In this document: positions 1-64,000 of the stretch, one piece after another
How positions within the stretch are numbered: position 1 is the first letter of the stretch
Layout: each line of letters starts with the position of its first letter
Source: Candidatus Peribacteraceae bacterium
Lineage (GTDB): Bacteria; Patescibacteriota; Gracilibacteria; Peribacterales; Peribacteraceae
Length of the DNA stretch: 64,000 nt
Direction of reading: 5' to 3'
Assembly: GCA_028711345.1 (NCBI GenBank)
Contig: JAQTSK010000002.1
Span: 228-64,227 of the forward strand
Position numbers and translations under genes: made by a program
The notes under the pieces: generated by a model
Database searches by the model: none
The model's input: only the letters and a program-made list of their open reading frames with translations
What the model was told of the DNA's origin: nothing

Positions 1-739
1 GTCCTTTCTCGAAGTGCTCCACGAACGTGTCTCCGTTGAGCGGTTCGCCGATGGCAAAGCCGGCGAGGTGCGAGTCGACTTCCACCCCGATGCCGGTGAT
101 CGCCAGTGCGTCGAAGTGGCGCATCGCATTCATCAGCGCCGTGCTCTCGTCGAGCATTGACGGATCGTTCTTGCCGCGGAACTCCAGCCACCGCTCCTGA
201 ATCCGCATGCAGGCGTCGGCGTCATCGGCTGTGAGCGGCCGGACCTCCGGATTCAATGCCTCGAAGCGCTTGATGAAGTTACGCTTGCCGTCGTATTTCT
301 TGCCGCTGAGTGCGCGGAGATCGGAGAGGCTGTAGACGTAATCGCTGTTGCTCCGATCCAGTATCAGGCGCATGTCTTTCTGCGCCACTGTGTGCCCCGG
401 ATGTTCGGGTATGCGCGCCCAGCAATACTTCTTGAGTCCGCTGAATATCGTATGCATGATCCGGACGGGGTCGGGTCCGACAGGCGGGTAGAAGTTAAGC
501 GTGCAGTGCGCATCGCGGAAGGTGACGAGCAGGTGACCGTCATACTCCAAGAAGAGGTGATGCCTCGCTTCCGCCCAACAGTAGAGGTTGGTGAAGGTGA
601 GTTCGGAGATCTGCGGAGGATACGCGGAGAGATAGCGCTGGATGAGCGGTTGATCGTTCATCGTGACCGGCCGGAGCATTTCAAGAACGTGACAACTCTG
701 CGCATCGCGAACGGAGAAGGGGGCTGTGGAGATGTGCAT
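1..739 (-). CDS. DUF2156 (MprF/LPG-synthase C-terminal-like) domain protein, partial; C-terminus lies beyond the window start
   Basis: Own minus-strand translation from ATG at 739-737: MHISTAPFSVRDAQ..LIQRYLSAYPPQISELTFTNLYCWAEARHH..YDGKRNFIKRFEAL... Open to position 1, so absent from the ORF track. Track ORF 392-805(+) is its antisense shadow. Confidence 0.6.
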   Translation of the reverse strand, partial: MHISTAPFSVRDAQSCHVLEMLRPVTMNDQPLIQRYLSAYPPQISELTFTNLYCWAEARHHLFLEYDGHLLVTFRDAHCTLNFYPPVGPDPVRIMHTIFSGLKKYCWARIPEHPGHTVAQKDMRLILDRSNSDYVYSLSDLRALSGKKYDGKRNFIKRFEALNPEVRPLTADDADACMRIQERWLEFRGKNDPSMLDESTALMNAMRHFDALAITGIGVEVDSHLAGFAIGEPLNGDTFVEHFEKG

Positions 740-793
740 ATGTCACTGAGACGTTGGCGGCTCCGGAGATATGACATCCGTGTGAATCAAAAA

Positions 794-1802
794 AATGACT
801 ACTGAGTTAACGCAGAAACAGCATTGTTCTGCCAGAATGTAGGCCTATGCCAACCTATACTTCTCTAAACTTTCTTGAATTCTTCGCTGCGTTCCCTTCG
901 GAAGAAGCATGCGAACAGCATTTAATGCACGTACGCTGGCCCCATGGAATGTCATGCCATCGATGCAGTAAAAAGGCCTTCTACAAGCGCATCAACACAC
1001 GAAGAGCCTATCAGTGCCGTCATTGCAAAGCGTTCGCATATCCGACCGCAGGTACAATCTTCCACCGTACCCGTACACCATTGAAAGCATGGTTTTTGGC
1101 TATTTTCTGCGTTGCATTCGACAAACGCGGAGTATCAGCATTGCAACTTGCCGACCAGATCGGCGTAGATTACAACACCGCGTGGGCGATGCTTCATCGC
1201 ATTCGTCGTGCCATGGCGACTCGCGATGCGCAGTATCATTTGCCAAGTCCTGTGGAAATGGATGACACGCTGATCGGTGCGCCGACGGTGGGCGGGAAGC
1301 GCGGACGCGGTACTGACAAAACGCCTGTGCTTGTTGCTATCTCCTTTGTGCTGAATCCAGCCGCAAAAGAAGAGTACACCGGTTTTGCGAAAATGCAGGT
1401 GGTGGCCTCGCCCGGCCGTGAATCGATCAGGGAATTTGCCCGTCAGTGCGTCACTCCGGGCAGCCATGTCCGCACCGATGCCAATTTTCCCTACCGGGTG
1501 CTCACCGAATCAGGGTTCGTCCATCAGCCCATCGATGTCAAAAACTCGGGGAGGAAAGCGCATGTTCTGTTGCCCCATGTCCATACCTGCATCAGCAATC
1601 TGAAGACCTTCATCCAGGGAACGTACCACGGACTGGATGACGGTCATCTGCAGCATTACCTCGACGAGTACTGTTATCGCTTCAACCGACGGAAGCACCG
1701 GCCGGAATTATTCGATCGTGTGCTGCTCGCCTGTCTGGAAATGCCGGAAACACCTTTCTATTCTCTGAGGAAAGCCACTTCTGCGTTAACTCAGTAGTCA
1801 TT
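794..1802. mobile_element. IS1595-family insertion sequence, apparently intact
   Basis: Perfect 24-bp terminal inverted repeats AATGACTACTGAGTTAACGCAGAA at 794-817 and its reverse complement at 1779-1802. Directly flanked by an 8-bp direct repeat ATCAAAAA (786-793 and 1803-1810). Single transposase ORF inside. Confidence 0.9.
847..1797 (+). CDS. IS1595-family transposase (N-terminal zinc ribbon + DDE domain)
   Basis: CHRCS..CRHC zinc-ribbon pairs, then ..DDTLIG..GKRGRGTDKTPVLVA..VRTDAN..HVHTCISNLKTFIQGTYHG..HLQHYLDEYCYRFNRR, typical of ISXO2-like/IS1595 transposases. Confidence 0.9.
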   Translation: MPTYTSLNFLEFFAAFPSEEACEQHLMHVRWPHGMSCHRCSKKAFYKRINTRRAYQCRHCKAFAYPTAGTIFHRTRTPLKAWFLAIFCVAFDKRGVSALQLADQIGVDYNTAWAMLHRIRRAMATRDAQYHLPSPVEMDDTLIGAPTVGGKRGRGTDKTPVLVAISFVLNPAAKEEYTGFAKMQVVASPGRESIREFARQCVTPGSHVRTDANFPYRVLTESGFVHQPIDVKNSGRKAHVLLPHVHTCISNLKTFIQGTYHGLDDGHLQHYLDEYCYRFNRRKHRPELFDRVLLACLEMPETPFYSLRKATSALTQ

Positions 1803-2019
1803 ATCAAAAATCGGATCGGCAAGATTTTGGTGGAGCACCGTTGCTCTAACCATCAACTTTTATCAGGGGACCGCGGGTAGATACCCGCTCCCTATTCAAT
1901 TGATGATGCTGCGTATGCCTGGTGCTTATTTTCCACTCAATTACTTTCTGATCCCAAACATTCTCTTTTTTCAAGCCGGAACTTTTTTGTATACTCCGGC
2001 TGCCCCTTCCTTTCAACGT

Positions 2020-2943
2020 ATGCTCACCGTCAAACGCCTGACCAAGTCCTTCGGAGACACCAAGGCAGTCGATGATCTGTCATTCAGCATCACCGCCGGC
2101 GAGATCGTCGGGTTCTTAGGCCCCAACGGCGCCGGCAAGACGACGACGATGCGCCTCATTGCCGGCTACCTGTCTCCCGACAGCGGCACGATCATCATTG
2201 ATGACAAGCAGGTCGGTGAAGAGGGGAGCGATGCACGGAGATACATCGGTTATCTTCCCGAGAACAATCCTCTCTACAAAGACATGCTCGTTTCCGAGTT
2301 CCTGACGCTCTCGGCGGATCTCAAGAACATCCCCGCCGACAAGCGCCGCGCCGCGTTCGACTTCGCCGTGAGCGCCGTGGACATCGGCGATGTGTTCTAC
2401 CGGCCGGTCGGGGAGTTATCCAAGGGGTACAAGCAGCGCATCGGCATGGCGGTGGCGCTGCTCCATCGTCCGTCCATTCTCATTCTCGACGAGCCGACCG
2501 AGGGGCTGGACCCGAACCAGCGGACGGAGATCCGGTCCCTCATCAAATCATTGGCCAAGGAGCGCACGATTCTGCTCAGTACGCACGTCATGCAGGAAGC
2601 ATCGGCGCTCTGCAGTCGCATCCTGATCATCCATCACGGCAAGCTGGTGGCGGACGGCACTCCCAAGGAATTGGCGGCGAAAGCGCAGCAGCAGAATATC
2701 CTGATCGTGGAGCTGGAAGGCAAAGGGATTGAAGCCGCACTGAAGTCCATGCCGGGTGTCTCCCGCATCGCGCTCGATTCGCTCGGCGGCGATCGTATCC
2801 GCGCCACGCTCATCACCGCCGGCGATCAGCTCCAGCCGCAGGTGCTTGCGTTGTCCGCGCAGCACGGCTGGAAGGTCTGGCGCCTCGCCGAGGAGGAGCA
2901 CAAGCTGGAGGACATCTTCCACTCCCTTACCACTCACGCCTGA
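2020..2943 (+). CDS. ABC transporter ATP-binding protein (ABC-2 type, GldA-like)
   Basis: Walker A GPNGAGKTT, signature LSKGYKQR, Walker B ILILDEP. Start moved to ATG 2020 (MLTVKRLTKSFG); the upstream track extension looks non-coding. Confidence 0.9.
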   Translation: MLTVKRLTKSFGDTKAVDDLSFSITAGEIVGFLGPNGAGKTTTMRLIAGYLSPDSGTIIIDDKQVGEEGSDARRYIGYLPENNPLYKDMLVSEFLTLSADLKNIPADKRRAAFDFAVSAVDIGDVFYRPVGELSKGYKQRIGMAVALLHRPSILILDEPTEGLDPNQRTEIRSLIKSLAKERTILLSTHVMQEASALCSRILIIHHGKLVADGTPKELAAKAQQQNILIVELEGKGIEAALKSMPGVSRIALDSLGGDRIRATLITAGDQLQPQVLALSAQHGWKVWRLAEEEHKLEDIFHSLTTHA

Positions 2944-2948
2944 TTCCC

Positions 2949-5207
2949 ATGCGCAACATTCTCACCATCCTCCGCAAAGAATTCCGTTCCTCTTTCGATC
3001 ATCCGACGGCGTACATCGTGCTCGGCGTCTTCCTGCTTCTCTGGGAGTTCCTCTTCTTCCAGCGGGTGTTCCTGGTCGGCGAAGCGTCACTCCGCTTGTT
3101 ATTTGACGTCCTGCCGTGGCTTCTGATCTTCGTCGTGCCGGGGCTCACGATGGGAAGCATCGCGCAGGAGAAGGCCGACGGGACCCTTGAACTGCTGCTC
3201 ACGCATCCGCTCAAAGATCGGGAGCTGATTCTCGGCAAGTTCCTTGCAAGTCTCGCGTTCCTCGCGCTGGCGTTCCTCTTCATGATTCCGATCGGGCTGA
3301 GTCTGGCGTCATTCGGGAGTGTGGATTGGGGCGTGGTCGCGGGACAGTACCTCGGGAGTCTCTGTCTCGCCGCGGTGCTGGTCGCTCTTGGCGTTTTCAT
3401 CTCCAGTCTCTTAAGCAGCCCCGTCGCATCGCTCCTTGTCTCCGCCGCGGCCGGGTTCCTCCTCGTCATCGCCGGATCGGAGATCGTCACGGCGGGTCTG
3501 CCGGCTGTGCTCGGTCACATCTTGGAACAGCTCTCGGTGACGTCGCATTTCCAGTCCATGGCGCGCGGGGTCATCGATCTCCGTGATGTGTGGTACGTCC
3601 TCTGTGCGGTGACGGTTTTCTTGAGCCTCGCGTACCTGCAACTGCGCAAGCGCAAGTTCGGGAACAACCGTTCCGTCTACCGGAAGTATCAGCTCAAAAT
3701 CTCGGCGTTCGTGTGTCTGGCGGTCATTGTCGCCATCCTCGGGAACTACGTGCCGATCCGCATCGATCTCACGCAGAGCCGGCTCTATACCATCACGGCG
3801 ACGACGAAGAAGATCCTCGGGAATCTCACGGGTCCGGTCACGCTGACGCTCTACGCAAGCGATCAATTGCCCGCACAGCTCCAGCCCGTGCTCAGGGACA
3901 TCGCGGATACGCTCCGCGACTATGCATCGTACGGCGGAGGGAACATCATCGTGATCCGGAAGAATCCTGCGAAAGATCAGAGCGTTGCGCAGGAAGCGGT
4001 GATGCAGGGCGTAGAGCAGGCGCAGTTCAACGTGGTCGGACAGGGGAACTTCCAGGTGCAGACGGGCTTTCTTGGCATCACCGCTGCATACGGAGATCAG
4101 AGTGAGGTCATTCCGTTCGTCCAGAGCACAGCCGATCTGGAGTACCAGCTGACGAGCATCATCCGCAAGCTCACCGTGACGGAGAAGAAGACGGTGAGGT
4201 TCCTGACGGGTCACGGCGAGAAAACCCCGCAGGAGTACGGGGCATTGCATGCGGAATTGGGGAAGCAGTACGTCGTGCAGCCCCTCACCATCGACAGCAA
4301 GAATCCGGCGGTTCCGGACGAGACGGCGGCACTGGTGATTGCGGGACCGACGACCGAAATCAATGCGAAGACCCGCACGGCCGTCAAAACGTATCTGGAC
4401 GGCGGCGGATCGGCGTTCTTCCTGATTGATACGCTCAGTGTGGATCTGTCGACGTTGAGCGGCACCGGAAGCTCGCACAGCTTCGCGGATTTCCTTCTCG
4501 ATTACGGCGTGTCCGTGCACACGGATGCGGTGTACGACGTCCGGTCCAACGAGACCGTCAACTTCTCGGGCGGCGGCGGAGCGAACCGGTTCATGAGTTT
4601 CCTCCTGCCGTACCCCTTCTGGGCGCTGGTGCAGCCATTCAGTTCATCGTCGCCCGTCACATCCAGAATCGGATCGGTGATGTTGCCGTGGACCGGCACC
4701 ATTTCGCTCGATGATGAGACGCTCACGAGCGCCGGTCTCAGGGCAACGAATCTCCTCATGACCACCCGCTTCGCCGGAAGGATGACGGGTGCGTTCAATC
4801 TGGCGCCGCAGCAGGATTTTCCGGCTGTCGGCCTCACCTCTCTGCTCGTTGCAGTCAGCCTCTCGGGCGACGCTTCCGATGACATGTCCTCCGCAGCGCT
4901 CTCCGGCACACGTATGGTGGTCGTCGGAAACTCCAACTTCCTCACCGATCAGTTCATGCAGCAGTCGCCGGAGAATCTCGCTTTCGGCATGGGCGCCGTC
5001 TCCTGGCTCGCTCACGACGATTCCATCGCGTCCATTCAGCTGAAGCAGAACGTGGAGCGCAAGCTCGTCTTCGGCAACGATACGCAGATCGCGCTGGTGA
5101 AGTTCGGGAACATGGTGTTTGCATTGATCGTGCTGCTCGGCATCGGACTGTACAGATTCCTGCGCCGTCGGCACTTGCGGCAGCTCACGTATGGATCGAT
5201 CGTCTGA
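2949..5207 (+). CDS. ABC-2 permease (GldF-like) fused to a GldG-like auxiliary domain
   Basis: N-terminal part of about 240 aa is multi-TM ABC-2 permease-like. A large extracytoplasmic domain and a C-terminal TM anchor follow. Starts 6 nt after the ATPase gene. Confidence 0.8.
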   Translation: MRNILTILRKEFRSSFDHPTAYIVLGVFLLLWEFLFFQRVFLVGEASLRLLFDVLPWLLIFVVPGLTMGSIAQEKADGTLELLLTHPLKDRELILGKFLASLAFLALAFLFMIPIGLSLASFGSVDWGVVAGQYLGSLCLAAVLVALGVFISSLLSSPVASLLVSAAAGFLLVIAGSEIVTAGLPAVLGHILEQLSVTSHFQSMARGVIDLRDVWYVLCAVTVFLSLAYLQLRKRKFGNNRSVYRKYQLKISAFVCLAVIVAILGNYVPIRIDLTQSRLYTITATTKKILGNLTGPVTLTLYASDQLPAQLQPVLRDIADTLRDYASYGGGNIIVIRKNPAKDQSVAQEAVMQGVEQAQFNVVGQGNFQVQTGFLGITAAYGDQSEVIPFVQSTADLEYQLTSIIRKLTVTEKKTVRFLTGHGEKTPQEYGALHAELGKQYVVQPLTIDSKNPAVPDETAALVIAGPTTEINAKTRTAVKTYLDGGGSAFFLIDTLSVDLSTLSGTGSSHSFADFLLDYGVSVHTDAVYDVRSNETVNFSGGGGANRFMSFLLPYPFWALVQPFSSSSPVTSRIGSVMLPWTGTISLDDETLTSAGLRATNLLMTTRFAGRMTGAFNLAPQQDFPAVGLTSLLVAVSLSGDASDDMSSAALSGTRMVVVGNSNFLTDQFMQQSPENLAFGMGAVSWLAHDDSIASIQLKQNVERKLVFGNDTQIALVKFGNMVFALIVLLGIGLYRFLRRRHLRQLTYGSIV

Positions 5208-5234
5208 TACGAGATTAACTTGAATGTTATCGTA

Positions 5235-5279
5235 GCTGCGGTTCGAAAACCGCAGCGGCGGCGATTTTCGAATCGCCGC
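5235..5279. repeat. REP-like tandem hairpins
   Basis: GCTGCGGTT-CGAA-AACCGCAGC and GCGGCGATT-TTCG-AATCGCCGC, bracketed by CGTAGC..GCTACGG. Confidence 0.8.
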
Positions 5280-5340
5280 TACGGAGATAAAAGATTCGAA
5301 TCAGGTTAATTCCGTATGACAGGAGTAGAATTGCCGCACT

Positions 5341-5580
5341 ATGAAAAACTCCTGCCAAAGTTGCTTGATGCCGCTTGCCAAAGATCCGGGGAAGAGCGGA
5401 TCGGATCAGTACTGCAGTTACTGCTTCAAAGACGGGAAGCTGGCCTACGAAGGGAATGATCTGAAAGAGTTCCAGCGACGGTGCTTCGAAGGCATGACTG
5501 CCGGTGGCATGGGCAGGTTCAAAGCCCGATTCTTCACCTGGCTGGTTCGCTTCGCGCCGCGGTGGAGAAGGAAGCAGTAG
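5341..5580 (+). CDS. putative zinc-ribbon domain protein
   Basis: CQSC..17 aa..CSYC motif in a 79-aa ORF. Flanked by related hairpin repeats. Confidence 0.55.
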   Translation: MKNSCQSCLMPLAKDPGKSGSDQYCSYCFKDGKLAYEGNDLKEFQRRCFEGMTAGGMGRFKARFFTWLVRFAPRWRRKQ

Positions 5581-5820
5581 GGGGAGCGACTGAGGTTCCA
5601 TCTTTGCTTGTCGGGTTGTGCGGAGCACATTTTCAGTTGAGCCAGCCACGTCGTTCGTTATTGGTGAGTGATACGAAATTAATCTGAATTGTACCGTAGC
5701 GGCGATTCGACAATCGCCCGAAGTGAGCAATCTGATTTCGCAGAACATCGAAAAAAGTATGACTTCTTTGTTAGGGAACTTTCCTTGCTTTTTCAGAGGT
5801 TCCTAAGGAAAAAGGATCGT

Positions 5821-6156
5821 TCAGAAGGACTGAGAAAAATACCCCAACTCCGCAAGTATCGTACCACTTGCTCCCACAATGAGATTAAAAATAAAAGCAG
5901 ACAGTATCCCGATTCTGATGAACTTCCTGCCTTTCTTTTTCGCTATTTCACTTCCGAAGAGTAGTGGTAAAAAGAAGATACAGTTAATAACTAAATGTAT
6001 GAGATAGATGCCCCATCGAGGAAGGTGTGGCATTTCTGCCATGCTGACAAAACTCCATACGATTACAAGTACAAGACCCCCCAAAAATCCTATGGAGAAA
6101 TCGAGCACTTTGTTATGAGAGGCCGAAGCAGAAGAAGGAGGAGAAGGGTGCGTCAT
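5821..6156 (-). CDS. hypothetical small membrane protein
   Basis: 111-aa ORF with three hydrophobic segments. AT-richer than its surroundings. Confidence 0.4.
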   Translation of the reverse strand: MTHPSPPSSASASHNKVLDFSIGFLGGLVLVIVWSFVSMAEMPHLPRWGIYLIHLVINCIFFLPLLFGSEIAKKKGRKFIRIGILSAFIFNLIVGASGTILAELGYFSQSF

Positions 6157-6236
6157 AAGAAGGGAGGGAGGAGTGAATTATTATGAGAGATGCTTTATAG
6201 GGTAGTGACGCGGAAGGAGGACACCCCGCCTTGCTT

Positions 6237-6262
6237 GCCACGTCAACGGAGGTTGACGTGGC
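6237..6262. repeat. 11-bp-stem hairpin between the SLH gene and the small membrane protein gene
   Basis: GCCACGTCAAC-GGAG-GTTGACGTGGC. No adjacent T-run on either strand. Confidence 0.7.
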
Positions 6263-6295
6263 CAGACAAGGTTGAAAATGACCTGCCGTCCTCGT

Positions 6296-8422
6296 TCAAC
6301 GACTGGATAAATACTGATAGATGGCAACAGCCACGTCCTGACGGCTGAGTACAGATCCTGGACGCAGAGAAGCTGATCGGCCGGGGAAGAGAGAATACTT
6401 TTTGGCGATACCGGCATATCGGGCAAACCAAGCGTTCGCCGACACATCCGAATACGTATTGGAGGTATTCAGCTGCAATCCGAAGGTGAGAGCGAGCATC
6501 TTGAGGAACTCAGCCGTGTTCACCTGGTCAGCGGGGCGGAACGTGCCGTCCGGATATCCGTTGATGATCCCTTTCTGCGCAGCCGTCATCACGAACTTCG
6601 TGTACCACTGGCCATCGAGAACGTCCGGAAACGTTCCGCTGTTTGCGATGTCGTCAACGGATCCGTACCGTGCGAGGAGAAGGAACTTCGCCGCCTCGGC
6701 ACGATTCACCGGTTGGTCACCTTTGAATTGCCCGTCAGGGAAACCGCCGATGATCGCTCTGCGATAGAGCTCGGCCGCCGCTTTTCCCGAGAGCTGAGTC
6801 ATATCTGTGTCAGGGAAGGGATTGCGGTACGTTTCGATGTTCGTGAGAACCGTGTCTTCGTAGCCTGCGGGTGGGATTTTCCCGTTGGAAGCAGATGTGA
6901 ATGTTGCACTCTTTACGGCTTGCGTTAATAGACTGCTCAGATGAATTTGTAGATTTTGCACAGTCACATTCTCCGAACACGCACTCTGCGAGTGGATAGA
7001 GGTAATCTGATGGAGGGCATCCACATGGATAATGCCGATACCATCCTGCTCGGCTGTGCAGTAGTGGCCACCGGCGTCTTGGTCAGCTTGAATGAGGGCC
7101 TTGGTCGAAAAAAGCACATTCTTTCCGATAGTTTTACCGTCAGTCTCTTTATCGGGTGCATCCACGATGACGTACACCAGGTCGCTCAGATCGGATGGAA
7201 TGGGGAACTGAATTCCCAGCTCTGGCACTGTAAATACGGCAGAAGGTGTAGTAAATTTAAAAGTAGAAAGAATCTGCGGGCTCACATTTTCAAATGTTGA
7301 ATACTGAGCCGCATAGGTTTTACCATCGTGGTAAGTCAGTTGAACAATTTGATTTTTGGCAACAATCAACTTCACCCAATGGATACCATTCGTTGTGATC
7401 GTTGTTCGTGAATCTATTGTACGTCCGGGTCTGCTGAACACAGGCAACAATGCTTCTGCCTCATTGAGGGGCACATTGTAGACATGAATTGCTAAAGAAT
7501 AGTCTTGTCCTCCAACGGGCATAAAAGCGACATTCGTATCGCTTATAGGACCCTTCCAATTATTCGGATATTTTACCTCATAACCATATTGAGTGTTTGA
7601 ATATGTTTTCCAGCCGGCGGTTGGGTCTGCTGGAGAAGCAACAACGCTGAACGCGACTTTATTACTCATCGTGCCCCATGGCTGTGCATAGAGGTGATAT
7701 GCCCCGGGAGTAATGGTGATAGACGAAGGGCACGGCAAGCCGGAATAGGAAGTATCTTTCGTGCAGTAGCTGCCAGAAAGTTTGAATGTGACCACGGTCG
7801 TCGAATCAGTACTGTCGCCGAGGACGACTCCTTTCTGTCCAGCACCGTTTTCGATCCAGAGATTCTTATCTCCTTCGAAGCCACGCAAGTTAAAGCCGTT
7901 GACCGTCACCGTCGATCCGATTTTTGCTGGATTGGGAGAAACACTGCTGATGGAAGGCACGAGAGACTTAACGCATTTTCCGTCAACGCATGTGTTGGTT
8001 GGACACGGAGCCACAAGACAGGCAATTTGCGGACAATCCGTGTCTGTTTTGCACTGGGAAGATGACGAACATTGACGCGCCAGCGCAGGGCATGCGATCG
8101 ACCCGTTGGCCACTCCGCAATGATTCGAGTCATTTGCCGTCAGAGATTGCCAGCCATTGGAACAGGCGCCCCAATCGCATTTCCAACTCGGCGTACAACT
8201 TGCTTTCGTCGTATTGAACGCATTCAGGCAATCCTGTTGATTGCTGAACGTTTGCAAGCCGAGATACATATATGTGCCGCAAAATTGTTTCCGTGTTTGA
8301 CATTGATCGCCTCCGGCAGTATCAAACCAAAATAAATTTGAGCAGGATATTTCCGCAGCAGAAACAGAAAGGGGAATCAGTGCAGCTGTTACGACAGCAA
8401 GACTGAGGAGATAGTTCTTCAT
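6296..8422 (-). CDS. secreted Cys-rich protein with IPT/TIG-like domain and three C-terminal SLH domains
   Basis: Signal peptide MKNYLLSLAVVTAALIPLSVSAAE from ATG 8422. C-terminus has three repeats of the SLH pattern (FPD..W....V......GI..GYPDGTF.P...V.RAE). Confidence 0.8.
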   Translation of the reverse strand: MKNYLLSLAVVTAALIPLSVSAAEISCSNLFWFDTAGGDQCQTRKQFCGTYMYLGLQTFSNQQDCLNAFNTTKASCTPSWKCDWGACSNGWQSLTANDSNHCGVANGSIACPALARQCSSSSQCKTDTDCPQIACLVAPCPTNTCVDGKCVKSLVPSISSVSPNPAKIGSTVTVNGFNLRGFEGDKNLWIENGAGQKGVVLGDSTDSTTVVTFKLSGSYCTKDTSYSGLPCPSSITITPGAYHLYAQPWGTMSNKVAFSVVASPADPTAGWKTYSNTQYGYEVKYPNNWKGPISDTNVAFMPVGGQDYSLAIHVYNVPLNEAEALLPVFSRPGRTIDSRTTITTNGIHWVKLIVAKNQIVQLTYHDGKTYAAQYSTFENVSPQILSTFKFTTPSAVFTVPELGIQFPIPSDLSDLVYVIVDAPDKETDGKTIGKNVLFSTKALIQADQDAGGHYCTAEQDGIGIIHVDALHQITSIHSQSACSENVTVQNLQIHLSSLLTQAVKSATFTSASNGKIPPAGYEDTVLTNIETYRNPFPDTDMTQLSGKAAAELYRRAIIGGFPDGQFKGDQPVNRAEAAKFLLLARYGSVDDIANSGTFPDVLDGQWYTKFVMTAAQKGIINGYPDGTFRPADQVNTAEFLKMLALTFGLQLNTSNTYSDVSANAWFARYAGIAKKYSLFPGRSASLRPGSVLSRQDVAVAIYQYLSSR

Positions 8423-8996
8423 GAGAGATGGGGGGGGAAGGAGAACTTGCACAATAAGCGCATAAGACTTTTGCGCAAGGGTCTGCGAAGAAACGAAGTC
8501 GTCAGGATTGGACCACTCCGGCACTCGTCTGGACTGAAGATGCTCCATAGTGTTTTTGTCTTTGCATTGTCAGACAAGCTCCCGTGGTGAAAGTGATCGT
8601 TTGAGATGAGACGCACAGCGTCTACGGGGTGCGGTGGAGGGGAATCAGGATTATCGCCGCTTCGCAAGCGGGATTGGGAGACTCTTGGATTCTTATTCGG
8701 TCCTTTCCATGAGGAAGGCGGACAAAATGAATCTGTCACGACAGAATGTTATTCTGTGCTGTTTGGTGCACAGTCACTGATTTTGGACATCGCAAAAGAG
8801 GACGGTAGGCATGCATCGACCATGGTATAACCGGGTCATTTTGTTGCGAAAAATAATGGCAAACCGTGGCCTGCCACGCGAAGCGCCTCCGCAGAGGCGC
8901 GAAGTGTGGCGGAGATGATACGAAAAAGTTGGAACCAGCTTGAACAGCGGCTATTTGGATTCGCAGTACCAATCAAAACGATTGAACGTACTCTGT

Positions 8997-9119
8997 TCAT
9001 CGCTCCGATTTCTTCTTCTTCCCCTCTGCGCGAATTTGCCGTCCACGCTTGACGGCATCGCCGTATGCTTTGATGACAGGATTCTTCGGATCCGGTGATG
9101 GGAGAGGAGTGCGCTTCAT
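8997..9119 (-). CDS. hypothetical 40-aa basic peptide coupled to the upstream kinase gene
   Basis: Own translation MKRTPLPSPDPKNPVIKAYGDAVKRGRQIRAEGKKKKSER. Its ATG overlaps the kinase TGA as ATGA (9119-9116). Too short for the track. Confidence 0.2.
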   Translation of the reverse strand: MKRTPLPSPDPKNPVIKAYGDAVKRGRQIRAEGKKKKSER

Positions 9120-9715
9120 GATGACTGAACGTCATTGGCCAGTTCATCAGTAGAGTACTGAATACTCTGCAAAAAGGCAACGAGCCGTGCATGATCCTGA
9201 AAGGAAATATCTGTAAACCGGATAACATCATCGCGATAGGTGCTTTCGTAGAGCTTGATCGCCACTTCCGGATGTTCCTTGGCAATCCAGAGTAATGTCT
9301 GTCGTGATCCTGCATGTGTTCGGTAGAAATGCTTCTCGTCGAATTGGCGTTTCCTCCCCAGGAATGCGTCAAAAGAACGTCCGATGTCGTCGGGAAATAC
9401 GGCAATGATGATCGGCTTCTTCTTCGCCTTTGCAATCTTTCGCATCTTGATGGTCGCACCTTCTATCGAGGAGAGAGTACTATCGAACACAATGCAATGT
9501 CGTTTTTTTAGGTACGTCTCCGCGAATTCGGTCTTTCCCGATGCGCTTCCGCCACAGAGCAAGATGACTTCATTGATGTCCTTGTTTTTCAGTGCTGTCT
9601 CGAATTGTTTGTCTGCAAGTCTCGCAGATTCCCGATGGAATTCTTGCGCTCTCTCCGGCATGTATCCTGCGATTTCTTTCTTCCAATCGTCGATGGAAAT
9701 ATAGGTGACGGACAT
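9116..9715 (-). CDS. zeta-toxin-like / AAA P-loop kinase
   Basis: Walker A LLCGGSASGKTEF. Size and layout resemble zeta-toxin family kinases. Start set at ATG 9715 (MSVTYISIDDW). Confidence 0.55.
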   Translation of the reverse strand: MSVTYISIDDWKKEIAGYMPERAQEFHRESARLADKQFETALKNKDINEVILLCGGSASGKTEFAETYLKKRHCIVFDSTLSSIEGATIKMRKIAKAKKKPIIIAVFPDDIGRSFDAFLGRKRQFDEKHFYRTHAGSRQTLLWIAKEHPEVAIKLYESTYRDDVIRFTDISFQDHARLVAFLQSIQYSTDELANDVQSS

Positions 9716-9854
9716 CGGGGAAAGTGTAGCATGAATGAGCGCCCGAAATGGTTTGCCACGCGAAGCGCAGCCCATGTGCAATTTTGCCCCACTTCGCACT
9801 CCGGGCTACGCGGGGTACACTTCGTTTCTTTGCTTTTGAAGAAAAGTGCTCAAC

Positions 9855-9901
9855 AAAAAAACGGGCGGCTTGCCACGCGAAGCTCCCCGCAGGGAGCGAA
9901 G
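9855..9901 (-). terminator. candidate displaced native ssrA terminator (hairpin + T7)
   Basis: On the minus strand, directly after the orphan tmRNA 3' fragment: CACTTCGC-TCCC..GGGA-GCTTCGCGTGG hairpin region, then CAAGCCGCCCG and TTTTTTT. Confidence 0.3.
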
Positions 9902-9917
9902 TGTGGTGGAGATGCCG
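9902..9917. repeat. attL core (orphan copy of the tmRNA 3' end)
   Basis: TGTGGTGGAGATGCCG, identical to 27639-27654. Confidence 0.7.
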
Positions 9918-10021
9918 TACCCGATTATTACTTGTGGAGATGTGAGTTTAACGAGCTGTAGAATTATTCGATATTTAAGCCAAATTGTAAGCATTAGTAT
10001 CCTGAGGAGTAAAATACGTGT

Positions 10022-11824
10022 ATGGGACGATCACACTCAAAAGCATTTCGTAGGCGGATAAATACAGGAAGACCTTTCACTGCGCCCAGACCCATTGCTG
10101 TTCCCGTTTCGATACCCGCCTCTGTGCGATCTCATATCGATTACATGGCCTACGAACGACTTATGAAGGATTACACCGCAGGTTATAAGGCTGCCGACTT
10201 CCTTCCTCACATATGCAGCCTCTCTGCTGTACGGCTTGGCATGGACGATATATTCAACGCACCAGATGGATACATTATCGCATCTTGGGATATGGCCAAC
10301 ATAACTAAGCATTTTCTTCTCAACGAAGACCCCCATAGCACAAAGCCATTTGGAATCAGAGTTGTAGAGCGTGCATGGATGCTTGAGATTAATCGACCTG
10401 AACCCCATCTTGAGAGAGAAATTGCCACTGGTGGTTGGTGGTTACACTTCATACGCGCTGGTTTCATAAGTGTTAAATATCGAAAGAGGATAAACAGCAT
10501 CTTAGGAAGGGCCATTGTTCTCTTCGGAGAAAGTGAGGCTTTTGGTAAGGATGCAGAGCAAATCGCGTTACGTACTCAGATTGAGACATTATTAGGGATG
10601 CGAATCGAGGAGTTTATAAGAATAGTGTTCGGAATATTCGCAACGCAGTTGAAAAATCATGGAATCATCACCATAAAGAATATCCTTGGGTCATCGGACC
10701 CAAAAATGCAGGAGATTATGGAGCCATCTAAGGTTGCTCGCGTCTTGGAATTGCTTTCCATTACGCCTGAGGGATTCCGAGACTTCGCATCACGCAAGCT
10801 CCCTGCTGGCTTAGATGCTTATTGGCTCAATCCCTTGTTTTCCTATCCTATTATTAAGGAAAAGGATGGAGAACAGATCTTCATTCCCATCACATCTCTG
10901 CTCATGCAGAGGGCTACAACGGGCCTTTATCATATGATTCTAAGAGAACTTGAGAAAAAGGGAGGAAAGGAATCACTCATATTCCGTGATTCGTTCGGCA
11001 AACATATCTTTGAGCCATACGTGGGGCTACATATGGCTCAAGCAATACCCTCAGAGAAGCAAAGAAGGGGTATGAAGTACTGTGACCCCCAGAGACCTTC
11101 ACAGCAGATTAGTGACGTAGATGTTTTGGGGTGGGACGCTGAAGGCATCATTTTTGTAGAAACCACTTTGCTTACAGCTTCTTTGGAAACACAGTTAGCC
11201 GTAAGCACAAAGAGCGTGACGGATTATGTAAGAAAATTATCTGATAAAGTGCGCCAACTGCATAAACATCACAAACACAGCGGACTTATTAAGAAAGATG
11301 TTGGAATATCAGAGGTGCTCCCTCATCACTGCGTATTAGTCACATTTCAAGAGCTTCCGATGCCCAATCTTCTTATCCGTTACCTCCTAGAATTAGAGTT
11401 AAATGGCGAACTAGGCACCGATTTTATCTATCACATCGCCTGCATCGATGATTGGGAGCACCTTTGCTCTTCATCCAAGAAGTATGGTATTCCACTTTCT
11501 CGTCTACTCTCAGAAAAAACAGGCGAGGTTCCTACGGGATATGATCTTATGCAATGGGAATGCATAAAGGATTCCGTATTTGCGAAGATAGAACTAAACA
11601 TGCCAGACCCTGAAAAGGAGAAAGCAGGTAAGAAGCCACCTCAGTGGGATATAACCAATACTGCCTTCTCTGAATTTACGGATTTCCTGATGCGCAGATT
11701 CGGTAAAGAGGCCATCGGTTCTGAGATGCTAGATGAAGCACAGAACCGCATGTGGGTAGAAATGGGTATCGATATCCTCGAAGAGCGCAGAGAGGAGAGG
11801 GCAATGCAGGATGGGCAGAATTGA
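10022..11824 (+). CDS. hypothetical protein, paralog of the next gene; PD-(D/E)xK-like C-terminal half with degenerate catalytic motif
   Basis: ..FGKHIFEPYVG..ISDVDVLGWDAEGIIFVETT.. (11111-11167) aligns with the nuclease core of the convergent neighbour, but has E-T-T in place of E-x-K. An alternative start at ATG 10145 is possible. Confidence 0.55.
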   Translation: MGRSHSKAFRRRINTGRPFTAPRPIAVPVSIPASVRSHIDYMAYERLMKDYTAGYKAADFLPHICSLSAVRLGMDDIFNAPDGYIIASWDMANITKHFLLNEDPHSTKPFGIRVVERAWMLEINRPEPHLEREIATGGWWLHFIRAGFISVKYRKRINSILGRAIVLFGESEAFGKDAEQIALRTQIETLLGMRIEEFIRIVFGIFATQLKNHGIITIKNILGSSDPKMQEIMEPSKVARVLELLSITPEGFRDFASRKLPAGLDAYWLNPLFSYPIIKEKDGEQIFIPITSLLMQRATTGLYHMILRELEKKGGKESLIFRDSFGKHIFEPYVGLHMAQAIPSEKQRRGMKYCDPQRPSQQISDVDVLGWDAEGIIFVETTLLTASLETQLAVSTKSVTDYVRKLSDKVRQLHKHHKHSGLIKKDVGISEVLPHHCVLVTFQELPMPNLLIRYLLELELNGELGTDFIYHIACIDDWEHLCSSSKKYGIPLSRLLSEKTGEVPTGYDLMQWECIKDSVFAKIELNMPDPEKEKAGKKPPQWDITNTAFSEFTDFLMRRFGKEAIGSEMLDEAQNRMWVEMGIDILEERREERAMQDGQN

Positions 11825-11825
11825 T

Positions 11826-13610
11826 CTACTTATGATCGTTATTCATGCCATTCTTAAAGAGCTTCTTTCGAGCTTTTACGATGAGCTTATGCATATGTCT
11901 TCCAACGATCTTATATTTATATATTCGCTTCTTATAGCGCGGGTCGAGAGCTAGAAAATCATTGAGAGATATCAGTCTATCGCGATGTTCTAGGGTGTAA
12001 TCCGATAGCAACTTGTGGAATGGTATTCCCCTGTGAATTGAGTCTTCGAGAGCTAAAAGCTCATCCATTGTCATGGTTATAAGGTTCGGAATGCTTAGCC
12101 TACCCTTGGCCATATCACCACGACCTGTGTCCTGATCTGGCTGGAGCTTTGTCTTAAATTCACGAGCAAGAAACCAGGGATGTAATGCAGAATCGAGATG
12201 AGGATCTCGCACAAAAAGAATGGGGAAAATCCTATCTAAGTCTCGTGGGGCTATGCCATTTACGGATACATCTGTGGAAAGATTCTTAATCGCAGTGGCC
12301 AGTTGTTCTGCCCCCCAAGTATTAACGTACTTCTTCCTTAGCTCTTCTAAATACGCTGCATTATCTGTGCCGTATATCACGTTCAGATTCAAGAACGATG
12401 CCTTGATTTCGAGTATGGCTAGTTGCCGATCTAACTTAAGGCCGATGTCCACATCTCCTGACTGCTGAGGTCGAGACATTTCTACGCCTAGCTTGTTTAC
12501 ACGAGCGCAATATATCTTCTTAAAGAAGAAGTGAGTGTAATCCTCAAAGGCTGCTCCGTAGTATCCGATAAGTTCTTGTGCTGGCTTTTTTAGCTTTTTC
12601 CTAATGATGAAGATTGGCCCAGCGGCCGCTCTTTCTGCGAAGAAAAGAGAATCTAAGATGATACCTCTTCCATCTCTGATACGAAGAATGGGCCTATCAA
12701 GCATTACGCGGGCATCAAATGAACCCGCCTCGCTTAGGGTGGCAACATCGAGACGCTCACCCCAGAAGCCTTTTCGTAATTCTTCAATTGTCTGCGACTC
12801 AAATTCCAGATAAGTTCGAACTGCTGGCTTCATAGAATCCAACACTTCATTTCCTGCGCTGTTTATATCGAAAATGCCATTACTATTCTCTGGCTTAGCG
12901 GCAATCTCTGACAGCGTTTTAAGATAGAAATGCGAAACAAGAAAACTCTTGCAGATGTAGTAGTCATCGATCTCAATTCCAGTCGCTTTGCGAAAATCCT
13001 CTCTGAGGGTCGTATAGTGTTTTTCCAGATATTTCTTTCGACAGAATATGGAATGCCCAAACCCTACCCACATCATAGGGTTAATATGGCCTATATAGCT
13101 ACCCTCATGATTTCTGCGTAATGCAAGCATTAATAACTCCCTCCCTTCATCATCTACTGGCCTCGTCGTTATCTGAGCAAAATCTGTAGTATCTAGCCAA
13201 ATCTTATTAGCAATTAACATTGCCTTAGCAAAGGTCTGCCTGACATCTTGTTTTCTGAACGTTTCCCCGTCCCCTTCGCTATTCTTACACCACAGCAATA
13301 CCCATCTCATAAGCTCCAAAAGTCCAGCCCTCATACAGATCACACTCTTGTTAAAGCCCTCAGATTTTTTCCAAACCAGCTCACATTGCTCCTTTGTGAA
13401 GAACCATTGAAGTATTAGTTTCTGTGTTTCCCTACCGTGATTTTCGGGATCAAGTTCTGGGTTTGATACGAGGAGGTTTAGCCGAGCACACCAAATAAGA
13501 GCATCTGTAAGGCTTAAGGTTTGTAAGCACCGTCTTAGATTATCTATATCTGCACCAACTTCTAAAAATACATCTTCAACGCCTAAGAACGATATTACTT
13601 GCGACGTCAT
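11826..13610 (-). CDS. hypothetical PD-(D/E)xK nuclease-like protein
   Basis: ..YGAAFEDYTHF..SGDVDIGLKLDRQLAILEIKASF.. (12402-12458) fits the D..(D/E)xK restriction-endonuclease-like core. The N-terminal 350 aa have no motif I recognise. Confidence 0.6.
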   Translation of the reverse strand: MTSQVISFLGVEDVFLEVGADIDNLRRCLQTLSLTDALIWCARLNLLVSNPELDPENHGRETQKLILQWFFTKEQCELVWKKSEGFNKSVICMRAGLLELMRWVLLWCKNSEGDGETFRKQDVRQTFAKAMLIANKIWLDTTDFAQITTRPVDDEGRELLMLALRRNHEGSYIGHINPMMWVGFGHSIFCRKKYLEKHYTTLREDFRKATGIEIDDYYICKSFLVSHFYLKTLSEIAAKPENSNGIFDINSAGNEVLDSMKPAVRTYLEFESQTIEELRKGFWGERLDVATLSEAGSFDARVMLDRPILRIRDGRGIILDSLFFAERAAAGPIFIIRKKLKKPAQELIGYYGAAFEDYTHFFFKKIYCARVNKLGVEMSRPQQSGDVDIGLKLDRQLAILEIKASFLNLNVIYGTDNAAYLEELRKKYVNTWGAEQLATAIKNLSTDVSVNGIAPRDLDRIFPILFVRDPHLDSALHPWFLAREFKTKLQPDQDTGRGDMAKGRLSIPNLITMTMDELLALEDSIHRGIPFHKLLSDYTLEHRDRLISLNDFLALDPRYKKRIYKYKIVGRHMHKLIVKARKKLFKNGMNNDHK

Positions 13611-13706
13611 AACATGATTATTTTAGCTTTAAATTATTTTCACATAATGGGAAATTTTTTGTAGTGACCTAAGTATTCTGCTTACCCTACATCAAAAAGA
13701 GCACTT

Positions 13707-14660
13707 GTGGTACATTTCGGATACATGGAAATTGCAATGAAGATGAACGTGGCAGATCACCTGAATCGAACGTTTGAAGCTGCGAAGTGTAGGATTGTGC
13801 TTCAGCGGCTTTTTTCGCTAAACAGAAGTAACAACGGCTCCTTAACCTTCAAGTTTAATCCAGAAACAGATTCGCCGATTTATAAATCGGATACAGTCGA
13901 TTGCCTTCAATCTTTGGCTGATGATGGAATAATAGAACTTCCAAGTTTGGAGAAAAAGAGGCAACGAGTTGGAACGGTTACGATAAAAATTCCGCCTGAC
14001 TTTGATTCGAAGTATCAAGATGCAATAAGGAGATGGCCCCTTTTTCATGATGAACTCTCTTCTCATAAGCAGATGAATTTTGTGTACCAGCAGTTACAAA
14101 ACAAGAGTCGTTTCTTGGGAAAGCAGATTGTGGTCATCGGCAATGGAGACCTTGGAGATGGCAAGGAACTACTGCACATCAATCTGCATCGCGCTCTACT
14201 GTCACTGGAGGCAGATGGGAAAATCTCCATCCATTCCATTCAGGCTATACCTCCTGTTCACTGGGTAGAATTTCCAAACAGCAATCATCGCAAGAAGATG
14301 GTCTACGATTTATTGTACGAAGTGAATGTGCAGGGGAGCACACTCCGCGGCGATAACTACATGCTGGACATGAACAGACTTCTCATCACCTTCGACGACG
14401 GACACACGGCTTCATTCAAGGTTGGAACAGAGTCATACAGATTTTTTGCTCTGTTCGCGCAGGATGGCAAACGTTCAGTATCAAATGAGGAATTGGTATC
14501 CCTGCTGTCTTCAACAACGTATGCCTCTGAGCAGGATATTCGCGATGCGGCCAAAGGGATAAGGTTGAGAGTAAGGAGCAGGGTATTACATGCCAAGAGC
14601 GGCAGCGCTCATGACATCATCCGATATAAAAATCAGATGACCTCGCTCCGGGGAATGTAG
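13707..14660 (+). CDS. hypothetical protein with OmpR/PhoB-like winged-helix C-terminus
   Basis: C-terminal ..FKVGTESYRFFALFAQDGKRSVSNEELVSLL....EQDIRDAAKGIRLRV resembles trans_reg_C wHTH. The track start is GTG; ATG 13725 is an alternative. Confidence 0.45.
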   Translation: MVHFGYMEIAMKMNVADHLNRTFEAAKCRIVLQRLFSLNRSNNGSLTFKFNPETDSPIYKSDTVDCLQSLADDGIIELPSLEKKRQRVGTVTIKIPPDFDSKYQDAIRRWPLFHDELSSHKQMNFVYQQLQNKSRFLGKQIVVIGNGDLGDGKELLHINLHRALLSLEADGKISIHSIQAIPPVHWVEFPNSNHRKKMVYDLLYEVNVQGSTLRGDNYMLDMNRLLITFDDGHTASFKVGTESYRFFALFAQDGKRSVSNEELVSLLSSTTYASEQDIRDAAKGIRLRVRSRVLHAKSGSAHDIIRYKNQMTSLRGM

Positions 14661-14905
14661 TGGTAACTTTTTTGGTAACCGAGTACATAGACGCTTCTAC
14701 TGTTTGCAACTGGGCGTTGTTTTAGTCTGGAACAGTGCAGAAGCGCCAATCATCAAAGGTCACCCGTAAGTTCACTCCTTCGAGTGACTTTGACGCGGTC
14801 ATGTTGGAGATCGTGGAGCTGATTCTGAACTCTGGGCAGAACTCAGATTTAACCGCAGTTGATTCTGGGCGTCCGTAATTTCTCTTTTCTACTTTCTTAC
14901 CCAAT

Positions 14906-15226
14906 ATGTCTATGCATATTTACCCTCTAAAAGCTGGCATGATAATGGATTGGGATACTGAACTCTGTGAAGGCAATATCAAGTATTCAGATGTTGATTA
15001 CTTTCCTAGTTGTGAGTGGGGCCGCGAGATATATACAAATAGACTCTTCGAAAAATCACTGATTTTGCTCGATGAGGAAGATATCTGTGTGTTAGAGGAA
15101 GAATTAAAAGAAGGCTGTTGGGATGAACTCCCGGACTTAGAAAAGTCCCTGAAGGCAATGGTTGATTATGCAAGAAAGAATCCCACACCTGATGGGGATC
15201 ACAATTTTATTTGGATCAACATTTAG
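14906..15226 (+). CDS. hypothetical acidic protein
   Basis: 106-aa ORF in the AT-rich island segment, same orientation as the replication module. Confidence 0.4.
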   Translation: MSMHIYPLKAGMIMDWDTELCEGNIKYSDVDYFPSCEWGREIYTNRLFEKSLILLDEEDICVLEEELKEGCWDELPDLEKSLKAMVDYARKNPTPDGDHNFIWINI

Positions 15227-15247
15227 TACCTCCCCGCATTTCTTTCA

Positions 15248-15484
15248 ATGCTTATGACAACCTTCTCCACCAGCGATCTCTCCATTGCCTCCTATGCGAT
15301 AGCGACGGGTGCAAAGTTGCTCCGCCTTGATCGTTCACAGCCTCGGGCAGTCTTTGTGTTGGAATGTGGTCTGAGCGAGGCCGACATGGTGCATCGGTAC
15401 ATGAATCAGCCGGTGCTGGCGAAGGACTTTGCACTCGCGCAGACCCATCTTAAACACAAGCTTTTCTCCTCTGATCGCGATTAA
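15248..15484 (+). CDS. DUF5659-like small protein
   Basis: ..FSTSDLSIASYAIATGAKLLRLDRSQPRAVFVLE.. matches the pattern of DUF5659 proteins, which are common in phage/plasmid-like elements. Confidence 0.55.
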   Translation: MLMTTFSTSDLSIASYAIATGAKLLRLDRSQPRAVFVLECGLSEADMVHRYMNQPVLAKDFALAQTHLKHKLFSSDRD

Positions 15485-15513
15485 TTCCTGCTTATTCCTT
15501 TTCTATCATTAAA

Positions 15514-17829
15514 ATGGATAATCCAAATGATCTACTGATCCGTGCACTGAACTACCTTGAGATGGGCTGGCCTGTAATTCCGGTGAATCAGAACAAGCGG
15601 CCGCGAATCAGCTCATGGAAAGAGTACCAAGAGCGCATGCCTACTACTGAGGAGGTGACTCGGTGGTTCAATGATCCGGGTGCTGTGGGTATGGCACTGA
15701 TTACAGGGCGTCAATCGGGCACCGTTGTTTTGGATGTCGAAAAGGAAGGCCTAGATGAACTTCAGAGACTAGAAATTCCTCAGACTGTCGTTGCGGTAAG
15801 TGGTGGCGGTGGACGCCATATTTACTTCAAGCATCCGGGTTTTGAAGTGTCGAACATGACAAAGATGGATGGGGTTCCGATGGATATCCGAGGAGATGGG
15901 GGCTACATCATTCTCCCGCCATCGCTGCACGCTTCGGGCAATCATTACTTATGGGCAACCGGACCGGGAGACGTTGAGATTGCCGAAATGCCAACATGGC
16001 TCTTGAAAAGAGTACAAAAAACGGGACTTCCGACTTCCATAGCACCGAATGTCAGCAAGAAAACGAAATTTGATTTCGGCGCGAACGTTCCAGAAGGCTC
16101 CAGAAACACCGAGGCTGCGAAAGCAATCGGAGCAATATTGTGTCGGTTGGAAGAGCAGGAGTTTGATTCCAAGGGGTGGTCACTGGCTGACCAATGGAAT
16201 ACCGCCCACTGTGAACCGCCACTGGAGGAGCAAGAACTGCGCGTCATATTTGAAAGTATCAAGAAGTCTCATATTGAACAGCTACATGACCTATTTGCTG
16301 AGAAAAAGAAACCCAAGGAATCAAAGGCCAAGCGGCTGCTAAATTACGTTGATATTGCAGGCGCTGAGCTGTTTCACAATCAGTCCAATGAACCGTTAAT
16401 GCGAGTCACGGTAAATGGTCATCAGGAAATATTCCGTTGTTCGCATAGAACCGAACGCTGCAAGCGGTACCTGACAAAGTTGTTCTGGGACAACGAAAAA
16501 GCATCGATTAAAGTTAGCGACTTGCAGGAGGCCGCAGATCTACTGGGTGCTCGAGCGTTCCACGATTCCCCAATGAGGGAACTTTCGAACAGAGTCGCTC
16601 GTCACGATGGAGCAATTTTCTATGATTTATCTGATAAAGAATGGAGAGCGGTGCGGATCACTCAGAACGGATGGGAAGTTCTTGCTAACCCTCCGATACT
16701 CTTTGCGCGGGAAGAGCATCAATTGCCTCAGGTCGAACCACTAAAGAGTGGTGGTAATGCCAAGAAGATCCTGGAATATATCAATATTGCTAAGCCCGAG
16801 CATAAGCTCCTGTATCTGGTACAAATCATCTCCTATTTTATCCCCAATATTCCTCATCCCGTAGCGGTATTTCACGGCAAGCCGGGATCAGCCAAGAGTA
16901 CGGCGACGAAAATGACCAAAATGCTGGTAGACCCCTCACAGATGGAAGCATTCACGTTGTCGCGGGATGAAGCGCAAATGGTACAACAACTTTCCCATCA
17001 CTATCTCGGTGCATACGACAATATTGACTATCTGAATCCGGAACAGTCCGATGCCCTTTGCCGTGCCGTAACCGGTGGCGGTTTCTCAAAACGAGCTCTT
17101 TACTCCGATGACGACGATAAGATCTACCACTACCGCAGGTGCATCGTCCTGAACGGCGTAAGCCAAGCCAGCACCAGAACCGACCTTCTGGATCGGAGCA
17201 CCCTCTTTGAGCTTGAGAGGATCCCTGATGATGTTCGCCTTACTGAGCGTGAATTATGGGAAAATTTCAGGAAAGATTTACCCGTTATTCTCGGAGGAGT
17301 TTTTGATGTGATTGCGGAAGCAATGCGGCTGCAACCTACGGTCAAATTAGTCCAACATCCACGTATGGCTGATTTCGCGGAGTGGGGATGCGCTATCGCA
17401 CTCGCCCTTGGCTACACCCAGGAAGAATTCGAGTCGTCGATTAACCTGAATAAGAAGGATCAGCACGAAACTGTTCTGAGCGAGGATGCTGTTGCCTCGT
17501 CTCTACTCAAATTTATGGCTAATCATGGTGAATCATGGCAGGGAACAGCAACAGATCTCCTGATTCACCTAGAAGACAATGGTCTGCGAGGCAGACGCCT
17601 GCCCACTGCGAATGCTCTTTCAAGACGCCTAAACCTCATTGGCTACAACTTGGAAGCCGCAGGCATCAAATTTGAGCGGGGATATAAAGACAACCAGCGC
17701 CTGATTATTCTCACAAAAATACCGTCGGTATCGTCGGAATCAATTCCAGAGAAAAGTGACGACAAGAACCGTACTGACGATACCGACGATGAAAATGGTG
17801 CACTCAAGCGACCTCGGGTTGTTTACTAA
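15514..17829 (+). CDS. bifunctional primase-polymerase (Prim-Pol) / PriCT / P-loop helicase replication protein
   Basis: N-terminal GWPVIPV..KRP...W..GMALITG....VVLDVE..GGGGRHIYF..DIRGDGGYIILPPS. PriCT-like EGSRNTEA...EEQELRVIFESI. Walker A GKPGSAKST. Confidence 0.85.
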   Translation: MDNPNDLLIRALNYLEMGWPVIPVNQNKRPRISSWKEYQERMPTTEEVTRWFNDPGAVGMALITGRQSGTVVLDVEKEGLDELQRLEIPQTVVAVSGGGGRHIYFKHPGFEVSNMTKMDGVPMDIRGDGGYIILPPSLHASGNHYLWATGPGDVEIAEMPTWLLKRVQKTGLPTSIAPNVSKKTKFDFGANVPEGSRNTEAAKAIGAILCRLEEQEFDSKGWSLADQWNTAHCEPPLEEQELRVIFESIKKSHIEQLHDLFAEKKKPKESKAKRLLNYVDIAGAELFHNQSNEPLMRVTVNGHQEIFRCSHRTERCKRYLTKLFWDNEKASIKVSDLQEAADLLGARAFHDSPMRELSNRVARHDGAIFYDLSDKEWRAVRITQNGWEVLANPPILFAREEHQLPQVEPLKSGGNAKKILEYINIAKPEHKLLYLVQIISYFIPNIPHPVAVFHGKPGSAKSTATKMTKMLVDPSQMEAFTLSRDEAQMVQQLSHHYLGAYDNIDYLNPEQSDALCRAVTGGGFSKRALYSDDDDKIYHYRRCIVLNGVSQASTRTDLLDRSTLFELERIPDDVRLTERELWENFRKDLPVILGGVFDVIAEAMRLQPTVKLVQHPRMADFAEWGCAIALALGYTQEEFESSINLNKKDQHETVLSEDAVASSLLKFMANHGESWQGTATDLLIHLEDNGLRGRRLPTANALSRRLNLIGYNLEAAGIKFERGYKDNQRLIILTKIPSVSSESIPEKSDDKNRTDDTDDENGALKRPRVVY

Positions 17830-17952
17830 AATGTTTCCTAGTAATACTGAAATGCACGAATCGACGACAATCCCCCCCCTTTAGGAAAAACGCTTGAATT
17901 GCCAATATAGGCTGTATAATACGAGTTAAAGCCTCTTTCGGCCAATATTAAG

Positions 17953-18183
17953 ATGACGAATCCTTCTCCAAGGCCTCCCCCGATGGAGGGGCTTCTTGAA
18001 CGCTTGCGTCTTATCCGTGGCGAAGCCGAACGGCTCTACTACCTATCAGATATTTTAGGTCGGCAGGGACAGCGCGAAGCGAGCTACAGACAGAAGCGTG
18101 CCGGAGACTTCGCCATGCAGGAGTGGAAGAGGGTGAATGCCCAGTACCGCGCACTGTGGAAGAAACAACGATGTAAGCGCTAG
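17953..18183 (+). CDS. hypothetical small helical protein
   Basis: 76-aa ORF directly upstream of the tyrosine recombinase. Bracketed by GCCAATAT motifs. Confidence 0.35.
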   Translation: MTNPSPRPPPMEGLLERLRLIRGEAERLYYLSDILGRQGQREASYRQKRAGDFAMQEWKRVNAQYRALWKKQRCKR

Positions 18184-18229
18184 TAGAAGCCAATATTGAC
18201 GTTGACTATCTGATGTTCTGAAATAATAA

Positions 18230-19186
18230 TTGTACATATTTTATGAATTTCCCCTCATTTATATGCACAAAGCTCTGCCTAAAGCCCTGGAAACACCAAA
18301 ATACTCACAAAATAATGTTTCGACGGTCGTCTCAGGGGACTTGGAGCGTGTGGTCGCCGCTCTGTTACAGCGGGACGTGAGCAGGAATACCCAGCTCGCC
18401 CTCCGCTCCGACCTCAAGTGTTTTCTTCAGTGGTACGCACAGAAGAACGGAGAGGCGTTCAGATTCCAGCGGGTCGTCATGCGGGACATCACCGATTTCA
18501 GGGATGATCTGAGCAAGACCCTGTCTCCGGCGACCACGAACCGCAGACTCGTGAACGTGCGCCTGTTCCTCCAAGAGGCCGTGGAACTCGACGTGATCCC
18601 CAAGAATCCGGCAAAAAGGGTGAAACAAGTGGCAACGCAGTCTCTCGCTTCCAAGGGACTGACCAAGCAGGAGGCACGGAGATTGATGAAGGAGGTCGAG
18701 ATACGGGCGAATCTTAGGGACTTGGCGGCTGTGAACCTGATGTTGATGGCCGGACTGCGAGCGGGAGAGGTAGTGGCGTTGACTGTGCAGGACGTAGAGA
18801 TGAGCGAACGCAGGGGGACACTGACGATACGGCGTGCCAAGGGGAACAAGACAAGGAGAGTCCCCATCCATCGTGCCCTACGGGCTATCTTGGAGGCGTA
18901 CATCGACCACTACAAGCCAACGGACAAGCTCCTGCTCGGAGAGCGCGGAGCCATTCAGCAGCTTGCGCTCAATGAGATTGTGCGAAAGTACGCGAAGCTC
19001 GCGGGGGTCACGGCGACACCACACACGCTGAGGCATTCATGGGCGTATCAGTATCTCGAACAAAACCCCGGCGACATCGTAGGGCTGGCACAGCTCTTGG
19101 GGCATTCATCCATTAGTACAACGCAAATTTACGTCCAGCATCGGATGGAACAATTGGAGCAGAGGGTGGAGGCGGTGAGCTTCTGA
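18230..19186 (+). CDS. tyrosine recombinase (XerC/D-phage integrase family)
   Basis: SAM-like N-domain. Catalytic region ..GLRAGEV..HTLRHSWAYQYLE..LLGHSSISTTQIYVQH. The start may be ATG 18263. Confidence 0.85.
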   Translation: MYIFYEFPLIYMHKALPKALETPKYSQNNVSTVVSGDLERVVAALLQRDVSRNTQLALRSDLKCFLQWYAQKNGEAFRFQRVVMRDITDFRDDLSKTLSPATTNRRLVNVRLFLQEAVELDVIPKNPAKRVKQVATQSLASKGLTKQEARRLMKEVEIRANLRDLAAVNLMLMAGLRAGEVVALTVQDVEMSERRGTLTIRRAKGNKTRRVPIHRALRAILEAYIDHYKPTDKLLLGERGAIQQLALNEIVRKYAKLAGVTATPHTLRHSWAYQYLEQNPGDIVGLAQLLGHSSISTTQIYVQHRMEQLEQRVEAVSF

Positions 19187-19295
19187 AGGTTCCTCATCAA
19201 AAGTGCGAATCCCTCGACACCAAGGACACACGACCATGCCGCTTCCATGCTACAAAGCGTTGACGTTCACAGATGAACACGAAGAGCGATCCTAC

Positions 19296-20420
19296 CTACA
19301 GAATGCTCACGTCGAGCAACTGCTTCACTGCCCCGACCACCTTCTTCTTTTCGACGCCGAGGAGAGATGCGACCGTAGTTTCCATTTCCTGACGTGCATT
19401 CTTCACTTCCTTTTTTCGTTGCTTGGGATCTTCGCCTGGTTTTTCTTGTCTGCCAAAGACCGCATGGTACTTCTCCACTGCTTGTTGCACTTTGGCGCGG
19501 ACAACTGCTGAGACCTCGGTGGGTGCTGACGTTTGTGGGCGTGGCTGCTCGGCTGCGGGAGCGACGAGCGGTGTTGTCACTGCCTTCACTGTCGTAGGTA
19601 TAGGAGCAGGCGGAGTTTTGACGGAAACCGGAGGAGTGGGGGCTGTTGGCGCTACGGCTTGCGGTTTGGGTGCTACAGATTTGGGGAGTGTCACCGGGGT
19701 CGGCAGTGTTGAGAGCAGGACACCGGGAAGTTGGCCTCTCAGTTTCTGCAAAAACTCATGGGCTCGCGCTTCGCCACCGTTAACAGCTGCAACGAAGAGC
19801 GCGACTTGCTCACTCTTGCGTGTGGCCAAGTAGAAAATGACCTGATCGGAGTACCCCACGCGCCTCAGCATCTCCCACTCGGTTTGCTGCAACGTGAACA
19901 TTTCCGCTGCCAGTGCTTTATCCAGTGCAGCAAAATCAGAGAAGCGCATTTTGGCTATGTCCGCCGCAACCGGAGAAGGGGGCAGCACTATCTCATCCTT
20001 CTTGCTCGCTTGCGCTGCCAATGGTTGCAGTTGCGTCTGCTCACGACCAGCCGTGTCACCTTTGGCTATGATCGGCGGTGGGGTGGGCGCCGCAGGCGTG
20101 GATACGGGAGAAGGAGCGGTCTTCTGAGGTAAAGGCGGCTTAGAGGTCATTGCAGATGGACGCTTCTGCCCCGGGACATGCGCGGGTCCTTGATGCTGAG
20201 CAGGAGTCGACTTGCCACCTTCATGTTGCCCACCCGATTTCTGCTCCGGTTTCCTTGCCACGGGTTGCCCTTTCTGCGCTGCGGCGACTGTGGCAATGGC
20301 GTCTTTCGTGTCAGTGCGCATGGCATCCGCTGGCTTGGGCGTTGACGCCATGGGTGCCACGCGTGTTTCTTCTCGCGGTCTTTCGGTTTCCCTGCGGATA
20401 GCGGTGTGGTGCTCGCACAT
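19296..20420 (-). CDS. hypothetical Pro/Ala-rich protein with a small central globular segment
   Basis: Long P/A/T/K low-complexity arms flank ..[45 protein letters not shown]... First ATG at 20420, 11 nt after the giant ORF stop. Confidence 0.5.
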   Translation of the reverse strand: MCEHHTAIRRETERPREETRVAPMASTPKPADAMRTDTKDAIATVAAAQKGQPVARKPEQKSGGQHEGGKSTPAQHQGPAHVPGQKRPSAMTSKPPLPQKTAPSPVSTPAAPTPPPIIAKGDTAGREQTQLQPLAAQASKKDEIVLPPSPVAADIAKMRFSDFAALDKALAAEMFTLQQTEWEMLRRVGYSDQVIFYLATRKSEQVALFVAAVNGGEARAHEFLQKLRGQLPGVLLSTLPTPVTLPKSVAPKPQAVAPTAPTPPVSVKTPPAPIPTTVKAVTTPLVAPAAEQPRPQTSAPTEVSAVVRAKVQQAVEKYHAVFGRQEKPGEDPKQRKKEVKNARQEMETTVASLLGVEKKKVVGAVKQLLDVSIL

Positions 20421-20431
20421 AGTGAGAAAGG

Positions 20432-23400
20432 TTAGAGAATGAGAGCTTGAGCGTGGTTGCGCCAATCCTCTCGGGTATTGAGGACAGGTTGATTAGATTG
20501 TACCGCTAAACGGAAAGTGTCAATATTATCGCGGACGGCATGGAAGAGTGTGTAGCTGTTGGGATCCCGTGCCCACTGATTAATCGCATCGAAGTACAAA
20601 TTTTGCGTGGGGATGACTGCCAATTCTGCGTGTCCTAGGAAGGTATGAGCGACCTGCGGATTGCCTGCACCGTACACTCCGGTATACGGGTTATAAGTCC
20701 AGGGGGCATCCAGGAGGTGTGAGTGATCTCCTAGGATTTCTTCGTGCCGACGGATGTACTCCTTTCCTGCTTCTGCAAATGGTCCGTTGTGTTCGGCATG
20801 CATGCATGCCGTGTGCACGGCTTGAATGATGCGGGCGTCAGCCGGTTCCAGCACACCCAACACATCAGTCCGCCCGGTACCCCAGCTGAAGGGGAGCGAG
20901 GCGCGTGCGCCCTGCGCGTCGTAACTGATGATTGCCCCGTTTTCTACGCCCGATCCGACCGTCGTCTGGAAATCCTCCGGCACGTAGCGGATCGCTCTAC
21001 TCGCGGCCAACAGGTAACTGGTGGCAAGCACACCGCAATTCCTGAGGCTTAAGCGTCCTGGGCAGCAAACCTGCAATTCCGGTTGCTCGCGGACGCCATG
21101 CCTCTGATTCAAGACTCTGCCTGCATTGAGTACCCACACGCGCAATTCAAACTCTTCTGTAGTAGGAACCGGGGGCAGATTCGCCGATTTCAGCGCATGC
21201 AGCAGGCGGAATCCGGTGCTGTTCCACCCTAATGCCGCGTTGATGACGTTGATTTGCGCGGCACCCATTTCCGAATGAGTGTGAGCCTTCCCTCCGATGG
21301 GAGACATGCCTTTGACGGTTTCTCGACTTTCACGAATGCTCTGGGCAAAGGGAGGAATGTGATCGCTGATCAGTGTGCGCATTTCTTTCCTGGTGAGTGT
21401 GCCTGCGCGCAGTGCTTGCTGTAGATCTCGCCGCACGGGCAGCGTCAGCGCATGGAGCGAATGTTCTGATGGAATAGGGAGGTCGGATGTATCGATCGTA
21501 TCAGCTTTGTCCGCCCCATCCCCATTGAACGGCATTCCAGTGGGTGAGAGATGCGAGGCGAGTGCCACCCTGCCCATTTGACGTCTGAGAAATGTGGAGA
21601 GGAGGAAGACGTAGCAGCGGAAAGAGTCTTCCGTACTCCGCAAGCTTGCCGCTTCCATTTCCGTGGGTGCGGTCTTCACCGAAATACCGAACGATTCCGT
21701 GGGGAACGACTGGACATCGGCGGCGATGGCGGCCAATTCATTGACTTGAAACTCCTCTGCCAGAATGTGATGCACCACCTGACGCGCACCATCATCCGTG
21801 AGCCCGGCCATCTGCCGCAGCAATGCGGAGACTACCTTCATCTGCTTCTGCACCTCCGTACGCACCTCCGGTGCCACTGTCTTCGGTCGGTGCCTGTCTT
21901 CTTCCTCATCTTCGTCCTCTCCCCAGTTGCGGACGAGGAGCTGTCCGATCTGCGCGACCAAGTGAGCAATGGACTCATGCAGAATCGGGTCACCGGTACT
22001 GATATGGCGGTCTGTGCACCAGTCCACGATGGTATGGGCATCGTCCGGACCGACGCATGCGGCCAATTTTCCGGTCAGTTCTTGTGCTTTGGCTGACTCG
22101 ACTTGTCGCTCGACTCGCTCTTCCGTCCATGGCAGCGTACTGATGACGTTGGGCGTGAGTTTCGCATCGGAATTCATCCCCGCACGCACAATCGCAGCGA
22201 TGTCACCGGTGGCAAAATGCTGCTGTGCACCGGATTGCAGGATTGTTGCCACGCGGTCCAATGTCCTGCGCAGCTCATGCAGGCGGTACGATTGCAGACT
22301 CGTTTGGCACTGACCCAAGACCTCCGTCACTTCCTGATGAAACTGCTGTCGGACTTCCTCCACAAAACGGGCACGCGCTTCCGCACTGTCAGCTTCTAGC
22401 TGCTCCTTACGTCTCTCGTTCTGCCGCTTCAGGCGGTAGGAGTTCGGGGGGCTGTACCCCAATGCTTTCTCATTCATTGCAAGATGGTCGATTTCAAATT
22501 GGCATGCAGCGATCTGGTCCTGCCTCTCGCGCTCCGCAACCTCAGGGAGGCGGGTGGCGTCACTGCGCGGGTCATCTTGGAACTTCGCTTGGACGGCCTC
22601 CGTCACCTCAAGATGGATCGGCGCAAAGACCCATGCCAGGATTGTCTTCACATCCTCCTCAGCAAGGAGGTCAAGTCCGTGGAGGTCTAAGAGCCGCGAT
22701 AGGGTGCGGTAGGGTTGCTCTTCCGCAAGGCGCAGTTCTTCACGGTCCGAGAATCGTGGCCCCGTCCCATTGGGGATCACCTGTGTTTCATCGATGTCGT
22801 CTCTGAAGCGCGTCTCCAGTTCGCGCAGCGTATGTTCATCGTCATAGACGGGTTCTCCCTGGTGCGGATACTGGCGCTCCAACCGGTCCAGTACGTCGAT
22901 GAGCCACGCGGGCGGTTGCAGGGGATGTTCTACCCGCGTCGCGCAATATCGGGCGTAGATCGCAGCGAGCAGGGGACCCCGGTAGGATCCCAAGCGGGAG
23001 AATGCAGCATGGAATTGTTGCAGATCCGTGAGAGATGAGGGCGAGCGCTCTGGGGGGGGGCCGGAGGGAGGCGGGTAGTCGCGGAGGGACAATGCGTGCT
23101 CCGAGGCAATCCCCGGCTTGCCGTGAACTGGCAGGCGTAGACGCTCCGGGAGCGGTCGATCGATACTGGTGAGGAGTTTCACTACTTCCTGTGGCGTTGC
23201 GTGGAGGGGGTCCGCGCGCTCCTGGACTCGATGTCTGCGGTCTCCATATGGATCATCATCCTCCTGTGTAACTCTTCCTTTGGATTGATCGAATGCATCT
23301 GCAAGTGCCGTGAGGCAGGGCTTCTGGAAGCTGGTCTGGGGCGTGGTGGTCTCCAAGATGCCCATCATCGGAGATACGGGCTTCTGTTTTTCTAGGAAAA

Positions 23401-25588
23401 TGAGGAATTCCTCCAGAGCAGCCGAACGCCGCTTCGTCGTTGTCTGCTCTATGAGTGCCAGAACATGGCGGAGGACATTGGTCGCTCGCAAGGGATTACC
23501 GATGCCATACCACTCCGTCACGCGCACGGTGCAATCGATCGCGCGTTCCTGTCCGATCCCCTCCATTGCTCCCAGCTGATATCCAGCGCGCTTGTAGGTT
23601 TCCAGTGCGTACTCGTACAGCGGTCCAGCGCGTCTGGCCATGGCCAGCGAGAGTGCGCACCCTTCTTGATTCGGCTCCACAGCGATACCGTGGCGGTAGC
23701 GAAACAAAGCGCGTCCCATTTCTTGCTCCTGCGGCCAGGTGGTGGGGATATGTTTGTGGTTCACGTATTCCTGTCTGGTGAATTCATCCTCTTCCCTCTC
23801 TTCGTCGTAATCATAAGTATTGTAAAAACCAGCACGCCTGGCCCGATACTCCATTTTTCTGATCTCCCGCAATTCACCACGAAGGGAACTGATTGCATGT
23901 TGCAAGGCATGTGCTTTCCAATCCTCAACACGACTCTGTATTTCAACTAATTCTCTTTCATCCACTAATCCCAATCCATCCACATCGACAATGCGTTGCG
24001 TGAGCTCCTTCGTGCATTGATGTCTTTCGGGATTGCAGTAGCGATCCATGACCATGGTACAACGTTGCGGGTTGACTCCTTGTTCCGATAAGCACGGAAG
24101 GTCGCGGAGAAAGGCGATTACAAAGTCCTTGCGAATATCCTCGATCGAGATCCAGGCGCCATGTTCACGCAGGAACGTGATGGCCTGCGGGTTGATTTCT
24201 CCTAGGGCTTCCTGTGCAGTTGTGAGGAGCTCCCACGTGTGCGCATCGGTTCCCTCGGGAGGGGTATTGGTTTCAGCCGGATCGAACGTCTGCTCGGCCA
24301 GACCAGCCTTCTCATTAAACCACCAAGGCAATTTTCCATTGCCGTAGATCGCCTGCACCAGATCAATGCCGTAGAGCACAGCGGCAGAGAGATCACCCGC
24401 AGCGGCGACTTTGCGAATGAGTGTAGTGAGCGATGCCATCCGCAATCCCTGTCTTAGGAACGCAGGCAGAGAGTGTAGAAAATCAATGATCCGTTCCTGT
24501 TCCAGATCTGTGCGAGTCAGCGTGTGATCAATGACGAATCCCACAGCTTCCGGCGTTAAATCGCGCATTTGTTCCTGTAACTGGCGGATGACTGCGCATT
24601 GTTCCGGTGGAAGGTGCCTCATGCGAAAGGGTGACTTTTCTTCTTGCGCGTTGCATACCAAGGGTGCGGTATGCTCCAAGCATTGCGCGATAAAGTCCGG
24701 CGGGAAGAACATGTGTCGGCGCATGGCAAAAGCCCCGCCCGCCATGGTCTCCGTACACTCCTTGGCCCACTGAAGCGGTGGTAAGCGGTGTGGCTGCGTT
24801 TTGCGGTAATGAACCGGCGCACCGAACTGAGCGTAGAACGAAGGCCAACCCATCCACGTTGCCTGCGCGCGCGCCTGTCCACCCTGCTTGAGGCGCAATT
24901 GTTCTAAACTGTAGAGCACAGCGATTTCCTGCTGTAGGATGGGGCCATTTCTGTACCGGCCGTACTGCAATTCAATTGTGTTATCCCCGCGCCATGTTAT
25001 GTACCCAGGTGACAAGGGAGCGCGTCGATCGATTACGCGTCGTTGCGTTGCGATCAGTTCTTCGGAGTTATCGTGGGCAAGGTAACGGACACTGTCGTAC
25101 TGGTTGACGTACGCGCGTCCGAAGTTGAATCCGGTATTGGGATTGCCGTGCTGCGATTTGCGGATGTTGTGGTCCGGCGGCAGTCTGAGGAGGAGCTTAC
25201 TGGTGCTCCCTGGTACATCCTCCGCCAAGCGGTACGTGAACCGGTCCGGGAGATCCGGTTGGGGGTAGGCGCTGCGTTCTCCGCTCCTGCCGTTCATCAT
25301 TTCCAAAAGCTCCCACTCTTCCTGTTCCTCGGGTGTCCGTTGCTGTCGCTCTTCCCCGCATTCTTCGCGCTCTCTATCATGCTCAGCCCAGTAGAGGTCC
25401 GTATTTCTGCGCCGTTGCTGCTCCTCGGGATCGTCATCTTCATCGCGGTAGCGGCTGCTCCTGAGCCCTGGCAGACCAGTGAGATGCATAGATATTAAAA
25501 TTGAAAGAGTGGAGCATTTTAACAAAAGTGACAAATAATGCAAATCATTATCTGATGTATCTTCAGCGGGGAGGGTATGGAACCTCAT
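20432..25588 (-). CDS. orphan giant protein (1718 aa)
   Basis: An uninterrupted 5.2-kb ORF cannot arise by chance. No P-loop, HExxH or other motif I recognise. Acidic, helical-looking N-terminal two thirds and a denser C-terminal 350 aa. The start is uncertain (25588 or 25489). Confidence 0.7.
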   Translation of the reverse strand: MRFHTLPAEDTSDNDLHYLSLLLKCSTLSILISMHLTGLPGLRSSRYRDEDDDPEEQQRRRNTDLYWAEHDREREECGEERQQRTPEEQEEWELLEMMNGRSGERSAYPQPDLPDRFTYRLAEDVPGSTSKLLLRLPPDHNIRKSQHGNPNTGFNFGRAYVNQYDSVRYLAHDNSEELIATQRRVIDRRAPLSPGYITWRGDNTIELQYGRYRNGPILQQEIAVLYSLEQLRLKQGGQARAQATWMGWPSFYAQFGAPVHYRKTQPHRLPPLQWAKECTETMAGGAFAMRRHMFFPPDFIAQCLEHTAPLVCNAQEEKSPFRMRHLPPEQCAVIRQLQEQMRDLTPEAVGFVIDHTLTRTDLEQERIIDFLHSLPAFLRQGLRMASLTTLIRKVAAAGDLSAAVLYGIDLVQAIYGNGKLPWWFNEKAGLAEQTFDPAETNTPPEGTDAHTWELLTTAQEALGEINPQAITFLREHGAWISIEDIRKDFVIAFLRDLPCLSEQGVNPQRCTMVMDRYCNPERHQCTKELTQRIVDVDGLGLVDERELVEIQSRVEDWKAHALQHAISSLRGELREIRKMEYRARRAGFYNTYDYDEEREEDEFTRQEYVNHKHIPTTWPQEQEMGRALFRYRHGIAVEPNQEGCALSLAMARRAGPLYEYALETYKRAGYQLGAMEGIGQERAIDCTVRVTEWYGIGNPLRATNVLRHVLALIEQTTTKRRSAALEEFLIFLEKQKPVSPMMGILETTTPQTSFQKPCLTALADAFDQSKGRVTQEDDDPYGDRRHRVQERADPLHATPQEVVKLLTSIDRPLPERLRLPVHGKPGIASEHALSLRDYPPPSGPPPERSPSSLTDLQQFHAAFSRLGSYRGPLLAAIYARYCATRVEHPLQPPAWLIDVLDRLERQYPHQGEPVYDDEHTLRELETRFRDDIDETQVIPNGTGPRFSDREELRLAEEQPYRTLSRLLDLHGLDLLAEEDVKTILAWVFAPIHLEVTEAVQAKFQDDPRSDATRLPEVAERERQDQIAACQFEIDHLAMNEKALGYSPPNSYRLKRQNERRKEQLEADSAEARARFVEEVRQQFHQEVTEVLGQCQTSLQSYRLHELRRTLDRVATILQSGAQQHFATGDIAAIVRAGMNSDAKLTPNVISTLPWTEERVERQVESAKAQELTGKLAACVGPDDAHTIVDWCTDRHISTGDPILHESIAHLVAQIGQLLVRNWGEDEDEEEDRHRPKTVAPEVRTEVQKQMKVVSALLRQMAGLTDDGARQVVHHILAEEFQVNELAAIAADVQSFPTESFGISVKTAPTEMEAASLRSTEDSFRCYVFLLSTFLRRQMGRVALASHLSPTGMPFNGDGADKADTIDTSDLPIPSEHSLHALTLPVRRDLQQALRAGTLTRKEMRTLISDHIPPFAQSIRESRETVKGMSPIGGKAHTHSEMGAAQINVINAALGWNSTGFRLLHALKSANLPPVPTTEEFELRVWVLNAGRVLNQRHGVREQPELQVCCPGRLSLRNCGVLATSYLLAASRAIRYVPEDFQTTVGSGVENGAIISYDAQGARASLPFSWGTGRTDVLGVLEPADARIIQAVHTACMHAEHNGPFAEAGKEYIRRHEEILGDHSHLLDAPWTYNPYTGVYGAGNPQVAHTFLGHAELAVIPTQNLYFDAINQWARDPNSYTLFHAVRDNIDTFRLAVQSNQPVLNTREDWRNHAQALIL

Positions 25589-26021
25589 TCATAGCACGAT
25601 CTTTTGATTCTTGAGCATCAGCCTGTTGTTGAGGTATCCGATTAGTTTGCGCATCTTTGTCGTTGTTCGGTTAGGGGCAAGTTTACAGGCCGCGCGATTT
25701 TCCTATTCCATAAACCGCATTAGCACCCCCTACACCAACACTGTCCCGCTTCGACTACGTTGACACTTGAAACGGATAAATTCAGCACTAGGGGCTGCTA
25801 ATTAGCGTGTAGGGGTAGGTATGTAGACGGGACAGAAACAATGAGGCGATTCCACCCAGTTTTTGAGTTTTGATGGAATGTTGCGGGTGACGAGCATCGC
25901 GGGACTCGGATGTAGGAGATATATTTCTCCGATCACAATACAAACCAGCTTCCTTTCATTTGTCAGCATGAAATACCAGCCATGAACAGAAAACTCCAAA
26001 ACTCCAAAAGTTTCCAATATA

Positions 26022-27860
26022 ATGGCTTACATGAGAACAACTCGAACAGACGCAAGGAAGCCGCGGCGCGTTGCTCAGTACATTCGCGTTTCGACTTTGG
26101 AGCAGGCGAAAGAGGGGAACAGCCTTCAGGGACAGCAGGACAGCTTGGCGAAGTACATCGAATCCAATGCAGACAGCGAGAACAATTGGGTCACCAGCAA
26201 GACGCTCGTTTACGTTGATGATGGATACTCCGGTGCGGACGATGAGCGACCCGAGTTCAAGCGCATGATGCGTGACGCCAAAGAACGGAAGTTCGACGTG
26301 CTACTTGTTTGGAAGATTGATCGGCTGTTCCGCAACACGCTCCTGCTTCTGGAGACGATCAAGGAGCTGAAGAAATATGGCGTGGAGTTCGCCTCGAAGA
26401 ACGAGCTGATCGACACGTCCAAGTCCACAGGCAGATTCCTCCTGACGATTCTTGGCGCCATTGCCGAGATGGAGCGCGAGACCATCCGCGAGCGCACAAT
26501 CATGGGCAAGATTACGAGCGCAAAGAACGGAAATTACGTCGGAGGAAAGTACCCGCCCTTCGGTTATGACGTGGATAAGCACGGCAAGATGGTCATCAAC
26601 AAAGACGAGGCAAAAATCGTACTTGAAATATTCACGATGCTCGTAGAAGAGAAGAAGACCCAAACACAGATTGCCAAGATACTCACTGCCCGCAGAGTTC
26701 CCACGAAGTCAGACCGCGTGGGAGTGGAGCGTCGGACGAATCAGGTGGGTTTTTGGGGTCAGGCTGCGATCGCTGCGATTTTACTGAAGGACGAATATGC
26801 AGGAACGTACTACTACGGCAAGCGTGAGACCTACCTGAACGAGAACGAAGACAAGCGCCAGCGGGAACGCCCCCGTGAGGAATGGATTCCTCTGCCGTGC
26901 CCCGAGATCATCCCGAAACCCATGTTCGACAAGGCGCGACTGATTGCGCGTGAGAACGAGCAATATTCCATTCGTGCCTCGGATCATGTCTACCTGCTCC
27001 GCAGCAAAGTCTACTGCGGCGAATGCGGCGGCAGATACCAAGGCTATCCCAAGAAGAAAAAGGGCATCGTGTACTTCAATTACCATTGCAGCCGGAAGAA
27101 TCCGGGCAAGAGTGAGAAGCCGTGCTTGAACAAAGAGATGTCCGAAAAGAAGCTGGATGTCATCGTATGGAAGACAATCGATGAGCTGCTCAGTGATCCC
27201 AAAGCAACGCTCAAGGCGTTCGATACCAAGATGCGAGAAGAGTCGAAGGCTGCCGAGTACCAGTCTCAGATTAAAGATTATCAAGATGAGCTGGATGAGA
27301 AGGACAAGGAGCTGGGACGCTTGGTGGCTGCCATGAAGCGAGGGAAGATGTCCGATGCGATCTACGACAATGAGGTGGACACGACCAATACCGAGATGGC
27401 GACCATCCGTACCGAAATTGCCCGACTCGGGAATCTCCTTTCCACAGAGCTGGAGCGAGAAGAGCTGAAGAAGTCACTGGCGAGACTTGCGACCGAATAT
27501 CGCAAGAAATACGGCAAAATTGACCGGAAGACACAGGAAGTGATCATCCGAAAGCTTGTAAACAAAGTGGTTATCCACGCTTCGGGCAAAATCACTGTGG
27601 ATTACGCAATCCCGACAATTCAAAATCGGGTATTTAAATGTGGTGGAGATGCCGGGAGTCGAACCCGGGTCCAACGTGTACGCCGACGGTCAGTACGATC
27701 ATGGTCTTCTCAGTTCTCTCATCCCCTGAGAGAAGAACAGAGAAAGGGTGAGAGTGATGACGCTGTATTCAGGAGTCCGTCACGTCAGTCGGAATCCAAC
27801 CCCGCTAGTGACGTTTCACCCGTCCAGCGAGGATCAACGGGGAAACGTGGTCCGAAGTGA
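26022..27860 (+). CDS. large serine recombinase (integrase); last 68 codons are antisense ssrA
   Basis: Resolvase catalytic domain VAQYIRVSTLEQ..DDGYSG..RPEF, recombinase domain, zinc ribbon CGECGG..YHCSRK, coiled-coil. The ORF reads through the att core into the tmRNA gene. Confidence 0.85.
   Translation: MAYMRTTRTDARKPRRVAQYIRVSTLEQAKEGNSLQGQQDSLAKYIESNADSENNWVTSKTLVYVDDGYSGADDERPEFKRMMRDAKERKFDVLLVWKIDRLFRNTLLLLETIKELKKYGVEFASKNELIDTSKSTGRFLLTILGAIAEMERETIRERTIMGKITSAKNGNYVGGKYPPFGYDVDKHGKMVINKDEAKIVLEIFTMLVEEKKTQTQIAKILTARRVPTKSDRVGVERRTNQVGFWGQAAIAAILLKDEYAGTYYYGKRETYLNENEDKRQRERPREEWIPLPCPEIIPKPMFDKARLIARENEQYSIRASDHVYLLRSKVYCGECGGRYQGYPKKKKGIVYFNYHCSRKNPGKSEKPCLNKEMSEKKLDVIVWKTIDELLSDPKATLKAFDTKMREESKAAEYQSQIKDYQDELDEKDKELGRLVAAMKRGKMSDAIYDNEVDTTNTEMATIRTEIARLGNLLSTELEREELKKSLARLATEYRKKYGKIDRKTQEVIIRKLVNKVVIHASGKITVDYAIPTIQNRVFKCGGDAGSRTRVQRVRRRSVRSWSSQFSHPLREEQRKGESDDAVFRSPSRQSESNPASDVSPVQRGSTGKRGPK
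27639..27654. repeat. attR core within the ssrA 3' end
   Basis: TGTGGTGGAGATGCCG. Its reverse complement is the CGGCATCTCCACCA acceptor/CCA end of the tmRNA plus 2 nt. Confidence 0.7.
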
Positions 27861-28040
27861 ATCAGACCTTAGGCAGTGACGAGAGAGGGCAAGCGAACAG
27901 AGTTCACGAGGTCCTCCACGTATGCCATGAAATTGCTTTTGGCAATTATGGTTTGCTCCAAGTGGGTAACGGGAACCAGAGCAATCCCGGATCGAGACGC
28001 AGTCGACGCATTGTCACGCTGTCGAAAGCCTGTCATCCCC
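27641..28040 (-). ncRNA. ssrA: tmRNA (transfer-messenger RNA)
   Basis: 5' GGGGATGACAGGCTTTCGACAGCG.. and 3' ..GGACCCGGGTTCGACTCCCGGCATCTCCACCA. The acceptor stem GGGGATG/CATCTCC carries the G3:U alanine identity pair. Internal tag frame ends ..LVTA-TAA at 27869-27871. Confidence 0.9.
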
Positions 28041-28214
28041 ATGGTGTGAGAGAGCGGAGAGTGAACAGTATAGCACAAAAATTGTGTGAGGATGCCGAGG
28101 AATCCGAAGAAACCGAGGATTCCGACGAACACATCATCGAAATATGGTTCAATTTTATGCCAACTCCCGTATCACTTTCCCCACTGGCTTGCAGAAGCCA
28201 AAAAGTCGCCGCAA

Positions 28215-28565
28215 CTACAAGTCATTAAGTATGTACATACAACTTCCGAAGACCAGAATCGGAATGATCGCAGTCGAGAGAATGCCGATGGAAATGTACC
28301 GCCTTCCCGTTTTGTTGAAGAAACGAACGAGGAGATACACAATGAGAATGGCGATTCCCGTTCCGATGATGACTGCCATGATTACTTCGGATTGCTGACT
28401 CAGCAGGCCGAGACCGAGGGGAAAATTGAGAAGGAAGCCTCCGACAATTGTCAGGAGAGCGCCAAGGATGAAGTCGACGGTTTTTCGTACGCCGGTATTA
28501 GTCGCATAGTAGTCGGGACGGGACGTTCCCGGCTTAGGATTGTTCACGACGGGCGTTTGATCCAT
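28215..28565 (-). CDS. hypothetical small membrane protein
   Basis: Only the last 116 codons of track ORF 28215-28988 look coding (MDQTPVVNNPKPG.., three TM segments). Overlaps the lgt 3' end by 22 nt. Confidence 0.45.
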   Translation of the reverse strand: MDQTPVVNNPKPGTSRPDYYATNTGVRKTVDFILGALLTIVGGFLLNFPLGLGLLSQQSEVIMAVIIGTGIAILIVYLLVRFFNKTGRRYISIGILSTAIIPILVFGSCMYILNDL

Positions 28566-29329
28566 ATGCGTATGGGGAAGGGGAACAGAAGCTTGAGCGC
28601 ATAGTATACCAATACGACAATTGCGGCATATTGGTAGCCGGTGAAACCGAAGAGGAGCCGCGGTTCGGTGCGGATGAATTCGAGGAAGAAGCGGAAGAGG
28701 AAGTAGGCGATCATGAATCCCGTCAGGAGCAATCCGTCGGGTTGTTTCTTCCTCAGGCAGAATATGAGGATCAGGAATGCGATGACGCCGAACAGCGACT
28801 CGTAGAGTTGCGTCGGATGTCGCAAGATCCCGTCGCCGAAGTCGACGCCCCACGGCAACAGAGTCGGTTGTCCATGGCAGCATCCGCGTAGGAAACAGCC
28901 CCATCGTCCGACGGCGATACCGGCGGCCAGTGCCGGCGCGATGGCATTGCCGATCCGCTGCTTGATGTGCAGCCTGCGCTTGATCCACCAGACCGCCAGT
29001 GTGCCGCCGATCAGTCCTCCGACGATCGTCCTGCCGGAGAGCAGTGCGTCGATGTCGAATCCGCCCGTCGCAATCTGCGCATATTGCGTGAGCCAGATCG
29101 GGATCTTCGCTCCCAGTACACCGCCAACGAGAGCAGCAATGAGAATGTAGAAAGAATGTTCATGTGTCTTCTTCTCTTTCTTCAGAAAGAATACGAAGAC
29201 AAGTATTCCGACGAAGAGCGCAAGTGCCATGAAGACCGGATACGATTCCACGCGGAATGAACCGACGGTGAACAGCACGGGGCGGATACCCCATGACGAC
29301 GGCAGCGGCAATGGCGGTAAGCTCGTCAT
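28544..29329 (-). CDS. lgt: prolipoprotein diacylglyceryl transferase
   Basis: ..GRTIVGGLIGG..GRWGCFLRGCCHGQPT..WGV.F..RHPTQLYES... Start at ATG 29329 overlaps the upstream stop as ATGA. Confidence 0.85.
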   Translation of the reverse strand: MTSLPPLPLPSSWGIRPVLFTVGSFRVESYPVFMALALFVGILVFVFFLKKEKKTHEHSFYILIAALVGGVLGAKIPIWLTQYAQIATGGFDIDALLSGRTIVGGLIGGTLAVWWIKRRLHIKQRIGNAIAPALAAGIAVGRWGCFLRGCCHGQPTLLPWGVDFGDGILRHPTQLYESLFGVIAFLILIFCLRKKQPDGLLLTGFMIAYFLFRFFLEFIRTEPRLLFGFTGYQYAAIVVLVYYALKLLFPFPIRIWIKRPS

Positions 29330-29784
29330 TGCTTCTCCCCGAAGAGGCGCCTCGAGAGCGGACAGCAGCCGCCTGTCGCACAGAGGTAGAGTTTGGACGC
29401 CGGGCAGTAGCCGCACGCGGAAATCGTCTTCACGATGGCGAGGAGCAGCAGGAGACGCCAGCCGATGGGCGTTGCGGGGAAAGCAGAGATGAGGAGGAGA
29501 CACGCTGCGCTCCAGAGCGCGCCGAGGGTGTGTGCGAAGCGCATCGCGGAGCGATCAAGCGTCTCGGAAACGGAAGGCAGAAATCGCCCGAGCGTGTTCG
29601 TGTACAGCACGATCATCGGGGCGCGGTCGATGCCGAGAAGAGCGGAGAGGGCCAAGATGCCGAATGTGAGCCAGAGCGCCCACACGGCATCAAATAGGAA
29701 CGCGATCCAGAGAAGGGCCGTGATGCCGACGCGGCAGAACAGGAAGGCTGCACGTTGAACGGCGACGGGATGGCGCGTTTTCAT
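29326..29784 (-). CDS. DUF4395-like membrane protein
   Basis: MKTRHPVAVQRAAFLF.., four TM segments, ..RFAHTLGA.. and C-terminal ..ACGYCPASKLY... Start ATG 29784 overlaps the ICMT stop as ATGA. Confidence 0.6.
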   Translation of the reverse strand: MKTRHPVAVQRAAFLFCRVGITALLWIAFLFDAVWALWLTFGILALSALLGIDRAPMIVLYTNTLGRFLPSVSETLDRSAMRFAHTLGALWSAACLLLISAFPATPIGWRLLLLLAIVKTISACGYCPASKLYLCATGGCCPLSRRLFGEKQ

Positions 29785-30416
29785 GGGTGAGAGCGTAGGA
29801 GTTTCGGGAAGAACATGCCAGTCGCCTTTCTGTATGCGCCGTATTCGGGGAACGTCTCCTCCAGCATTCCTTCTTCCTGCCGCGCTCTCCATGTCATGAA
29901 GGGCACGAAGACGCAGGCGGTGAGGAGGAAGAGCAGCCAATTCACGTACATCACGCTCCCCGCGAAGAACATCCAGATGAGTGAGGCATACAGCGGATGA
30001 CGGACGAACGCATAGGGGCCGGAATGCACGATGCTCTGATCGTCGTACATCCTGATCTGATTCGCCCAATTGTGACCGAGCGACGTTCTCCCCCGGATAT
30101 TCACGAACGTCCCGAGGATCAACACGGCGATGGAAAGACTGACGAGCGTGATGTGCAGGGGTACGGATTGCGGGTGCAATGCACCGATCTGAAACCTCGC
30201 AACGAGATAGTAGATGATGAAGAACAGCGTCATGGTTCCGGTCTCCACGACGCTGCGGCGTTCTTTCCGCACGGCATGCGTATTGGCTTCCGCAAAATTG
30301 CAGATGATCGCAATGAAGATGGCCGCGACACAAAGGACGACAATGATCGACGCGACGGCGTCAAATGCGCCGAGAGGGGTTTCAAACAGCCGCCGGAAGC
30401 GATCAAGTTGCATCAT
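29781..30416 (-). CDS. isoprenylcysteine carboxyl methyltransferase (ICMT/PEMT) family membrane methyltransferase
   Basis: ..IVHSGPYAFVRHPLYAS...F......W........RARQEEGMLEETFPEYGAYR... Start ATG 30416 overlaps the radical SAM TGA as ATGA. Confidence 0.75.
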   Translation of the reverse strand: MMQLDRFRRLFETPLGAFDAVASIIVVLCVAAIFIAIICNFAEANTHAVRKERRSVVETGTMTLFFIIYYLVARFQIGALHPQSVPLHITLVSLSIAVLILGTFVNIRGRTSLGHNWANQIRMYDDQSIVHSGPYAFVRHPLYASLIWMFFAGSVMYVNWLLFLLTACVFVPFMTWRARQEEGMLEETFPEYGAYRKATGMFFPKLLRSHP

Positions 30417-31789
30417 GCCGCGATGGTCCTGTGAATCATATTGTACGCGGAGAAGGGAATTTTGCGGCCGTCCGGCGTGATGATGTGTACGCACTCCTTC
30501 TGCATGGAGCGCAGGTCGAAGTTGTACGCATCGACGAAGGACGTGATGCTGATCCGGAACAGGCTTTCATTGAGGTACTGCGCGCGCTGTCCGACCGTGC
30601 GCATGAGAGCGGCGTCGCCGAGCAGATCGATGAATTTGAAAGGACCCTTCAGGCAACCGCATCCCTGCAGCGCTTTCATGTCCATCGCATCGTCGAGAGA
30701 GAAGGCGAAGGTGTTTTTGATGGCCGGTACAAATTTTCGGATATCGATCTCCCGCGGGAGCGCAGTCCACTTCCCTTTCTTATTCTTCCGCAAATAGGTC
30801 AGAGAAACGCGGTCGACATCACAGGGGAGCGGAACGAAATCCCGCATCGTCAGGAGACCGTCCGTCTGCTCCTCCATGCGACGGATGATGCCGGTGAGCG
30901 TTACGCGATCCTTCGTCGAAGATCCGGTCGGCATCCTCCCGAAGTAGGCCATGGGCTGGAAATTCACGCCGCGAATGCACGGAGTGTCGAGGCCGAGCCG
31001 CACGATGGATCCGATGTCGCCGTCATTCACCCCGCGCGCAATCGTCGCAACCAGCGTCGTCGGCACGCGGTGCCGCACCAGGTGTTCGATGGCTTTCTTC
31101 TTCTCGCAGCTTAAGTCTCTGCCTCTGAGCGTACGGAGCGCGTCCGGACTGAATCCGTCGAATTGGAGATAGACTTCGAATCCGCCGTTGAATGCCGCGA
31201 GCTGCTTCACAAATTCCTCATCCTTCGCAAGACGCAGTCCATTGGTATTGAGCATGACGTACTTGAAACCCTTCTTCTTTCCCAGATCGATGATGTCGAG
31301 AATGTGCGGATGCAGAGTCGGTTCCCCGCCGCTGATCTGGAGGATCTCGGGCGGCTCGAATTCGGAATCGATGTACGCATCCATCATCCGTTCAATGGTT
31401 TCCATGGGAAGGAACTCGCCGTCCCCTGACGCCGCATAGCACATGGGGCAGCGGAGATCGCAGGCATTCGTCACTTCGATGAGTCCGATGCAGGTGTGCT
31501 GGGCGTGTTGCGGACAGAGACCGCAATCGAACGGGCATCCCTTCTCGATTTTCGTCTGTCTCCTGCAATCGGTTCCCAGCTTGTCATAGTCCCGCCGCCT
31601 CATGAAATACTCCGCATCCTCCTCCAGCAATTCCGTTTGCAGGCCGTGGGACGGACACACTTTCTCGAGAACAACGCCGCCTCCCCGCCGGATCATTCGC
31701 GCAGGTACGCACTCCATGCACTGCGGACACAGGCTGGTGGTTGCTTCGAGGAAGAAATCGAGGGGGATGCTACTCGTGCTGGAATGCAT
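30413..31789 (-). CDS. radical SAM protein with N-terminal zinc-ribbon and auxiliary Cys cluster (COG1964-like)
   Basis: CPQC..CPSHG, GCPFDCGLCPQHAQHTC, then the radical SAM CxxxCxxC motif NACDLRCPMCY and the GGEPT motif. Confidence 0.85.
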   Translation of the reverse strand: MHSSTSSIPLDFFLEATTSLCPQCMECVPARMIRRGGGVVLEKVCPSHGLQTELLEEDAEYFMRRRDYDKLGTDCRRQTKIEKGCPFDCGLCPQHAQHTCIGLIEVTNACDLRCPMCYAASGDGEFLPMETIERMMDAYIDSEFEPPEILQISGGEPTLHPHILDIIDLGKKKGFKYVMLNTNGLRLAKDEEFVKQLAAFNGGFEVYLQFDGFSPDALRTLRGRDLSCEKKKAIEHLVRHRVPTTLVATIARGVNDGDIGSIVRLGLDTPCIRGVNFQPMAYFGRMPTGSSTKDRVTLTGIIRRMEEQTDGLLTMRDFVPLPCDVDRVSLTYLRKNKKGKWTALPREIDIRKFVPAIKNTFAFSLDDAMDMKALQGCGCLKGPFKFIDLLGDAALMRTVGQRAQYLNESLFRISITSFVDAYNFDLRSMQKECVHIITPDGRKIPFSAYNMIHRTIAA

Positions 31790-31882
31790 TGGTCGGATGA
31801 TACAGGAAGCATGAGGCTGATCCCGGAAAGCTCATGCCGTAATCGTGTGATTCCAATCCTGTGTGTTCGGATTGCTCGCACC

Positions 31883-32263
31883 TCATAGCACATGCTTCAT
31901 CACCCAGTTTCCCGCACCGATCACGCAGCTCACGACGATCCAACCCATGATGCCGCCGGTGATGGCGAGTGAGACGATGGCGGGATCCATGAGCAGGACG
32001 AACTGATAGACGAGCCAAAGGAAGAGGCCGTTCACCACGATCGTTGTCGCCAGAGTGAAGAGGAGATGGAAGGGGAAGGTGACGACGTTCAGGAGCGGGC
32101 GCAGGAAGAGGTTGCCGAGTGTCAGGAGGCTTCCGATGATCACGTAGGCGGGGGCACCGCCGAAGACTGCAACGTACTGCGGCAAATAGCTATTTACGCC
32201 GAGGATCAGCAGGATGTTGCCGACGGCGCGGAGCGCGATGCGGGATGGAAGGGAGAGGGACAC
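31883..32263 (-). CDS. DUF360 / phage-holin-4_2 family membrane protein
   Basis: 126 aa, four TM segments, typical DUF360 layout. GTG start. Confidence 0.6.
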   Translation of the reverse strand: MSLSLPSRIALRAVGNILLILGVNSYLPQYVAVFGGAPAYVIIGSLLTLGNLFLRPLLNVVTFPFHLLFTLATTIVVNGLFLWLVYQFVLLMDPAIVSLAITGGIMGWIVVSCVIGAGNWVMKHVL

Positions 32264-32702
32264 AAATTGAAAATTGTAAATTGAAAAAGGAAAATTAATG
32301 TTTTGAATTATTTTCTTTCGAAGATTTTATGATGGCCACCAAGAGGCGGATGATCTCATTAATATCACTCAAAAGAGAAGTGCCTTCTACTTGGCTAAAA
32401 TAACAGCTATCACGCAGGAGGAGAATCCAGAACCGTGTTTCATATGCCTCTTTCAGTGCAATAGAAAGCTTTGAAATGAAATCTGCCCTACTTTGCCCTT
32501 GCAGCGATTCCTCGATGTTCGCGCCAACACTTGTTCCTGAGCGCAGCAGTTGCTTGCTCATTACATATTCCCTTTTCGATTCCGTAAGAAATTGATATGC
32601 CTTCACAATTCGCAGTGCAAAGGCAAAACTTTTCTCCCGGACGATATTCTTTTTCTCCATAACAATTTTCAATTTTCCTTTTTCAATTATCAATTGTAAA
32701 GC
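32263..32702. repeat. inverted-repeat-flanked cassette carrying four-helix-bundle gene 1
   Basis: Perfect 18-bp inverted repeat AATTGAAAAAGGAAAATT (32279-32296) / AATTTTCCTTTTTCAATT (32671-32688) within longer low-complexity arms. Confidence 0.75.
32295..32660 (-). CDS. four-helix-bundle protein ('23S rRNA intervening sequence protein' family)
   Basis: ..SFAFALRIVKAYQFL......YVMSKQLLRSGTSVGANIEE......DFI.KL.IALKEA.ET.FWL.LL... Start set at MEKKNIV. Confidence 0.8.
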   Translation of the reverse strand: MEKKNIVREKSFAFALRIVKAYQFLTESKREYVMSKQLLRSGTSVGANIEESLQGQSRADFISKLSIALKEAYETRFWILLLRDSCYFSQVEGTSLLSDINEIIRLLVAIIKSSKENNSKH

Positions 32703-35700
32703 TCACTTCTTCTTGAACCGGATTTTGAGCTTCCTACGGACGACGTCGATCTCATGAATTTCCGCCTCGTCGCACGGACGGATCTCCGAACGGGTTTCGC
32801 TTTCGATGAGATCCTTGTGAGCGGAGACAATCTCATCGCCGCCGTCGACCTGCAACGTGATGGTGTCGGTGAACTCGAGTCCGCTTTCTTTGCGAAGCGT
32901 CTGGATTGCATGGATCAGTTCTCGGGCAGCACCCTCATTCTCCAATGCTTCATTTACAGCAATATCCAGCGTGACAACGATGCCTCGGTTGGCGGCGACG
33001 GTCTGCCCTTCCTTGCTCTGATGAATGATCTTCGCCTCCTCGGGTGACAGTGTCTCGCCGAGGATGATGATGACACCGTCCTTCTCCTCGAATTTGCCTT
33101 CTTTTCCTGCCTTGATCACTTCCTGCACTTTCTTGCCGAGTCGCGGACCGACTTTGCGCGCATCGACCTGTACAATTGAAGATGCGAGTGCGGAGGCATC
33201 CGTCGTTCTGATGACCTGTTTCACGTTCAGTTCCTCTTTGATCAGCTCCGTGACGACACCGACGGCATCGGACGGCGGCAGAGCGAAAGTGACGGATTGC
33301 AGAGGTTGGCGGACGCGGATCTTGGCATCCGATCGGAGTGAGAGGCCGAGAGTTACAACCTGCCGGGTGCTTTCCATCAGTTGCAGCAGCTTCTGATCTT
33401 CTTCATTGATTTGAACGGACACCGGCCAGTCGGTGAAGTGGATGCTGCCGTGATCTTCTTCGACGAGATTGAGGTAGATCGCCTCGGTGACGAACGGGCA
33501 GAACGGCGCGAGCAATTGGCAGTTGGCGATGATGACGCGGTAGAGCGTATCCAGCGCATCGGTTCCGCCTTCTTCCTTGGCGCTGAAACGCCGCCTGCTC
33601 AACCGGACATACCAGTTCGTCAGATCATCGATGGAATCGGCGAGGTGCGCGCAGGTGGCGGAGAGGTCGTAGCCGTCCAGTTCCGTCGTCATATTGTTCA
33701 CCAGTTCCTGCGTCTTGAGGATGATCCAGCGATCCAGCTGATTCGTCGATGTCCCATTCTTGAGCGACGAATCCAACGACGGTTTCCAGTTCGCCGCATT
33801 GGCGTACGTCACGAAGAGCCGGTACGTGTTCCACAGCGGCAGGAGCACTGATCGCACCGTCTCCTCCACCAGCTTCTCAGAGAACCGCAGATCTTCTCCT
33901 CTGACTGCGGGTGATGCCATCAATGCAAACCGGACGGCATCGGCGCCGTGTTTCTTCACCACTTCCGTCGGCTCGGGGTAGTTCTTGAGGCGCTTACTCA
34001 TCTTCTTGCCGTCCTCCGCCAGCACGATCCCGTTGACGACGCAGTGCTTGAACGCGGGGCATTTGAACAGAGCACTGGAGAGCACCATGAGCGTGTAGAA
34101 CCACCCGCGCGTCTGATCCAGCCCCTCCGCGATGAAGTCCGCGGGGAAGCCGACCGGACTGTCCGATTTCACCTCGAACGGGAAATGATCCTGCGCGTAG
34201 GGCATGGAACCGGATTCGAACCAGCAATCAAGCACTTCCTCGATGCGGCGCATCTGCGGACGGAGTGTGATGTTCACGGGAGCGCCATTCCTTGGTTGTA
34301 CCTGCGGCATATCTTCATATGCGATGCCTTCCGCGACCATCCTGAACGCTTGTGAGAAGCCTCCATGTGATATGAGGAGCACGCGTTTCCCCGCATATTC
34401 TTTCAAGAGAAAATCATGTGCACGCTGCGCCCGTTCGATGAATCGGTCGAATGATTCACCGTTCGGCCCGGCGGAACGCGAAAAGCAAATACCTTTGAAG
34501 GCCTTGTCATTCAGCAATGATTCAATGTCCTTCACCGGTTTCATGTCCCACTCCCCGACATTCCGTTCGGTGAAGAGTTCCCCTTCTTTCACGTCCGCAA
34601 CCCCCAGTTCCTTGGCGATGATTGTTGCCGTTTCTTTCGCCCTCTTCAGGGGAGAAGAGATGATCACATCAAACTGCTGACCTTTCAGCTGCTCGGCGGC
34701 TTGCTTCGCCTGTGTCCTGCCCGTCTTGTTCAGTTTCGTGTCCGCTCCGCTGCCCTGTACGATTTTCAGTTTGTTCAAGTCGGTCTCCCCGTGCCTGACC
34801 AGCGTCACTTCCACCTCACTGCCTTTATTGCCCTTACTGCCTTCACTGCCTTTATTCCAAACAATTCCATCCACCGATTCCTTATGCAGATCCATCTGCG
34901 CATTCCTCTCGTGGTCCCAGTAGAAGGTGCGCAGCGACGCGAGAGCGGGGTACGGCTGATGCACGATCTTGTTCGGCTCCTGTCCCGTGAAGAAGTGGAC
35001 AATGTTCATGATGGGGTCCGCGTGTGTCACGATCGAAATGGATTCTCCCCGATGCTTCGGCAGAATTTCCTTGAGGAACGATTCCACGCGTCTGCCGACG
35101 TCCGCCCACGTCTCCATGCCGTGGAAGTGGTAGATGCTTTCCACCTGCCCCTGCTCCAGTTTGTGCGCTCTGCGTTCGCGGACGAAGGTGAGATCGTCGA
35201 AATCCACGTGCTTGCCCTCGTACTCCCCGAAATCCACTTCCTTCAGCCGCTCATCGATGATAATTTTTGCGCCCGTTGCCTTGGCCACGGCTTCGGCCGT
35301 CTCCCGCGTGCGCCTAAGCGGCGAGCAGTAGATGACCTTCACGGGCAGACTGTCGGCCTGCTCTTTCAGCCGGTCAGCGAGCGCTTTCGCTTGCTGTTGC
35401 CCGTTGTCCGTGAGAGGAGTGGACGGTTCCTTGCACTGGTAGATTTTGTCGACGTTGCCCTGACTTTCCGCATGACGCGAGATGAAGATTTTCGTGAAGC
35501 GCGTCGGCGCTTTGGCCATCAGTTCGCTGCGCGAGCCGATCACTTCCACCTCGCCGGTCGTCGTATTGCGCCAGATGGGCAGCGGCGTGCCCCAGAAGCG
35601 GTTTCTGGAAATCGCCCAGTCTCTCGCTCCCTCCAGCCATTTGCCGAACCGTCCGTCGCGGAGGTGGGAGGGTACCCACTGCGTCTGTGCATTGGACTTG

Positions 35701-37016
35701 AGCATTGTTTCCTTGATCTTCTCCACCGCGACGAACCACGAGCTGGTCGCGTAGTTGAGGAGAGGTGTGTCGCACCGCCAGCAGTGAGGGTAACTATGGG
35801 TGACGGTGTAGCTGTCGAAGTGGCGGCCCATCTCCTTGAGTTTGCGGATGATCGCCTTATCGGTGCTCATCGGATCTTTGCCTTCGGGCTTGATCAGCAT
35901 GCCCTTAAAATCAGTGACTTCACTGAAGAAATTGTTATCCGTCGTCACGTGGTGCAGGACGTCGACCTTCAGCTTCTTGGCCAGCTCGAAGCCGTCTTCG
36001 CCGTAGGAGGTCGTCATGTGGACGATGCCCGTTCCTTCGTCCTCCGACACTTCCGGATGCAGCAGAATGTTGAATGCTTTCTCGCCGTACGTGACGGGCT
36101 TTCCTTCTGCGGCCGATGACGGCAGCACCTTGTCGACGAAATAGTTGAAGAGGGGAACGTACTTCTTGCCGACCAGTTCCGATGCTTTGATGTCGCCGGT
36201 GATCTCGTATGTCCGTTTCTTGAAGATCTTCTCGACCAGCTTTTTGGCGACAATGTACGTCGTATCGCCCTCTTTGACTTTGACGTAGTGAATCTCATCT
36301 TTCATCGCCAGCCAGATGTTCCCCGGCAGCGACCACGGCGTCGTCGTCCAAGCGAGGATCACCGTTTTCGGATCGTCTACGAGTGGAAAGGTCATGATTA
36401 CGGATTGGTCCGTCCGGTCCCGGTAGCCCTGCGTTACTTCGAAATTGGAGAGCGGTGTCACGCAGCGGGGGCAGATGTGCATCGACTTGTATCCCTCGTA
36501 GATCAGCTTCTGTTCATGGAGCTGCTTGAATACCCACCAGATACTTTCCATGTAATCCGCATCCATCGTGCGGTAATCCCAGTCCATGTCCACGAAGCGG
36601 CCGAGGCGTTCGACGGTCGATCTCCATTCCCCCGTGTAGCGCTGGACGGCGGTGCGGCAAAGGTTGTTGAAGTTGGCGATACCCAAGGTTTCGATGTCCT
36701 TCTTGGAGGTAAGCCCCTTCTCCTTTTCGATCTCGTTCTCCACCGGCAGTCCGTGGCAGTCCCAGCCGAAGCGGCGCTTCACGAACTTCCCGCGCATGGT
36801 TTGGTACCGCGGGATGACGTCTTTGATGGTGCCGGCGAGGATGTGGCCGTAGTGCGGTAAGCCGGTTGCAAACGGCGGTCCGTCGTAGAAGCTGAAGATC
36901 TCCCCCTTCTCGCGGCGGTGCATGGAGCGCTTGAAGGTGTCTTCCTCGCGCCAGTACTTCAGGATCCCGAGCTCGAGGTCGGGGAGGGATTGCTTGGGGT
37001 CAACGGAGTCGAACAT
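32703..37016 (-). CDS. ileS: isoleucine--tRNA ligase (type 2) with two inserted histidine-phosphatase domains
   Basis: HYGH and KMSKR class-I motifs; editing and anticodon-binding regions present. Extra RHAES.. (34902-35504) and RHGET.. (34257-34814) phosphoglycerate-mutase-like domains. Confidence 0.9.
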   Translation of the reverse strand: MFDSVDPKQSLPDLELGILKYWREEDTFKRSMHRREKGEIFSFYDGPPFATGLPHYGHILAGTIKDVIPRYQTMRGKFVKRRFGWDCHGLPVENEIEKEKGLTSKKDIETLGIANFNNLCRTAVQRYTGEWRSTVERLGRFVDMDWDYRTMDADYMESIWWVFKQLHEQKLIYEGYKSMHICPRCVTPLSNFEVTQGYRDRTDQSVIMTFPLVDDPKTVILAWTTTPWSLPGNIWLAMKDEIHYVKVKEGDTTYIVAKKLVEKIFKKRTYEITGDIKASELVGKKYVPLFNYFVDKVLPSSAAEGKPVTYGEKAFNILLHPEVSEDEGTGIVHMTTSYGEDGFELAKKLKVDVLHHVTTDNNFFSEVTDFKGMLIKPEGKDPMSTDKAIIRKLKEMGRHFDSYTVTHSYPHCWRCDTPLLNYATSSWFVAVEKIKETMLKSNAQTQWVPSHLRDGRFGKWLEGARDWAISRNRFWGTPLPIWRNTTTGEVEVIGSRSELMAKAPTRFTKIFISRHAESQGNVDKIYQCKEPSTPLTDNGQQQAKALADRLKEQADSLPVKVIYCSPLRRTRETAEAVAKATGAKIIIDERLKEVDFGEYEGKHVDFDDLTFVRERRAHKLEQGQVESIYHFHGMETWADVGRRVESFLKEILPKHRGESISIVTHADPIMNIVHFFTGQEPNKIVHQPYPALASLRTFYWDHERNAQMDLHKESVDGIVWNKGSEGSKGNKGSEVEVTLVRHGETDLNKLKIVQGSGADTKLNKTGRTQAKQAAEQLKGQQFDVIISSPLKRAKETATIIAKELGVADVKEGELFTERNVGEWDMKPVKDIESLLNDKAFKGICFSRSAGPNGESFDRFIERAQRAHDFLLKEYAGKRVLLISHGGFSQAFRMVAEGIAYEDMPQVQPRNGAPVNITLRPQMRRIEEVLDCWFESGSMPYAQDHFPFEVKSDSPVGFPADFIAEGLDQTRGWFYTLMVLSSALFKCPAFKHCVVNGIVLAEDGKKMSKRLKNYPEPTEVVKKHGADAVRFALMASPAVRGEDLRFSEKLVEETVRSVLLPLWNTYRLFVTYANAANWKPSLDSSLKNGTSTNQLDRWIILKTQELVNNMTTELDGYDLSATCAHLADSIDDLTNWYVRLSRRRFSAKEEGGTDALDTLYRVIIANCQLLAPFCPFVTEAIYLNLVEEDHGSIHFTDWPVSVQINEEDQKLLQLMESTRQVVTLGLSLRSDAKIRVRQPLQSVTFALPPSDAVGVVTELIKEELNVKQVIRTTDASALASSIVQVDARKVGPRLGKKVQEVIKAGKEGKFEEKDGVIIILGETLSPEEAKIIHQSKEGQTVAANRGIVVTLDIAVNEALENEGAARELIHAIQTLRKESGLEFTDTITLQVDGGDEIVSAHKDLIESETRSEIRPCDEAEIHEIDVVRRKLKIRFKKK

Positions 37017-37045
37017 ACGAAAAGAGCATACAGAATGACGCTTCC

Positions 37046-38998
37046 GTGGTACACTCCCGCTCTATGGGAGAACTCCGGAGAGCTTTCCGGTCATCCATCG
37101 GGTATCTGTCCGCGCAGGATCTGGAAGCGGTCATGGCGGCTCTGGATGCAGCGGAACGATGCCATGCGGGTCAGATGCGGGAATCCGGTGAGCCGTACGT
37201 TTCCCATCCGCTGACGACGGCATTGTATCTGGCGCAGCTGGAAGCCGGACGGGATACGCTGATGGCGGCGCTTCTTCATGATGTCATCGAGGACGGTGGC
37301 GCGACGGACGCGGAGGTGATGGCGCAGTTCGGGTCGGTGGTCGCGTCATTGGTTCAGGGTGTCACCAAGATCGAAAAAACACGTTTCGAAGGCGATCCTT
37401 CGTTCCGTCAGGTCGCATCGTTACGCAAGCTGCTCCTCGTCGCGGCAGAAGATGTACGTGTCCTCGTGATCAAAATTGCGGACCGGCTTCATAACGTAGA
37501 AACGTTGGCCTCACTCCGTCCCGACAAGCAGGAGCGCATCGCACGGGAGACGCTGGAAATCTATGTACCCTTTGCTCGCACACTGGGACTGTGGGAGTGG
37601 AAACGGCGCATGGAAGAACGTTGTTTTCCGCTTGCCTATCAGGAGGAAAGCGCACGTTGGCGTATGGCGATCGCGGAGCGGCGAGTCGCGCTGGCTGACG
37701 AGCGGAACCGTTTCGTGGCACAGTTCAATGAAGTGACGGAGAAGCGCGTCGAGCCGGCACTGGTTCCGATGACGGACTACGAACTCTTTCAGCGGCTGTA
37801 CCGTGATCCTGCCAGGCTTGCACAGTCCAGCCAGATTGATTCGGTGGAAGTCATCATCCGGCATGCGGCATCCCCTCTCGATTGCTACCGTGTCGTGGGT
37901 GAAATACACACCCGTTACCCCGTGCGTTCGCTGTCATTCCGTGACTTCATCAATGCACCGCAGCCGAGCGGATATCGCGCACTGCATACGACGGTCTTTC
38001 TCGCGAAGGATCACGAGCTTCGGCTCCGTATCCTCACGGAGGAAATGGCGATGTTCTCCTCACGGCGCAAGCTCACGGACTGGACGGAGCAGCGGGACTC
38101 CGATATTCGCATCGCGCTCTCGTCCTTAAGCCAAACGGGGTTCGACCGGCACCGGTACATGACCGACCTGAAGGATACCGTTCTGGATCGGATGAATGTG
38201 TTCACGACGGGCGGGGAGATTTTGTCGCTGCCGAGGGGTGCGACAGGTGTGGACTTCGCCTTCTCCGTCAATCCGGACTATCTCTCGTCGCTCGCAGGTA
38301 TCCGCGTGAACGGCGAGCTGTACGAGGCCATCCATGAACTGAAGGACGGCGATACCGTGGAATTGTCGCTGCTCGACGCCCCTCAGAGCGGCACGGACAT
38401 GCGTGTGATGTGGATGGAAAAAATGAAGTCCGCGGAAGCACGCACTTCATTGCAGCAGGAACTCAAGAAGCTTTCCGCAGACGATCAACGCGCCGCCGGA
38501 TACGATTTATTGAAATATGAAGCGCAGAAACGTCGTCTGCCGCTCTGGTGGATTTCCTCAAGTGCGAAGATGCAGCGGCGGCTCGCGGCCGGTCTCGGCA
38601 TTGAGCGCTTCGATCAGGTGCTGACCAGAGTCGGCTCCGGCGAACTGGGGGTCCGGACGGTCATCGAGAAATATCGTGAACTGCTGGAAATGCCGGGCAT
38701 GCTGTTATGGATTCTTCGTTTCTTTCGTCTTTTGCCCCATTCAAGAGTCCAGGATAAGGAAGCGATGATCATGAAGATCGATGTTCTCGCCAACGACGTT
38801 CCGGGCATGATTTACAATGTTTCCAAGTGTTTCGCGGAACGGAGGATCAACATCGCGGACTTCAAGGTGTACGCGGTACCGCCGGACAGCGCTCTCTACC
38901 ACATTCGTTGCGAAGCGAAGAGCTTTGACGAGTTCTCGGATCTCTTCGATGCGCTGGGGCAGGTGCCGAATGTGAAGCGGGTCTTGCGTAAGAAATGA
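37046..38998 (+). CDS. rel: bifunctional RelA/SpoT-homolog (p)ppGpp synthetase/hydrolase
   Basis: HD domain (HPL..ALLHDVIED), synthetase domain (..GYRALHTTV..), TGS and ACT regions. The start may be ATG 37064. Confidence 0.9.
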   Translation: MVHSRSMGELRRAFRSSIGYLSAQDLEAVMAALDAAERCHAGQMRESGEPYVSHPLTTALYLAQLEAGRDTLMAALLHDVIEDGGATDAEVMAQFGSVVASLVQGVTKIEKTRFEGDPSFRQVASLRKLLLVAAEDVRVLVIKIADRLHNVETLASLRPDKQERIARETLEIYVPFARTLGLWEWKRRMEERCFPLAYQEESARWRMAIAERRVALADERNRFVAQFNEVTEKRVEPALVPMTDYELFQRLYRDPARLAQSSQIDSVEVIIRHAASPLDCYRVVGEIHTRYPVRSLSFRDFINAPQPSGYRALHTTVFLAKDHELRLRILTEEMAMFSSRRKLTDWTEQRDSDIRIALSSLSQTGFDRHRYMTDLKDTVLDRMNVFTTGGEILSLPRGATGVDFAFSVNPDYLSSLAGIRVNGELYEAIHELKDGDTVELSLLDAPQSGTDMRVMWMEKMKSAEARTSLQQELKKLSADDQRAAGYDLLKYEAQKRRLPLWWISSSAKMQRRLAAGLGIERFDQVLTRVGSGELGVRTVIEKYRELLEMPGMLLWILRFFRLLPHSRVQDKEAMIMKIDVLANDVPGMIYNVSKCFAERRINIADFKVYAVPPDSALYHIRCEAKSFDEFSDLFDALGQVPNVKRVLRKK

Positions 38999-39023
38999 TT
39001 ATATATTATAGTCATATTTGATT

Positions 39024-40145
39024 ATGAACGATTCATCACCAAAATATTCGTACGTTAAGGATGGGGGCAGCTGTTCTTACGCCGCATGTGCAGATGCCTA
39101 CGCAACACGCTGGTCCAGCGGATTTCGGGATCCGGCTTATGAGTATGGAGTCAATTCGAATCTGAATGCATTTCTGATTGAACTGGCAGAGCAAGGTATA
39201 GGCATTAGAGATGCTCATCTATTGCATTGTGGTCCGGGGGTTGGTATGACTGATTTAGACTCTCGCAGTATCACAATGTTAGGAGGGTCGAATCGAAAAG
39301 GGAAGGTCATGGAGGTCGATTGGTCGCCAAAAATTCTAGGTGATGCTCATACCAATCTTTTGAAGCGTGGATTGCGTCCAGAGCATATCGTGCTTGCACA
39401 GGATGATTTTTCGGATGGTCATTGTACGCGTTTCGATAATGTAGTTAGTCCGCAAGTTGGACTTATCACTTGTGCTCAAGATCTCAGAAATTTTAGTAGT
39501 TGGTTGTCGGATAATGCCTGTTCGGAAAAAATTGCATCGCATAACATTTCCACACCGAGAAACGGAGTCGTGGATCAGAATGCTTCCGATATCGTAGATG
39601 AAGGTGGTCTTGAGTATCTGGCCACACAACAGAAAGAAAACGGCAATGTTCGCGTAGCAGTTGCCAATCTGGTATTGGATGGTTATCACTTCGAAGAGGA
39701 GGCGTCTTTTAGAGAACGGGTTGCGGAGTTGCGTGATAATCACCTGGTCGGTGATGATGATGTTCGCGATGCACTTGAAGCTTGGCATCAAATTGTTGCA
39801 GAGAATGTGGAGTATGTATCACTGCAATTTCTTACCAAGCTTTTCCGTCTTTTTCCGGAAGCGCGTCTCTTTGCTGCGGTGCAGTTGAATGTTACTTACT
39901 CTGGAATCGACACCTTCCAGCGTATCAATATGGATAGGCTTCGAAGATTATTATTCCAACACAATGGTATTGAACTTGTGCAAGATACTGAAGCAATCAA
40001 ACTGAATGATTCCGAAGATCCGATCCCTCATATCCACGCAGTCGGAGTGTTCAAGGGCAGAGTAAGACTGAAGGAAGAAGTTTCAATTGTTCCCTCAATC
40101 CAATCTGAAACCATATCTGAAGAGACCCGAGGCTCGGTTGCTTGA
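39024..40145 (+). CDS. hypothetical protein, possibly class I SAM-methyltransferase-like
   Basis: LLHCGPGVGMTD and VMEVDWSPKIL resemble MTase motifs I and II. Clearly AT-richer than its neighbours. The track start is TTG; ATG 39024 is used here. Confidence 0.35.
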   Translation: MNDSSPKYSYVKDGGSCSYAACADAYATRWSSGFRDPAYEYGVNSNLNAFLIELAEQGIGIRDAHLLHCGPGVGMTDLDSRSITMLGGSNRKGKVMEVDWSPKILGDAHTNLLKRGLRPEHIVLAQDDFSDGHCTRFDNVVSPQVGLITCAQDLRNFSSWLSDNACSEKIASHNISTPRNGVVDQNASDIVDEGGLEYLATQQKENGNVRVAVANLVLDGYHFEEEASFRERVAELRDNHLVGDDDVRDALEAWHQIVAENVEYVSLQFLTKLFRLFPEARLFAAVQLNVTYSGIDTFQRINMDRLRRLLFQHNGIELVQDTEAIKLNDSEDPIPHIHAVGVFKGRVRLKEEVSIVPSIQSETISEETRGSVA

Positions 40146-40163
40146 TCGGTGATAGAAACTCGT

Positions 40164-40658
40164 TCATCGGGAACCCAAAGATGTCGGGATTGTGTTGAGG
40201 ATGTACCGCTTCACATTCGCGAATATCTCCGTCCTCTCATCCATCACCTCGATCTCTCCCCGCGTGAACCACCGCATTTCCCTCGCTTCGAACGCATCCA
40301 GAACGAGGGCTTGCGATTCATCGATCGGCCGCGCGAGGAAGAGGAAGTCCATGTGCTGATGCGCGGGTTCATTCCGTTCTTTCGATTCGGGAATATTTTC
40401 GAGGAGCATCGCAATGGGCTTCTTCAACATCCGGCCCTCATTCGGATTGCCCGCAAACAGATCAGCCTGGTCCTCGCCGACGATCTCCACGTCCAGCCCC
40501 GTCTCCTCTTTGCACTCACGCCGCGCGGTTTCCTCCGGCGTCTCATCCGGGTCCACGTGTCCGCCCGGTGGCATCCAGCGCTGAAGACGTTTGTGCCAGA
40601 GAAGGAGCGTGCGGTGCCGCGAATCGAGGATGAAGGCGGTGGTGGTGAAGTGGCGCAC
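40164..40658 (-). CDS. NUDIX hydrolase
   Basis: Nudix box GGHVDPDETPEETARRECKEETG. The track N-terminal extension runs through the repeat arm and the opposite-strand gene, so a GTG start at 40658 is proposed. Confidence 0.7.
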   Translation of the reverse strand: MRHFTTTAFILDSRHRTLLLWHKRLQRWMPPGGHVDPDETPEETARRECKEETGLDVEIVGEDQADLFAGNPNEGRMLKKPIAMLLENIPESKERNEPAHQHMDFLFLARPIDESQALVLDAFEAREMRWFTRGEIEVMDERTEIFANVKRYILNTIPTSLGSR

Positions 40659-40660
40659 GG

Positions 40661-41136
40661 GAGAAAGGGAGGATGAGAGGATGGAGAGGTGAGAGAGGAT
40701 GAGAGGAAGGATGTTGTGATACAATTGAAGCTTCCTATGGCAGAGCGCCCATATCAGAGGCTGATCGCTTGGAAGGAAGCTCATGCTCTCTGCCTGCGAG
40801 TATATGAGTATACGAAAAAATTTCCATCCGAAGAGCAATATGGATTGAGGTCTCAGATGCGTCGTTCAGCGTATAGCGTTCCGACGAACATAGCAGAAGG
40901 CAACGGACGAAAAACGATTCCTGACAAAAGGCATTTTTTGGATATCGCGACCGGTTCCATTGAGGAGTTGCACTACCAGTGCATTCTTGCACGTGATCTG
41001 CACTACATAACTGCCGAGGTTTGCATTGAGCTGCATGATCGCATCCAACGTACCGGTTACCTCATCCACAAACTGAGACTTTCATTGTAGATTTCTTCTC
41101 ATCCTCTCATCCTCTTTTTCTTCTCATCCTTTCTTC
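40661..41136. repeat. inverted-repeat-flanked cassette carrying four-helix-bundle gene 2
   Basis: Purine-rich arm built of GGATGAGAGG words (40661-40713). Complementary CCTCTCATCC-word arm (41092-41136). Imperfect. Confidence 0.65.
40737..41090 (+). CDS. four-helix-bundle protein ('23S rRNA intervening sequence protein' family)
   Basis: ..YQRLIAWKEAHALCLRVYEYTKKFP.EE.YGLRSQMRRSAYSVPTNIAEG......D...FL.IA.GS.EEL.YQ..LARDL.. Confidence 0.8.
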   Translation: MAERPYQRLIAWKEAHALCLRVYEYTKKFPSEEQYGLRSQMRRSAYSVPTNIAEGNGRKTIPDKRHFLDIATGSIEELHYQCILARDLHYITAEVCIELHDRIQRTGYLIHKLRLSL

Positions 41137-41152
41137 GTGCGATTATTCCTTC

Positions 41153-42136
41153 TTATCGCTCCGTTCCAAGAGTCAGCATCATCACCTCCGGCGGCGCGGA
41201 CAGTCTCACTCTCGGCCCCGATTCGCCGACACCGCGCGTGATCGCCAATGTCGAACCGCTCTGTAGCGTGAAGATGCCCTGATCGAATCGCTGGGGGATG
41301 TGGATGGGGAGCGTCGAGAGTGCACCGTACCACGGGAGCCGGATCTGACCGCCGTGCGTGTGACCGGAGACGATGAGCTGTGCCTGCGATGCCAGAGGGT
41401 CCAGGACGACGTCCGGATTGTGGGCGAGCAGGATCGTCGGCGTCCCGGGAGCAATGCCGTCGAAAGCACCGACGATATCGGCTTTGCCGGCCCACGGATC
41501 GTCGATGCCTGTGATCGTAAGAGTCTCGGTTCCCAGGTTGACAGTAGTATTCGTGTTCTTGAGTACGGTGATGCCGAACGATTGCAGCGTCTCCATCACC
41601 AGATCGGCTCTGTCGGACGAGGGTCGTTTCTTGGGCAGGAGTGAGCGCGATATCCCGTGATCCTGATTGCCGAGCACGGCGAACGTCCCCACGGTGGGCC
41701 GGAGGTTCTTGAGCGGCGCGAGTGCCGTGAGTTCGGCGTTCGTCACCTCACTCGACAGGACGAAATCGCCGTCCAGCACGATGATGTCGGGTAGCAGCGC
41801 ATTGGTCCGGCTCACGAGGCGTTCGACGAACGTCCGTCCTTTGTACGGTCCGACGTGCAGGTCGGAGATGACGACGATTTTGACCGGATGCTCGAGGGGG
41901 AAGGGAATGTCCGCTGTCGTCACGGTGATGATCCGGGGTTCGATGAACGAGCCGTACATGGAAAGCAGAACGCCGAGGAAGCAGGTCCATCCGACGGCTC
42001 TCACACCGAGTCGCGCAGCCAAACGTCTGCGGGGATTTTTGCGGAGCCACACACGGGCAGCCACCGAGATACCGCATCCGAATGCGAGGACGGAGAGGAT
42101 GATGATGTCGAACGGGAAGGTGAGCAGCGAAAACAT
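41153..42136 (-). CDS. membrane-anchored metallophosphoesterase (YkuE-like)
   Basis: ISDLHVG, LDGDF, GNQDH, GHTHGGQ calcineurin-like motifs after two TM segments. Confidence 0.8.
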   Translation of the reverse strand: MFSLLTFPFDIIILSVLAFGCGISVAARVWLRKNPRRRLAARLGVRAVGWTCFLGVLLSMYGSFIEPRIITVTTADIPFPLEHPVKIVVISDLHVGPYKGRTFVERLVSRTNALLPDIIVLDGDFVLSSEVTNAELTALAPLKNLRPTVGTFAVLGNQDHGISRSLLPKKRPSSDRADLVMETLQSFGITVLKNTNTTVNLGTETLTITGIDDPWAGKADIVGAFDGIAPGTPTILLAHNPDVVLDPLASQAQLIVSGHTHGGQIRLPWYGALSTLPIHIPQRFDQGIFTLQSGSTLAITRGVGESGPRVRLSAPPEVMMLTLGTER

Positions 42137-42210
42137 CGCGGCACAGTATGACGGGTTCAACCCAAGAGCCAATTGCCAAGAGACGAGCGGTGTAGGGGAA
42201 TAGGGGAGTA

Positions 42211-42301
42211 GCACGTGCGTGTTGCACGTGGTCGCATGGGCATCGTGCCCATGGCGGTGTCACGGCGACAATCGCCGTGCAACCATCGGCTATAAGCCGA
42301 T
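42211..42301. repeat. four consecutive 19-nt hairpins
   Basis: CACGTGC-GTGTT-GCACGTG, CATGGGCA-TCG-TGCCCATG, CACGGCGA-CAA-TCGCCGTG, CATCGGCT-ATAA-GCCGATG, starting at 42211, 42234, 42260 and 42283. Confidence 0.8.
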
Positions 42302-42352
42302 GCTACGGTCTTGCAAGCAATGTCGAGTCAGTGTCAGTAACCTGTTCTCGAA

Positions 42353-42697
42353 TTAGAGTCTCGTCGACAACCTCGGTGCCGGACACACGCCCAGTCTCTG
42401 GAGCATGACGAACGCGATATCGCTCACTGCGGGATCGGAACACTCACTCGAGTACCCAGTGAAGTCGACGGTGTTGAACGTCGCCCCTGCACCGATTCCG
42501 AGTGAAGGAATGTGGGAGACGGGACGATCGGGCAGCCACGACGGTCGGACGGTGTCATTGGTTATGCTTGTCGTCGTTGTCCAGTCGGCTGCAGTCGGTA
42601 CCGCGGATTCCGGGTAGGCATCTGAATCTCCGCCGGCAATGCCGATGACCGGAACCAAGAGGAATGACGAGATCAGGAGGGAGGAGAGGTGTTTCAT
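42353..42697 (-). CDS. hypothetical secreted protein
   Basis: 114 aa with the signal peptide MKHLSSLLISSFLLVPVIGIAGG. Confidence 0.4.
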   Translation of the reverse strand: MKHLSSLLISSFLLVPVIGIAGGDSDAYPESAVPTAADWTTTTSITNDTVRPSWLPDRPVSHIPSLGIGAGATFNTVDFTGYSSECSDPAVSDIAFVMLQRLGVCPAPRLSTRL

Positions 42698-42781
42698 ATG
42701 TTAGGGGGAATATGGGAAACGATGGTATCAGGAATCTCCTCGGGAAGACAATGCAAGTTTACATTGCGAGATCAGTGTCGA

Positions 42782-45757
42782 TCAAAGCACTTTCTTCAGA
42801 TACTCCCCCGTGGCATTCCCTTTGGCAGCCGCCACTTCTTCCGGCGTTCCCTTCGCGACGATCTTCCCGCCGCCGTCACCGCCGTCCGGCCCGATGTCGA
42901 TGACATGGTCGACCGACTTGATGACGTCCAGATTGTGCTCGATCACCAAGACCGTATTCCCTCTCTCCACCAGCCGTTGCAGGACGTCCAGCAGACGCCG
43001 GATGTCGTCGAAGTGGAGGCCGGTCGTGGGTTCATCGAGGATGTAGAACGTCTTGCCGGTGGCGCGCTTGGTGAGTTCCGTCGCCAGCTTGATCCTCTGC
43101 GCTTCGCCGCCGGACAGCGTGGTCGCGCTCTGACCCAGATGAATGTAGCCGAGACCGACGTCGCACAGCACCTGCAGCTTGTTCTTGATCGACGGGAACG
43201 ATCCGAAGAACTCCAACCCTTCCGCGATGGTCATATTGAGCGCTTCCGCGATCGTCTTGCCGCGGTAGGTCACTTCCAGCGTTTCGCGGTTGTAGCGCTG
43301 TCCTTTACAGGTTTCGCAGGTCACGTAGACGTCGGGCAGGAAGTGCATTTCTATCCGCTTGAGTCCGTCGCCTTCGCAGTCTTCGCAGCGGCCGCCGGAG
43401 ACGTTGAAGCTGAAGCGTCCGGGTTTGTACCCGCGCAGTTTCGCTTCCGGCGTGAGGGCGAATGCGTCGCGGACTTCCGTGAAGATGCCGGTGTATGTTG
43501 CGGGATTGCTGCGGGGCGTTCTGCCGATGGGGGATTGATCGATGACGATGGCTTTGTCCACGTACTGCAGTCCGCGGATTTCCTTGAAATCCTGTCCCTT
43601 GGCGTGCGCCTTGTTCAGCACCCGCTGCAGTTCCGGCGCCAGAATCCCGTGGATCAGGCTGGATTTCCCCGAGCCGGATACGCCGGTGATGCCGATGAGG
43701 CAGCCCAGCGGGAACCGCGCGTCGACATTCTGGAGATTGTGGTGCGTCGCGCCGGTGATCTCGATGAAGTTGCCGTTGCCCTTCCGTCGCTTCGCCGGCA
43801 CGGCGATTTTCTTCTTTCCGCTCAGGTACTGCCCCGTCACCGACTTCGGATTGTCGACCAGCGTCTTCGGCGAACCTTCGGCGATCACTTCGCCGCCGTG
43901 CTTTCCCGCACCGGGTCCGATTTCCAGCAGCCAGTCGGCGGATTCGATGGTTTCCTGATCGTGCTCAACGACGATCACGGTGTTGCCGATGTCGCGGAGG
44001 CGTTGGAGCGTGGAAATCAGCTTGGCGTTGTCGCGCTGGTGCAGACCGATGGACGGTTCATCGAGCACGTACAGCACGCCCTGCAGCGCGGAACCGATCT
44101 GTGTGGCCAGCCGGATGCGCTGTGCTTCGCCGCCGGAGAGCGTGGCAGCGGAACGATCGAGCGTTAAGTACTTGAGCCCGACATTTTCGAGAAACGTGAG
44201 ACGGGCGACGATTTCGGAGATCACTTTGCGGACGATGGTGTATTCATAGGATGACAAAGAACCAGAGGATTGAGAGGAAGCAGAGGAACCAGAAGAATCG
44301 GCAATCGTCATTTCCTTTGGTTCTTCTGGTTCTTTTGTTTCCTTTGGTTCCTTCCTGTTCGGAATCAATCCCTCAAAAAACTTCCGTGCTCCGGTGATCG
44401 ACATCCCCGATCCCTCGACGATGTTCTTCCCGCCGACCGTCACGCCGAGGATTTCTTTCCTGAGGCGCTTGCCGCCGCAGTCCGGGCAAGGGAGCTCGAA
44501 CATGTACGCTTCGATCTGGGAGCGGACGTAGCTCGAATCCGTCTCGTTGTGTCGCCGCTGCAGATTCGGGATGACGCCTTCGTAGGTTGTCTGGTAGTGA
44601 CCGTCGAACTTTTCGGTGAGGAAATCCACATCCACTTTGTCCGGATGACCGTGCAGGATGATGTTCTGAACTTCGGGCGTCAGTTCTTTCCACGGAACGT
44701 CGAGCGAGAATTTGAGTTTCTTCGCGAGCGCAGTCAGCGTCTGGAGCATGAAGCTCATGCGTCCCGCCGATGTGGCCCACGGATGGACCGCCCCTTCGTT
44801 CACGGTGAGATCTTTATTCGGAATGATGCTGCCCTGATCGATCTGCAGAATGTTCCCGATGCCGTGGCAGTGCCCGCAAGCACCATGCGGGGAGTTGAAG
44901 GAGAAGCTGCGCGGCTCGATCTCCGGAATGCTCAGCTCAGGATGATCGGGATCGATGAATTTGTCCGAGAACTTCACCAGATTGCCGGTGTTGTTGTCGA
45001 GGATGAAGAGCATACCTTCGCCCTTCCTGAGCGCCAATTCGACGGAATCCGCGAGGCGCACACGGTGGGGATTGGGCGTTTCGACGACGGTGCCGCTTGA
45101 AAGGGTTTCTTTCGTCGGAGCGAAGTCTTTCACGATCATCCGGTCGATGACGATCTCGATGTCGTGGGCTTTCTTCGGATCCAGAGCCAATTCCTCATCG
45201 GTGGTCACGATCTGTCCGTCGACGCGCATCCGGACGTATCCTTCCCGTTTGATGAGGTCGAGGATCTTCTGGTGTGCGCCCTTCCGTCCCACGACCTGCG
45301 GAGAGAGCAGGAGAATTTTCTTGCCGGCCGGCATGGCGGTGATGATGTCGGTGATCTGGCTGGGGGATTGACGCGTGAGGAGCTTGCCCGTGATGGGGGA
45401 GTGGACTTTGCCGACCTTCGCCCAAAGGAGTCGCATGTAGTCGTAGATCTCCGTGATCGTCCCGACGGTTGACCGCGGATTTCGCGGGGCGGTCTTCTGA
45501 TCGATGGAAATGGCGGGACTTAAGCCCTCGATGGAATCCACTTCCGGTTTCTCCATCTGCGCGATGAACTGCCGTGCATAGGCGGAGAGCGATTCGGCGT
45601 AGCGCCGCTGCCCTTCCGCGAAGATCGTGTCGAATGCGAGCGAGGATTTTCCTGAGCCCGACAAGCCGGTGATGACGGTGAGGGCGTTGCGGGGAATGCT
45701 CACATCGATGTTCTTCAGATTGTGCATCCGCGCCCCTTTGACCTTGATGAAATCCAT
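42782..45757 (-). CDS. uvrA: excinuclease ABC subunit A, with a low-complexity in-frame insertion
   Basis: Two ABC ATPase modules (GLSGSGKSS, GVSGSGKSS; LSGGEAQR twice) and zinc-finger Cys motifs. Extra ..KEPKETKEPEEPKEMTIADSSGSSASSQSSGS.. segment. Confidence 0.95.
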   Translation of the reverse strand: MDFIKVKGARMHNLKNIDVSIPRNALTVITGLSGSGKSSLAFDTIFAEGQRRYAESLSAYARQFIAQMEKPEVDSIEGLSPAISIDQKTAPRNPRSTVGTITEIYDYMRLLWAKVGKVHSPITGKLLTRQSPSQITDIITAMPAGKKILLLSPQVVGRKGAHQKILDLIKREGYVRMRVDGQIVTTDEELALDPKKAHDIEIVIDRMIVKDFAPTKETLSSGTVVETPNPHRVRLADSVELALRKGEGMLFILDNNTGNLVKFSDKFIDPDHPELSIPEIEPRSFSFNSPHGACGHCHGIGNILQIDQGSIIPNKDLTVNEGAVHPWATSAGRMSFMLQTLTALAKKLKFSLDVPWKELTPEVQNIILHGHPDKVDVDFLTEKFDGHYQTTYEGVIPNLQRRHNETDSSYVRSQIEAYMFELPCPDCGGKRLRKEILGVTVGGKNIVEGSGMSITGARKFFEGLIPNRKEPKETKEPEEPKEMTIADSSGSSASSQSSGSLSSYEYTIVRKVISEIVARLTFLENVGLKYLTLDRSAATLSGGEAQRIRLATQIGSALQGVLYVLDEPSIGLHQRDNAKLISTLQRLRDIGNTVIVVEHDQETIESADWLLEIGPGAGKHGGEVIAEGSPKTLVDNPKSVTGQYLSGKKKIAVPAKRRKGNGNFIEITGATHHNLQNVDARFPLGCLIGITGVSGSGKSSLIHGILAPELQRVLNKAHAKGQDFKEIRGLQYVDKAIVIDQSPIGRTPRSNPATYTGIFTEVRDAFALTPEAKLRGYKPGRFSFNVSGGRCEDCEGDGLKRIEMHFLPDVYVTCETCKGQRYNRETLEVTYRGKTIAEALNMTIAEGLEFFGSFPSIKNKLQVLCDVGLGYIHLGQSATTLSGGEAQRIKLATELTKRATGKTFYILDEPTTGLHFDDIRRLLDVLQRLVERGNTVLVIEHNLDVIKSVDHVIDIGPDGGDGGGKIVAKGTPEEVAAAKGNATGEYLKKVL
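44259..44352. repeat. inverted-repeat element embedded in frame in uvrA
   Basis: GAACCAGAAGAA (44286-44297) pairs perfectly with TTCTTCTGGTTC (44321-44332). Extended imperfectly by GAACCAGAGGA / TCCTTTGGTTC words. Confidence 0.65.
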
Positions 45758-45892
45758 AAGCGAAACAATAAATAAAAACTACGATCTCTAGCGTGACCAT
45801 AGCCGAGAGAGCTTACACCAAAGGGAACGGGTTTGTCGAGGGTAAGGCTCCGGATTCCTGAAGGAGGGATGTGCTTCCCGAACCATCGGTAC

Positions 45893-46177
45893 TCACCATT
45901 CGCGCGTTTCATCATTGTAAAAAACCGGCTGGAACGGTCGCCGGATGTGCTGTCCCGTTTGCGTGAGCAACTCTATGGCCCGGTCTTTCATCCTCTCGCC
46001 ATGGAACACGATGCGTAGTGGAAGATCTTTCCCGATACCCCGATGTCCCCGCAGCATGTGTGCGATCTCTTCGGCGACATCGCGGGAGGTGTCCTGAATC
46101 GCGATGGAGTACACGCCGATTTCCAGACATTCTTCCGGCTGATAGATATGCCGATAGGACCGTTTCATAGGAGACAT
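45893..46177 (-). CDS. hypothetical protein
   Basis: 94-aa ORF downstream of the STAS-like gene, same strand. Confidence 0.35.
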   Translation of the reverse strand: MSPMKRSYRHIYQPEECLEIGVYSIAIQDTSRDVAEEIAHMLRGHRGIGKDLPLRIVFHGERMKDRAIELLTQTGQHIRRPFQPVFYNDETREW

Positions 46178-46246
46178 GCAGAACCTATGACGGAACTCCG
46201 CTCATAAATTTGTCTTGTCTGGAGGATGGGAGTTTACGATCCCGTA

Positions 46247-46675
46247 TTACCGTACTTCACATATGCCCCCTCCTGGTGCCATCGACCTGTCCCCGGAGTC
46301 CTCCGCGAGGCTTGGGGAAGGAGGATTGATGTTAAGTAATGTTTGAAGTCTAAGTCTCTGTATGTATTCACAAGGAATCTCCTGAACATTAATTACCTTC
46401 ATTGAGGCACCAGCATTCTTCAATCTTGCATTGAGTCTGATGATTTCGTTAATGTCTGCACTCGACAATGCATCACACGGTTCAAGATCAACAGTGACGC
46501 ACACCCCGGAGAGTGTATCGCCTAGTTCCTTTCTGATGGGCTGCATTACATCTTCTGCAAAGCTAACATTAGACGGATCGTCAGAGAGAGTGATACGGAC
46601 GTTTCTCCCATCGACGATAACTTCAGGTAAACGATTGAGGTATTTAGGATTGCTCATACGGTCAAAGTATGCCAA
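46247..46675 (-). CDS. STAS-domain (anti-sigma-factor-antagonist-like) protein
   Basis: ..VTVDLEPCDALSSADINEIIRLNARLKNAGASMKVINVQ......RL.L.TLLNI fits the STAS pattern. Confidence 0.5.
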   Translation of the reverse strand: MAYFDRMSNPKYLNRLPEVIVDGRNVRITLSDDPSNVSFAEDVMQPIRKELGDTLSGVCVTVDLEPCDALSSADINEIIRLNARLKNAGASMKVINVQEIPCEYIQRLRLQTLLNINPPSPSLAEDSGDRSMAPGGGICEVR

Positions 46676-46683
46676 TAAAAATA

Positions 46684-49293
46684 TTATGTCAACATAATAA
46701 TATTATTATGTACAATAACGTTTATATTGGCATTTTCTTGCGGTGAATCCAACATCTTCATAGCAACTTCATCCACGATGGTCGTTTGAATCAGCCGTTT
46801 TAAGGGACGGGCGCCGTAGACGGGATCGAATCCGTTCTTCGCCAGCCACATCCTCGCTTCTTTGGACACCGAGAGACTGATTCCTTTCTTCTCCAGACGA
46901 TCGACAAGTTGTTTCAGCTGAATGTCCACGATCGCTTCGATCTGCTTTGATGAGAGGGGATCGAACACCAGCACGTCATCGATGCGATTCAAGAATTCCG
47001 GACGGAAGTGATGTTTCAGGACTGCCGTAATCGCTTCTTTCTCCATCATTGTCGCCACCTCGGTTTCGATTCCTTTCTTCGCTTTCTTCTCGCGCTCTTC
47101 GATCATCTGCCTGATCTCGTCGGAGGCGATGTTGGTTGTGAGGATCACGATGGTGTTCGTGAAGTTGACGGTGCGGCCGCGGTTGTCCGTGAGGCGGCCG
47201 TCATCGAGAAGCTGGAGCAGAATGTTGAAAACGTCCGGATGCGCCTTCTCCACTTCATCGAAGAGCAGGACGGCGTACGGACGGCGACGCACGGCTTCGG
47301 TGAGCTGTCCGCCTTCCTCGTAGCCGACATATCCCGGCGGCGAGCCGATGAGTCGCTGGACCGAGAACTTCTCCATGTACTCGGTCATGTCGATCCGGAT
47401 GAGCGATTTTTCATCACCGAACATCTCCGCCGCCAGCGCTTTGGCGAGCTCGGTTTTCCCCACACCGGTGGGTCCCATGAAGATGAAGCTGCCGATGGGA
47501 CGGTTGGCGTCCTGAATGCCCGATCTGGCTCTCCGGACGGCACTCGCGACGGCATGCACCGCCGCCTCCTGCCCGATGACGCGCTTCTTCAATTCCTGCT
47601 CCAGATTCTTGAGCCGATCGGTTTCGGTTTTCAGCATCTTCGTCACCGGCACGCCCGTCCAGCGGCTGACGACTTTGGCGATGTCTTCGGCGGTGACTTC
47701 TTCCTTGAGCAAGGCTTGGTCGCCCGATGCCTTGAGTTTCGCGCTCTGGGCTTTGAGCTGTTTTTCAAGCGTCGGTAATTCTCCATGTTTGATTGCGGCG
47801 GCACGTTCGAAGTTACCTTCGCGTTCAGCGCGCTCCTGCTCGGTTTTCAGCCGGTCAATCTTCGCTTTGATGTCCTTGAGTTTGGTGTGCGCCTCCTTCT
47901 CCGCTTTCCATCGGGTTTCGATGGCGCGAATTTGCTCAGAGAGATCGGCAAGCTGCTTCTCGGCTTTCTTGAGCCGTTCTTTGCTATCCGAATCTTTTTC
48001 TTTCTTGAGAGCCATCTGCTCCATCTGCAGATTCATTTTCTTCCGCTCCAGTTGATCGAGCTCGGTGGGTTTGCTCTCGACTTCCAGTTTCAAACCGCTC
48101 GTCGCTTCGTCGATTAAATCAATCGCCTTGTCGGGCAGGAAACGGTCGGAGATGTACCGTTGGCTCAGGTCCACCGCAGCGACGAGGGCTTCATCTCTGA
48201 TTCTGACTCCGTGATGAACCTCGTATTTCTCTTTGATTCCGCGGAGGATGGACAGCGTGTCTTCGGTCGTCGGCTCATTCACCGGTACGGGCTGGAACCG
48301 CCGCTCCAGCGCCGCGTCCTTTTCCACGTGTTGCCGATACTCTTTGATGGTCGTCGCGCCGATGGCATGGAGCTGACCCCGTGCCAAGGCAGGCTTGAGC
48401 AAATTGCCCGCATCCGTCGCGCCTTCGGCCGCACCCGCGCCGACAATCGTGTGCAGTTCATCGATGAACAGGATCACCTCGCCCGCCGCCGCTTCTATTT
48501 CTTTGAGCAGCGCTTTCAGCCGGTCTTCGAATTCCCCGCGGTACTTGGTTCCGGCGATCATCGCTCCCAGATCGAGTGAGAGGACGCGCTTGTTCCTGAG
48601 GCTTTCGGGTACATCGCCCTGCACGATTCGTTGTGCCAGACCTTCAACAATTGCGGTCTTTCCGGTTCCCGGTTCTCCGACCAACACCGGATTATTCTTC
48701 GTCCGTCTGCTCAGGATCTGCATCGTCCGGCGGATCTCGTCATCGCGGCCGATGACAGGGTCCAGCTTGCCCGTCTTGGCAAGTGCCGTGAAATCGATGG
48801 TGTATTTCTCCAGCGTCTTGTACTTGCCTTCCGGACTCGGATCATTGACGGCATGTGGTCCGCGCATGGATTTGATTGTATCAAGAAATTGGGAAGCGGG
48901 ATTCCTTCCCGCGGAGGATTCGAGCATTGCTTTGGCATCACTCTCGATCGTCGCCAGCGCGATGAACAGGTGCTCAAGGGACAGGAATGAATCTTTCATC
49001 GTCTTCATCTGCTTCTCAGCTTCGGTGAAGATTTTTTGAAGCGATGGATCAGCGGAGAGCTGGCCGCCGGACACCGTCGGCAATTTTTTGAGCTTCGATT
49101 CAATGTCATCGAGGATTGTCTGAACATTGATTTGTTTCGATTGCAGTGCCGCGACCGGCAAGCCGTCCGGTTCATTCAGCACTCCCCACAGCAAATGCAG
49201 CGGCGTGAGAATTCCATGACTCATCTCCTGCGCTTTGGACTGCGCGGTCATGAGGGATTTTTGGGCGAGTTCGGTGTAGTGAGAGGGATCCAT
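46684..49293 (-). CDS. clpB: ATP-dependent chaperone ClpB
   Basis: Clp N domain, two AAA+ modules ([16 protein letters not shown]) and a long middle coiled-coil. Confidence 0.95.
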
Positions 49294-49359
49294 GGGTGAG
49301 CGGGTAGCTGAGAGCAGTTAGCGGGTAGACGTCTAATCAATGAGGAAAAAACGAACTAA

Positions 49360-49386
49360 TTGGCAGTCGAGAGTATAGAGTGCTAA
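49360..49386 (-). promoter_or_regulatory. CIRCE-like inverted repeat (HrcA operator) upstream of clpB
   Basis: Minus strand TTAGCACTC-N9-GACTGCCAA versus the consensus TTAGCACTC-N9-GAGTGCTAA (2 mismatches). Lies 67-93 nt upstream of the clpB ATG. Confidence 0.55.
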
Positions 49387-49567
49387 TAGGGGAAGGTCAA
49401 GCAGTCTCGCGCACTTTCCTAGTTATGAAAACTTCGGATGAGCGTGGTGAACCTTTGAAAGGGCAAGGCATGAGAGAAGAAATCATGGAAATCCTTTCAT
49501 CATGAGAATCAAGGTTCAGACGGTTTTTTCGCGAATACGATGCGCGGTGTGGTATGATATTCATGTC

Positions 49568-49816
49568 ATGACTACTCTTCTCCCCATCATCGCCATCGAG
49601 TTCATCCCCGATCCGGTTCACGGAGGATTCACCGCGCATGTTCCGGATATTCCCGCGTACGGAGAAGGCAAGACGGAGGAGGAGGCGCTGGAAGATCTGA
49701 AAGTCGGCATCCAAGCGTTCATCGAGGAGAACGGCATCGACGCAACGCTTGCCCGTCTCAACTCACCGACGAAGCTTAAGACCATGAATTTCGGCGATTT
49801 GGTATCCCATGGGTAA
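49568..49816 (+). CDS. hicB: HicB-family antitoxin
   Basis: ..GGFTAHVPDIPAYGEGKTEEEALEDLKVGIQAFIEE... Overlaps hicA by 8 nt. Confidence 0.75.
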   Translation: MTTLLPIIAIEFIPDPVHGGFTAHVPDIPAYGEGKTEEEALEDLKVGIQAFIEENGIDATLARLNSPTKLKTMNFGDLVSHG

Positions 49817-50036
49817 GCTGCCGAATGTCACGGGGAAGGAAATGGTACGGTTTCTCGAGCGTCAGCAGTTCGTTCTCCGGCGTGTGGTCGGAAGTCATCA
49901 TGTGCTGCGGAAAGGCGATGTACAGACGGTCGTCCCCGTCCATGGGAATGAAGATCTCAGGATCGGTACACTCAGAGGAATTCTCCGTGACGTCCGTATG
50001 AAGCCGGAGGAGTTTGAGAAACTATGGAGAAATTGA
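49809..50036 (+). CDS. hicA: HicA-family mRNA interferase toxin
   Basis: ..GKEMVRFLERQQFVLRRVVGSHHVLRK......VVPVHGNEDLRIGTLRGILRDV.. Confidence 0.85.
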   Translation: MGKLPNVTGKEMVRFLERQQFVLRRVVGSHHVLRKGDVQTVVPVHGNEDLRIGTLRGILRDVRMKPEEFEKLWRN

Positions 50037-50265
50037 AAAGAAGCTCATTTGATTTGACTTCTGCTTCATTCCGCCTATTCTTTCCCCCGTCCAATGTCCT
50101 CCCGCGTCCTCGCTCTCCGGCGCACCTCACCCTTCCTGCTCGCTGCGGTCGCCACTGCGATGTACGCGTGGTTTGCTTTCTATTTCTTTTACTTCGCCCG
50201 TTAACTCTCTCGTGTGTGGAATAGCTAAAACGCTTCCCCCGAGAGAACGGGAGAGGCGGGCTTTC

Positions 50266-50373
50266 GGAATGTAAAATGTACAATGTAGAATGTAAAATTA
50301 TTGCTTTCCCAAGCCCAAATCGCATGCATCGCCATTCAGCATTGTACATTGTACATTCTACATTTTACATTTC
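50266..50373. repeat. empty low-complexity inverted-repeat element upstream of aroF
   Basis: 34-nt arms, 29/34 complementary (GGAATGTAAAATGTACAATGTAGAATGTAAAATT / CATTGTACATTGTACATTCTACATTTTACATTTC), 40-nt centre. Confidence 0.75.
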
Positions 50374-50397
50374 TCCGTTCCCTTTCCCCCACATCCC

Positions 50398-51417
50398 ATG
50401 CTCATCGTCCTCAAGAATAAGAATGACGCGCTGCTCCTCAAAGAGCTTCAGCATTTGCTCCAAGATAAGTTTGGCTGCCCGTCGCATCTGATCGGCGAGA
50501 ACAAGCGCGTACTCGCGGTCACCGGCGATACGTCGACGGTCGACATCAACCTGATCAAGGGCTTCGACGGGGTCAAATCTGTCGACCGCGTGGACCGGCC
50601 GTACAAGCTGGCGACGCGGGAGAAAAAGAACCGCACGCTCATCGAGGTCAGCAAGGACTGCGTCATCGGCGATCCGAAGAGTGTCGTCATCATTGCCGGC
50701 CCATGTTCCATCGACTCCGAAGGCGATCTGGATGAGGCGGCGGCGATGGCGAAGGAGCGCGGGGTGAAGATTCTCCGCGGCGGGGCGTACAAGCCGCGCA
50801 CGGGTCCGTACTCGTTCCAAGGAAAAGGCGTGGAGGGATTGAAGCTCATGAAGAAGGCGGGCGAGAAGTACGGCATGAAGACGATTTCGGAGATCATGAA
50901 GTCGGAGGATATTCCGGCGTTCGAGGAATACGTCGACATGTACCAGATCGGGGCGAGGAACATGCAAAATTATGAATTATTGAAATCGCTCGGGAAGACC
51001 AAGAAGCCGATTCTCCTGAAGCGAGGATTGGCTGCGACATTGGAAGAATGGCTCCTCGCTGCGGAATATCTGCTTGCCGGCGGCAATCCCAACGTCATGC
51101 TTTGTGAACGGGGCATCCGGACATTCGAGGAGGAAGTGCGCTTCACGCTCTGTCTCGGCTCGGTTCCCGCACTCCGCGAGATGACCCATTTGCCGATCAT
51201 CGTCGATCCAAGCCACGCGATGGGAAAGACGCGGTGGGTGAAGGATGCGGCCCTCGGTGGTGTCGCTGTCGGTGCGGACGGTCTCATCATCGAGATTCAC
51301 CCGCGTCCTCAAACGAGCGCTTGCGATGCCGCACAATTACTGGACAGCGAGCACTGGAACGAGTGTATGGATGGGGTGACAGCTGTTGCGAAGGCGATCG
51401 GGAAGAAAGTGGTTTGA
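50398..51417 (+). CDS. aroF: 3-deoxy-7-phosphoheptulonate (DAHP) synthase, type I-beta with N-terminal ferredoxin-like regulatory domain
   Basis: ..IIAGPCSIDSE......A...KE.GVKILRGGAYKPRT.PYSFQG.G.EGLKL... Thermotoga-type architecture. Confidence 0.9.
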   Translation: MLIVLKNKNDALLLKELQHLLQDKFGCPSHLIGENKRVLAVTGDTSTVDINLIKGFDGVKSVDRVDRPYKLATREKKNRTLIEVSKDCVIGDPKSVVIIAGPCSIDSEGDLDEAAAMAKERGVKILRGGAYKPRTGPYSFQGKGVEGLKLMKKAGEKYGMKTISEIMKSEDIPAFEEYVDMYQIGARNMQNYELLKSLGKTKKPILLKRGLAATLEEWLLAAEYLLAGGNPNVMLCERGIRTFEEEVRFTLCLGSVPALREMTHLPIIVDPSHAMGKTRWVKDAALGGVAVGADGLIIEIHPRPQTSACDAAQLLDSEHWNECMDGVTAVAKAIGKKVV

Positions 51418-51419
51418 TC

Positions 51420-51531
51420 GGTTTCAAGTAACATGTTTCAGGTTTCAAGTTTCTATGCCACTAACCCCTTCTATACTCTGAATCGATCATTCCTTCCTAA
51501 CCTGAAACCTGCAAACCTGAAACCTGTAACC
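51420..51531. repeat. empty low-complexity inverted-repeat element between aroF and aroB
   Basis: Arms built of GGTTTCA(A/G)G words (51420-51453) and CCTGAAACC words (51499-51531). Several pairing registers, 45-nt centre. Confidence 0.65.
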
Positions 51532-51545
51532 TTCCCCATAATTCC

Positions 51546-52604
51546 ATGTCTACCATCACCCTCACACCGCCGACCCATTCGCCCCTCCCGTATCCGATTG
51601 TCATCGGGAAAGGTGTGATGAATGATTTGCCATCAATTATCCGGCGCGGGATTCTTCCCGCGGCTGGTCCTGTCGATCGCATCGTCGTGCTCTATGACCG
51701 GAGGATTGAAGATCTGGCCAAGCGCGTGGCATCGATTGCGTCGACCAAGCATCTCATTCCGGTCGAGAGCGGAGAGCATTCCAAGTCGCTCAAAGAATTG
51801 GACAGGCTGGCGACAGAACTGCTGAAGATCGGTGCGTCCAGAGCTACGATCCTGATCACGGTCGGCGGCGGGATGATGACGGATCTCGGCGGGTTCCTCG
51901 CGAGTATCTTCATGCGCGGCATTCGCGTCATTCACATCCCGACCAGCATGCTCGCGATGGTCGATGCCGCCATCGGCGGGAAGACTGCCGTGGAAGTCGG
52001 TGTCGTGAAGAATGTCCTCGGTACCATCCACCATCCGTCAGCAATCATCTGTGACATTGATGCATTGGCGAAGCTTCCCGAAACGCAGCTTGCCGAAGGA
52101 ATCGTCGAGGTGGTGAAGGAAGCCGCGATGCTGGATGCGAAGACGTTTGATTGGTTGGAGAAAGCGATGCCGAAGATTCTCGGCCGTGAGGAAGAGGAGC
52201 TCACGAGATGCATTTATGAAGGAGCGAAAATGAAATCAGTCGTAGTCCAAGCTGATGACCGCGACGCGAGCCATCGGCATTTCCTGAACTTCGGCCACAC
52301 CATCGGCCATGCGGTGGAAGCGTACTCGAAGTTTGCGATCTCGCACGGGAAGGCGGTCAGCATCGGCATGGCGTACGAGATGAAGATTGCAGCGACGAAT
52401 GGGGCTGATCGAGTCATTGCATTACTTAAATTAATGAAGATGCCGCTCGAAATTCCAAGTGATTTCCAGCCGGCGGAACTCTGGAAGATCATGCAGAACG
52501 ACAAGAAGAAGAAAGCCGGCGTGGTGCGGATGTTCGTGCCGTCGACTATCGGCAAGGGTGGTCCGAGACCGCTCACCGAGAAACAATTCCTCGCCTCCAT
52601 CTGA
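51546..52604 (+). CDS. aroB: 3-dehydroquinate synthase
   Basis: ..GGGMMTDLGGF.A....RGI..IHIPTS.LAMVDA.IGGKT..; ..LNFGHTIGHA.E... Confidence 0.9.
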   Translation: MSTITLTPPTHSPLPYPIVIGKGVMNDLPSIIRRGILPAAGPVDRIVVLYDRRIEDLAKRVASIASTKHLIPVESGEHSKSLKELDRLATELLKIGASRATILITVGGGMMTDLGGFLASIFMRGIRVIHIPTSMLAMVDAAIGGKTAVEVGVVKNVLGTIHHPSAIICDIDALAKLPETQLAEGIVEVVKEAAMLDAKTFDWLEKAMPKILGREEEELTRCIYEGAKMKSVVVQADDRDASHRHFLNFGHTIGHAVEAYSKFAISHGKAVSIGMAYEMKIAATNGADRVIALLKLMKMPLEIPSDFQPAELWKIMQNDKKKKAGVVRMFVPSTIGKGGPRPLTEKQFLASI

Positions 52605-54391
52605 TGAGCGCGCCGCGTTCCATTCCGGCACTTCCGTATCCGGTCGAAGCTGACATAGTCCTGCCCGGATCCAAGTCCATCGCCAACCGAGCCCTGATCT
52701 GTGCGGTTCTCGCCGAAGGCACGACGATGATCAGTAATGCGACACCGTGTGATGATGTGGAGATGATGGTGGAGAATCTCGCAAAGATGGGATTTGATAT
52801 TCACTGGGAAGATAAGAAATCAGGATTAATCAAAGTTGCGGGAAGGTCAGCTAATAGCCAAAAGCCAAAAGCAAATAGCCCCGTTACACTCGACTGTCAC
52901 AATGCCGGCACCACACTTCGTTTCCTCACTTCCCTTGCCTGTCTGATTCCCGGCGAATGGGTTGTCACCGGCAATGAGCACATGCGGAAGCGACCGATCA
53001 AAGATCTTGTCAGCGCACTGCGTTCGCTTGGTGCAGAGATCGAAGACACGAACGGCTGTCCGCCGATCAGGATCAAGGGCGGAACACTGCGTGGCGGTCA
53101 TGTGAAGCTGAAGGCAACGATCTCCAGCCAGTTCCTCACCTCACTCCTGCTCGTTGCACCGATGTTGAAGGAAGGGCTGGAAATAGAGCTGGATGGGCAG
53201 TTGGCATCATCGGGATATGTCGATCTGACCAAGAAGGTGATGGAGGATTTTGGGGTGAAGGTTGAGCAGACTGAATCGAAGTTCATCGTTCATTCCGGAA
53301 ATTATCAGTCACATTCATCGGGTTATACCATCGAAGGTGACTGGTCAGCTGCCGGAGTCTGGCTGGTGCTCAATGCCCTGACCGGCAGCAGGATCAGCTG
53401 TACCAATCTTAATTATTCCTCCGCGCAATCGGATCGGAAGATTATCGATGCGATCGGCAAATTGGAGCCGAAAGCCATGGCTTTCGGCTCCGGAGATGTC
53501 ACCATCGATGCTCTGCAGATACCGGATCAGGTCATGAATCTCGCGGCGCTCGCGGCGTTCCGCAAGGGCAAAACAACCATCACCGGCGCCAAGAATCTGC
53601 GTTTCAAGGAATGCAATCGGCTCGCGGTAACGGTTGAGAGTTTCCGCAAGCTCGGTATTCAGATTGAGGAGCATCCTGATGGCTTGATCATTCTAGAAAG
53701 GGAACCAAAAACCAGTAACCAAAAACCAGTAAACTTGGAGCCTCACGCAGATCATCGGATGGTCATTTCTTTTGCAGCCCTTGGGTTGCTTCTCGGCAAC
53801 GTATCCATCTCCGATCCGGAATGCGTCGCCAAGAGCTACCCGTCATTCTTCGACGATCTCGATTTGATTGTGAAATCCCCGCGTCCGATCGTCATTGTCG
53901 GCATGCGCGGAGTCGGGAAGAGCAACCTCGGCAGACGATTGGCATCCAAGCTGAAGCTCAAGCACTTGGACAGCGATCATCTCATTGAAAAACGGCACGG
54001 CAATATCAAGGAATTCGTGAAGAGCAAGGGCTGGCCTGCCTTCCGATCGGCAGAGGAATCGATCATCGCCGATGCATTGAAACCTGGCATTGTTCTTTCG
54101 CTCGGCGGCGGTGCGACGGAATCGGTGAAGACGCGCGCATTATTGAAGGATCGTGCCATCGTTATTTGGTTACAGGCAGATGACCGGGAACTGGTGAAGA
54201 GGCTGAAGTCAGGAAAGCGTCCTCCGCTCACCGATTTGCCCCTGCAGCAGGAGGTGGCCAAGTTCCAACGGGAACGCGCGCCGCAGTACAAGGAAGTGGC
54301 GTCGATTATCGTCGGATCCAAGGTCAGATTCTCGGGGCAAGTCGGATTGGCCATGAAACTACTCAGGCAGCTCGTATCACCTCCGAAATAA
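52604..54391 (+). CDS. aroA: EPSP synthase fused to shikimate kinase
   Basis: N-terminal LPGSKSI.NRALI.A.LAEG.., ..NAGTTLRFL... C-terminal VIVGMRGVGKSNLGRRLA..L...HLDSD.. (AroK). The start overlaps the aroB stop (TGATG). Confidence 0.9.
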   Translation: MSAPRSIPALPYPVEADIVLPGSKSIANRALICAVLAEGTTMISNATPCDDVEMMVENLAKMGFDIHWEDKKSGLIKVAGRSANSQKPKANSPVTLDCHNAGTTLRFLTSLACLIPGEWVVTGNEHMRKRPIKDLVSALRSLGAEIEDTNGCPPIRIKGGTLRGGHVKLKATISSQFLTSLLLVAPMLKEGLEIELDGQLASSGYVDLTKKVMEDFGVKVEQTESKFIVHSGNYQSHSSGYTIEGDWSAAGVWLVLNALTGSRISCTNLNYSSAQSDRKIIDAIGKLEPKAMAFGSGDVTIDALQIPDQVMNLAALAAFRKGKTTITGAKNLRFKECNRLAVTVESFRKLGIQIEEHPDGLIILEREPKTSNQKPVNLEPHADHRMVISFAALGLLLGNVSISDPECVAKSYPSFFDDLDLIVKSPRPIVIVGMRGVGKSNLGRRLASKLKLKHLDSDHLIEKRHGNIKEFVKSKGWPAFRSAEESIIADALKPGIVLSLGGGATESVKTRALLKDRAIVIWLQADDRELVKRLKSGKRPPLTDLPLQQEVAKFQRERAPQYKEVASIIVGSKVRFSGQVGLAMKLLRQLVSPPK

Positions 54392-55986
54392 TGTTTGTCG
54401 TCACCCTTCCTCCATCGGCCCAGAAAAATCCCAGAGCATTCGCACTGAAGGCCAAGAAAGCCGGAGCGGATCTTCTGGAGATTCGCGGTGATTTGACTCC
54501 GAATGTGAAGGCATTGAAGTCTCCGCTGCCGTTGATTGTTTCCCCGCGGGGAAAGGGATTTGGTCTGATTGAGCGAATGAAACCGGAGTATGTGGATCTG
54601 GATATGGGGGAAGCCCCCACCCCCGACCCCTCCCCCGGGCACCTCGATCGCTTCGCTCTCTCGGTGCAACCGGGTGAGGGGAGGAAACCGAAGGTAAAGC
54701 TCATTGTGAGTTATCACAACTATGATCGAACGCCGTCCCTGTCTGATCTGCAAAAGATTGTACAAAAAATGTGTGCGAAATCCGGGACGCGGCGTCCCGG
54801 CTGCGGCGGTGTGGGGAAAATTTGGGCCATCAAAATCGCAACGAAGATTGTGGATTATAAAGATCTTCTGATTCATCGTGATTTGCATGATTGGATGAAG
54901 TCGTTTTGTAGAGCCGCAAAATTTTGCGGCTCTACAAAACAAATCGTTCTTGGCATGGGCGACAAGGCGTATTATTCCAGAATCACTTCGCCGATGCGGA
55001 ATGTGCTGACGTACACGTTTCTCCATGGATCGGAGGCGGCTGCGCCGGGGCAGTTGCCGATATCGTTCTACAAAATATTGAACCAAGGGAGCAGGTATCC
55101 TTGGCGGCCGAAGCCTTGTTTGCAGGGAATTGTTACAAAGAAGAGAGGGCGAAGGCTGCTACCTGCGGAGAAATCAGCAAAAAGTTATCAAAAGATATTC
55201 GGGATTATCGGCGGGGATCAGATTGTCCATAGCCTAAGCCCGACTATTCACAATTTGCTGTTTCAACAGTACGGCATCGATGCCCTCTACTCCTGCTTCC
55301 CGACCGATGACTTCAAAGGAACAATGAAGATTTTGGAAAAGCTCGGCATTGCAGGGTTGTCTGTCACGGCACCGTTCAAGCACGATGCCTTCGCTTTTAC
55401 GGATCAGGTCGATCCGATCGGCAAGGAGCTCGGTGCTGTGAATACGTTGATCAAGAAGAATGGCATGTGGAAGGCCTTCAACACCGATGTCATCGGCATC
55501 GAGCGTGGGTATCCGTTCCTGAAGTTAGCTCAATCGATCGCGATTCTCGGTGCCGGTGGGGTTGTCCCTGCGGTGATCGAGGGAATCAGGAGGATTAATT
55601 CTGAAGCATGTATCACAGTTTTCGCGCGTGATCCGGAAAAGGCGGAGAGGGATTTTATACATCGTTGTCATGGTTCGACTCCGCTCACCATGACAACTAT
55701 TAGGGTTTGTTTATTGGATGAGGCAATCAATGCAACTGCTGATGCTGTGATCTGCGCTGTCTCACAGGACATCGCTCTGCCTTTGCCGAAGCATGGAATA
55801 AAATCCGTGGCGATTGATCTTCGCTACGGCAAGGAAACAAAGTTCTTAAGGAGCGCAGCGGCCAAGGGCTTCCGCGTGTACGATGGACTCTCTATGCTCC
55901 TCCATCAGGCACTGGCGCAGTTTCAGCTATTCACCGGAATGACTCCCAACATGAAGAATTTTAATTATGATCAGTACTTTTCATGA
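54391..55986 (+). CDS. type I 3-dehydroquinate dehydratase fused to shikimate dehydrogenase
   Basis: AroD part ..LLEIRGD..YVDLD..LIVSYHNYDRTPS..KIATK..GMGDKAYYSRI... AroE part ..GIIG..I.HSLSP.IHN..GLSVT.PFK..AVNT..GAGG... TAATG overlap with aroA::aroK. Confidence 0.85.
   Translation: MFVVTLPPSAQKNPRAFALKAKKAGADLLEIRGDLTPNVKALKSPLPLIVSPRGKGFGLIERMKPEYVDLDMGEAPTPDPSPGHLDRFALSVQPGEGRKPKVKLIVSYHNYDRTPSLSDLQKIVQKMCAKSGTRRPGCGGVGKIWAIKIATKIVDYKDLLIHRDLHDWMKSFCRAAKFCGSTKQIVLGMGDKAYYSRITSPMRNVLTYTFLHGSEAAAPGQLPISFYKILNQGSRYPWRPKPCLQGIVTKKRGRRLLPAEKSAKSYQKIFGIIGGDQIVHSLSPTIHNLLFQQYGIDALYSCFPTDDFKGTMKILEKLGIAGLSVTAPFKHDAFAFTDQVDPIGKELGAVNTLIKKNGMWKAFNTDVIGIERGYPFLKLAQSIAILGAGGVVPAVIEGIRRINSEACITVFARDPEKAERDFIHRCHGSTPLTMTTIRVCLLDEAINATADAVICAVSQDIALPLPKHGIKSVAIDLRYGKETKFLRSAAAKGFRVYDGLSMLLHQALAQFQLFTGMTPNMKNFNYDQYFS
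54904..54939. repeat. perfect 36-nt palindrome inside the aroD coding region
   Basis: TTTTGTAGAGCCGCAAAA|TTTTGCGGCTCTACAAAA. Encodes FCRAAKFCGSTK on both strands. Confidence 0.9.
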
Positions 55987-55987
55987 A

Positions 55988-56293
55988 TCACGTCTCCTCT
56001 CCTTCAATGGCAGACGCCTCTCGGATTGCGGAGTATATTTTTTCCGAGAGCTTATTTTTACCGTCACATTTCATTATCATACCTTCACCAAAAGTCCAAC
56101 CTCCCAAACTCTCAATTTCTGCTGGTGTTAGATTGCAGCAATGGAGCGCAACAAGATACTGTCGTGTGTTCGCTTCTAGTTTTGCAAGCGCTGCGTCCAA
56201 AAATGGCAGAGCTTCAATAACTCCTTCCTTATCATCAAAACCAATTCCGATGAGAAGATTGACTTTATCGGCTAGTCTTAGTTCGAGTCCCAT
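55988..56293 (-). CDS. hypothetical protein, antisense to the aro operon in an AT-rich insert
   Basis: 101-aa ORF. The in-frame upstream sequence has no ATG, so it may be N-terminally decayed. Confidence 0.3.
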   Translation of the reverse strand: MGLELRLADKVNLLIGIGFDDKEGVIEALPFLDAALAKLEANTRQYLVALHCCNLTPAEIESLGGWTFGEGMIMKCDGKNKLSEKIYSAIREASAIEGEET

Positions 56294-56394
56294 ATTATCT
56301 ATTATATTAAAATTCTCTTTAACAATGTCAATATTAGAAGCGTCGAAAAAATTCTATTCAGCATTATAATTTTTTTCATTCTACATTCCGATTT

Positions 56395-57423
56395 ATGTCC
56401 TCCAACTCCTTCGGATCCCTTCTCCGGCTCACGACCTTCGGTGAATCGCATGGCGCAGCACTCGGCGCGGTCATCGACGGTTGTCCCGCAGGCATTCGAT
56501 TGTCCGAAAAAGATTTCGAAACTGAATTGAAGCGGCGGCGACCGGGGCAGAGTGCGGTGACGACAAGCCGCAGTGAGGAAGATCGTCCGGTGATTCTATC
56601 GGGCATCTTCGAAGGCAAAACCACTGGAATGCCGATTGCCGTCATTGTCGAGAACAAAGCGCAGCGGTCGCAGGATTATGACAAATTGAAGACTGTCTTC
56701 AGGCCGGGGCATGCTGATGAAGTCTACGATTCAAAATATGGTATTCGCGATTATCGCGGCGGCGGCAGGTCGTCGGGGCGCGAAACATTGGCGAGAGTGA
56801 TCGGTGGTGTGGTTGCCCGGAAGATCTTGCCGAAGAACGTGACGATCATCGGACACACGGTGAACGTCGGCGGCATCGAGATCGAGACGTTCGATCCGAC
56901 GGTGATCGAGAAGAACCCGATGAGATGCGCGGATATGGAGGCAGCGAAGGAGATGGAGAAGTACGTGCTGGAGCTCAAGTCGAAGGGTGATTCCATCGGC
57001 GGGATTATCTCTGTATTGATTCAAAGTCCCCCGAAGAACCTTGGTGATCCGGTGTTCGGCAAATTGAAATCACGGCTTGCAGACGCCATTATGTCGATTG
57101 GCGCTGTCACGGGATTCTCGTACGGAGCAGGATTCGATGTCGCGTACATGCGAGGGAGTGAGTATGTGAAGGATGCACAGAATTTTGGCGGCATCCTCGG
57201 CGGCATTTCCACAGGCGACGACATTGTCCTGAGTGTCGCCGTGAAGTCGCCATCATCCGTCGGCAAAATTGCCAAGGAAGGCCGCCACGATCCGTGCATC
57301 GTCCCGCGCGTCATTCCGGTCGTGGAGGCGATGACGGCGCTGGTGCTGGCGGATTGTTGGTTGTTACAGAAAGCGTACGCACGGGAGCGATCAGCGATCA
57401 GCGATCAGCGATCAGCTGTGTAA
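56395..57423 (+). CDS. aroC: chorismate synthase
   Basis: ..LRLTTFGESHG.A.G.VIDG.PAG..; ..RPGHAD..Y..KYG.RD.RGGGRSS.RET.. Confidence 0.95.
   Translation: MSSNSFGSLLRLTTFGESHGAALGAVIDGCPAGIRLSEKDFETELKRRRPGQSAVTTSRSEEDRPVILSGIFEGKTTGMPIAVIVENKAQRSQDYDKLKTVFRPGHADEVYDSKYGIRDYRGGGRSSGRETLARVIGGVVARKILPKNVTIIGHTVNVGGIEIETFDPTVIEKNPMRCADMEAAKEMEKYVLELKSKGDSIGGIISVLIQSPPKNLGDPVFGKLKSRLADAIMSIGAVTGFSYGAGFDVAYMRGSEYVKDAQNFGGILGGISTGDDIVLSVAVKSPSSVGKIAKEGRHDPCIVPRVIPVVEAMTALVLADCWLLQKAYARERSAISDQRSAV
57387..57416. repeat. tandem heptamer (GCGATCA)x4 at the 3' end of aroC
   Basis: Four exact units at 57387-57414 plus a partial GC. Encodes the ..RSAISDQRSAV tail. Confidence 0.9.
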
Positions 57424-57469
57424 TCAAGGGTTCCAAGTATTCCTTTTCCCAATATTTCAATCCCCCCAT

Positions 57470-57748
57470 ATGCCCTCCTCTGACCCCGTCACCGTCGGCG
57501 AAATCCGTGAAGCCATCGACGAAGCGGATTCGCTTCTGATCCGCGCACTCGGCGCACGTTTCCGCGGCGTGGATTTCCTCCGTCGCCTGAAGAAATTCGA
57601 GAGAATCCGGATCGAAGACCCCGTTCGCGAGCAGGAGCTGAAAGCCAAGTGGAAGAAGGAAGCCAGGGAGTGCAAGGTGCCGGAGCATTTGGCGCTCCTG
57701 ATGCTGGATTTTATTCTTTCCGAATCGAAAAGGATTCAGGAATCGTGA
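57470..57748 (+). CDS. AroQ-class chorismate mutase
   Basis: ..IREAIDEADSLLIRALGARF......K......I.DP.RE.E... 92 aa. Confidence 0.7.
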   Translation: MPSSDPVTVGEIREAIDEADSLLIRALGARFRGVDFLRRLKKFERIRIEDPVREQELKAKWKKEARECKVPEHLALLMLDFILSESKRIQES

Positions 57749-57786
57749 TGATTTCCCCGCTCCGATTTGCCGGCGATTATTTCGCG

Positions 57787-57848
57787 GCAGCGATTCGACA
57801 ATCGCTGCGGTTGTTCGTATTCTGCCGCGGCGATTTTCGAATCGCCGC
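57787..57848. repeat. REP-like tandem hairpins (same family as 5235-5279)
   Basis: GCAGCGATT-CGAC-AATCGCTGC and GCGGCGATT-TTCG-AATCGCCGC. The second hairpin plus TACGGAG is identical to 5258-5286. Confidence 0.8.
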
Positions 57849-57869
57849 TACGGAGTTCACATTATTTTT

Positions 57870-58718
57870 ATGATAATTTCCACTCGTCATTCCATCGGCA
57901 TCATCGGCGGCGAAGGCCGGACCGGCGGGCAATTTGCACGTTTATTCAAGAAACACGGATTCACAGTGCGCGCGACCGGGTCGAAGACGAAGCGACAGAA
58001 TGAATCGATTCTTCGGAATTGTGACATCGTCATTTTCGCTCTGCCGCTCAAGTCCGCGGCGACGATGATCACCGGATTTTCAAAGAAGGCTCGGCGCAAA
58101 GATCAATTGCTGCTTGATCTGAGTTCGCTCAAGGTGAACGAGGTGAAGGCGATGCTCTGCGGCGCGGGGGAAGTCATCGGCATGCATCCGCTCTTCGGAC
58201 CGTCGACGGATCCCAAAGGTGAGACGATCATCCTCTGTCCCGCACGTGTCCGGAAGGAAACGATGACATCGCTGACGAATGTTCTGCATCGTCTGGGGCT
58301 CAAGACCGTCGTCATGACTCCCGGGGAACACGACCGCTTCATGGCCATCGTGCAGGTGATTCCGCACCTCAAGAGCCTGCTGATGGCCGAGGTCATGCGC
58401 TCCATGAAGATCGATTTTTCGAAAGTGCTCAGCATGTGTACGCCGACCTACGAAATGGAGTTCAACATCGTCGGACGTTTTCTGGACGATCATCCGGGTT
58501 TGTACATGCCCATCATTTTCCGTAATCCGGAAACGAAGCGCATCCTCCGGCTCATGGAGAAATCCGTGAAGAATCTTACGACGCTGGCATCGAAAGACAA
58601 TTTGAACGCTGCGGAAAAACGCTACAGCGCCTGCCGTCGATTTTTTGAGCCGCATCTGAACAAGGCCCGCTCCCACAGCGAAGCCTGCATCCGTACCCTC
58701 CTCTCCCTCTCCCGATGA
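57870..58718 (+). CDS. tyrA: prephenate dehydrogenase
   Basis: Rossmann motif IGIIGGEGRTGGQFARLF; ..GMHPLFGP.., ..HD...A..Q..PH... Confidence 0.8.
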   Translation: MIISTRHSIGIIGGEGRTGGQFARLFKKHGFTVRATGSKTKRQNESILRNCDIVIFALPLKSAATMITGFSKKARRKDQLLLDLSSLKVNEVKAMLCGAGEVIGMHPLFGPSTDPKGETIILCPARVRKETMTSLTNVLHRLGLKTVVMTPGEHDRFMAIVQVIPHLKSLLMAEVMRSMKIDFSKVLSMCTPTYEMEFNIVGRFLDDHPGLYMPIIFRNPETKRILRLMEKSVKNLTTLASKDNLNAAEKRYSACRRFFEPHLNKARSHSEACIRTLLSLSR

Positions 58719-59527
58719 CAACACTTCCTTCCATCAAGAAGATCCACACGCTCGGTCCGGCCGGCACGTTCTCGCATGAAGCCGCGGAGAAGATTTTTCC
58801 CAAGGGAGACGTCGTCTTCGACCCGAACTTCGATGCGCTGTTCTCATCGCTTGCGGCGCATCCGACGGACATTGGCGTGGTCCCTATCGAGAACAGTCTG
58901 CACGGTTCCATCGATGAGGTGCTGGATCTGCTGTACGAGTCGAAGGACGTGCGGATCATCCGGACGCACGACGTGGCCATCGTGCATGCGTTCGGTGCAT
59001 TGGATCCGAAGAAGGTGACGAAAGTCGCCAGCCATCCGCAGGCGCTGCGTCAGTGTCGTCTCTGGCTCAAAGCGCATTTCCCGCATGCGGAACATTTTCC
59101 CGTGAGCTCAACAGCCAAAGCCGCTGACCTTGCGAAGGGGGATCCGTCATTCGGCGCCATTTCCTCCGCGAAGGTTCTCAGGAAAGCGGGACTGAAAGTC
59201 ATCGCCGAAAATACGGAAGGGGAGGGGAATACCACCCGCTTCGCAATCATTTCGGCAGCCGATCACTTTCCGGCTTTCAAGCGCACGCGTATGACCGTCG
59301 TGCTGAATCCATCGGTCGATCGGCCGGGGTTACTCCACGCACTGCTGACACCGTTCAAGGTCTACGATATCAACATCACGCGCATCGAGAGCCGGCCGCT
59401 CGGGACGAAGTTCGGGAGCTACGTTTTCTACCTCGATTTTCTGGGGAACAGCGCCGATCCGCGGACGAAAAAAGTAATGGAAGAACTGCGGGAGCTTGCG
59501 GAAATCAAGGTGCTGGGGGAGTGGTGA
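58715..59527 (+). CDS. pheA: prephenate dehydratase with C-terminal ACT domain
   Basis: ..LGPAGTFSHEAA.., ..VPIENSLHGSI.., ..TRF..I.., ACT ..RPGLLH..L..F....INITRIESRP... ATGA overlap with tyrA. Confidence 0.9.
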   Translation: MTTLPSIKKIHTLGPAGTFSHEAAEKIFPKGDVVFDPNFDALFSSLAAHPTDIGVVPIENSLHGSIDEVLDLLYESKDVRIIRTHDVAIVHAFGALDPKKVTKVASHPQALRQCRLWLKAHFPHAEHFPVSSTAKAADLAKGDPSFGAISSAKVLRKAGLKVIAENTEGEGNTTRFAIISAADHFPAFKRTRMTVVLNPSVDRPGLLHALLTPFKVYDINITRIESRPLGTKFGSYVFYLDFLGNSADPRTKKVMEELRELAEIKVLGEW

Positions 59528-59671
59528 GGTGGAGATCCGGGATCAGTAATCAAAGGATCGGGGGTGACCTCCGGAATTTCGGAGAAAAACTCTTGAGAAA
59601 ACCGCAACTTTCTGCTACAATAAAGAGATTTGTGGCGCGCGTGCGTGAAAAACACACACAAACCAAAACCG

Positions 59672-60892
59672 ATGTCATTACATACGCTCATGTTCGGCTG
59701 GGAATATCCTCCTGTCCACTGCGGCGGTCTGGGAGTGGCTTGCCAGGGGATCGTTCGCGGGCTGAAAGCTCATGGAACGCACGTGACGTTGGTGTTGCCG
59801 CATGACACGGCGAGCGAGGACGGGGTATCCATCCTGACTCCCGCCGATCTGGGTGTGGCGGGATTGATCTCGGTTCAAACGAGGCTGCATCCCTACGATT
59901 CGGTGGAAACGTTCGCCGCACGTATCGCGGCTCAGGAGGCAGATCCGGCTCTGCAGGAACTCTACGGCACCGATCTCGGTGACGCGGTGGAGCGGTACAC
60001 GGCGACGGCGGTGGAACTGACGAAGAACGTGCCTGCGGACATCGTGCATACGCATGACTGGATGACGCTTGGTGCCGGCGCTCGCGCCGCCAAAGCGTTG
60101 CGTAAGCCGCTGGTGGCGCACGTACACGCGACGGAATTGGATCGCACCGAGTTCCATCCCAACGCATGGATCTACGCACAGGAATTGAAAGGATTGCAGT
60201 CTGCCGATCACGTCCTTGCCGTCAGCTCGTATACCAAGAATCTCCTCGTCCGGGAGTACGGCATCCGTGCGGACAAAATTACGGTGCTCCACAACGGCGC
60301 ATTTGCAGTGCCGACGCACAATCGACCGTTTGAGAAGCACGGGAAGCGGCATCCGCTGGTCTTATTCCTCGGTCGTCTGACGGTGCAGAAGGGCGTTACG
60401 TACTTCCTGCGTGCTGCGCGGAAGATCGCCGACCACCGTTCGGATGTCCGTTTCGTTGTCGCCGGTGACGGGTACCTGCTTCCGCAGCTTATCGCGCAGG
60501 CTTGTGACATGGGACTGGCAGACCGGATCATTTTCGCAGGCCGCGTGACGAACGCCGAGGCGCGTCAGCTCTATCGTAAAGCGGACTGCTTCGTCATGCC
60601 GTCCGTCTCCGAACCGTTCGGTCTGGTCGCTCTCGAGGCGATCACCCACGGCGCTCCGGTGGTGATGAGCCGCCAGTCCGGTGCCGCCGAAGTCATACAG
60701 AATTCTCTGCTGGTCGATTTCTGGGATACGGACAAGATGGCGGACTGCATTCTGACCGTGCTTCGCGAGGAGCCGCTGCGCCGCGCGATGCATTCGCAGA
60801 CACCGCGTATCCTCCGCAACCTCACATGGGAGCGGCAGGCGGGGAAGATCCTCGCAACATACCGGAATGTCATCGGAGGGCGGAATGGATAA
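59672..60892 (+). CDS. glycogen-synthase-like glycosyltransferase (GT4/GT5)
   Basis: ..FGWEYPP..CGGLGVAC.G..., ..GRLT.QKG......A......D.RFV.AGDG...., ..PS.SEPFGLVALEA...G.P.V... Confidence 0.8.
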   Translation: MSLHTLMFGWEYPPVHCGGLGVACQGIVRGLKAHGTHVTLVLPHDTASEDGVSILTPADLGVAGLISVQTRLHPYDSVETFAARIAAQEADPALQELYGTDLGDAVERYTATAVELTKNVPADIVHTHDWMTLGAGARAAKALRKPLVAHVHATELDRTEFHPNAWIYAQELKGLQSADHVLAVSSYTKNLLVREYGIRADKITVLHNGAFAVPTHNRPFEKHGKRHPLVLFLGRLTVQKGVTYFLRAARKIADHRSDVRFVVAGDGYLLPQLIAQACDMGLADRIIFAGRVTNAEARQLYRKADCFVMPSVSEPFGLVALEAITHGAPVVMSRQSGAAEVIQNSLLVDFWDTDKMADCILTVLREEPLRRAMHSQTPRILRNLTWERQAGKILATYRNVIGGRNG

Positions 60893-61003
60893 TTGATAAT
60901 TGAAAATTGATAATTACTTTCAGGCGTTGCCTTCTCTCCATCGAACACAACTTGATTCACAGCACAAAAAATTATCCATTATCCATTCTCAATTATCCAT
61001 TAC
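60883..61003. repeat. empty low-complexity inverted-repeat element between the GT and GH57 genes
   Basis: 34-nt arms 60883-60916 and 60970-61003, 29/34 complementary. The left arm contains the GT stop codon. Confidence 0.75.
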
Positions 61004-61007
61004 ACCA

Positions 61008-62300
61008 ATGTCCTCCAAGCGCATCACCACTCCGGCAGTCTGCTTCTATTTTCAGGTTCACCAGCCGTACAGGTTGAATGACCTGCGTATCACGGACATC
61101 GGCAGTGTCGGGCCGGCCGGATACTTCGATGCGACGAAGAACCATGCGATCTTCCGCAAGGTGGCCGAAAAATGCTATCTGCCTGCGAATGCGCTGATGC
61201 TGACGTTGCTCCGCGATCATCCGGATTTCAAGGTCGCATACTCGCTCTCCGGCGTCTTCCTCGACCAGTGCCGCGAGTATGGACAGGATGTGCTGGATTC
61301 CTTCCGCGCATTGGCGAAGACAGGACAAGTCGAATTTCTGGCTGAAACGTACTATCACTCGCTCTCTTCTCTGTTCTCACTCGGTGAGTTCTGTGAGCAG
61401 GTGAAGCGGCATGCCGATACCATTGAGGAATTATTTGGAGAACGCCCCACCGTGTTCCGCAACACCGAGCTGGTGTTCTCGAACGAGATTGCCGAGATCG
61501 CACGTCTGCTCGGGTTTAAGGGAATTCTTGCCGAAGGTGCGGATCATTTGCTGAAGGGGAGAGAGGCGACAACGCTCTACCGCCCTCCGCGTTTCGCCTT
61601 GCCGTCCGCATCGAAGCGCATCATCGCACGTCACAGGATTCATCCGCGGAGCGCCGCAACGACGAAAATCCTCCTCAAGCACTACCGTCTCTCGGATGAC
61701 ATCGCTTTCCGCTTTTCGAACCGTACGTGGCCCGGTTATCCGCTGAAGTCCGAGACATTCGTTTCGTGGGTACGCGAGAACCCCGGTTTCACGACGAATC
61801 TCTTCATGGACTACGAAACGTTCGGTGAGCACCAGTGGGCCGATACGGGGATCTTTCAATTCCTAGCCGCACTGCCTGGTGAGCTCAGGCGTCAGGGTAT
61901 TCCCACGCGAACGCCATCGGAAACGATTGTCGCATGGGCACGCAGACCAATGCCGGTGCTGGATGCGCACGTGCCGTACTCATGGGCCGACACCGAACGC
62001 GATCTGTCAGCATGGAGAGGCAATCCGCTGCAGGAAGCCGCTCTCAGGAATATTTACAGTTTGGAATCACAAGTGAAGGCGTCGGGTGATCTGTTCCTCC
62101 TCGATACGTGGCGCAGACTCCAGACGTCCGATCACTTCTACTACCTCTGCACGAAGTACTGGAACGACGGCGACGTGCACCGGTACTTCAGTCCGTACGA
62201 ATCGCCGTACGAGGCGTACCGGAGGTATAGCCACGCAATCGAAGATTTGCGGTTGCAGCTGGAAAGAGCAGCCGAAGGGAAATTGATAATGGAAAATTGA
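61008..62300 (+). CDS. glycoside hydrolase family 57 (alpha-amylase/branching-enzyme-like)
   Basis: ..CFYFQVHQPYRL..., ..YLPAN..., ..DYETFGEHQW... Start moved to ATG 61008; the track N-terminus translates a repeat arm. Confidence 0.8.
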   Translation: MSSKRITTPAVCFYFQVHQPYRLNDLRITDIGSVGPAGYFDATKNHAIFRKVAEKCYLPANALMLTLLRDHPDFKVAYSLSGVFLDQCREYGQDVLDSFRALAKTGQVEFLAETYYHSLSSLFSLGEFCEQVKRHADTIEELFGERPTVFRNTELVFSNEIAEIARLLGFKGILAEGADHLLKGREATTLYRPPRFALPSASKRIIARHRIHPRSAATTKILLKHYRLSDDIAFRFSNRTWPGYPLKSETFVSWVRENPGFTTNLFMDYETFGEHQWADTGIFQFLAALPGELRRQGIPTRTPSETIVAWARRPMPVLDAHVPYSWADTERDLSAWRGNPLQEAALRNIYSLESQVKASGDLFLLDTWRRLQTSDHFYYLCTKYWNDGDVHRYFSPYESPYEAYRRYSHAIEDLRLQLERAAEGKLIMEN

Positions 62301-62413
62301 TAATGGAAAATTGTCTGTCTTTCTCATTGATGACCATGGTATTTACAACTCCAATCTTCATGTCCTCTCTGCACAAAATAATTATCAATTTTCAATTATC
62401 CATTATCAATTCC
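62278..62413. repeat. empty low-complexity inverted-repeat element between the GH57 and GH15 genes
   Basis: Arms 62278-62314 and 62380-62413 built of ATTGATAATGGAAAA words. The right arm is 32/34 complementary to 60883-60916. Confidence 0.7.
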
Positions 62414-62438
62414 GTTCCGTCTCTCTAATCACAACTTT

Positions 62439-64000
62439 ATGCCAAGATCTCTCGTTCTAGGCAACGGCTCCATGCTCGCGACGTTCGATGATTTCCTCCA
62501 ACTGCGGGATTTCTATTACCCGTATGTCGGGGAGGAAGATCACACGACGTACGGGAAATTTCATAGAGTCGGATTTTTAGTGGAAGGGAAAGGCTTCTCA
62601 TGGATCAATGACGGCAGTTGGACGGTGAAGGCGGGTTACTCGCAGGATTCGCTTGTCTCGACATCCATACTGGCATCGGAAAAGCTGGGTCTCAAGATTC
62701 TCTCCGAGGATTTCGTCGATCCGACCAAAGACATTCTGGTCCGCTCGTTCAAGCTGCAGACCACTGACGGCAAAGAACGGAAGGTGCAGTGCTTCTTCCA
62801 CCACGATTTCTACATCTACGGAGACAAGCAGAAAGATACGGCGTTTTATGAGCCTCACACGAAGAGCGTGATTCATTACCGTCAGCGGCGCTACTTCCTC
62901 GTCGGCGGAACCACGTCGGATCCGGTGAACTGTCAGACCAGTGAGGTTCCCGACGACTTTCATCCGCTGAGCCGTGATGAGAAGCACATTGATCACTGCG
63001 GCATCACGTCGTTCTCCATCGGCAAGGCGAACTACCGCGGGTTGGAAGGAACGTGGCGGGACGCGGAGGACGGCATTCTCAGTCGATACCCCATCGAGCA
63101 GGGCTCGGTCGATTCCACGGTGGAGATCGACTGTCTGGCATCCGGACGGGGGAGCTGGGTTTATCTGTGGATCTGCGCGGGTCAGAACATTTCCGCCGTG
63201 CATGACTTGCAGCATTTCCTGCTGGAGGAGACGCCTGATCAGGTCAAGCAGTCCGCACGCAATTACTGGCGCGGATGGGTCGCAGCGCATGCGGATCCGG
63301 GTGAGGCGGTGCCTGCGAGCGTCCACGATCTCTTCGTCCGCAGTCTCCTTACCATCCGCACGCAGGCGGATAACCATGGCGGGATTCTGGCGGCGAACGA
63401 CAGTGACATCATGCAGTTCAACCGCGATACCTACACGTACGTCTGGCCCCGCGACGGCGCGTTCGTCTCCATGGCTCTGACGCGTGCGGGGCAGACCGAG
63501 GTCGTGCGTCGCTTCCTCTCCTTCTGTGAGAAAGCGCAGACCAAGGAGGGGTATCTGCTCCACAAGTACAATCCGGACGGATCGGCGGGATCCTCGTGGC
63601 ATCCGTGGTATCGCGCACGGCAATCGGTGCTTCCGGTGCAGGGCGACGAAACCGCATTGCCGCTTCTGGCACTCTGGAAACACTTCGAGAAGACGCAGGA
63701 TTTCGAGTTTCTACACAGTCTCTATCAATCGTTCGTAAAGCGGGCTGCGGACTTTTTGACGCGATTTACCGAGCCCGACACCGGCTTACCGCTCCCCAGT
63801 TACGATCCGTGGGAGGAACACCGCGGCATCTTCACGTACACGACGGCAGCCACCTGTGCCGGTTTGCGTGCCGCTGCCAGCATCTCCGAGGCGCTCGGTC
63901 ACTTCCGGCATGCGGCGCGGTACGGTGAGGCGGCGGACCGCATGACTGATTCACTCCTCATCCATCTCTTCGACGGACAGACCAAGTGTTTCCTCAAGAA
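62439..64000 (+). CDS. glycoside hydrolase family 15 (glucoamylase/glucodextranase-like), partial; continues past the window end
   Basis: Own translation MPRSLVLGNGSMLATFDDFLQLRDFYYPYVG..GGILAANDSD...FNRDTY.YVWPRDGAF...AL...G..., ..YDPWEE..G.FTYT.A... Open at 64000, so absent from the track. Track ORF 62598-63683(-) is its shadow. Confidence 0.8.
   Translation, partial: MPRSLVLGNGSMLATFDDFLQLRDFYYPYVGEEDHTTYGKFHRVGFLVEGKGFSWINDGSWTVKAGYSQDSLVSTSILASEKLGLKILSEDFVDPTKDILVRSFKLQTTDGKERKVQCFFHHDFYIYGDKQKDTAFYEPHTKSVIHYRQRRYFLVGGTTSDPVNCQTSEVPDDFHPLSRDEKHIDHCGITSFSIGKANYRGLEGTWRDAEDGILSRYPIEQGSVDSTVEIDCLASGRGSWVYLWICAGQNISAVHDLQHFLLEETPDQVKQSARNYWRGWVAAHADPGEAVPASVHDLFVRSLLTIRTQADNHGGILAANDSDIMQFNRDTYTYVWPRDGAFVSMALTRAGQTEVVRRFLSFCEKAQTKEGYLLHKYNPDGSAGSSWHPWYRARQSVLPVQGDETALPLLALWKHFEKTQDFEFLHSLYQSFVKRAADFLTRFTEPDTGLPLPSYDPWEEHRGIFTYTTAATCAGLRAAASISEALGHFRHAARYGEAADRMTDSLLIHLFDGQTKCFLK

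Follow-up and report, generated by a model that had tools for sequence, protein, structure and literature searches.

How a conserved repair gene comes to hold a long DNA palindrome within its reading frame is the question raised by uvrA of an uncultivated groundwater bacterium of the CPR (Peribacteraceae), known from a MAG that is 92% complete. In the stretch of 64,000 nucleotides analysed here (the window), uvrA is an intact CDS of 991 aa on the minus strand (42782..45757), identified from its ORF and translation, and its product gives full-length matches to the UvrA structures 2R6F, 9GXK, 3ZQJ and 3PIH at E=0. A preliminary description had reported an inverted repeat with a 12-bp core at 44259-44352, inserted in frame relative to other UvrA proteins, and its coordinates, sequence and translation (..NRKEPKETKEPEEPKEMTIADSSGSSASSQSSGSLSS.., in frame in the 991-aa ORF) proved to be correct. 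Alignments with 30, 44 and 113 orthologs and with 2R6F delimit an in-frame insert of 30 codons (E470-G499; 44261..44350, minus strand) flanked by the conserved motifs L464-I-P-x-x-K and S-L501-S-S-Y504-E505. Geobacillus UvrA (2R6F) has no counterpart of the insert, FFDGL directly adjoining ELTEKEAQIARLILREI, and other families of the same class possess 4-11 residues at this position. The extended arms of the repeat (44256-44297 and 44312-44353) are 42 nt each and 74% complementary, and within each arm the tandem repeats have a period of 9 nt. The arm at 44312..44353, which is C/T-rich on the plus strand and forms the purine-rich 5' arm of the mRNA, is built of 9-nt words of the GGAACCAAA type (detected as a 9-nt-spaced direct-repeat family, D1, and an inverted repeat, I1) and encodes KEPKETKEPEEPKE. 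Its partner in I1 (44256..44297) is G/A-rich on the plus strand and encodes SSGSSASSQSSGS on the minus strand. The perfect 12-bp core pairs GAACCAGAAGAA (44286..44297) with TTCTTCTGGTTC (44321..44332), and the 14-nt gap between the arms (44298..44311), the central hairpin loop, encodes approximately M-T-I-A.

A chimeric inverted duplication introduced during assembly or binning could be suspected in a MAG of 93 contigs, but is extremely improbable: the insert lies in the interior of a 67-kb contig, the ORF is intact, and independent assemblies from ENA, JGI and NCBI have in-frame hairpins at the same codon position. The preliminary description had proposed mapping the segment onto a UvrA structure. 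An AlphaFold2 model built with a 114-sequence alignment (a single-sequence model, pLDDT 34, was set aside) places residues 469-497 in a coil of pLDDT <50 between helices 454-462 and 503-525, so that the model shows a disordered coil or surface loop here. Among 113 UvrA proteins from Peribacteria this loop is the only internal site of long indels; it is the single permissive loop of signature domain I. With a length that is a multiple of three and a hydrophilic frame, the insert is translated into some 30 residues, modelled as disordered, that are first K/E/P-rich and then Ser-rich, and would probably leave UvrA function essentially untouched.

The insert acts at the DNA level and not at the peptide level, because its repeat score exceeds those of all codon shuffles and synonymous recodings and its rare codons are dictated by the words. 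The inverted-repeat score is 15.5, whereas 300 shuffles of codon order reach no more than 11 and 300 synonymous recodings that keep the peptide no more than 12, and the codons employed are the rarest in the genome (TCT for 6 of 11 Ser residues, p=1.5e-4; CCA for 3 of 4 Pro residues, p=2.5e-3). For the mRNA-sense strand the folding energy is -37 kcal/mol (z = -4.07), a value equalled by none of 200 dinucleotide shuffles. When the peptide is held fixed the folding energy of the uvrA insert is not extreme (z = -1.2), and most inserts give z = -0.3 to -1.5 under this null, which does not discriminate, since some pairing arises wherever a K/E-rich half precedes an S-rich one; the informative measures for inserts are the exact-repeat score and codon usage.

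What occupies the uvrA site differs even between close relatives. Orthologs with 85-96% identity carry four different hairpins (-38 to -55 kcal/mol), orthologs with 96% identity contain unrelated words, and across orthologs the insert ranges from 0 to 52 aa with neither sequence nor composition conserved. The words found at the site are dispersed through the respective genomes and are specific to a lineage or genus, and the tree requires at least two replacements within the genus. The occupant of the site is swapped faster than the protein diverges, each time for an element in the lineage's own words. No homologous, non-palindromic loop, of the kind that the preliminary description named as evidence against an inserted element, was encountered in close relatives, whose loops are non-homologous and palindromic. 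A possible loop homology between close orthologs ('IAD' and 'EM[ST]') was discarded as too weak, the 'GCTGAC' of ortholog L018 being part of its own word. In three relatives (G013, G009 and G012) we saw no cassette, in the sense described below, matching the words of their uvrA inserts.

Recurrence at one position would be explained if a structure in the uvrA mRNA were under selection, either as an RNase III site or as a translational pause that tunes the level or folding of UvrA. Of the roughly 22 longer inserts at the site, at least 10 are significant hairpins although their sequences are unrelated, the genome encodes RNase III, and the stems of intervening sequences (IVSs) in rRNA are RNase III substrates (PMC4990558). 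This explanation is nevertheless improbable. Mismatches compatible with G.U pairing show no strand bias (37 sense and 34 antisense, p=0.81) and most mismatches are non-wobble; in the best stem of the uvrA insert (23 bp) the three mismatches are A.C in the mRNA sense. In addition many family members have only a short loop or a non-palindromic insert, the word hairpins show neither a terminator-like T-run nor enrichment at promoters, and the uvrA insert matches no Rfam family (top hit 31 bits against a cut-off of 85).

The preliminary description also raised the prospect of similar in-frame modules elsewhere in the genome, and further copies are indeed found in frame in Tgt, an nth-like HhH-GPD glycosylase, an ECF-S component, a LysRS-DUF2000 linker and the tail of L4, the hosts being confirmed by Pfam. 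Word hairpins in genes nevertheless number only nine of 83 by a crude codon-usage gene caller, though coding sequence makes up about 85% of the genome, and this scarcity represents a purifying filter; seven of the nine have a 9-nt period. The peptides encoded by in-gene copies differ both between copies and between orthologs. All five GA-type copies (uvrA, nth-like, lysS linker, ECF-S and rplD tail) are read in a hydrophilic Ser-rich frame, Phe/Leu frames being avoided, and many UvrA orthologs show, at the site, a half rich in K/E/T/D before one rich in S/V/L/P. Both observations would fit selection for a disordered linker, in which a charged and then Ser-rich segment endows UvrA with a new property and the palindrome is incidental. 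We regard this as very unlikely, since any purine- then pyrimidine-rich hairpin in a stop-free hydrophilic frame is expected to yield such a peptide; moreover the lack of conservation in sequence, length and composition extends to 96% identity, codon choice falls on the rarest available and exact complementarity surpasses all synonymous recodings. The earlier proposal that the element family persists in essential coding sequence as an in-frame surface loop thus stands with respect to a translated loop, modelled as disordered, and to the existence of more in-frame copies, but persistence itself does not, given the rapid turnover at a fixed hot spot.

The genome contains a total of 83 word hairpins, with the G-rich arm located 5' in 79 of 82 cases (p=4e-20). 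As the preliminary description suggested, the uvrA insert is of the same style as the intergenic elements, having the same architecture and polarity, and a non-coding two-armed sibling composed of its words is present on contig C5 (C5:1290-1387). Short forms of this class number dozens per genome, are mostly intergenic and consist of arms and a unique loop of 5-105 nt; a 10-mer is common to only 59 of 3403 loop pairs. Within the 64-kb window, inverted repeats of the size of the uvrA insert occur at only five loci, and the other four, located by an inverted-repeat scan, are all intergenic word hairpins: one with AATGTA words upstream of aroF (50268..50371), one with GGTTTCA words that fills the aroF-aroB spacer (51428..51530), and two with AATGGATAATTGA (60879..61006) and AATTGATAATGGA words (62270..62422). 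The first of these is inherited in a sister genome (G001), where the loop is about 80% identical and the arms differ by a one-word indel, and the aroF-aroB spacer of the sister genome is occupied instead by an AATGTA-word element with a different loop.

Growth in place would dispense with mobility altogether. An ancestral quasi-palindrome (GAGAAG...CTCTTTC) would have expanded by slippage, template switching from arm to arm would have rendered the arrays complementary, and likeness to other loci would reflect a shared mutational bias. Slippage does operate, as shown by the word variants and the whole-word indel that distinguish orthologous intergenic hairpins, and most of the 198 tandem-word arrays in the genome have no inverted partner under a strict detector (56 arrays of 7-nt period are located in genes). 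At the uvrA site itself three orthologs (L003, L004 and L010) have one-armed arrays, and relatives with a short loop are already purine-rich on the left and pyrimidine-rich on the right. We still consider this history unlikely, given that the same genus-specific words occur at dozens of loci and that arms are nearer to arms elsewhere (similarity 0.95, a best-of-many value and hence upward-biased) than to their own partner (0.88). It is likewise at odds with the unrelated words at 96% identity and the two or more replacements required by the tree, with the exchange of whole elements, including the loop or gene, at the aroF-aroB spacer and at cassette sites, and with the collinearity, inner ends included, between the uvrA arms and a cassette of the sister genome. 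Telomerase-like addition of G-rich words at breaks, templated by a reverse transcriptase (RT), was rejected, as only 10 of 41 genomes encode an RT, and G001, G003 and G013 bear hairpins without encoding one. We note that RT-templated addition would account for both the polarity and the unique loops.

The full-length form of these elements is a cassette of 416-563 bp, in which a gene of the PF05635 family, encoding a four-helix bundle, lies in the loop between inverted arms of 3-5 tandem words of 7-9 nt each, the G-rich arm always being 5'. Word arms that score above the shuffle maximum bracket 28 of 32 PF05635 genes in nine genomes (10 of 11 in this genome and, from eight others, 17 of 20 and a further single gene, with the same polarity). 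The cassettes sit between protein genes, outside rRNA. Two are located in the window: one 1.7 kb downstream of uvrA (40660..41136, plus strand; 123.7 bits), with inverted arms of GAGGATGAGAGG words that score 17 against a shuffle maximum of 12.5, and a second (32272..32695, minus strand) with arms of AATTGTAAATTGAAAAAGG words, where the inverted-repeat score is 20 and shuffles reach at most 11.5. Arm similarity rises with protein identity (Mantel r=0.27, p=0.0002, n=24), a co-variation from which it may be supposed that each four-helix-bundle protein recognises or binds the arms of its own cassette. Hairpin density and the number of PF05635 genes are only loosely related, with 85 hairpins/Mb and four genes in G012 and no hairpins and three genes (two broken) in G040.

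At the sister-genome site orthologous to 40660-41136, 1.7 kb from uvrA, a flipped cassette is found whose arms are made of the words of the uvrA insert. These (GGAACCAGA/GAACCAAAG) are part of the purine-rich set of 9-nt words that accompanies one clade of four-helix-bundle genes. The left arm of the cassette is identical to the uvrA arm at 44256-44297 in 38 of 48 positions, including the inner end GGAACCAGAAGAAT, and its right arm to the uvrA arm at 44312-44353 in 37 of 44. The two pairs of arms are collinear and have their inner ends in common, the 14-nt loop in uvrA standing at the position of the gene-bearing interior of about 400 bp in the cassette. We consider it probable that the uvrA insert is an IVS-like selfish palindromic element of the Peribacteraceae in gene-less miniature form, tolerated as a surface loop. 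The miniature would have arisen by deletion, with the arms of the cassette kept and the four-helix-bundle gene lost, a relationship suggested by one feature of the sequences, the collinearity of the arms. The history may also have run in reverse, with a four-helix-bundle gene landing in a pre-existing hairpin. The 14-nt loop contains no visible remnant of the cassette interior, and no full cassette with GAACCAGAAGAA arms is present in the genome itself, at 92% completeness. Neither the uvrA boundaries nor the aligned families show an evident direct repeat or target-site duplication, and an empty-site pair for comparison was not found. Replacement extends to the cassettes, as all five sites orthologous to sister-genome cassettes hold a different cassette or a short palindromic element in this genome.

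The nearest structural relatives of the uvrA insert are the ORF-bearing IVSs of 23S rRNA genes, known from Coxiella, Leptospira and Xanthomonas. The Coxiella IVS is 428-444 nt long, with a 28-bp terminal stem and an S23p ORF in the loop, and has been termed a selfish element (PMC4990558). The cassettes are similar in size (416-563 bp), in their terminal inverted repeats (a stem of 20-45 bp), in the gene family located in the loop, in their sporadic occurrence and in behaving as selfish DNA. A long terminal stem is present in the uvrA copy (42-nt arms) and in 28 of the 32 cassettes, and a PF05635 ORF lies in the loop of full cassettes, while the uvrA copy with its 14-nt loop corresponds at most to an ORF-less form. 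Short IVS hairpins without an ORF exist in Salmonella and are paralleled by the short word hairpins. In contrast to IVSs, which reside in the 23S rRNA gene at helix 25 or 45, the elements described here are intergenic or, as miniatures, in frame in protein genes. Their arms consist of 7-9-nt words in tandem, with a fixed polarity (G-rich 5'), and a single genome contains many families, every one of them with words of its own and a protein paralog that co-varies. Excision by RNase III from an mRNA, moreover, would not restore the message.

The preliminary description had likened the insert to Rickettsia palindromic elements (RPEs), which are located in frame in unrelated housekeeping genes, translated and seemingly compatible with the fold of the host protein (PMC10969869). 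Word hairpins are likewise in frame and read through in unrelated conserved genes, so the comparison holds for behaviour; it fails for the consensus and peptide, which are conserved in RPEs (about 100-150 bp), while copies here have in common only the word vocabulary and architecture, with differing loops and peptides and a quickly replaced site occupant. The word elements also possess a gene-bearing form, and we know of no RPE-associated gene. The uvrA insert thus resembles RPEs in behaviour and is not an RPE.

REPINs are inverted doublets of REP sequences, and RAYT is a Y1 HUH transposase. The REP/REPIN-RAYT system resembles the word elements in its dispersed, lineage-specific hairpin repeats and in a cognate gene flanked by its own repeats, but the cognate gene of the word arms encodes a four-helix bundle without known catalytic activity. 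Mobilisation by RAYT was rejected as the five Y1_Tnp (RAYT-like) genes are flanked by GC-rich REPs of their own (GGGAGCGGAATGCTTTCCGCGG and CCGGGACGCGGCGTCCCGG) and not by word arms. Terminal inverted repeats, a feature of MITEs, are present in the uvrA insert. Interiors are unconserved, and the gene-bearing parent encodes a four-helix bundle and not a known transposase. PARCELs are similar in being coding repeats with DNA dyad symmetry that shuffle within genomes; they differ in forming a 25-residue amphipathic domain in accessory surface proteins and not a disordered loop in a conserved enzyme. The tandem repeats of Borgs create disordered protein regions (Schoelmerich et al. 2023, PMC9879509). 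As here, they are fast-evolving short repeats found both between and within ORFs, with disordered segments and hot spots that contain differing repeats in homologs, but their copies are perfect and direct, with neither an inverted partner nor a cassette, in contrast to the imperfect words in inverted pairs of fixed polarity. Borg-type units in ORFs have a length divisible by three; the 9-nt period of the uvrA arms and of seven of the nine in-gene hairpins would agree with this, and the 7-nt period of 56 in-gene arrays would not.

The recognition of PF05635 cassettes as the probable gene-bearing parent of word hairpins is new here, and a search of open-access papers on repeats in CPR or Peribacteria, and on PF05635 with inverted repeats, returned nothing that describes these elements. 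The proteins of PF05635, a large family ('23S rRNA IVS protein', S23p/Avd-like), are familiar to us mainly as IVS cargo; to our knowledge their function has not been established and no transposase-like activity has been reported. The family now gains a context, in that its genes belong to modular cassettes whose word arms co-vary with the protein, which suggests a role in nucleic acid recognition. Tentatively, PF05635 proteins could be sequence-specific partners of an undescribed class of mobile elements, in which each paralog recognises its own arm words, elements and their gene-less miniatures colonise fixed sites and overwrite them repeatedly, loops of essential genes included, and 23S rRNA IVSs are the members resident in rRNA. 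Ribosomal RNA IVSs, RPE-like in-frame palindromes and the low-complexity loops common in CPR proteins may share one DNA-level process, by which disordered loops of essential genes are added and replaced faster than the proteins diverge. Such inserts can be mistaken for functional linkers, and they break homology-based alignments, as in the split matches obtained with UvrA.

The uvrA gene (42782-45757, minus strand) is intact and encodes a protein of 991 aa, within which lies an inverted repeat with arms of 42 nt at 44256-44297 and 44312-44353 (74% complementary). The perfect 12-mer core proposed in the preliminary description, in which 44286-44297 pairs with 44321-44332, was recovered. Both arms are tandem arrays with a 9-nt period, and the mRNA strand of the insert folds at -37 kcal/mol (z = -4.07), a stability reached by 0/200 shuffles. 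Translation of the segment gives KEPKETKEPEEPKE-MTIAD-SSGSSASSQSSGS. In agreement with the earlier proposal of an in-frame insertion absent from other UvrA proteins, residues ~467-501 have no counterpart in Geobacillus UvrA (2R6F), since FFDGL there joins ELTEKEAQIARLILREI directly. The insert is located in what we take to be signature domain I, just ahead of the long helix toward the LSGGE motif. In an AlphaFold2 model made with an input of 114 homologs (mean pLDDT 79, pTM 0.70), the sole long low-confidence coil comprises residues 469-497, between helices 454-462 and 503-525; the insert is thus a disordered loop in the model, and the function of UvrA is probably unaffected by it. Compared with Geobacillus UvrA, the protein has another, smaller insertion (FAPTKETLSSGTVVETPNPH, ~18 aa, residues ~213-230, window 45070-45120), which across the Peribacteria is variable in length, at up to 12 aa, and in which no repeat is seen.

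The signal in the insert sits in the DNA and not in the peptide. Its inverted-repeat score of 15.5 compares with a maximum of 11 in 300 codon-order shuffles and of 12 among 300 synonymous recodings that preserve the peptide. The rarest codons of the genome appear in the insert because the tandem words dictate them: TCT is used at 6/11 serines compared with 8.8% genome usage (p=1.5e-4) and CCA at 3/4 prolines compared with 8.7% (p=2.5e-3). When the peptide is held fixed, folding energy alone is not extreme (z = -1.2), but this is a weak null, as a purine-rich half will always pair to some extent with a pyrimidine-rich half that follows it, and we do not take it as counter-evidence.

The source genome (1.77 Mb, 54.6% GC) is a MAG from the Peribacteraceae (Peregrinibacteria, CPR), and every genome compared here is likewise a MAG. 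A symmetric detector found 113 hairpins in it, 83 of which have arms composed of tandem 7-9-nt words belonging to families such as AATGGATAAT, TAAATGGCT, AATGTAG, GGCAAAAG, GGTTTCT and GAAACCGAGGAGTCCGA. The G-rich arm is 5' in 79/82 word hairpins (p=4e-20), and since the arm order of a hairpin is the same on both strands, this polarity is intrinsic to the elements. Loops are essentially unique. By a best-of-many statistic, an arm is closer to arms of other loci (best 0.95) than to its own partner (0.88), and this comparison gave no sign of local arm-to-arm homogenisation. The uvrA insert belongs to this polar class, as its supposed likeness to the intergenic elements had implied: a two-armed, non-coding sibling of its words is located at contig C5:1290-1387, and one-armed relatives within ORFs encode EEP-type or SSx-type tracts. 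On a crude gene map made for this analysis (1511 genes, 85% coding), a genome-wide search for similar in-frame modules placed 9/83 word hairpins inside genes, seven of these nine with a 9-nt period. Hosts confirmed by Pfam include Tgt, an HhH-GPD glycosylase, an ECF-S component, a LysRS-DUF2000 fusion in which the hairpin forms the linker, and the C-terminal tail of L4. Such scarcity in genes is the pattern expected of purifying selection filtering a DNA-level process. Distribution of the class is restricted by lineage, with densities of ~47 per Mb in this genome, 85 and 15 per Mb in two relatives (G012 and G024) and 0-5 per Mb in two other families of the same bacterial class.

Tandem-word arrays of period 7-9 number 198 in the source genome, and 84 are within called genes (56 of them with a 7-nt period), so word arrays often occur in frame with no inverted partner. 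The LysRS-DUF2000 and L4 loci lie outside the window. At C61:2134-2217, lysyl-tRNA synthetase and a DUF2000 domain share one 664-aa ORF whose interdomain linker is a 9-nt word hairpin (PKKPKSPRSPTNNRLSSVSSDSSVPSVSS), and the element may have bridged two genes. At C61:11861-12049, the L4 C-terminal extension of ~65 aa is wholly word hairpin, with a 105-nt loop (KESEASEESEETEE...SSDSSDSSVSSESS).

Among 113 Peribacteria UvrAs, the loop bearing the insert is the sole internal long-indel site; it reaches at least 15 aa in 64/113, its length correlates with total length (r=0.84), and 4-11 residues are present there in other families of the same bacterial class. At one and the same codon position, four orthologs sharing 85-96% protein identity each have a different strong hairpin; the words are GGAACCAAA in our sequence (-38 kcal/mol), GCGAGTA in L111 (96% identical, -40 kcal/mol), GCGAACA in L018 (91%, -42.5 kcal/mol) and GAGTCCAAA/GAAACCAAG in L112 (85%, -55 kcal/mol). 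Homology between orthologs is clean to L-[IV]-P on the left of the loop and returns at L-S-x-Y-E on the right. The tree of carriers places (L018,(L001,L111)) as sister to (L106,L112). Our K-E-x 9-nt type is shared by L112, L106, L002 and L003 and the 7-nt type by L111 and L018, a distribution that requires at least two replacements within the genus. Among 20 longer inserts with DNA available, eight contain a significant inverted repeat (codon-shuffle null), three a one-armed array and the rest no repeat; L111 and L112 are two further hairpins beyond the eight. At this site each lineage uses words from its own dispersed families: both genomes of the genus contain ~50 matches apiece to GCGAACA/GCGATCA, compared with 0-10 in eight other genera, CTTTCAA shows a similar lineage pattern for G009, and the L106 words are GAAACCGAGGA, the most abundant 9-nt family of our genome. 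Close orthologs therefore hold different hairpins where a homologous, non-palindromic loop might have been found, and of the earlier view that the element persists within an essential gene, the in-frame translated loop stands and persistence does not. Neither an empty site nor a target-site duplication was found.

It might be argued that the uvrA hairpin is a selected RNA structure, but wobble-compatible mismatches show no strand bias (37 versus 34), Rfam has no family for it, and there is no terminator or promoter signal. As RNase III is encoded, judging from sequence the enzyme might cut the ~40-bp stem in uvrA mRNA. Outside the window, ~250 bp separate the RNase III gene from a GAAACCGAGGA-family 9-nt word hairpin (C85:13003-13091 and C85:13346-13732).

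Inspection of all PF05635 ("23S rRNA IVS protein", four-helix-bundle) genes revealed longer elements with the same kind of arms. In the source genome, inverted tandem-word arms surround 10/11 such genes (scores 12-30.5 compared with shuffle maxima of 10-13.5), the eleventh being at a contig break. These cassettes span 416-460 bp with the G-rich arm on the left, and each has a separate word family, the major short-hairpin families among them. Eight other genomes show the layout for 17/20 further genes, plus one seen directly, with spans of 429-563 bp and a 5' arm that is never C-rich. Divergence among the paralogs is deep (30-72% identity), and across 24 cassettes protein identity co-varies with arm k-mer similarity (Mantel r=0.27, p=0.0002), mean arm similarity being 0.23 at protein identity of at least 55% and 0.03 below 45%; one protein clade holds all the purine-rich GA-type 9-nt vocabularies. 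Gene and arms thus diverge together as a unit, and the four-helix-bundle protein may recognise its arms. One cassette in a relative (L181, G024:C6:273788-274602) has arms GTTAGGGTTAGGATTAGGGTT / AATCCTAATCCTAACCCTAAC, with TTAGGG-like words resembling eukaryotic telomere repeats.

The most direct link between the uvrA insert and these cassettes involves one that lies 1.7 kb downstream of uvrA (window 40660-41136; arms GAGGATGAGAGG). The orthologous site in the sister genome of the genus, G001, has a cassette in flipped orientation, with a protein 70% identical and with arms, GAGGAACCAGAAGAAACAGAAGAACCAAAGGAACCAGAAGAA and TTTCCTCTGTTTCTTCTGGTTCCTCTGACTCCTCTGGTTCCTTC, that align collinearly with both arms of the uvrA insert (38/48 and 37/44). 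The inner arm ends also match (...GGAACCAGAAGAAT / interior / TTTCCTyTG...), so that the uvrA hairpin looks like the G001 cassette with its ~400-bp interior cut to 12-14 nt. No full cassette bearing the uvrA words was found in our genome. The short form probably derives from a cassette; the alternative is the opposite history, in which a hairpin came first and acquired the gene.

The sites of cassettes are retained, but what occupies them changes. Wherever an orthologous site could be identified for a G001 cassette, our genome has a different occupant (5/5, with a chance expectation estimated at ~0.12^5, ~12% of spacers being occupied): another cassette at the C78, C34 and C84 sites (70%, 48% and 54% protein identity) and a short gene-less palindromic element at the C5 and C159 sites. 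The two genomes of the genus have elements of different families in the aroF-aroB spacer, in arms and loop alike. Upstream of aroF, both genomes have one inherited hairpin with a loop ~80% identical and arms distinguished by variant words and an indel of one word, indicating that slippage occurs. A redoxin/thioredoxin-like gene (L166, G008:C2:72800-74100) occupies a position where both genomes of our genus have a cassette; G008 lacks PF05635 genes altogether, and the loop in its UvrA is just the short ancestral one.

The cassettes have the same layout and size as the Coxiella IVS, described as a selfish element of 428-444 nt whose terminal repeats form a 28-bp stem with an S23p ORF in the loop and which is removed from pre-23S rRNA by RNase III (PMC4990558), but they lie outside rRNA and have word-built arms. 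The likeness to Rickettsia palindromic elements suggested in the preliminary description holds in that both are in-frame, translated palindromes in housekeeping genes; it does not extend to the conserved consensus sequences and peptides by which RPEs are defined (PMC10969869), which word hairpins lack. Borg tandem repeats share fast evolution, disordered products and hot spots with word hairpins (PMC9879509), but are direct repeats with no inverted partner. Neither word-armed PF05635 cassettes nor such hairpins in CPR genomes were found described in the open-access papers searched.

A separate palindromic repeat family, TGTCAT[CC/GG]TGAGCGnAGTCGAA..., is in frame in MiaA, ProB and a PMT_2 glycosyltransferase of our genome (C47:27716-27787, C77:77374-77458 and C71:12867-12936, outside the window). 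The MiaA copy lies between the P-loop and the IPPT domain and the ProB copy within the AA_kinase domain, and the peptides they encode are similar to CHPERSRRM..LTMT. Also outside the window are RAYT-like Y1 transposase genes (C39:19900-20800 and C16:5900-6500, the latter with an in-frame TAG), but the repeats on either side of them are GC-rich REP palindromes of their own, GGGAGCGGAATGCTTTCCGCGG and CCGGGACGCGGCGTCCCGG; classical REP/RAYT systems are therefore found alongside the word hairpins. Five genera of the family (G018:C37, G005:C22, G022:C53, G015:C41 and G004:C37) have a Y1_Tnp (HUH) domain inside open frames of ~1000-1077 aa, far above the ordinary size of IS200/RAYT proteins.
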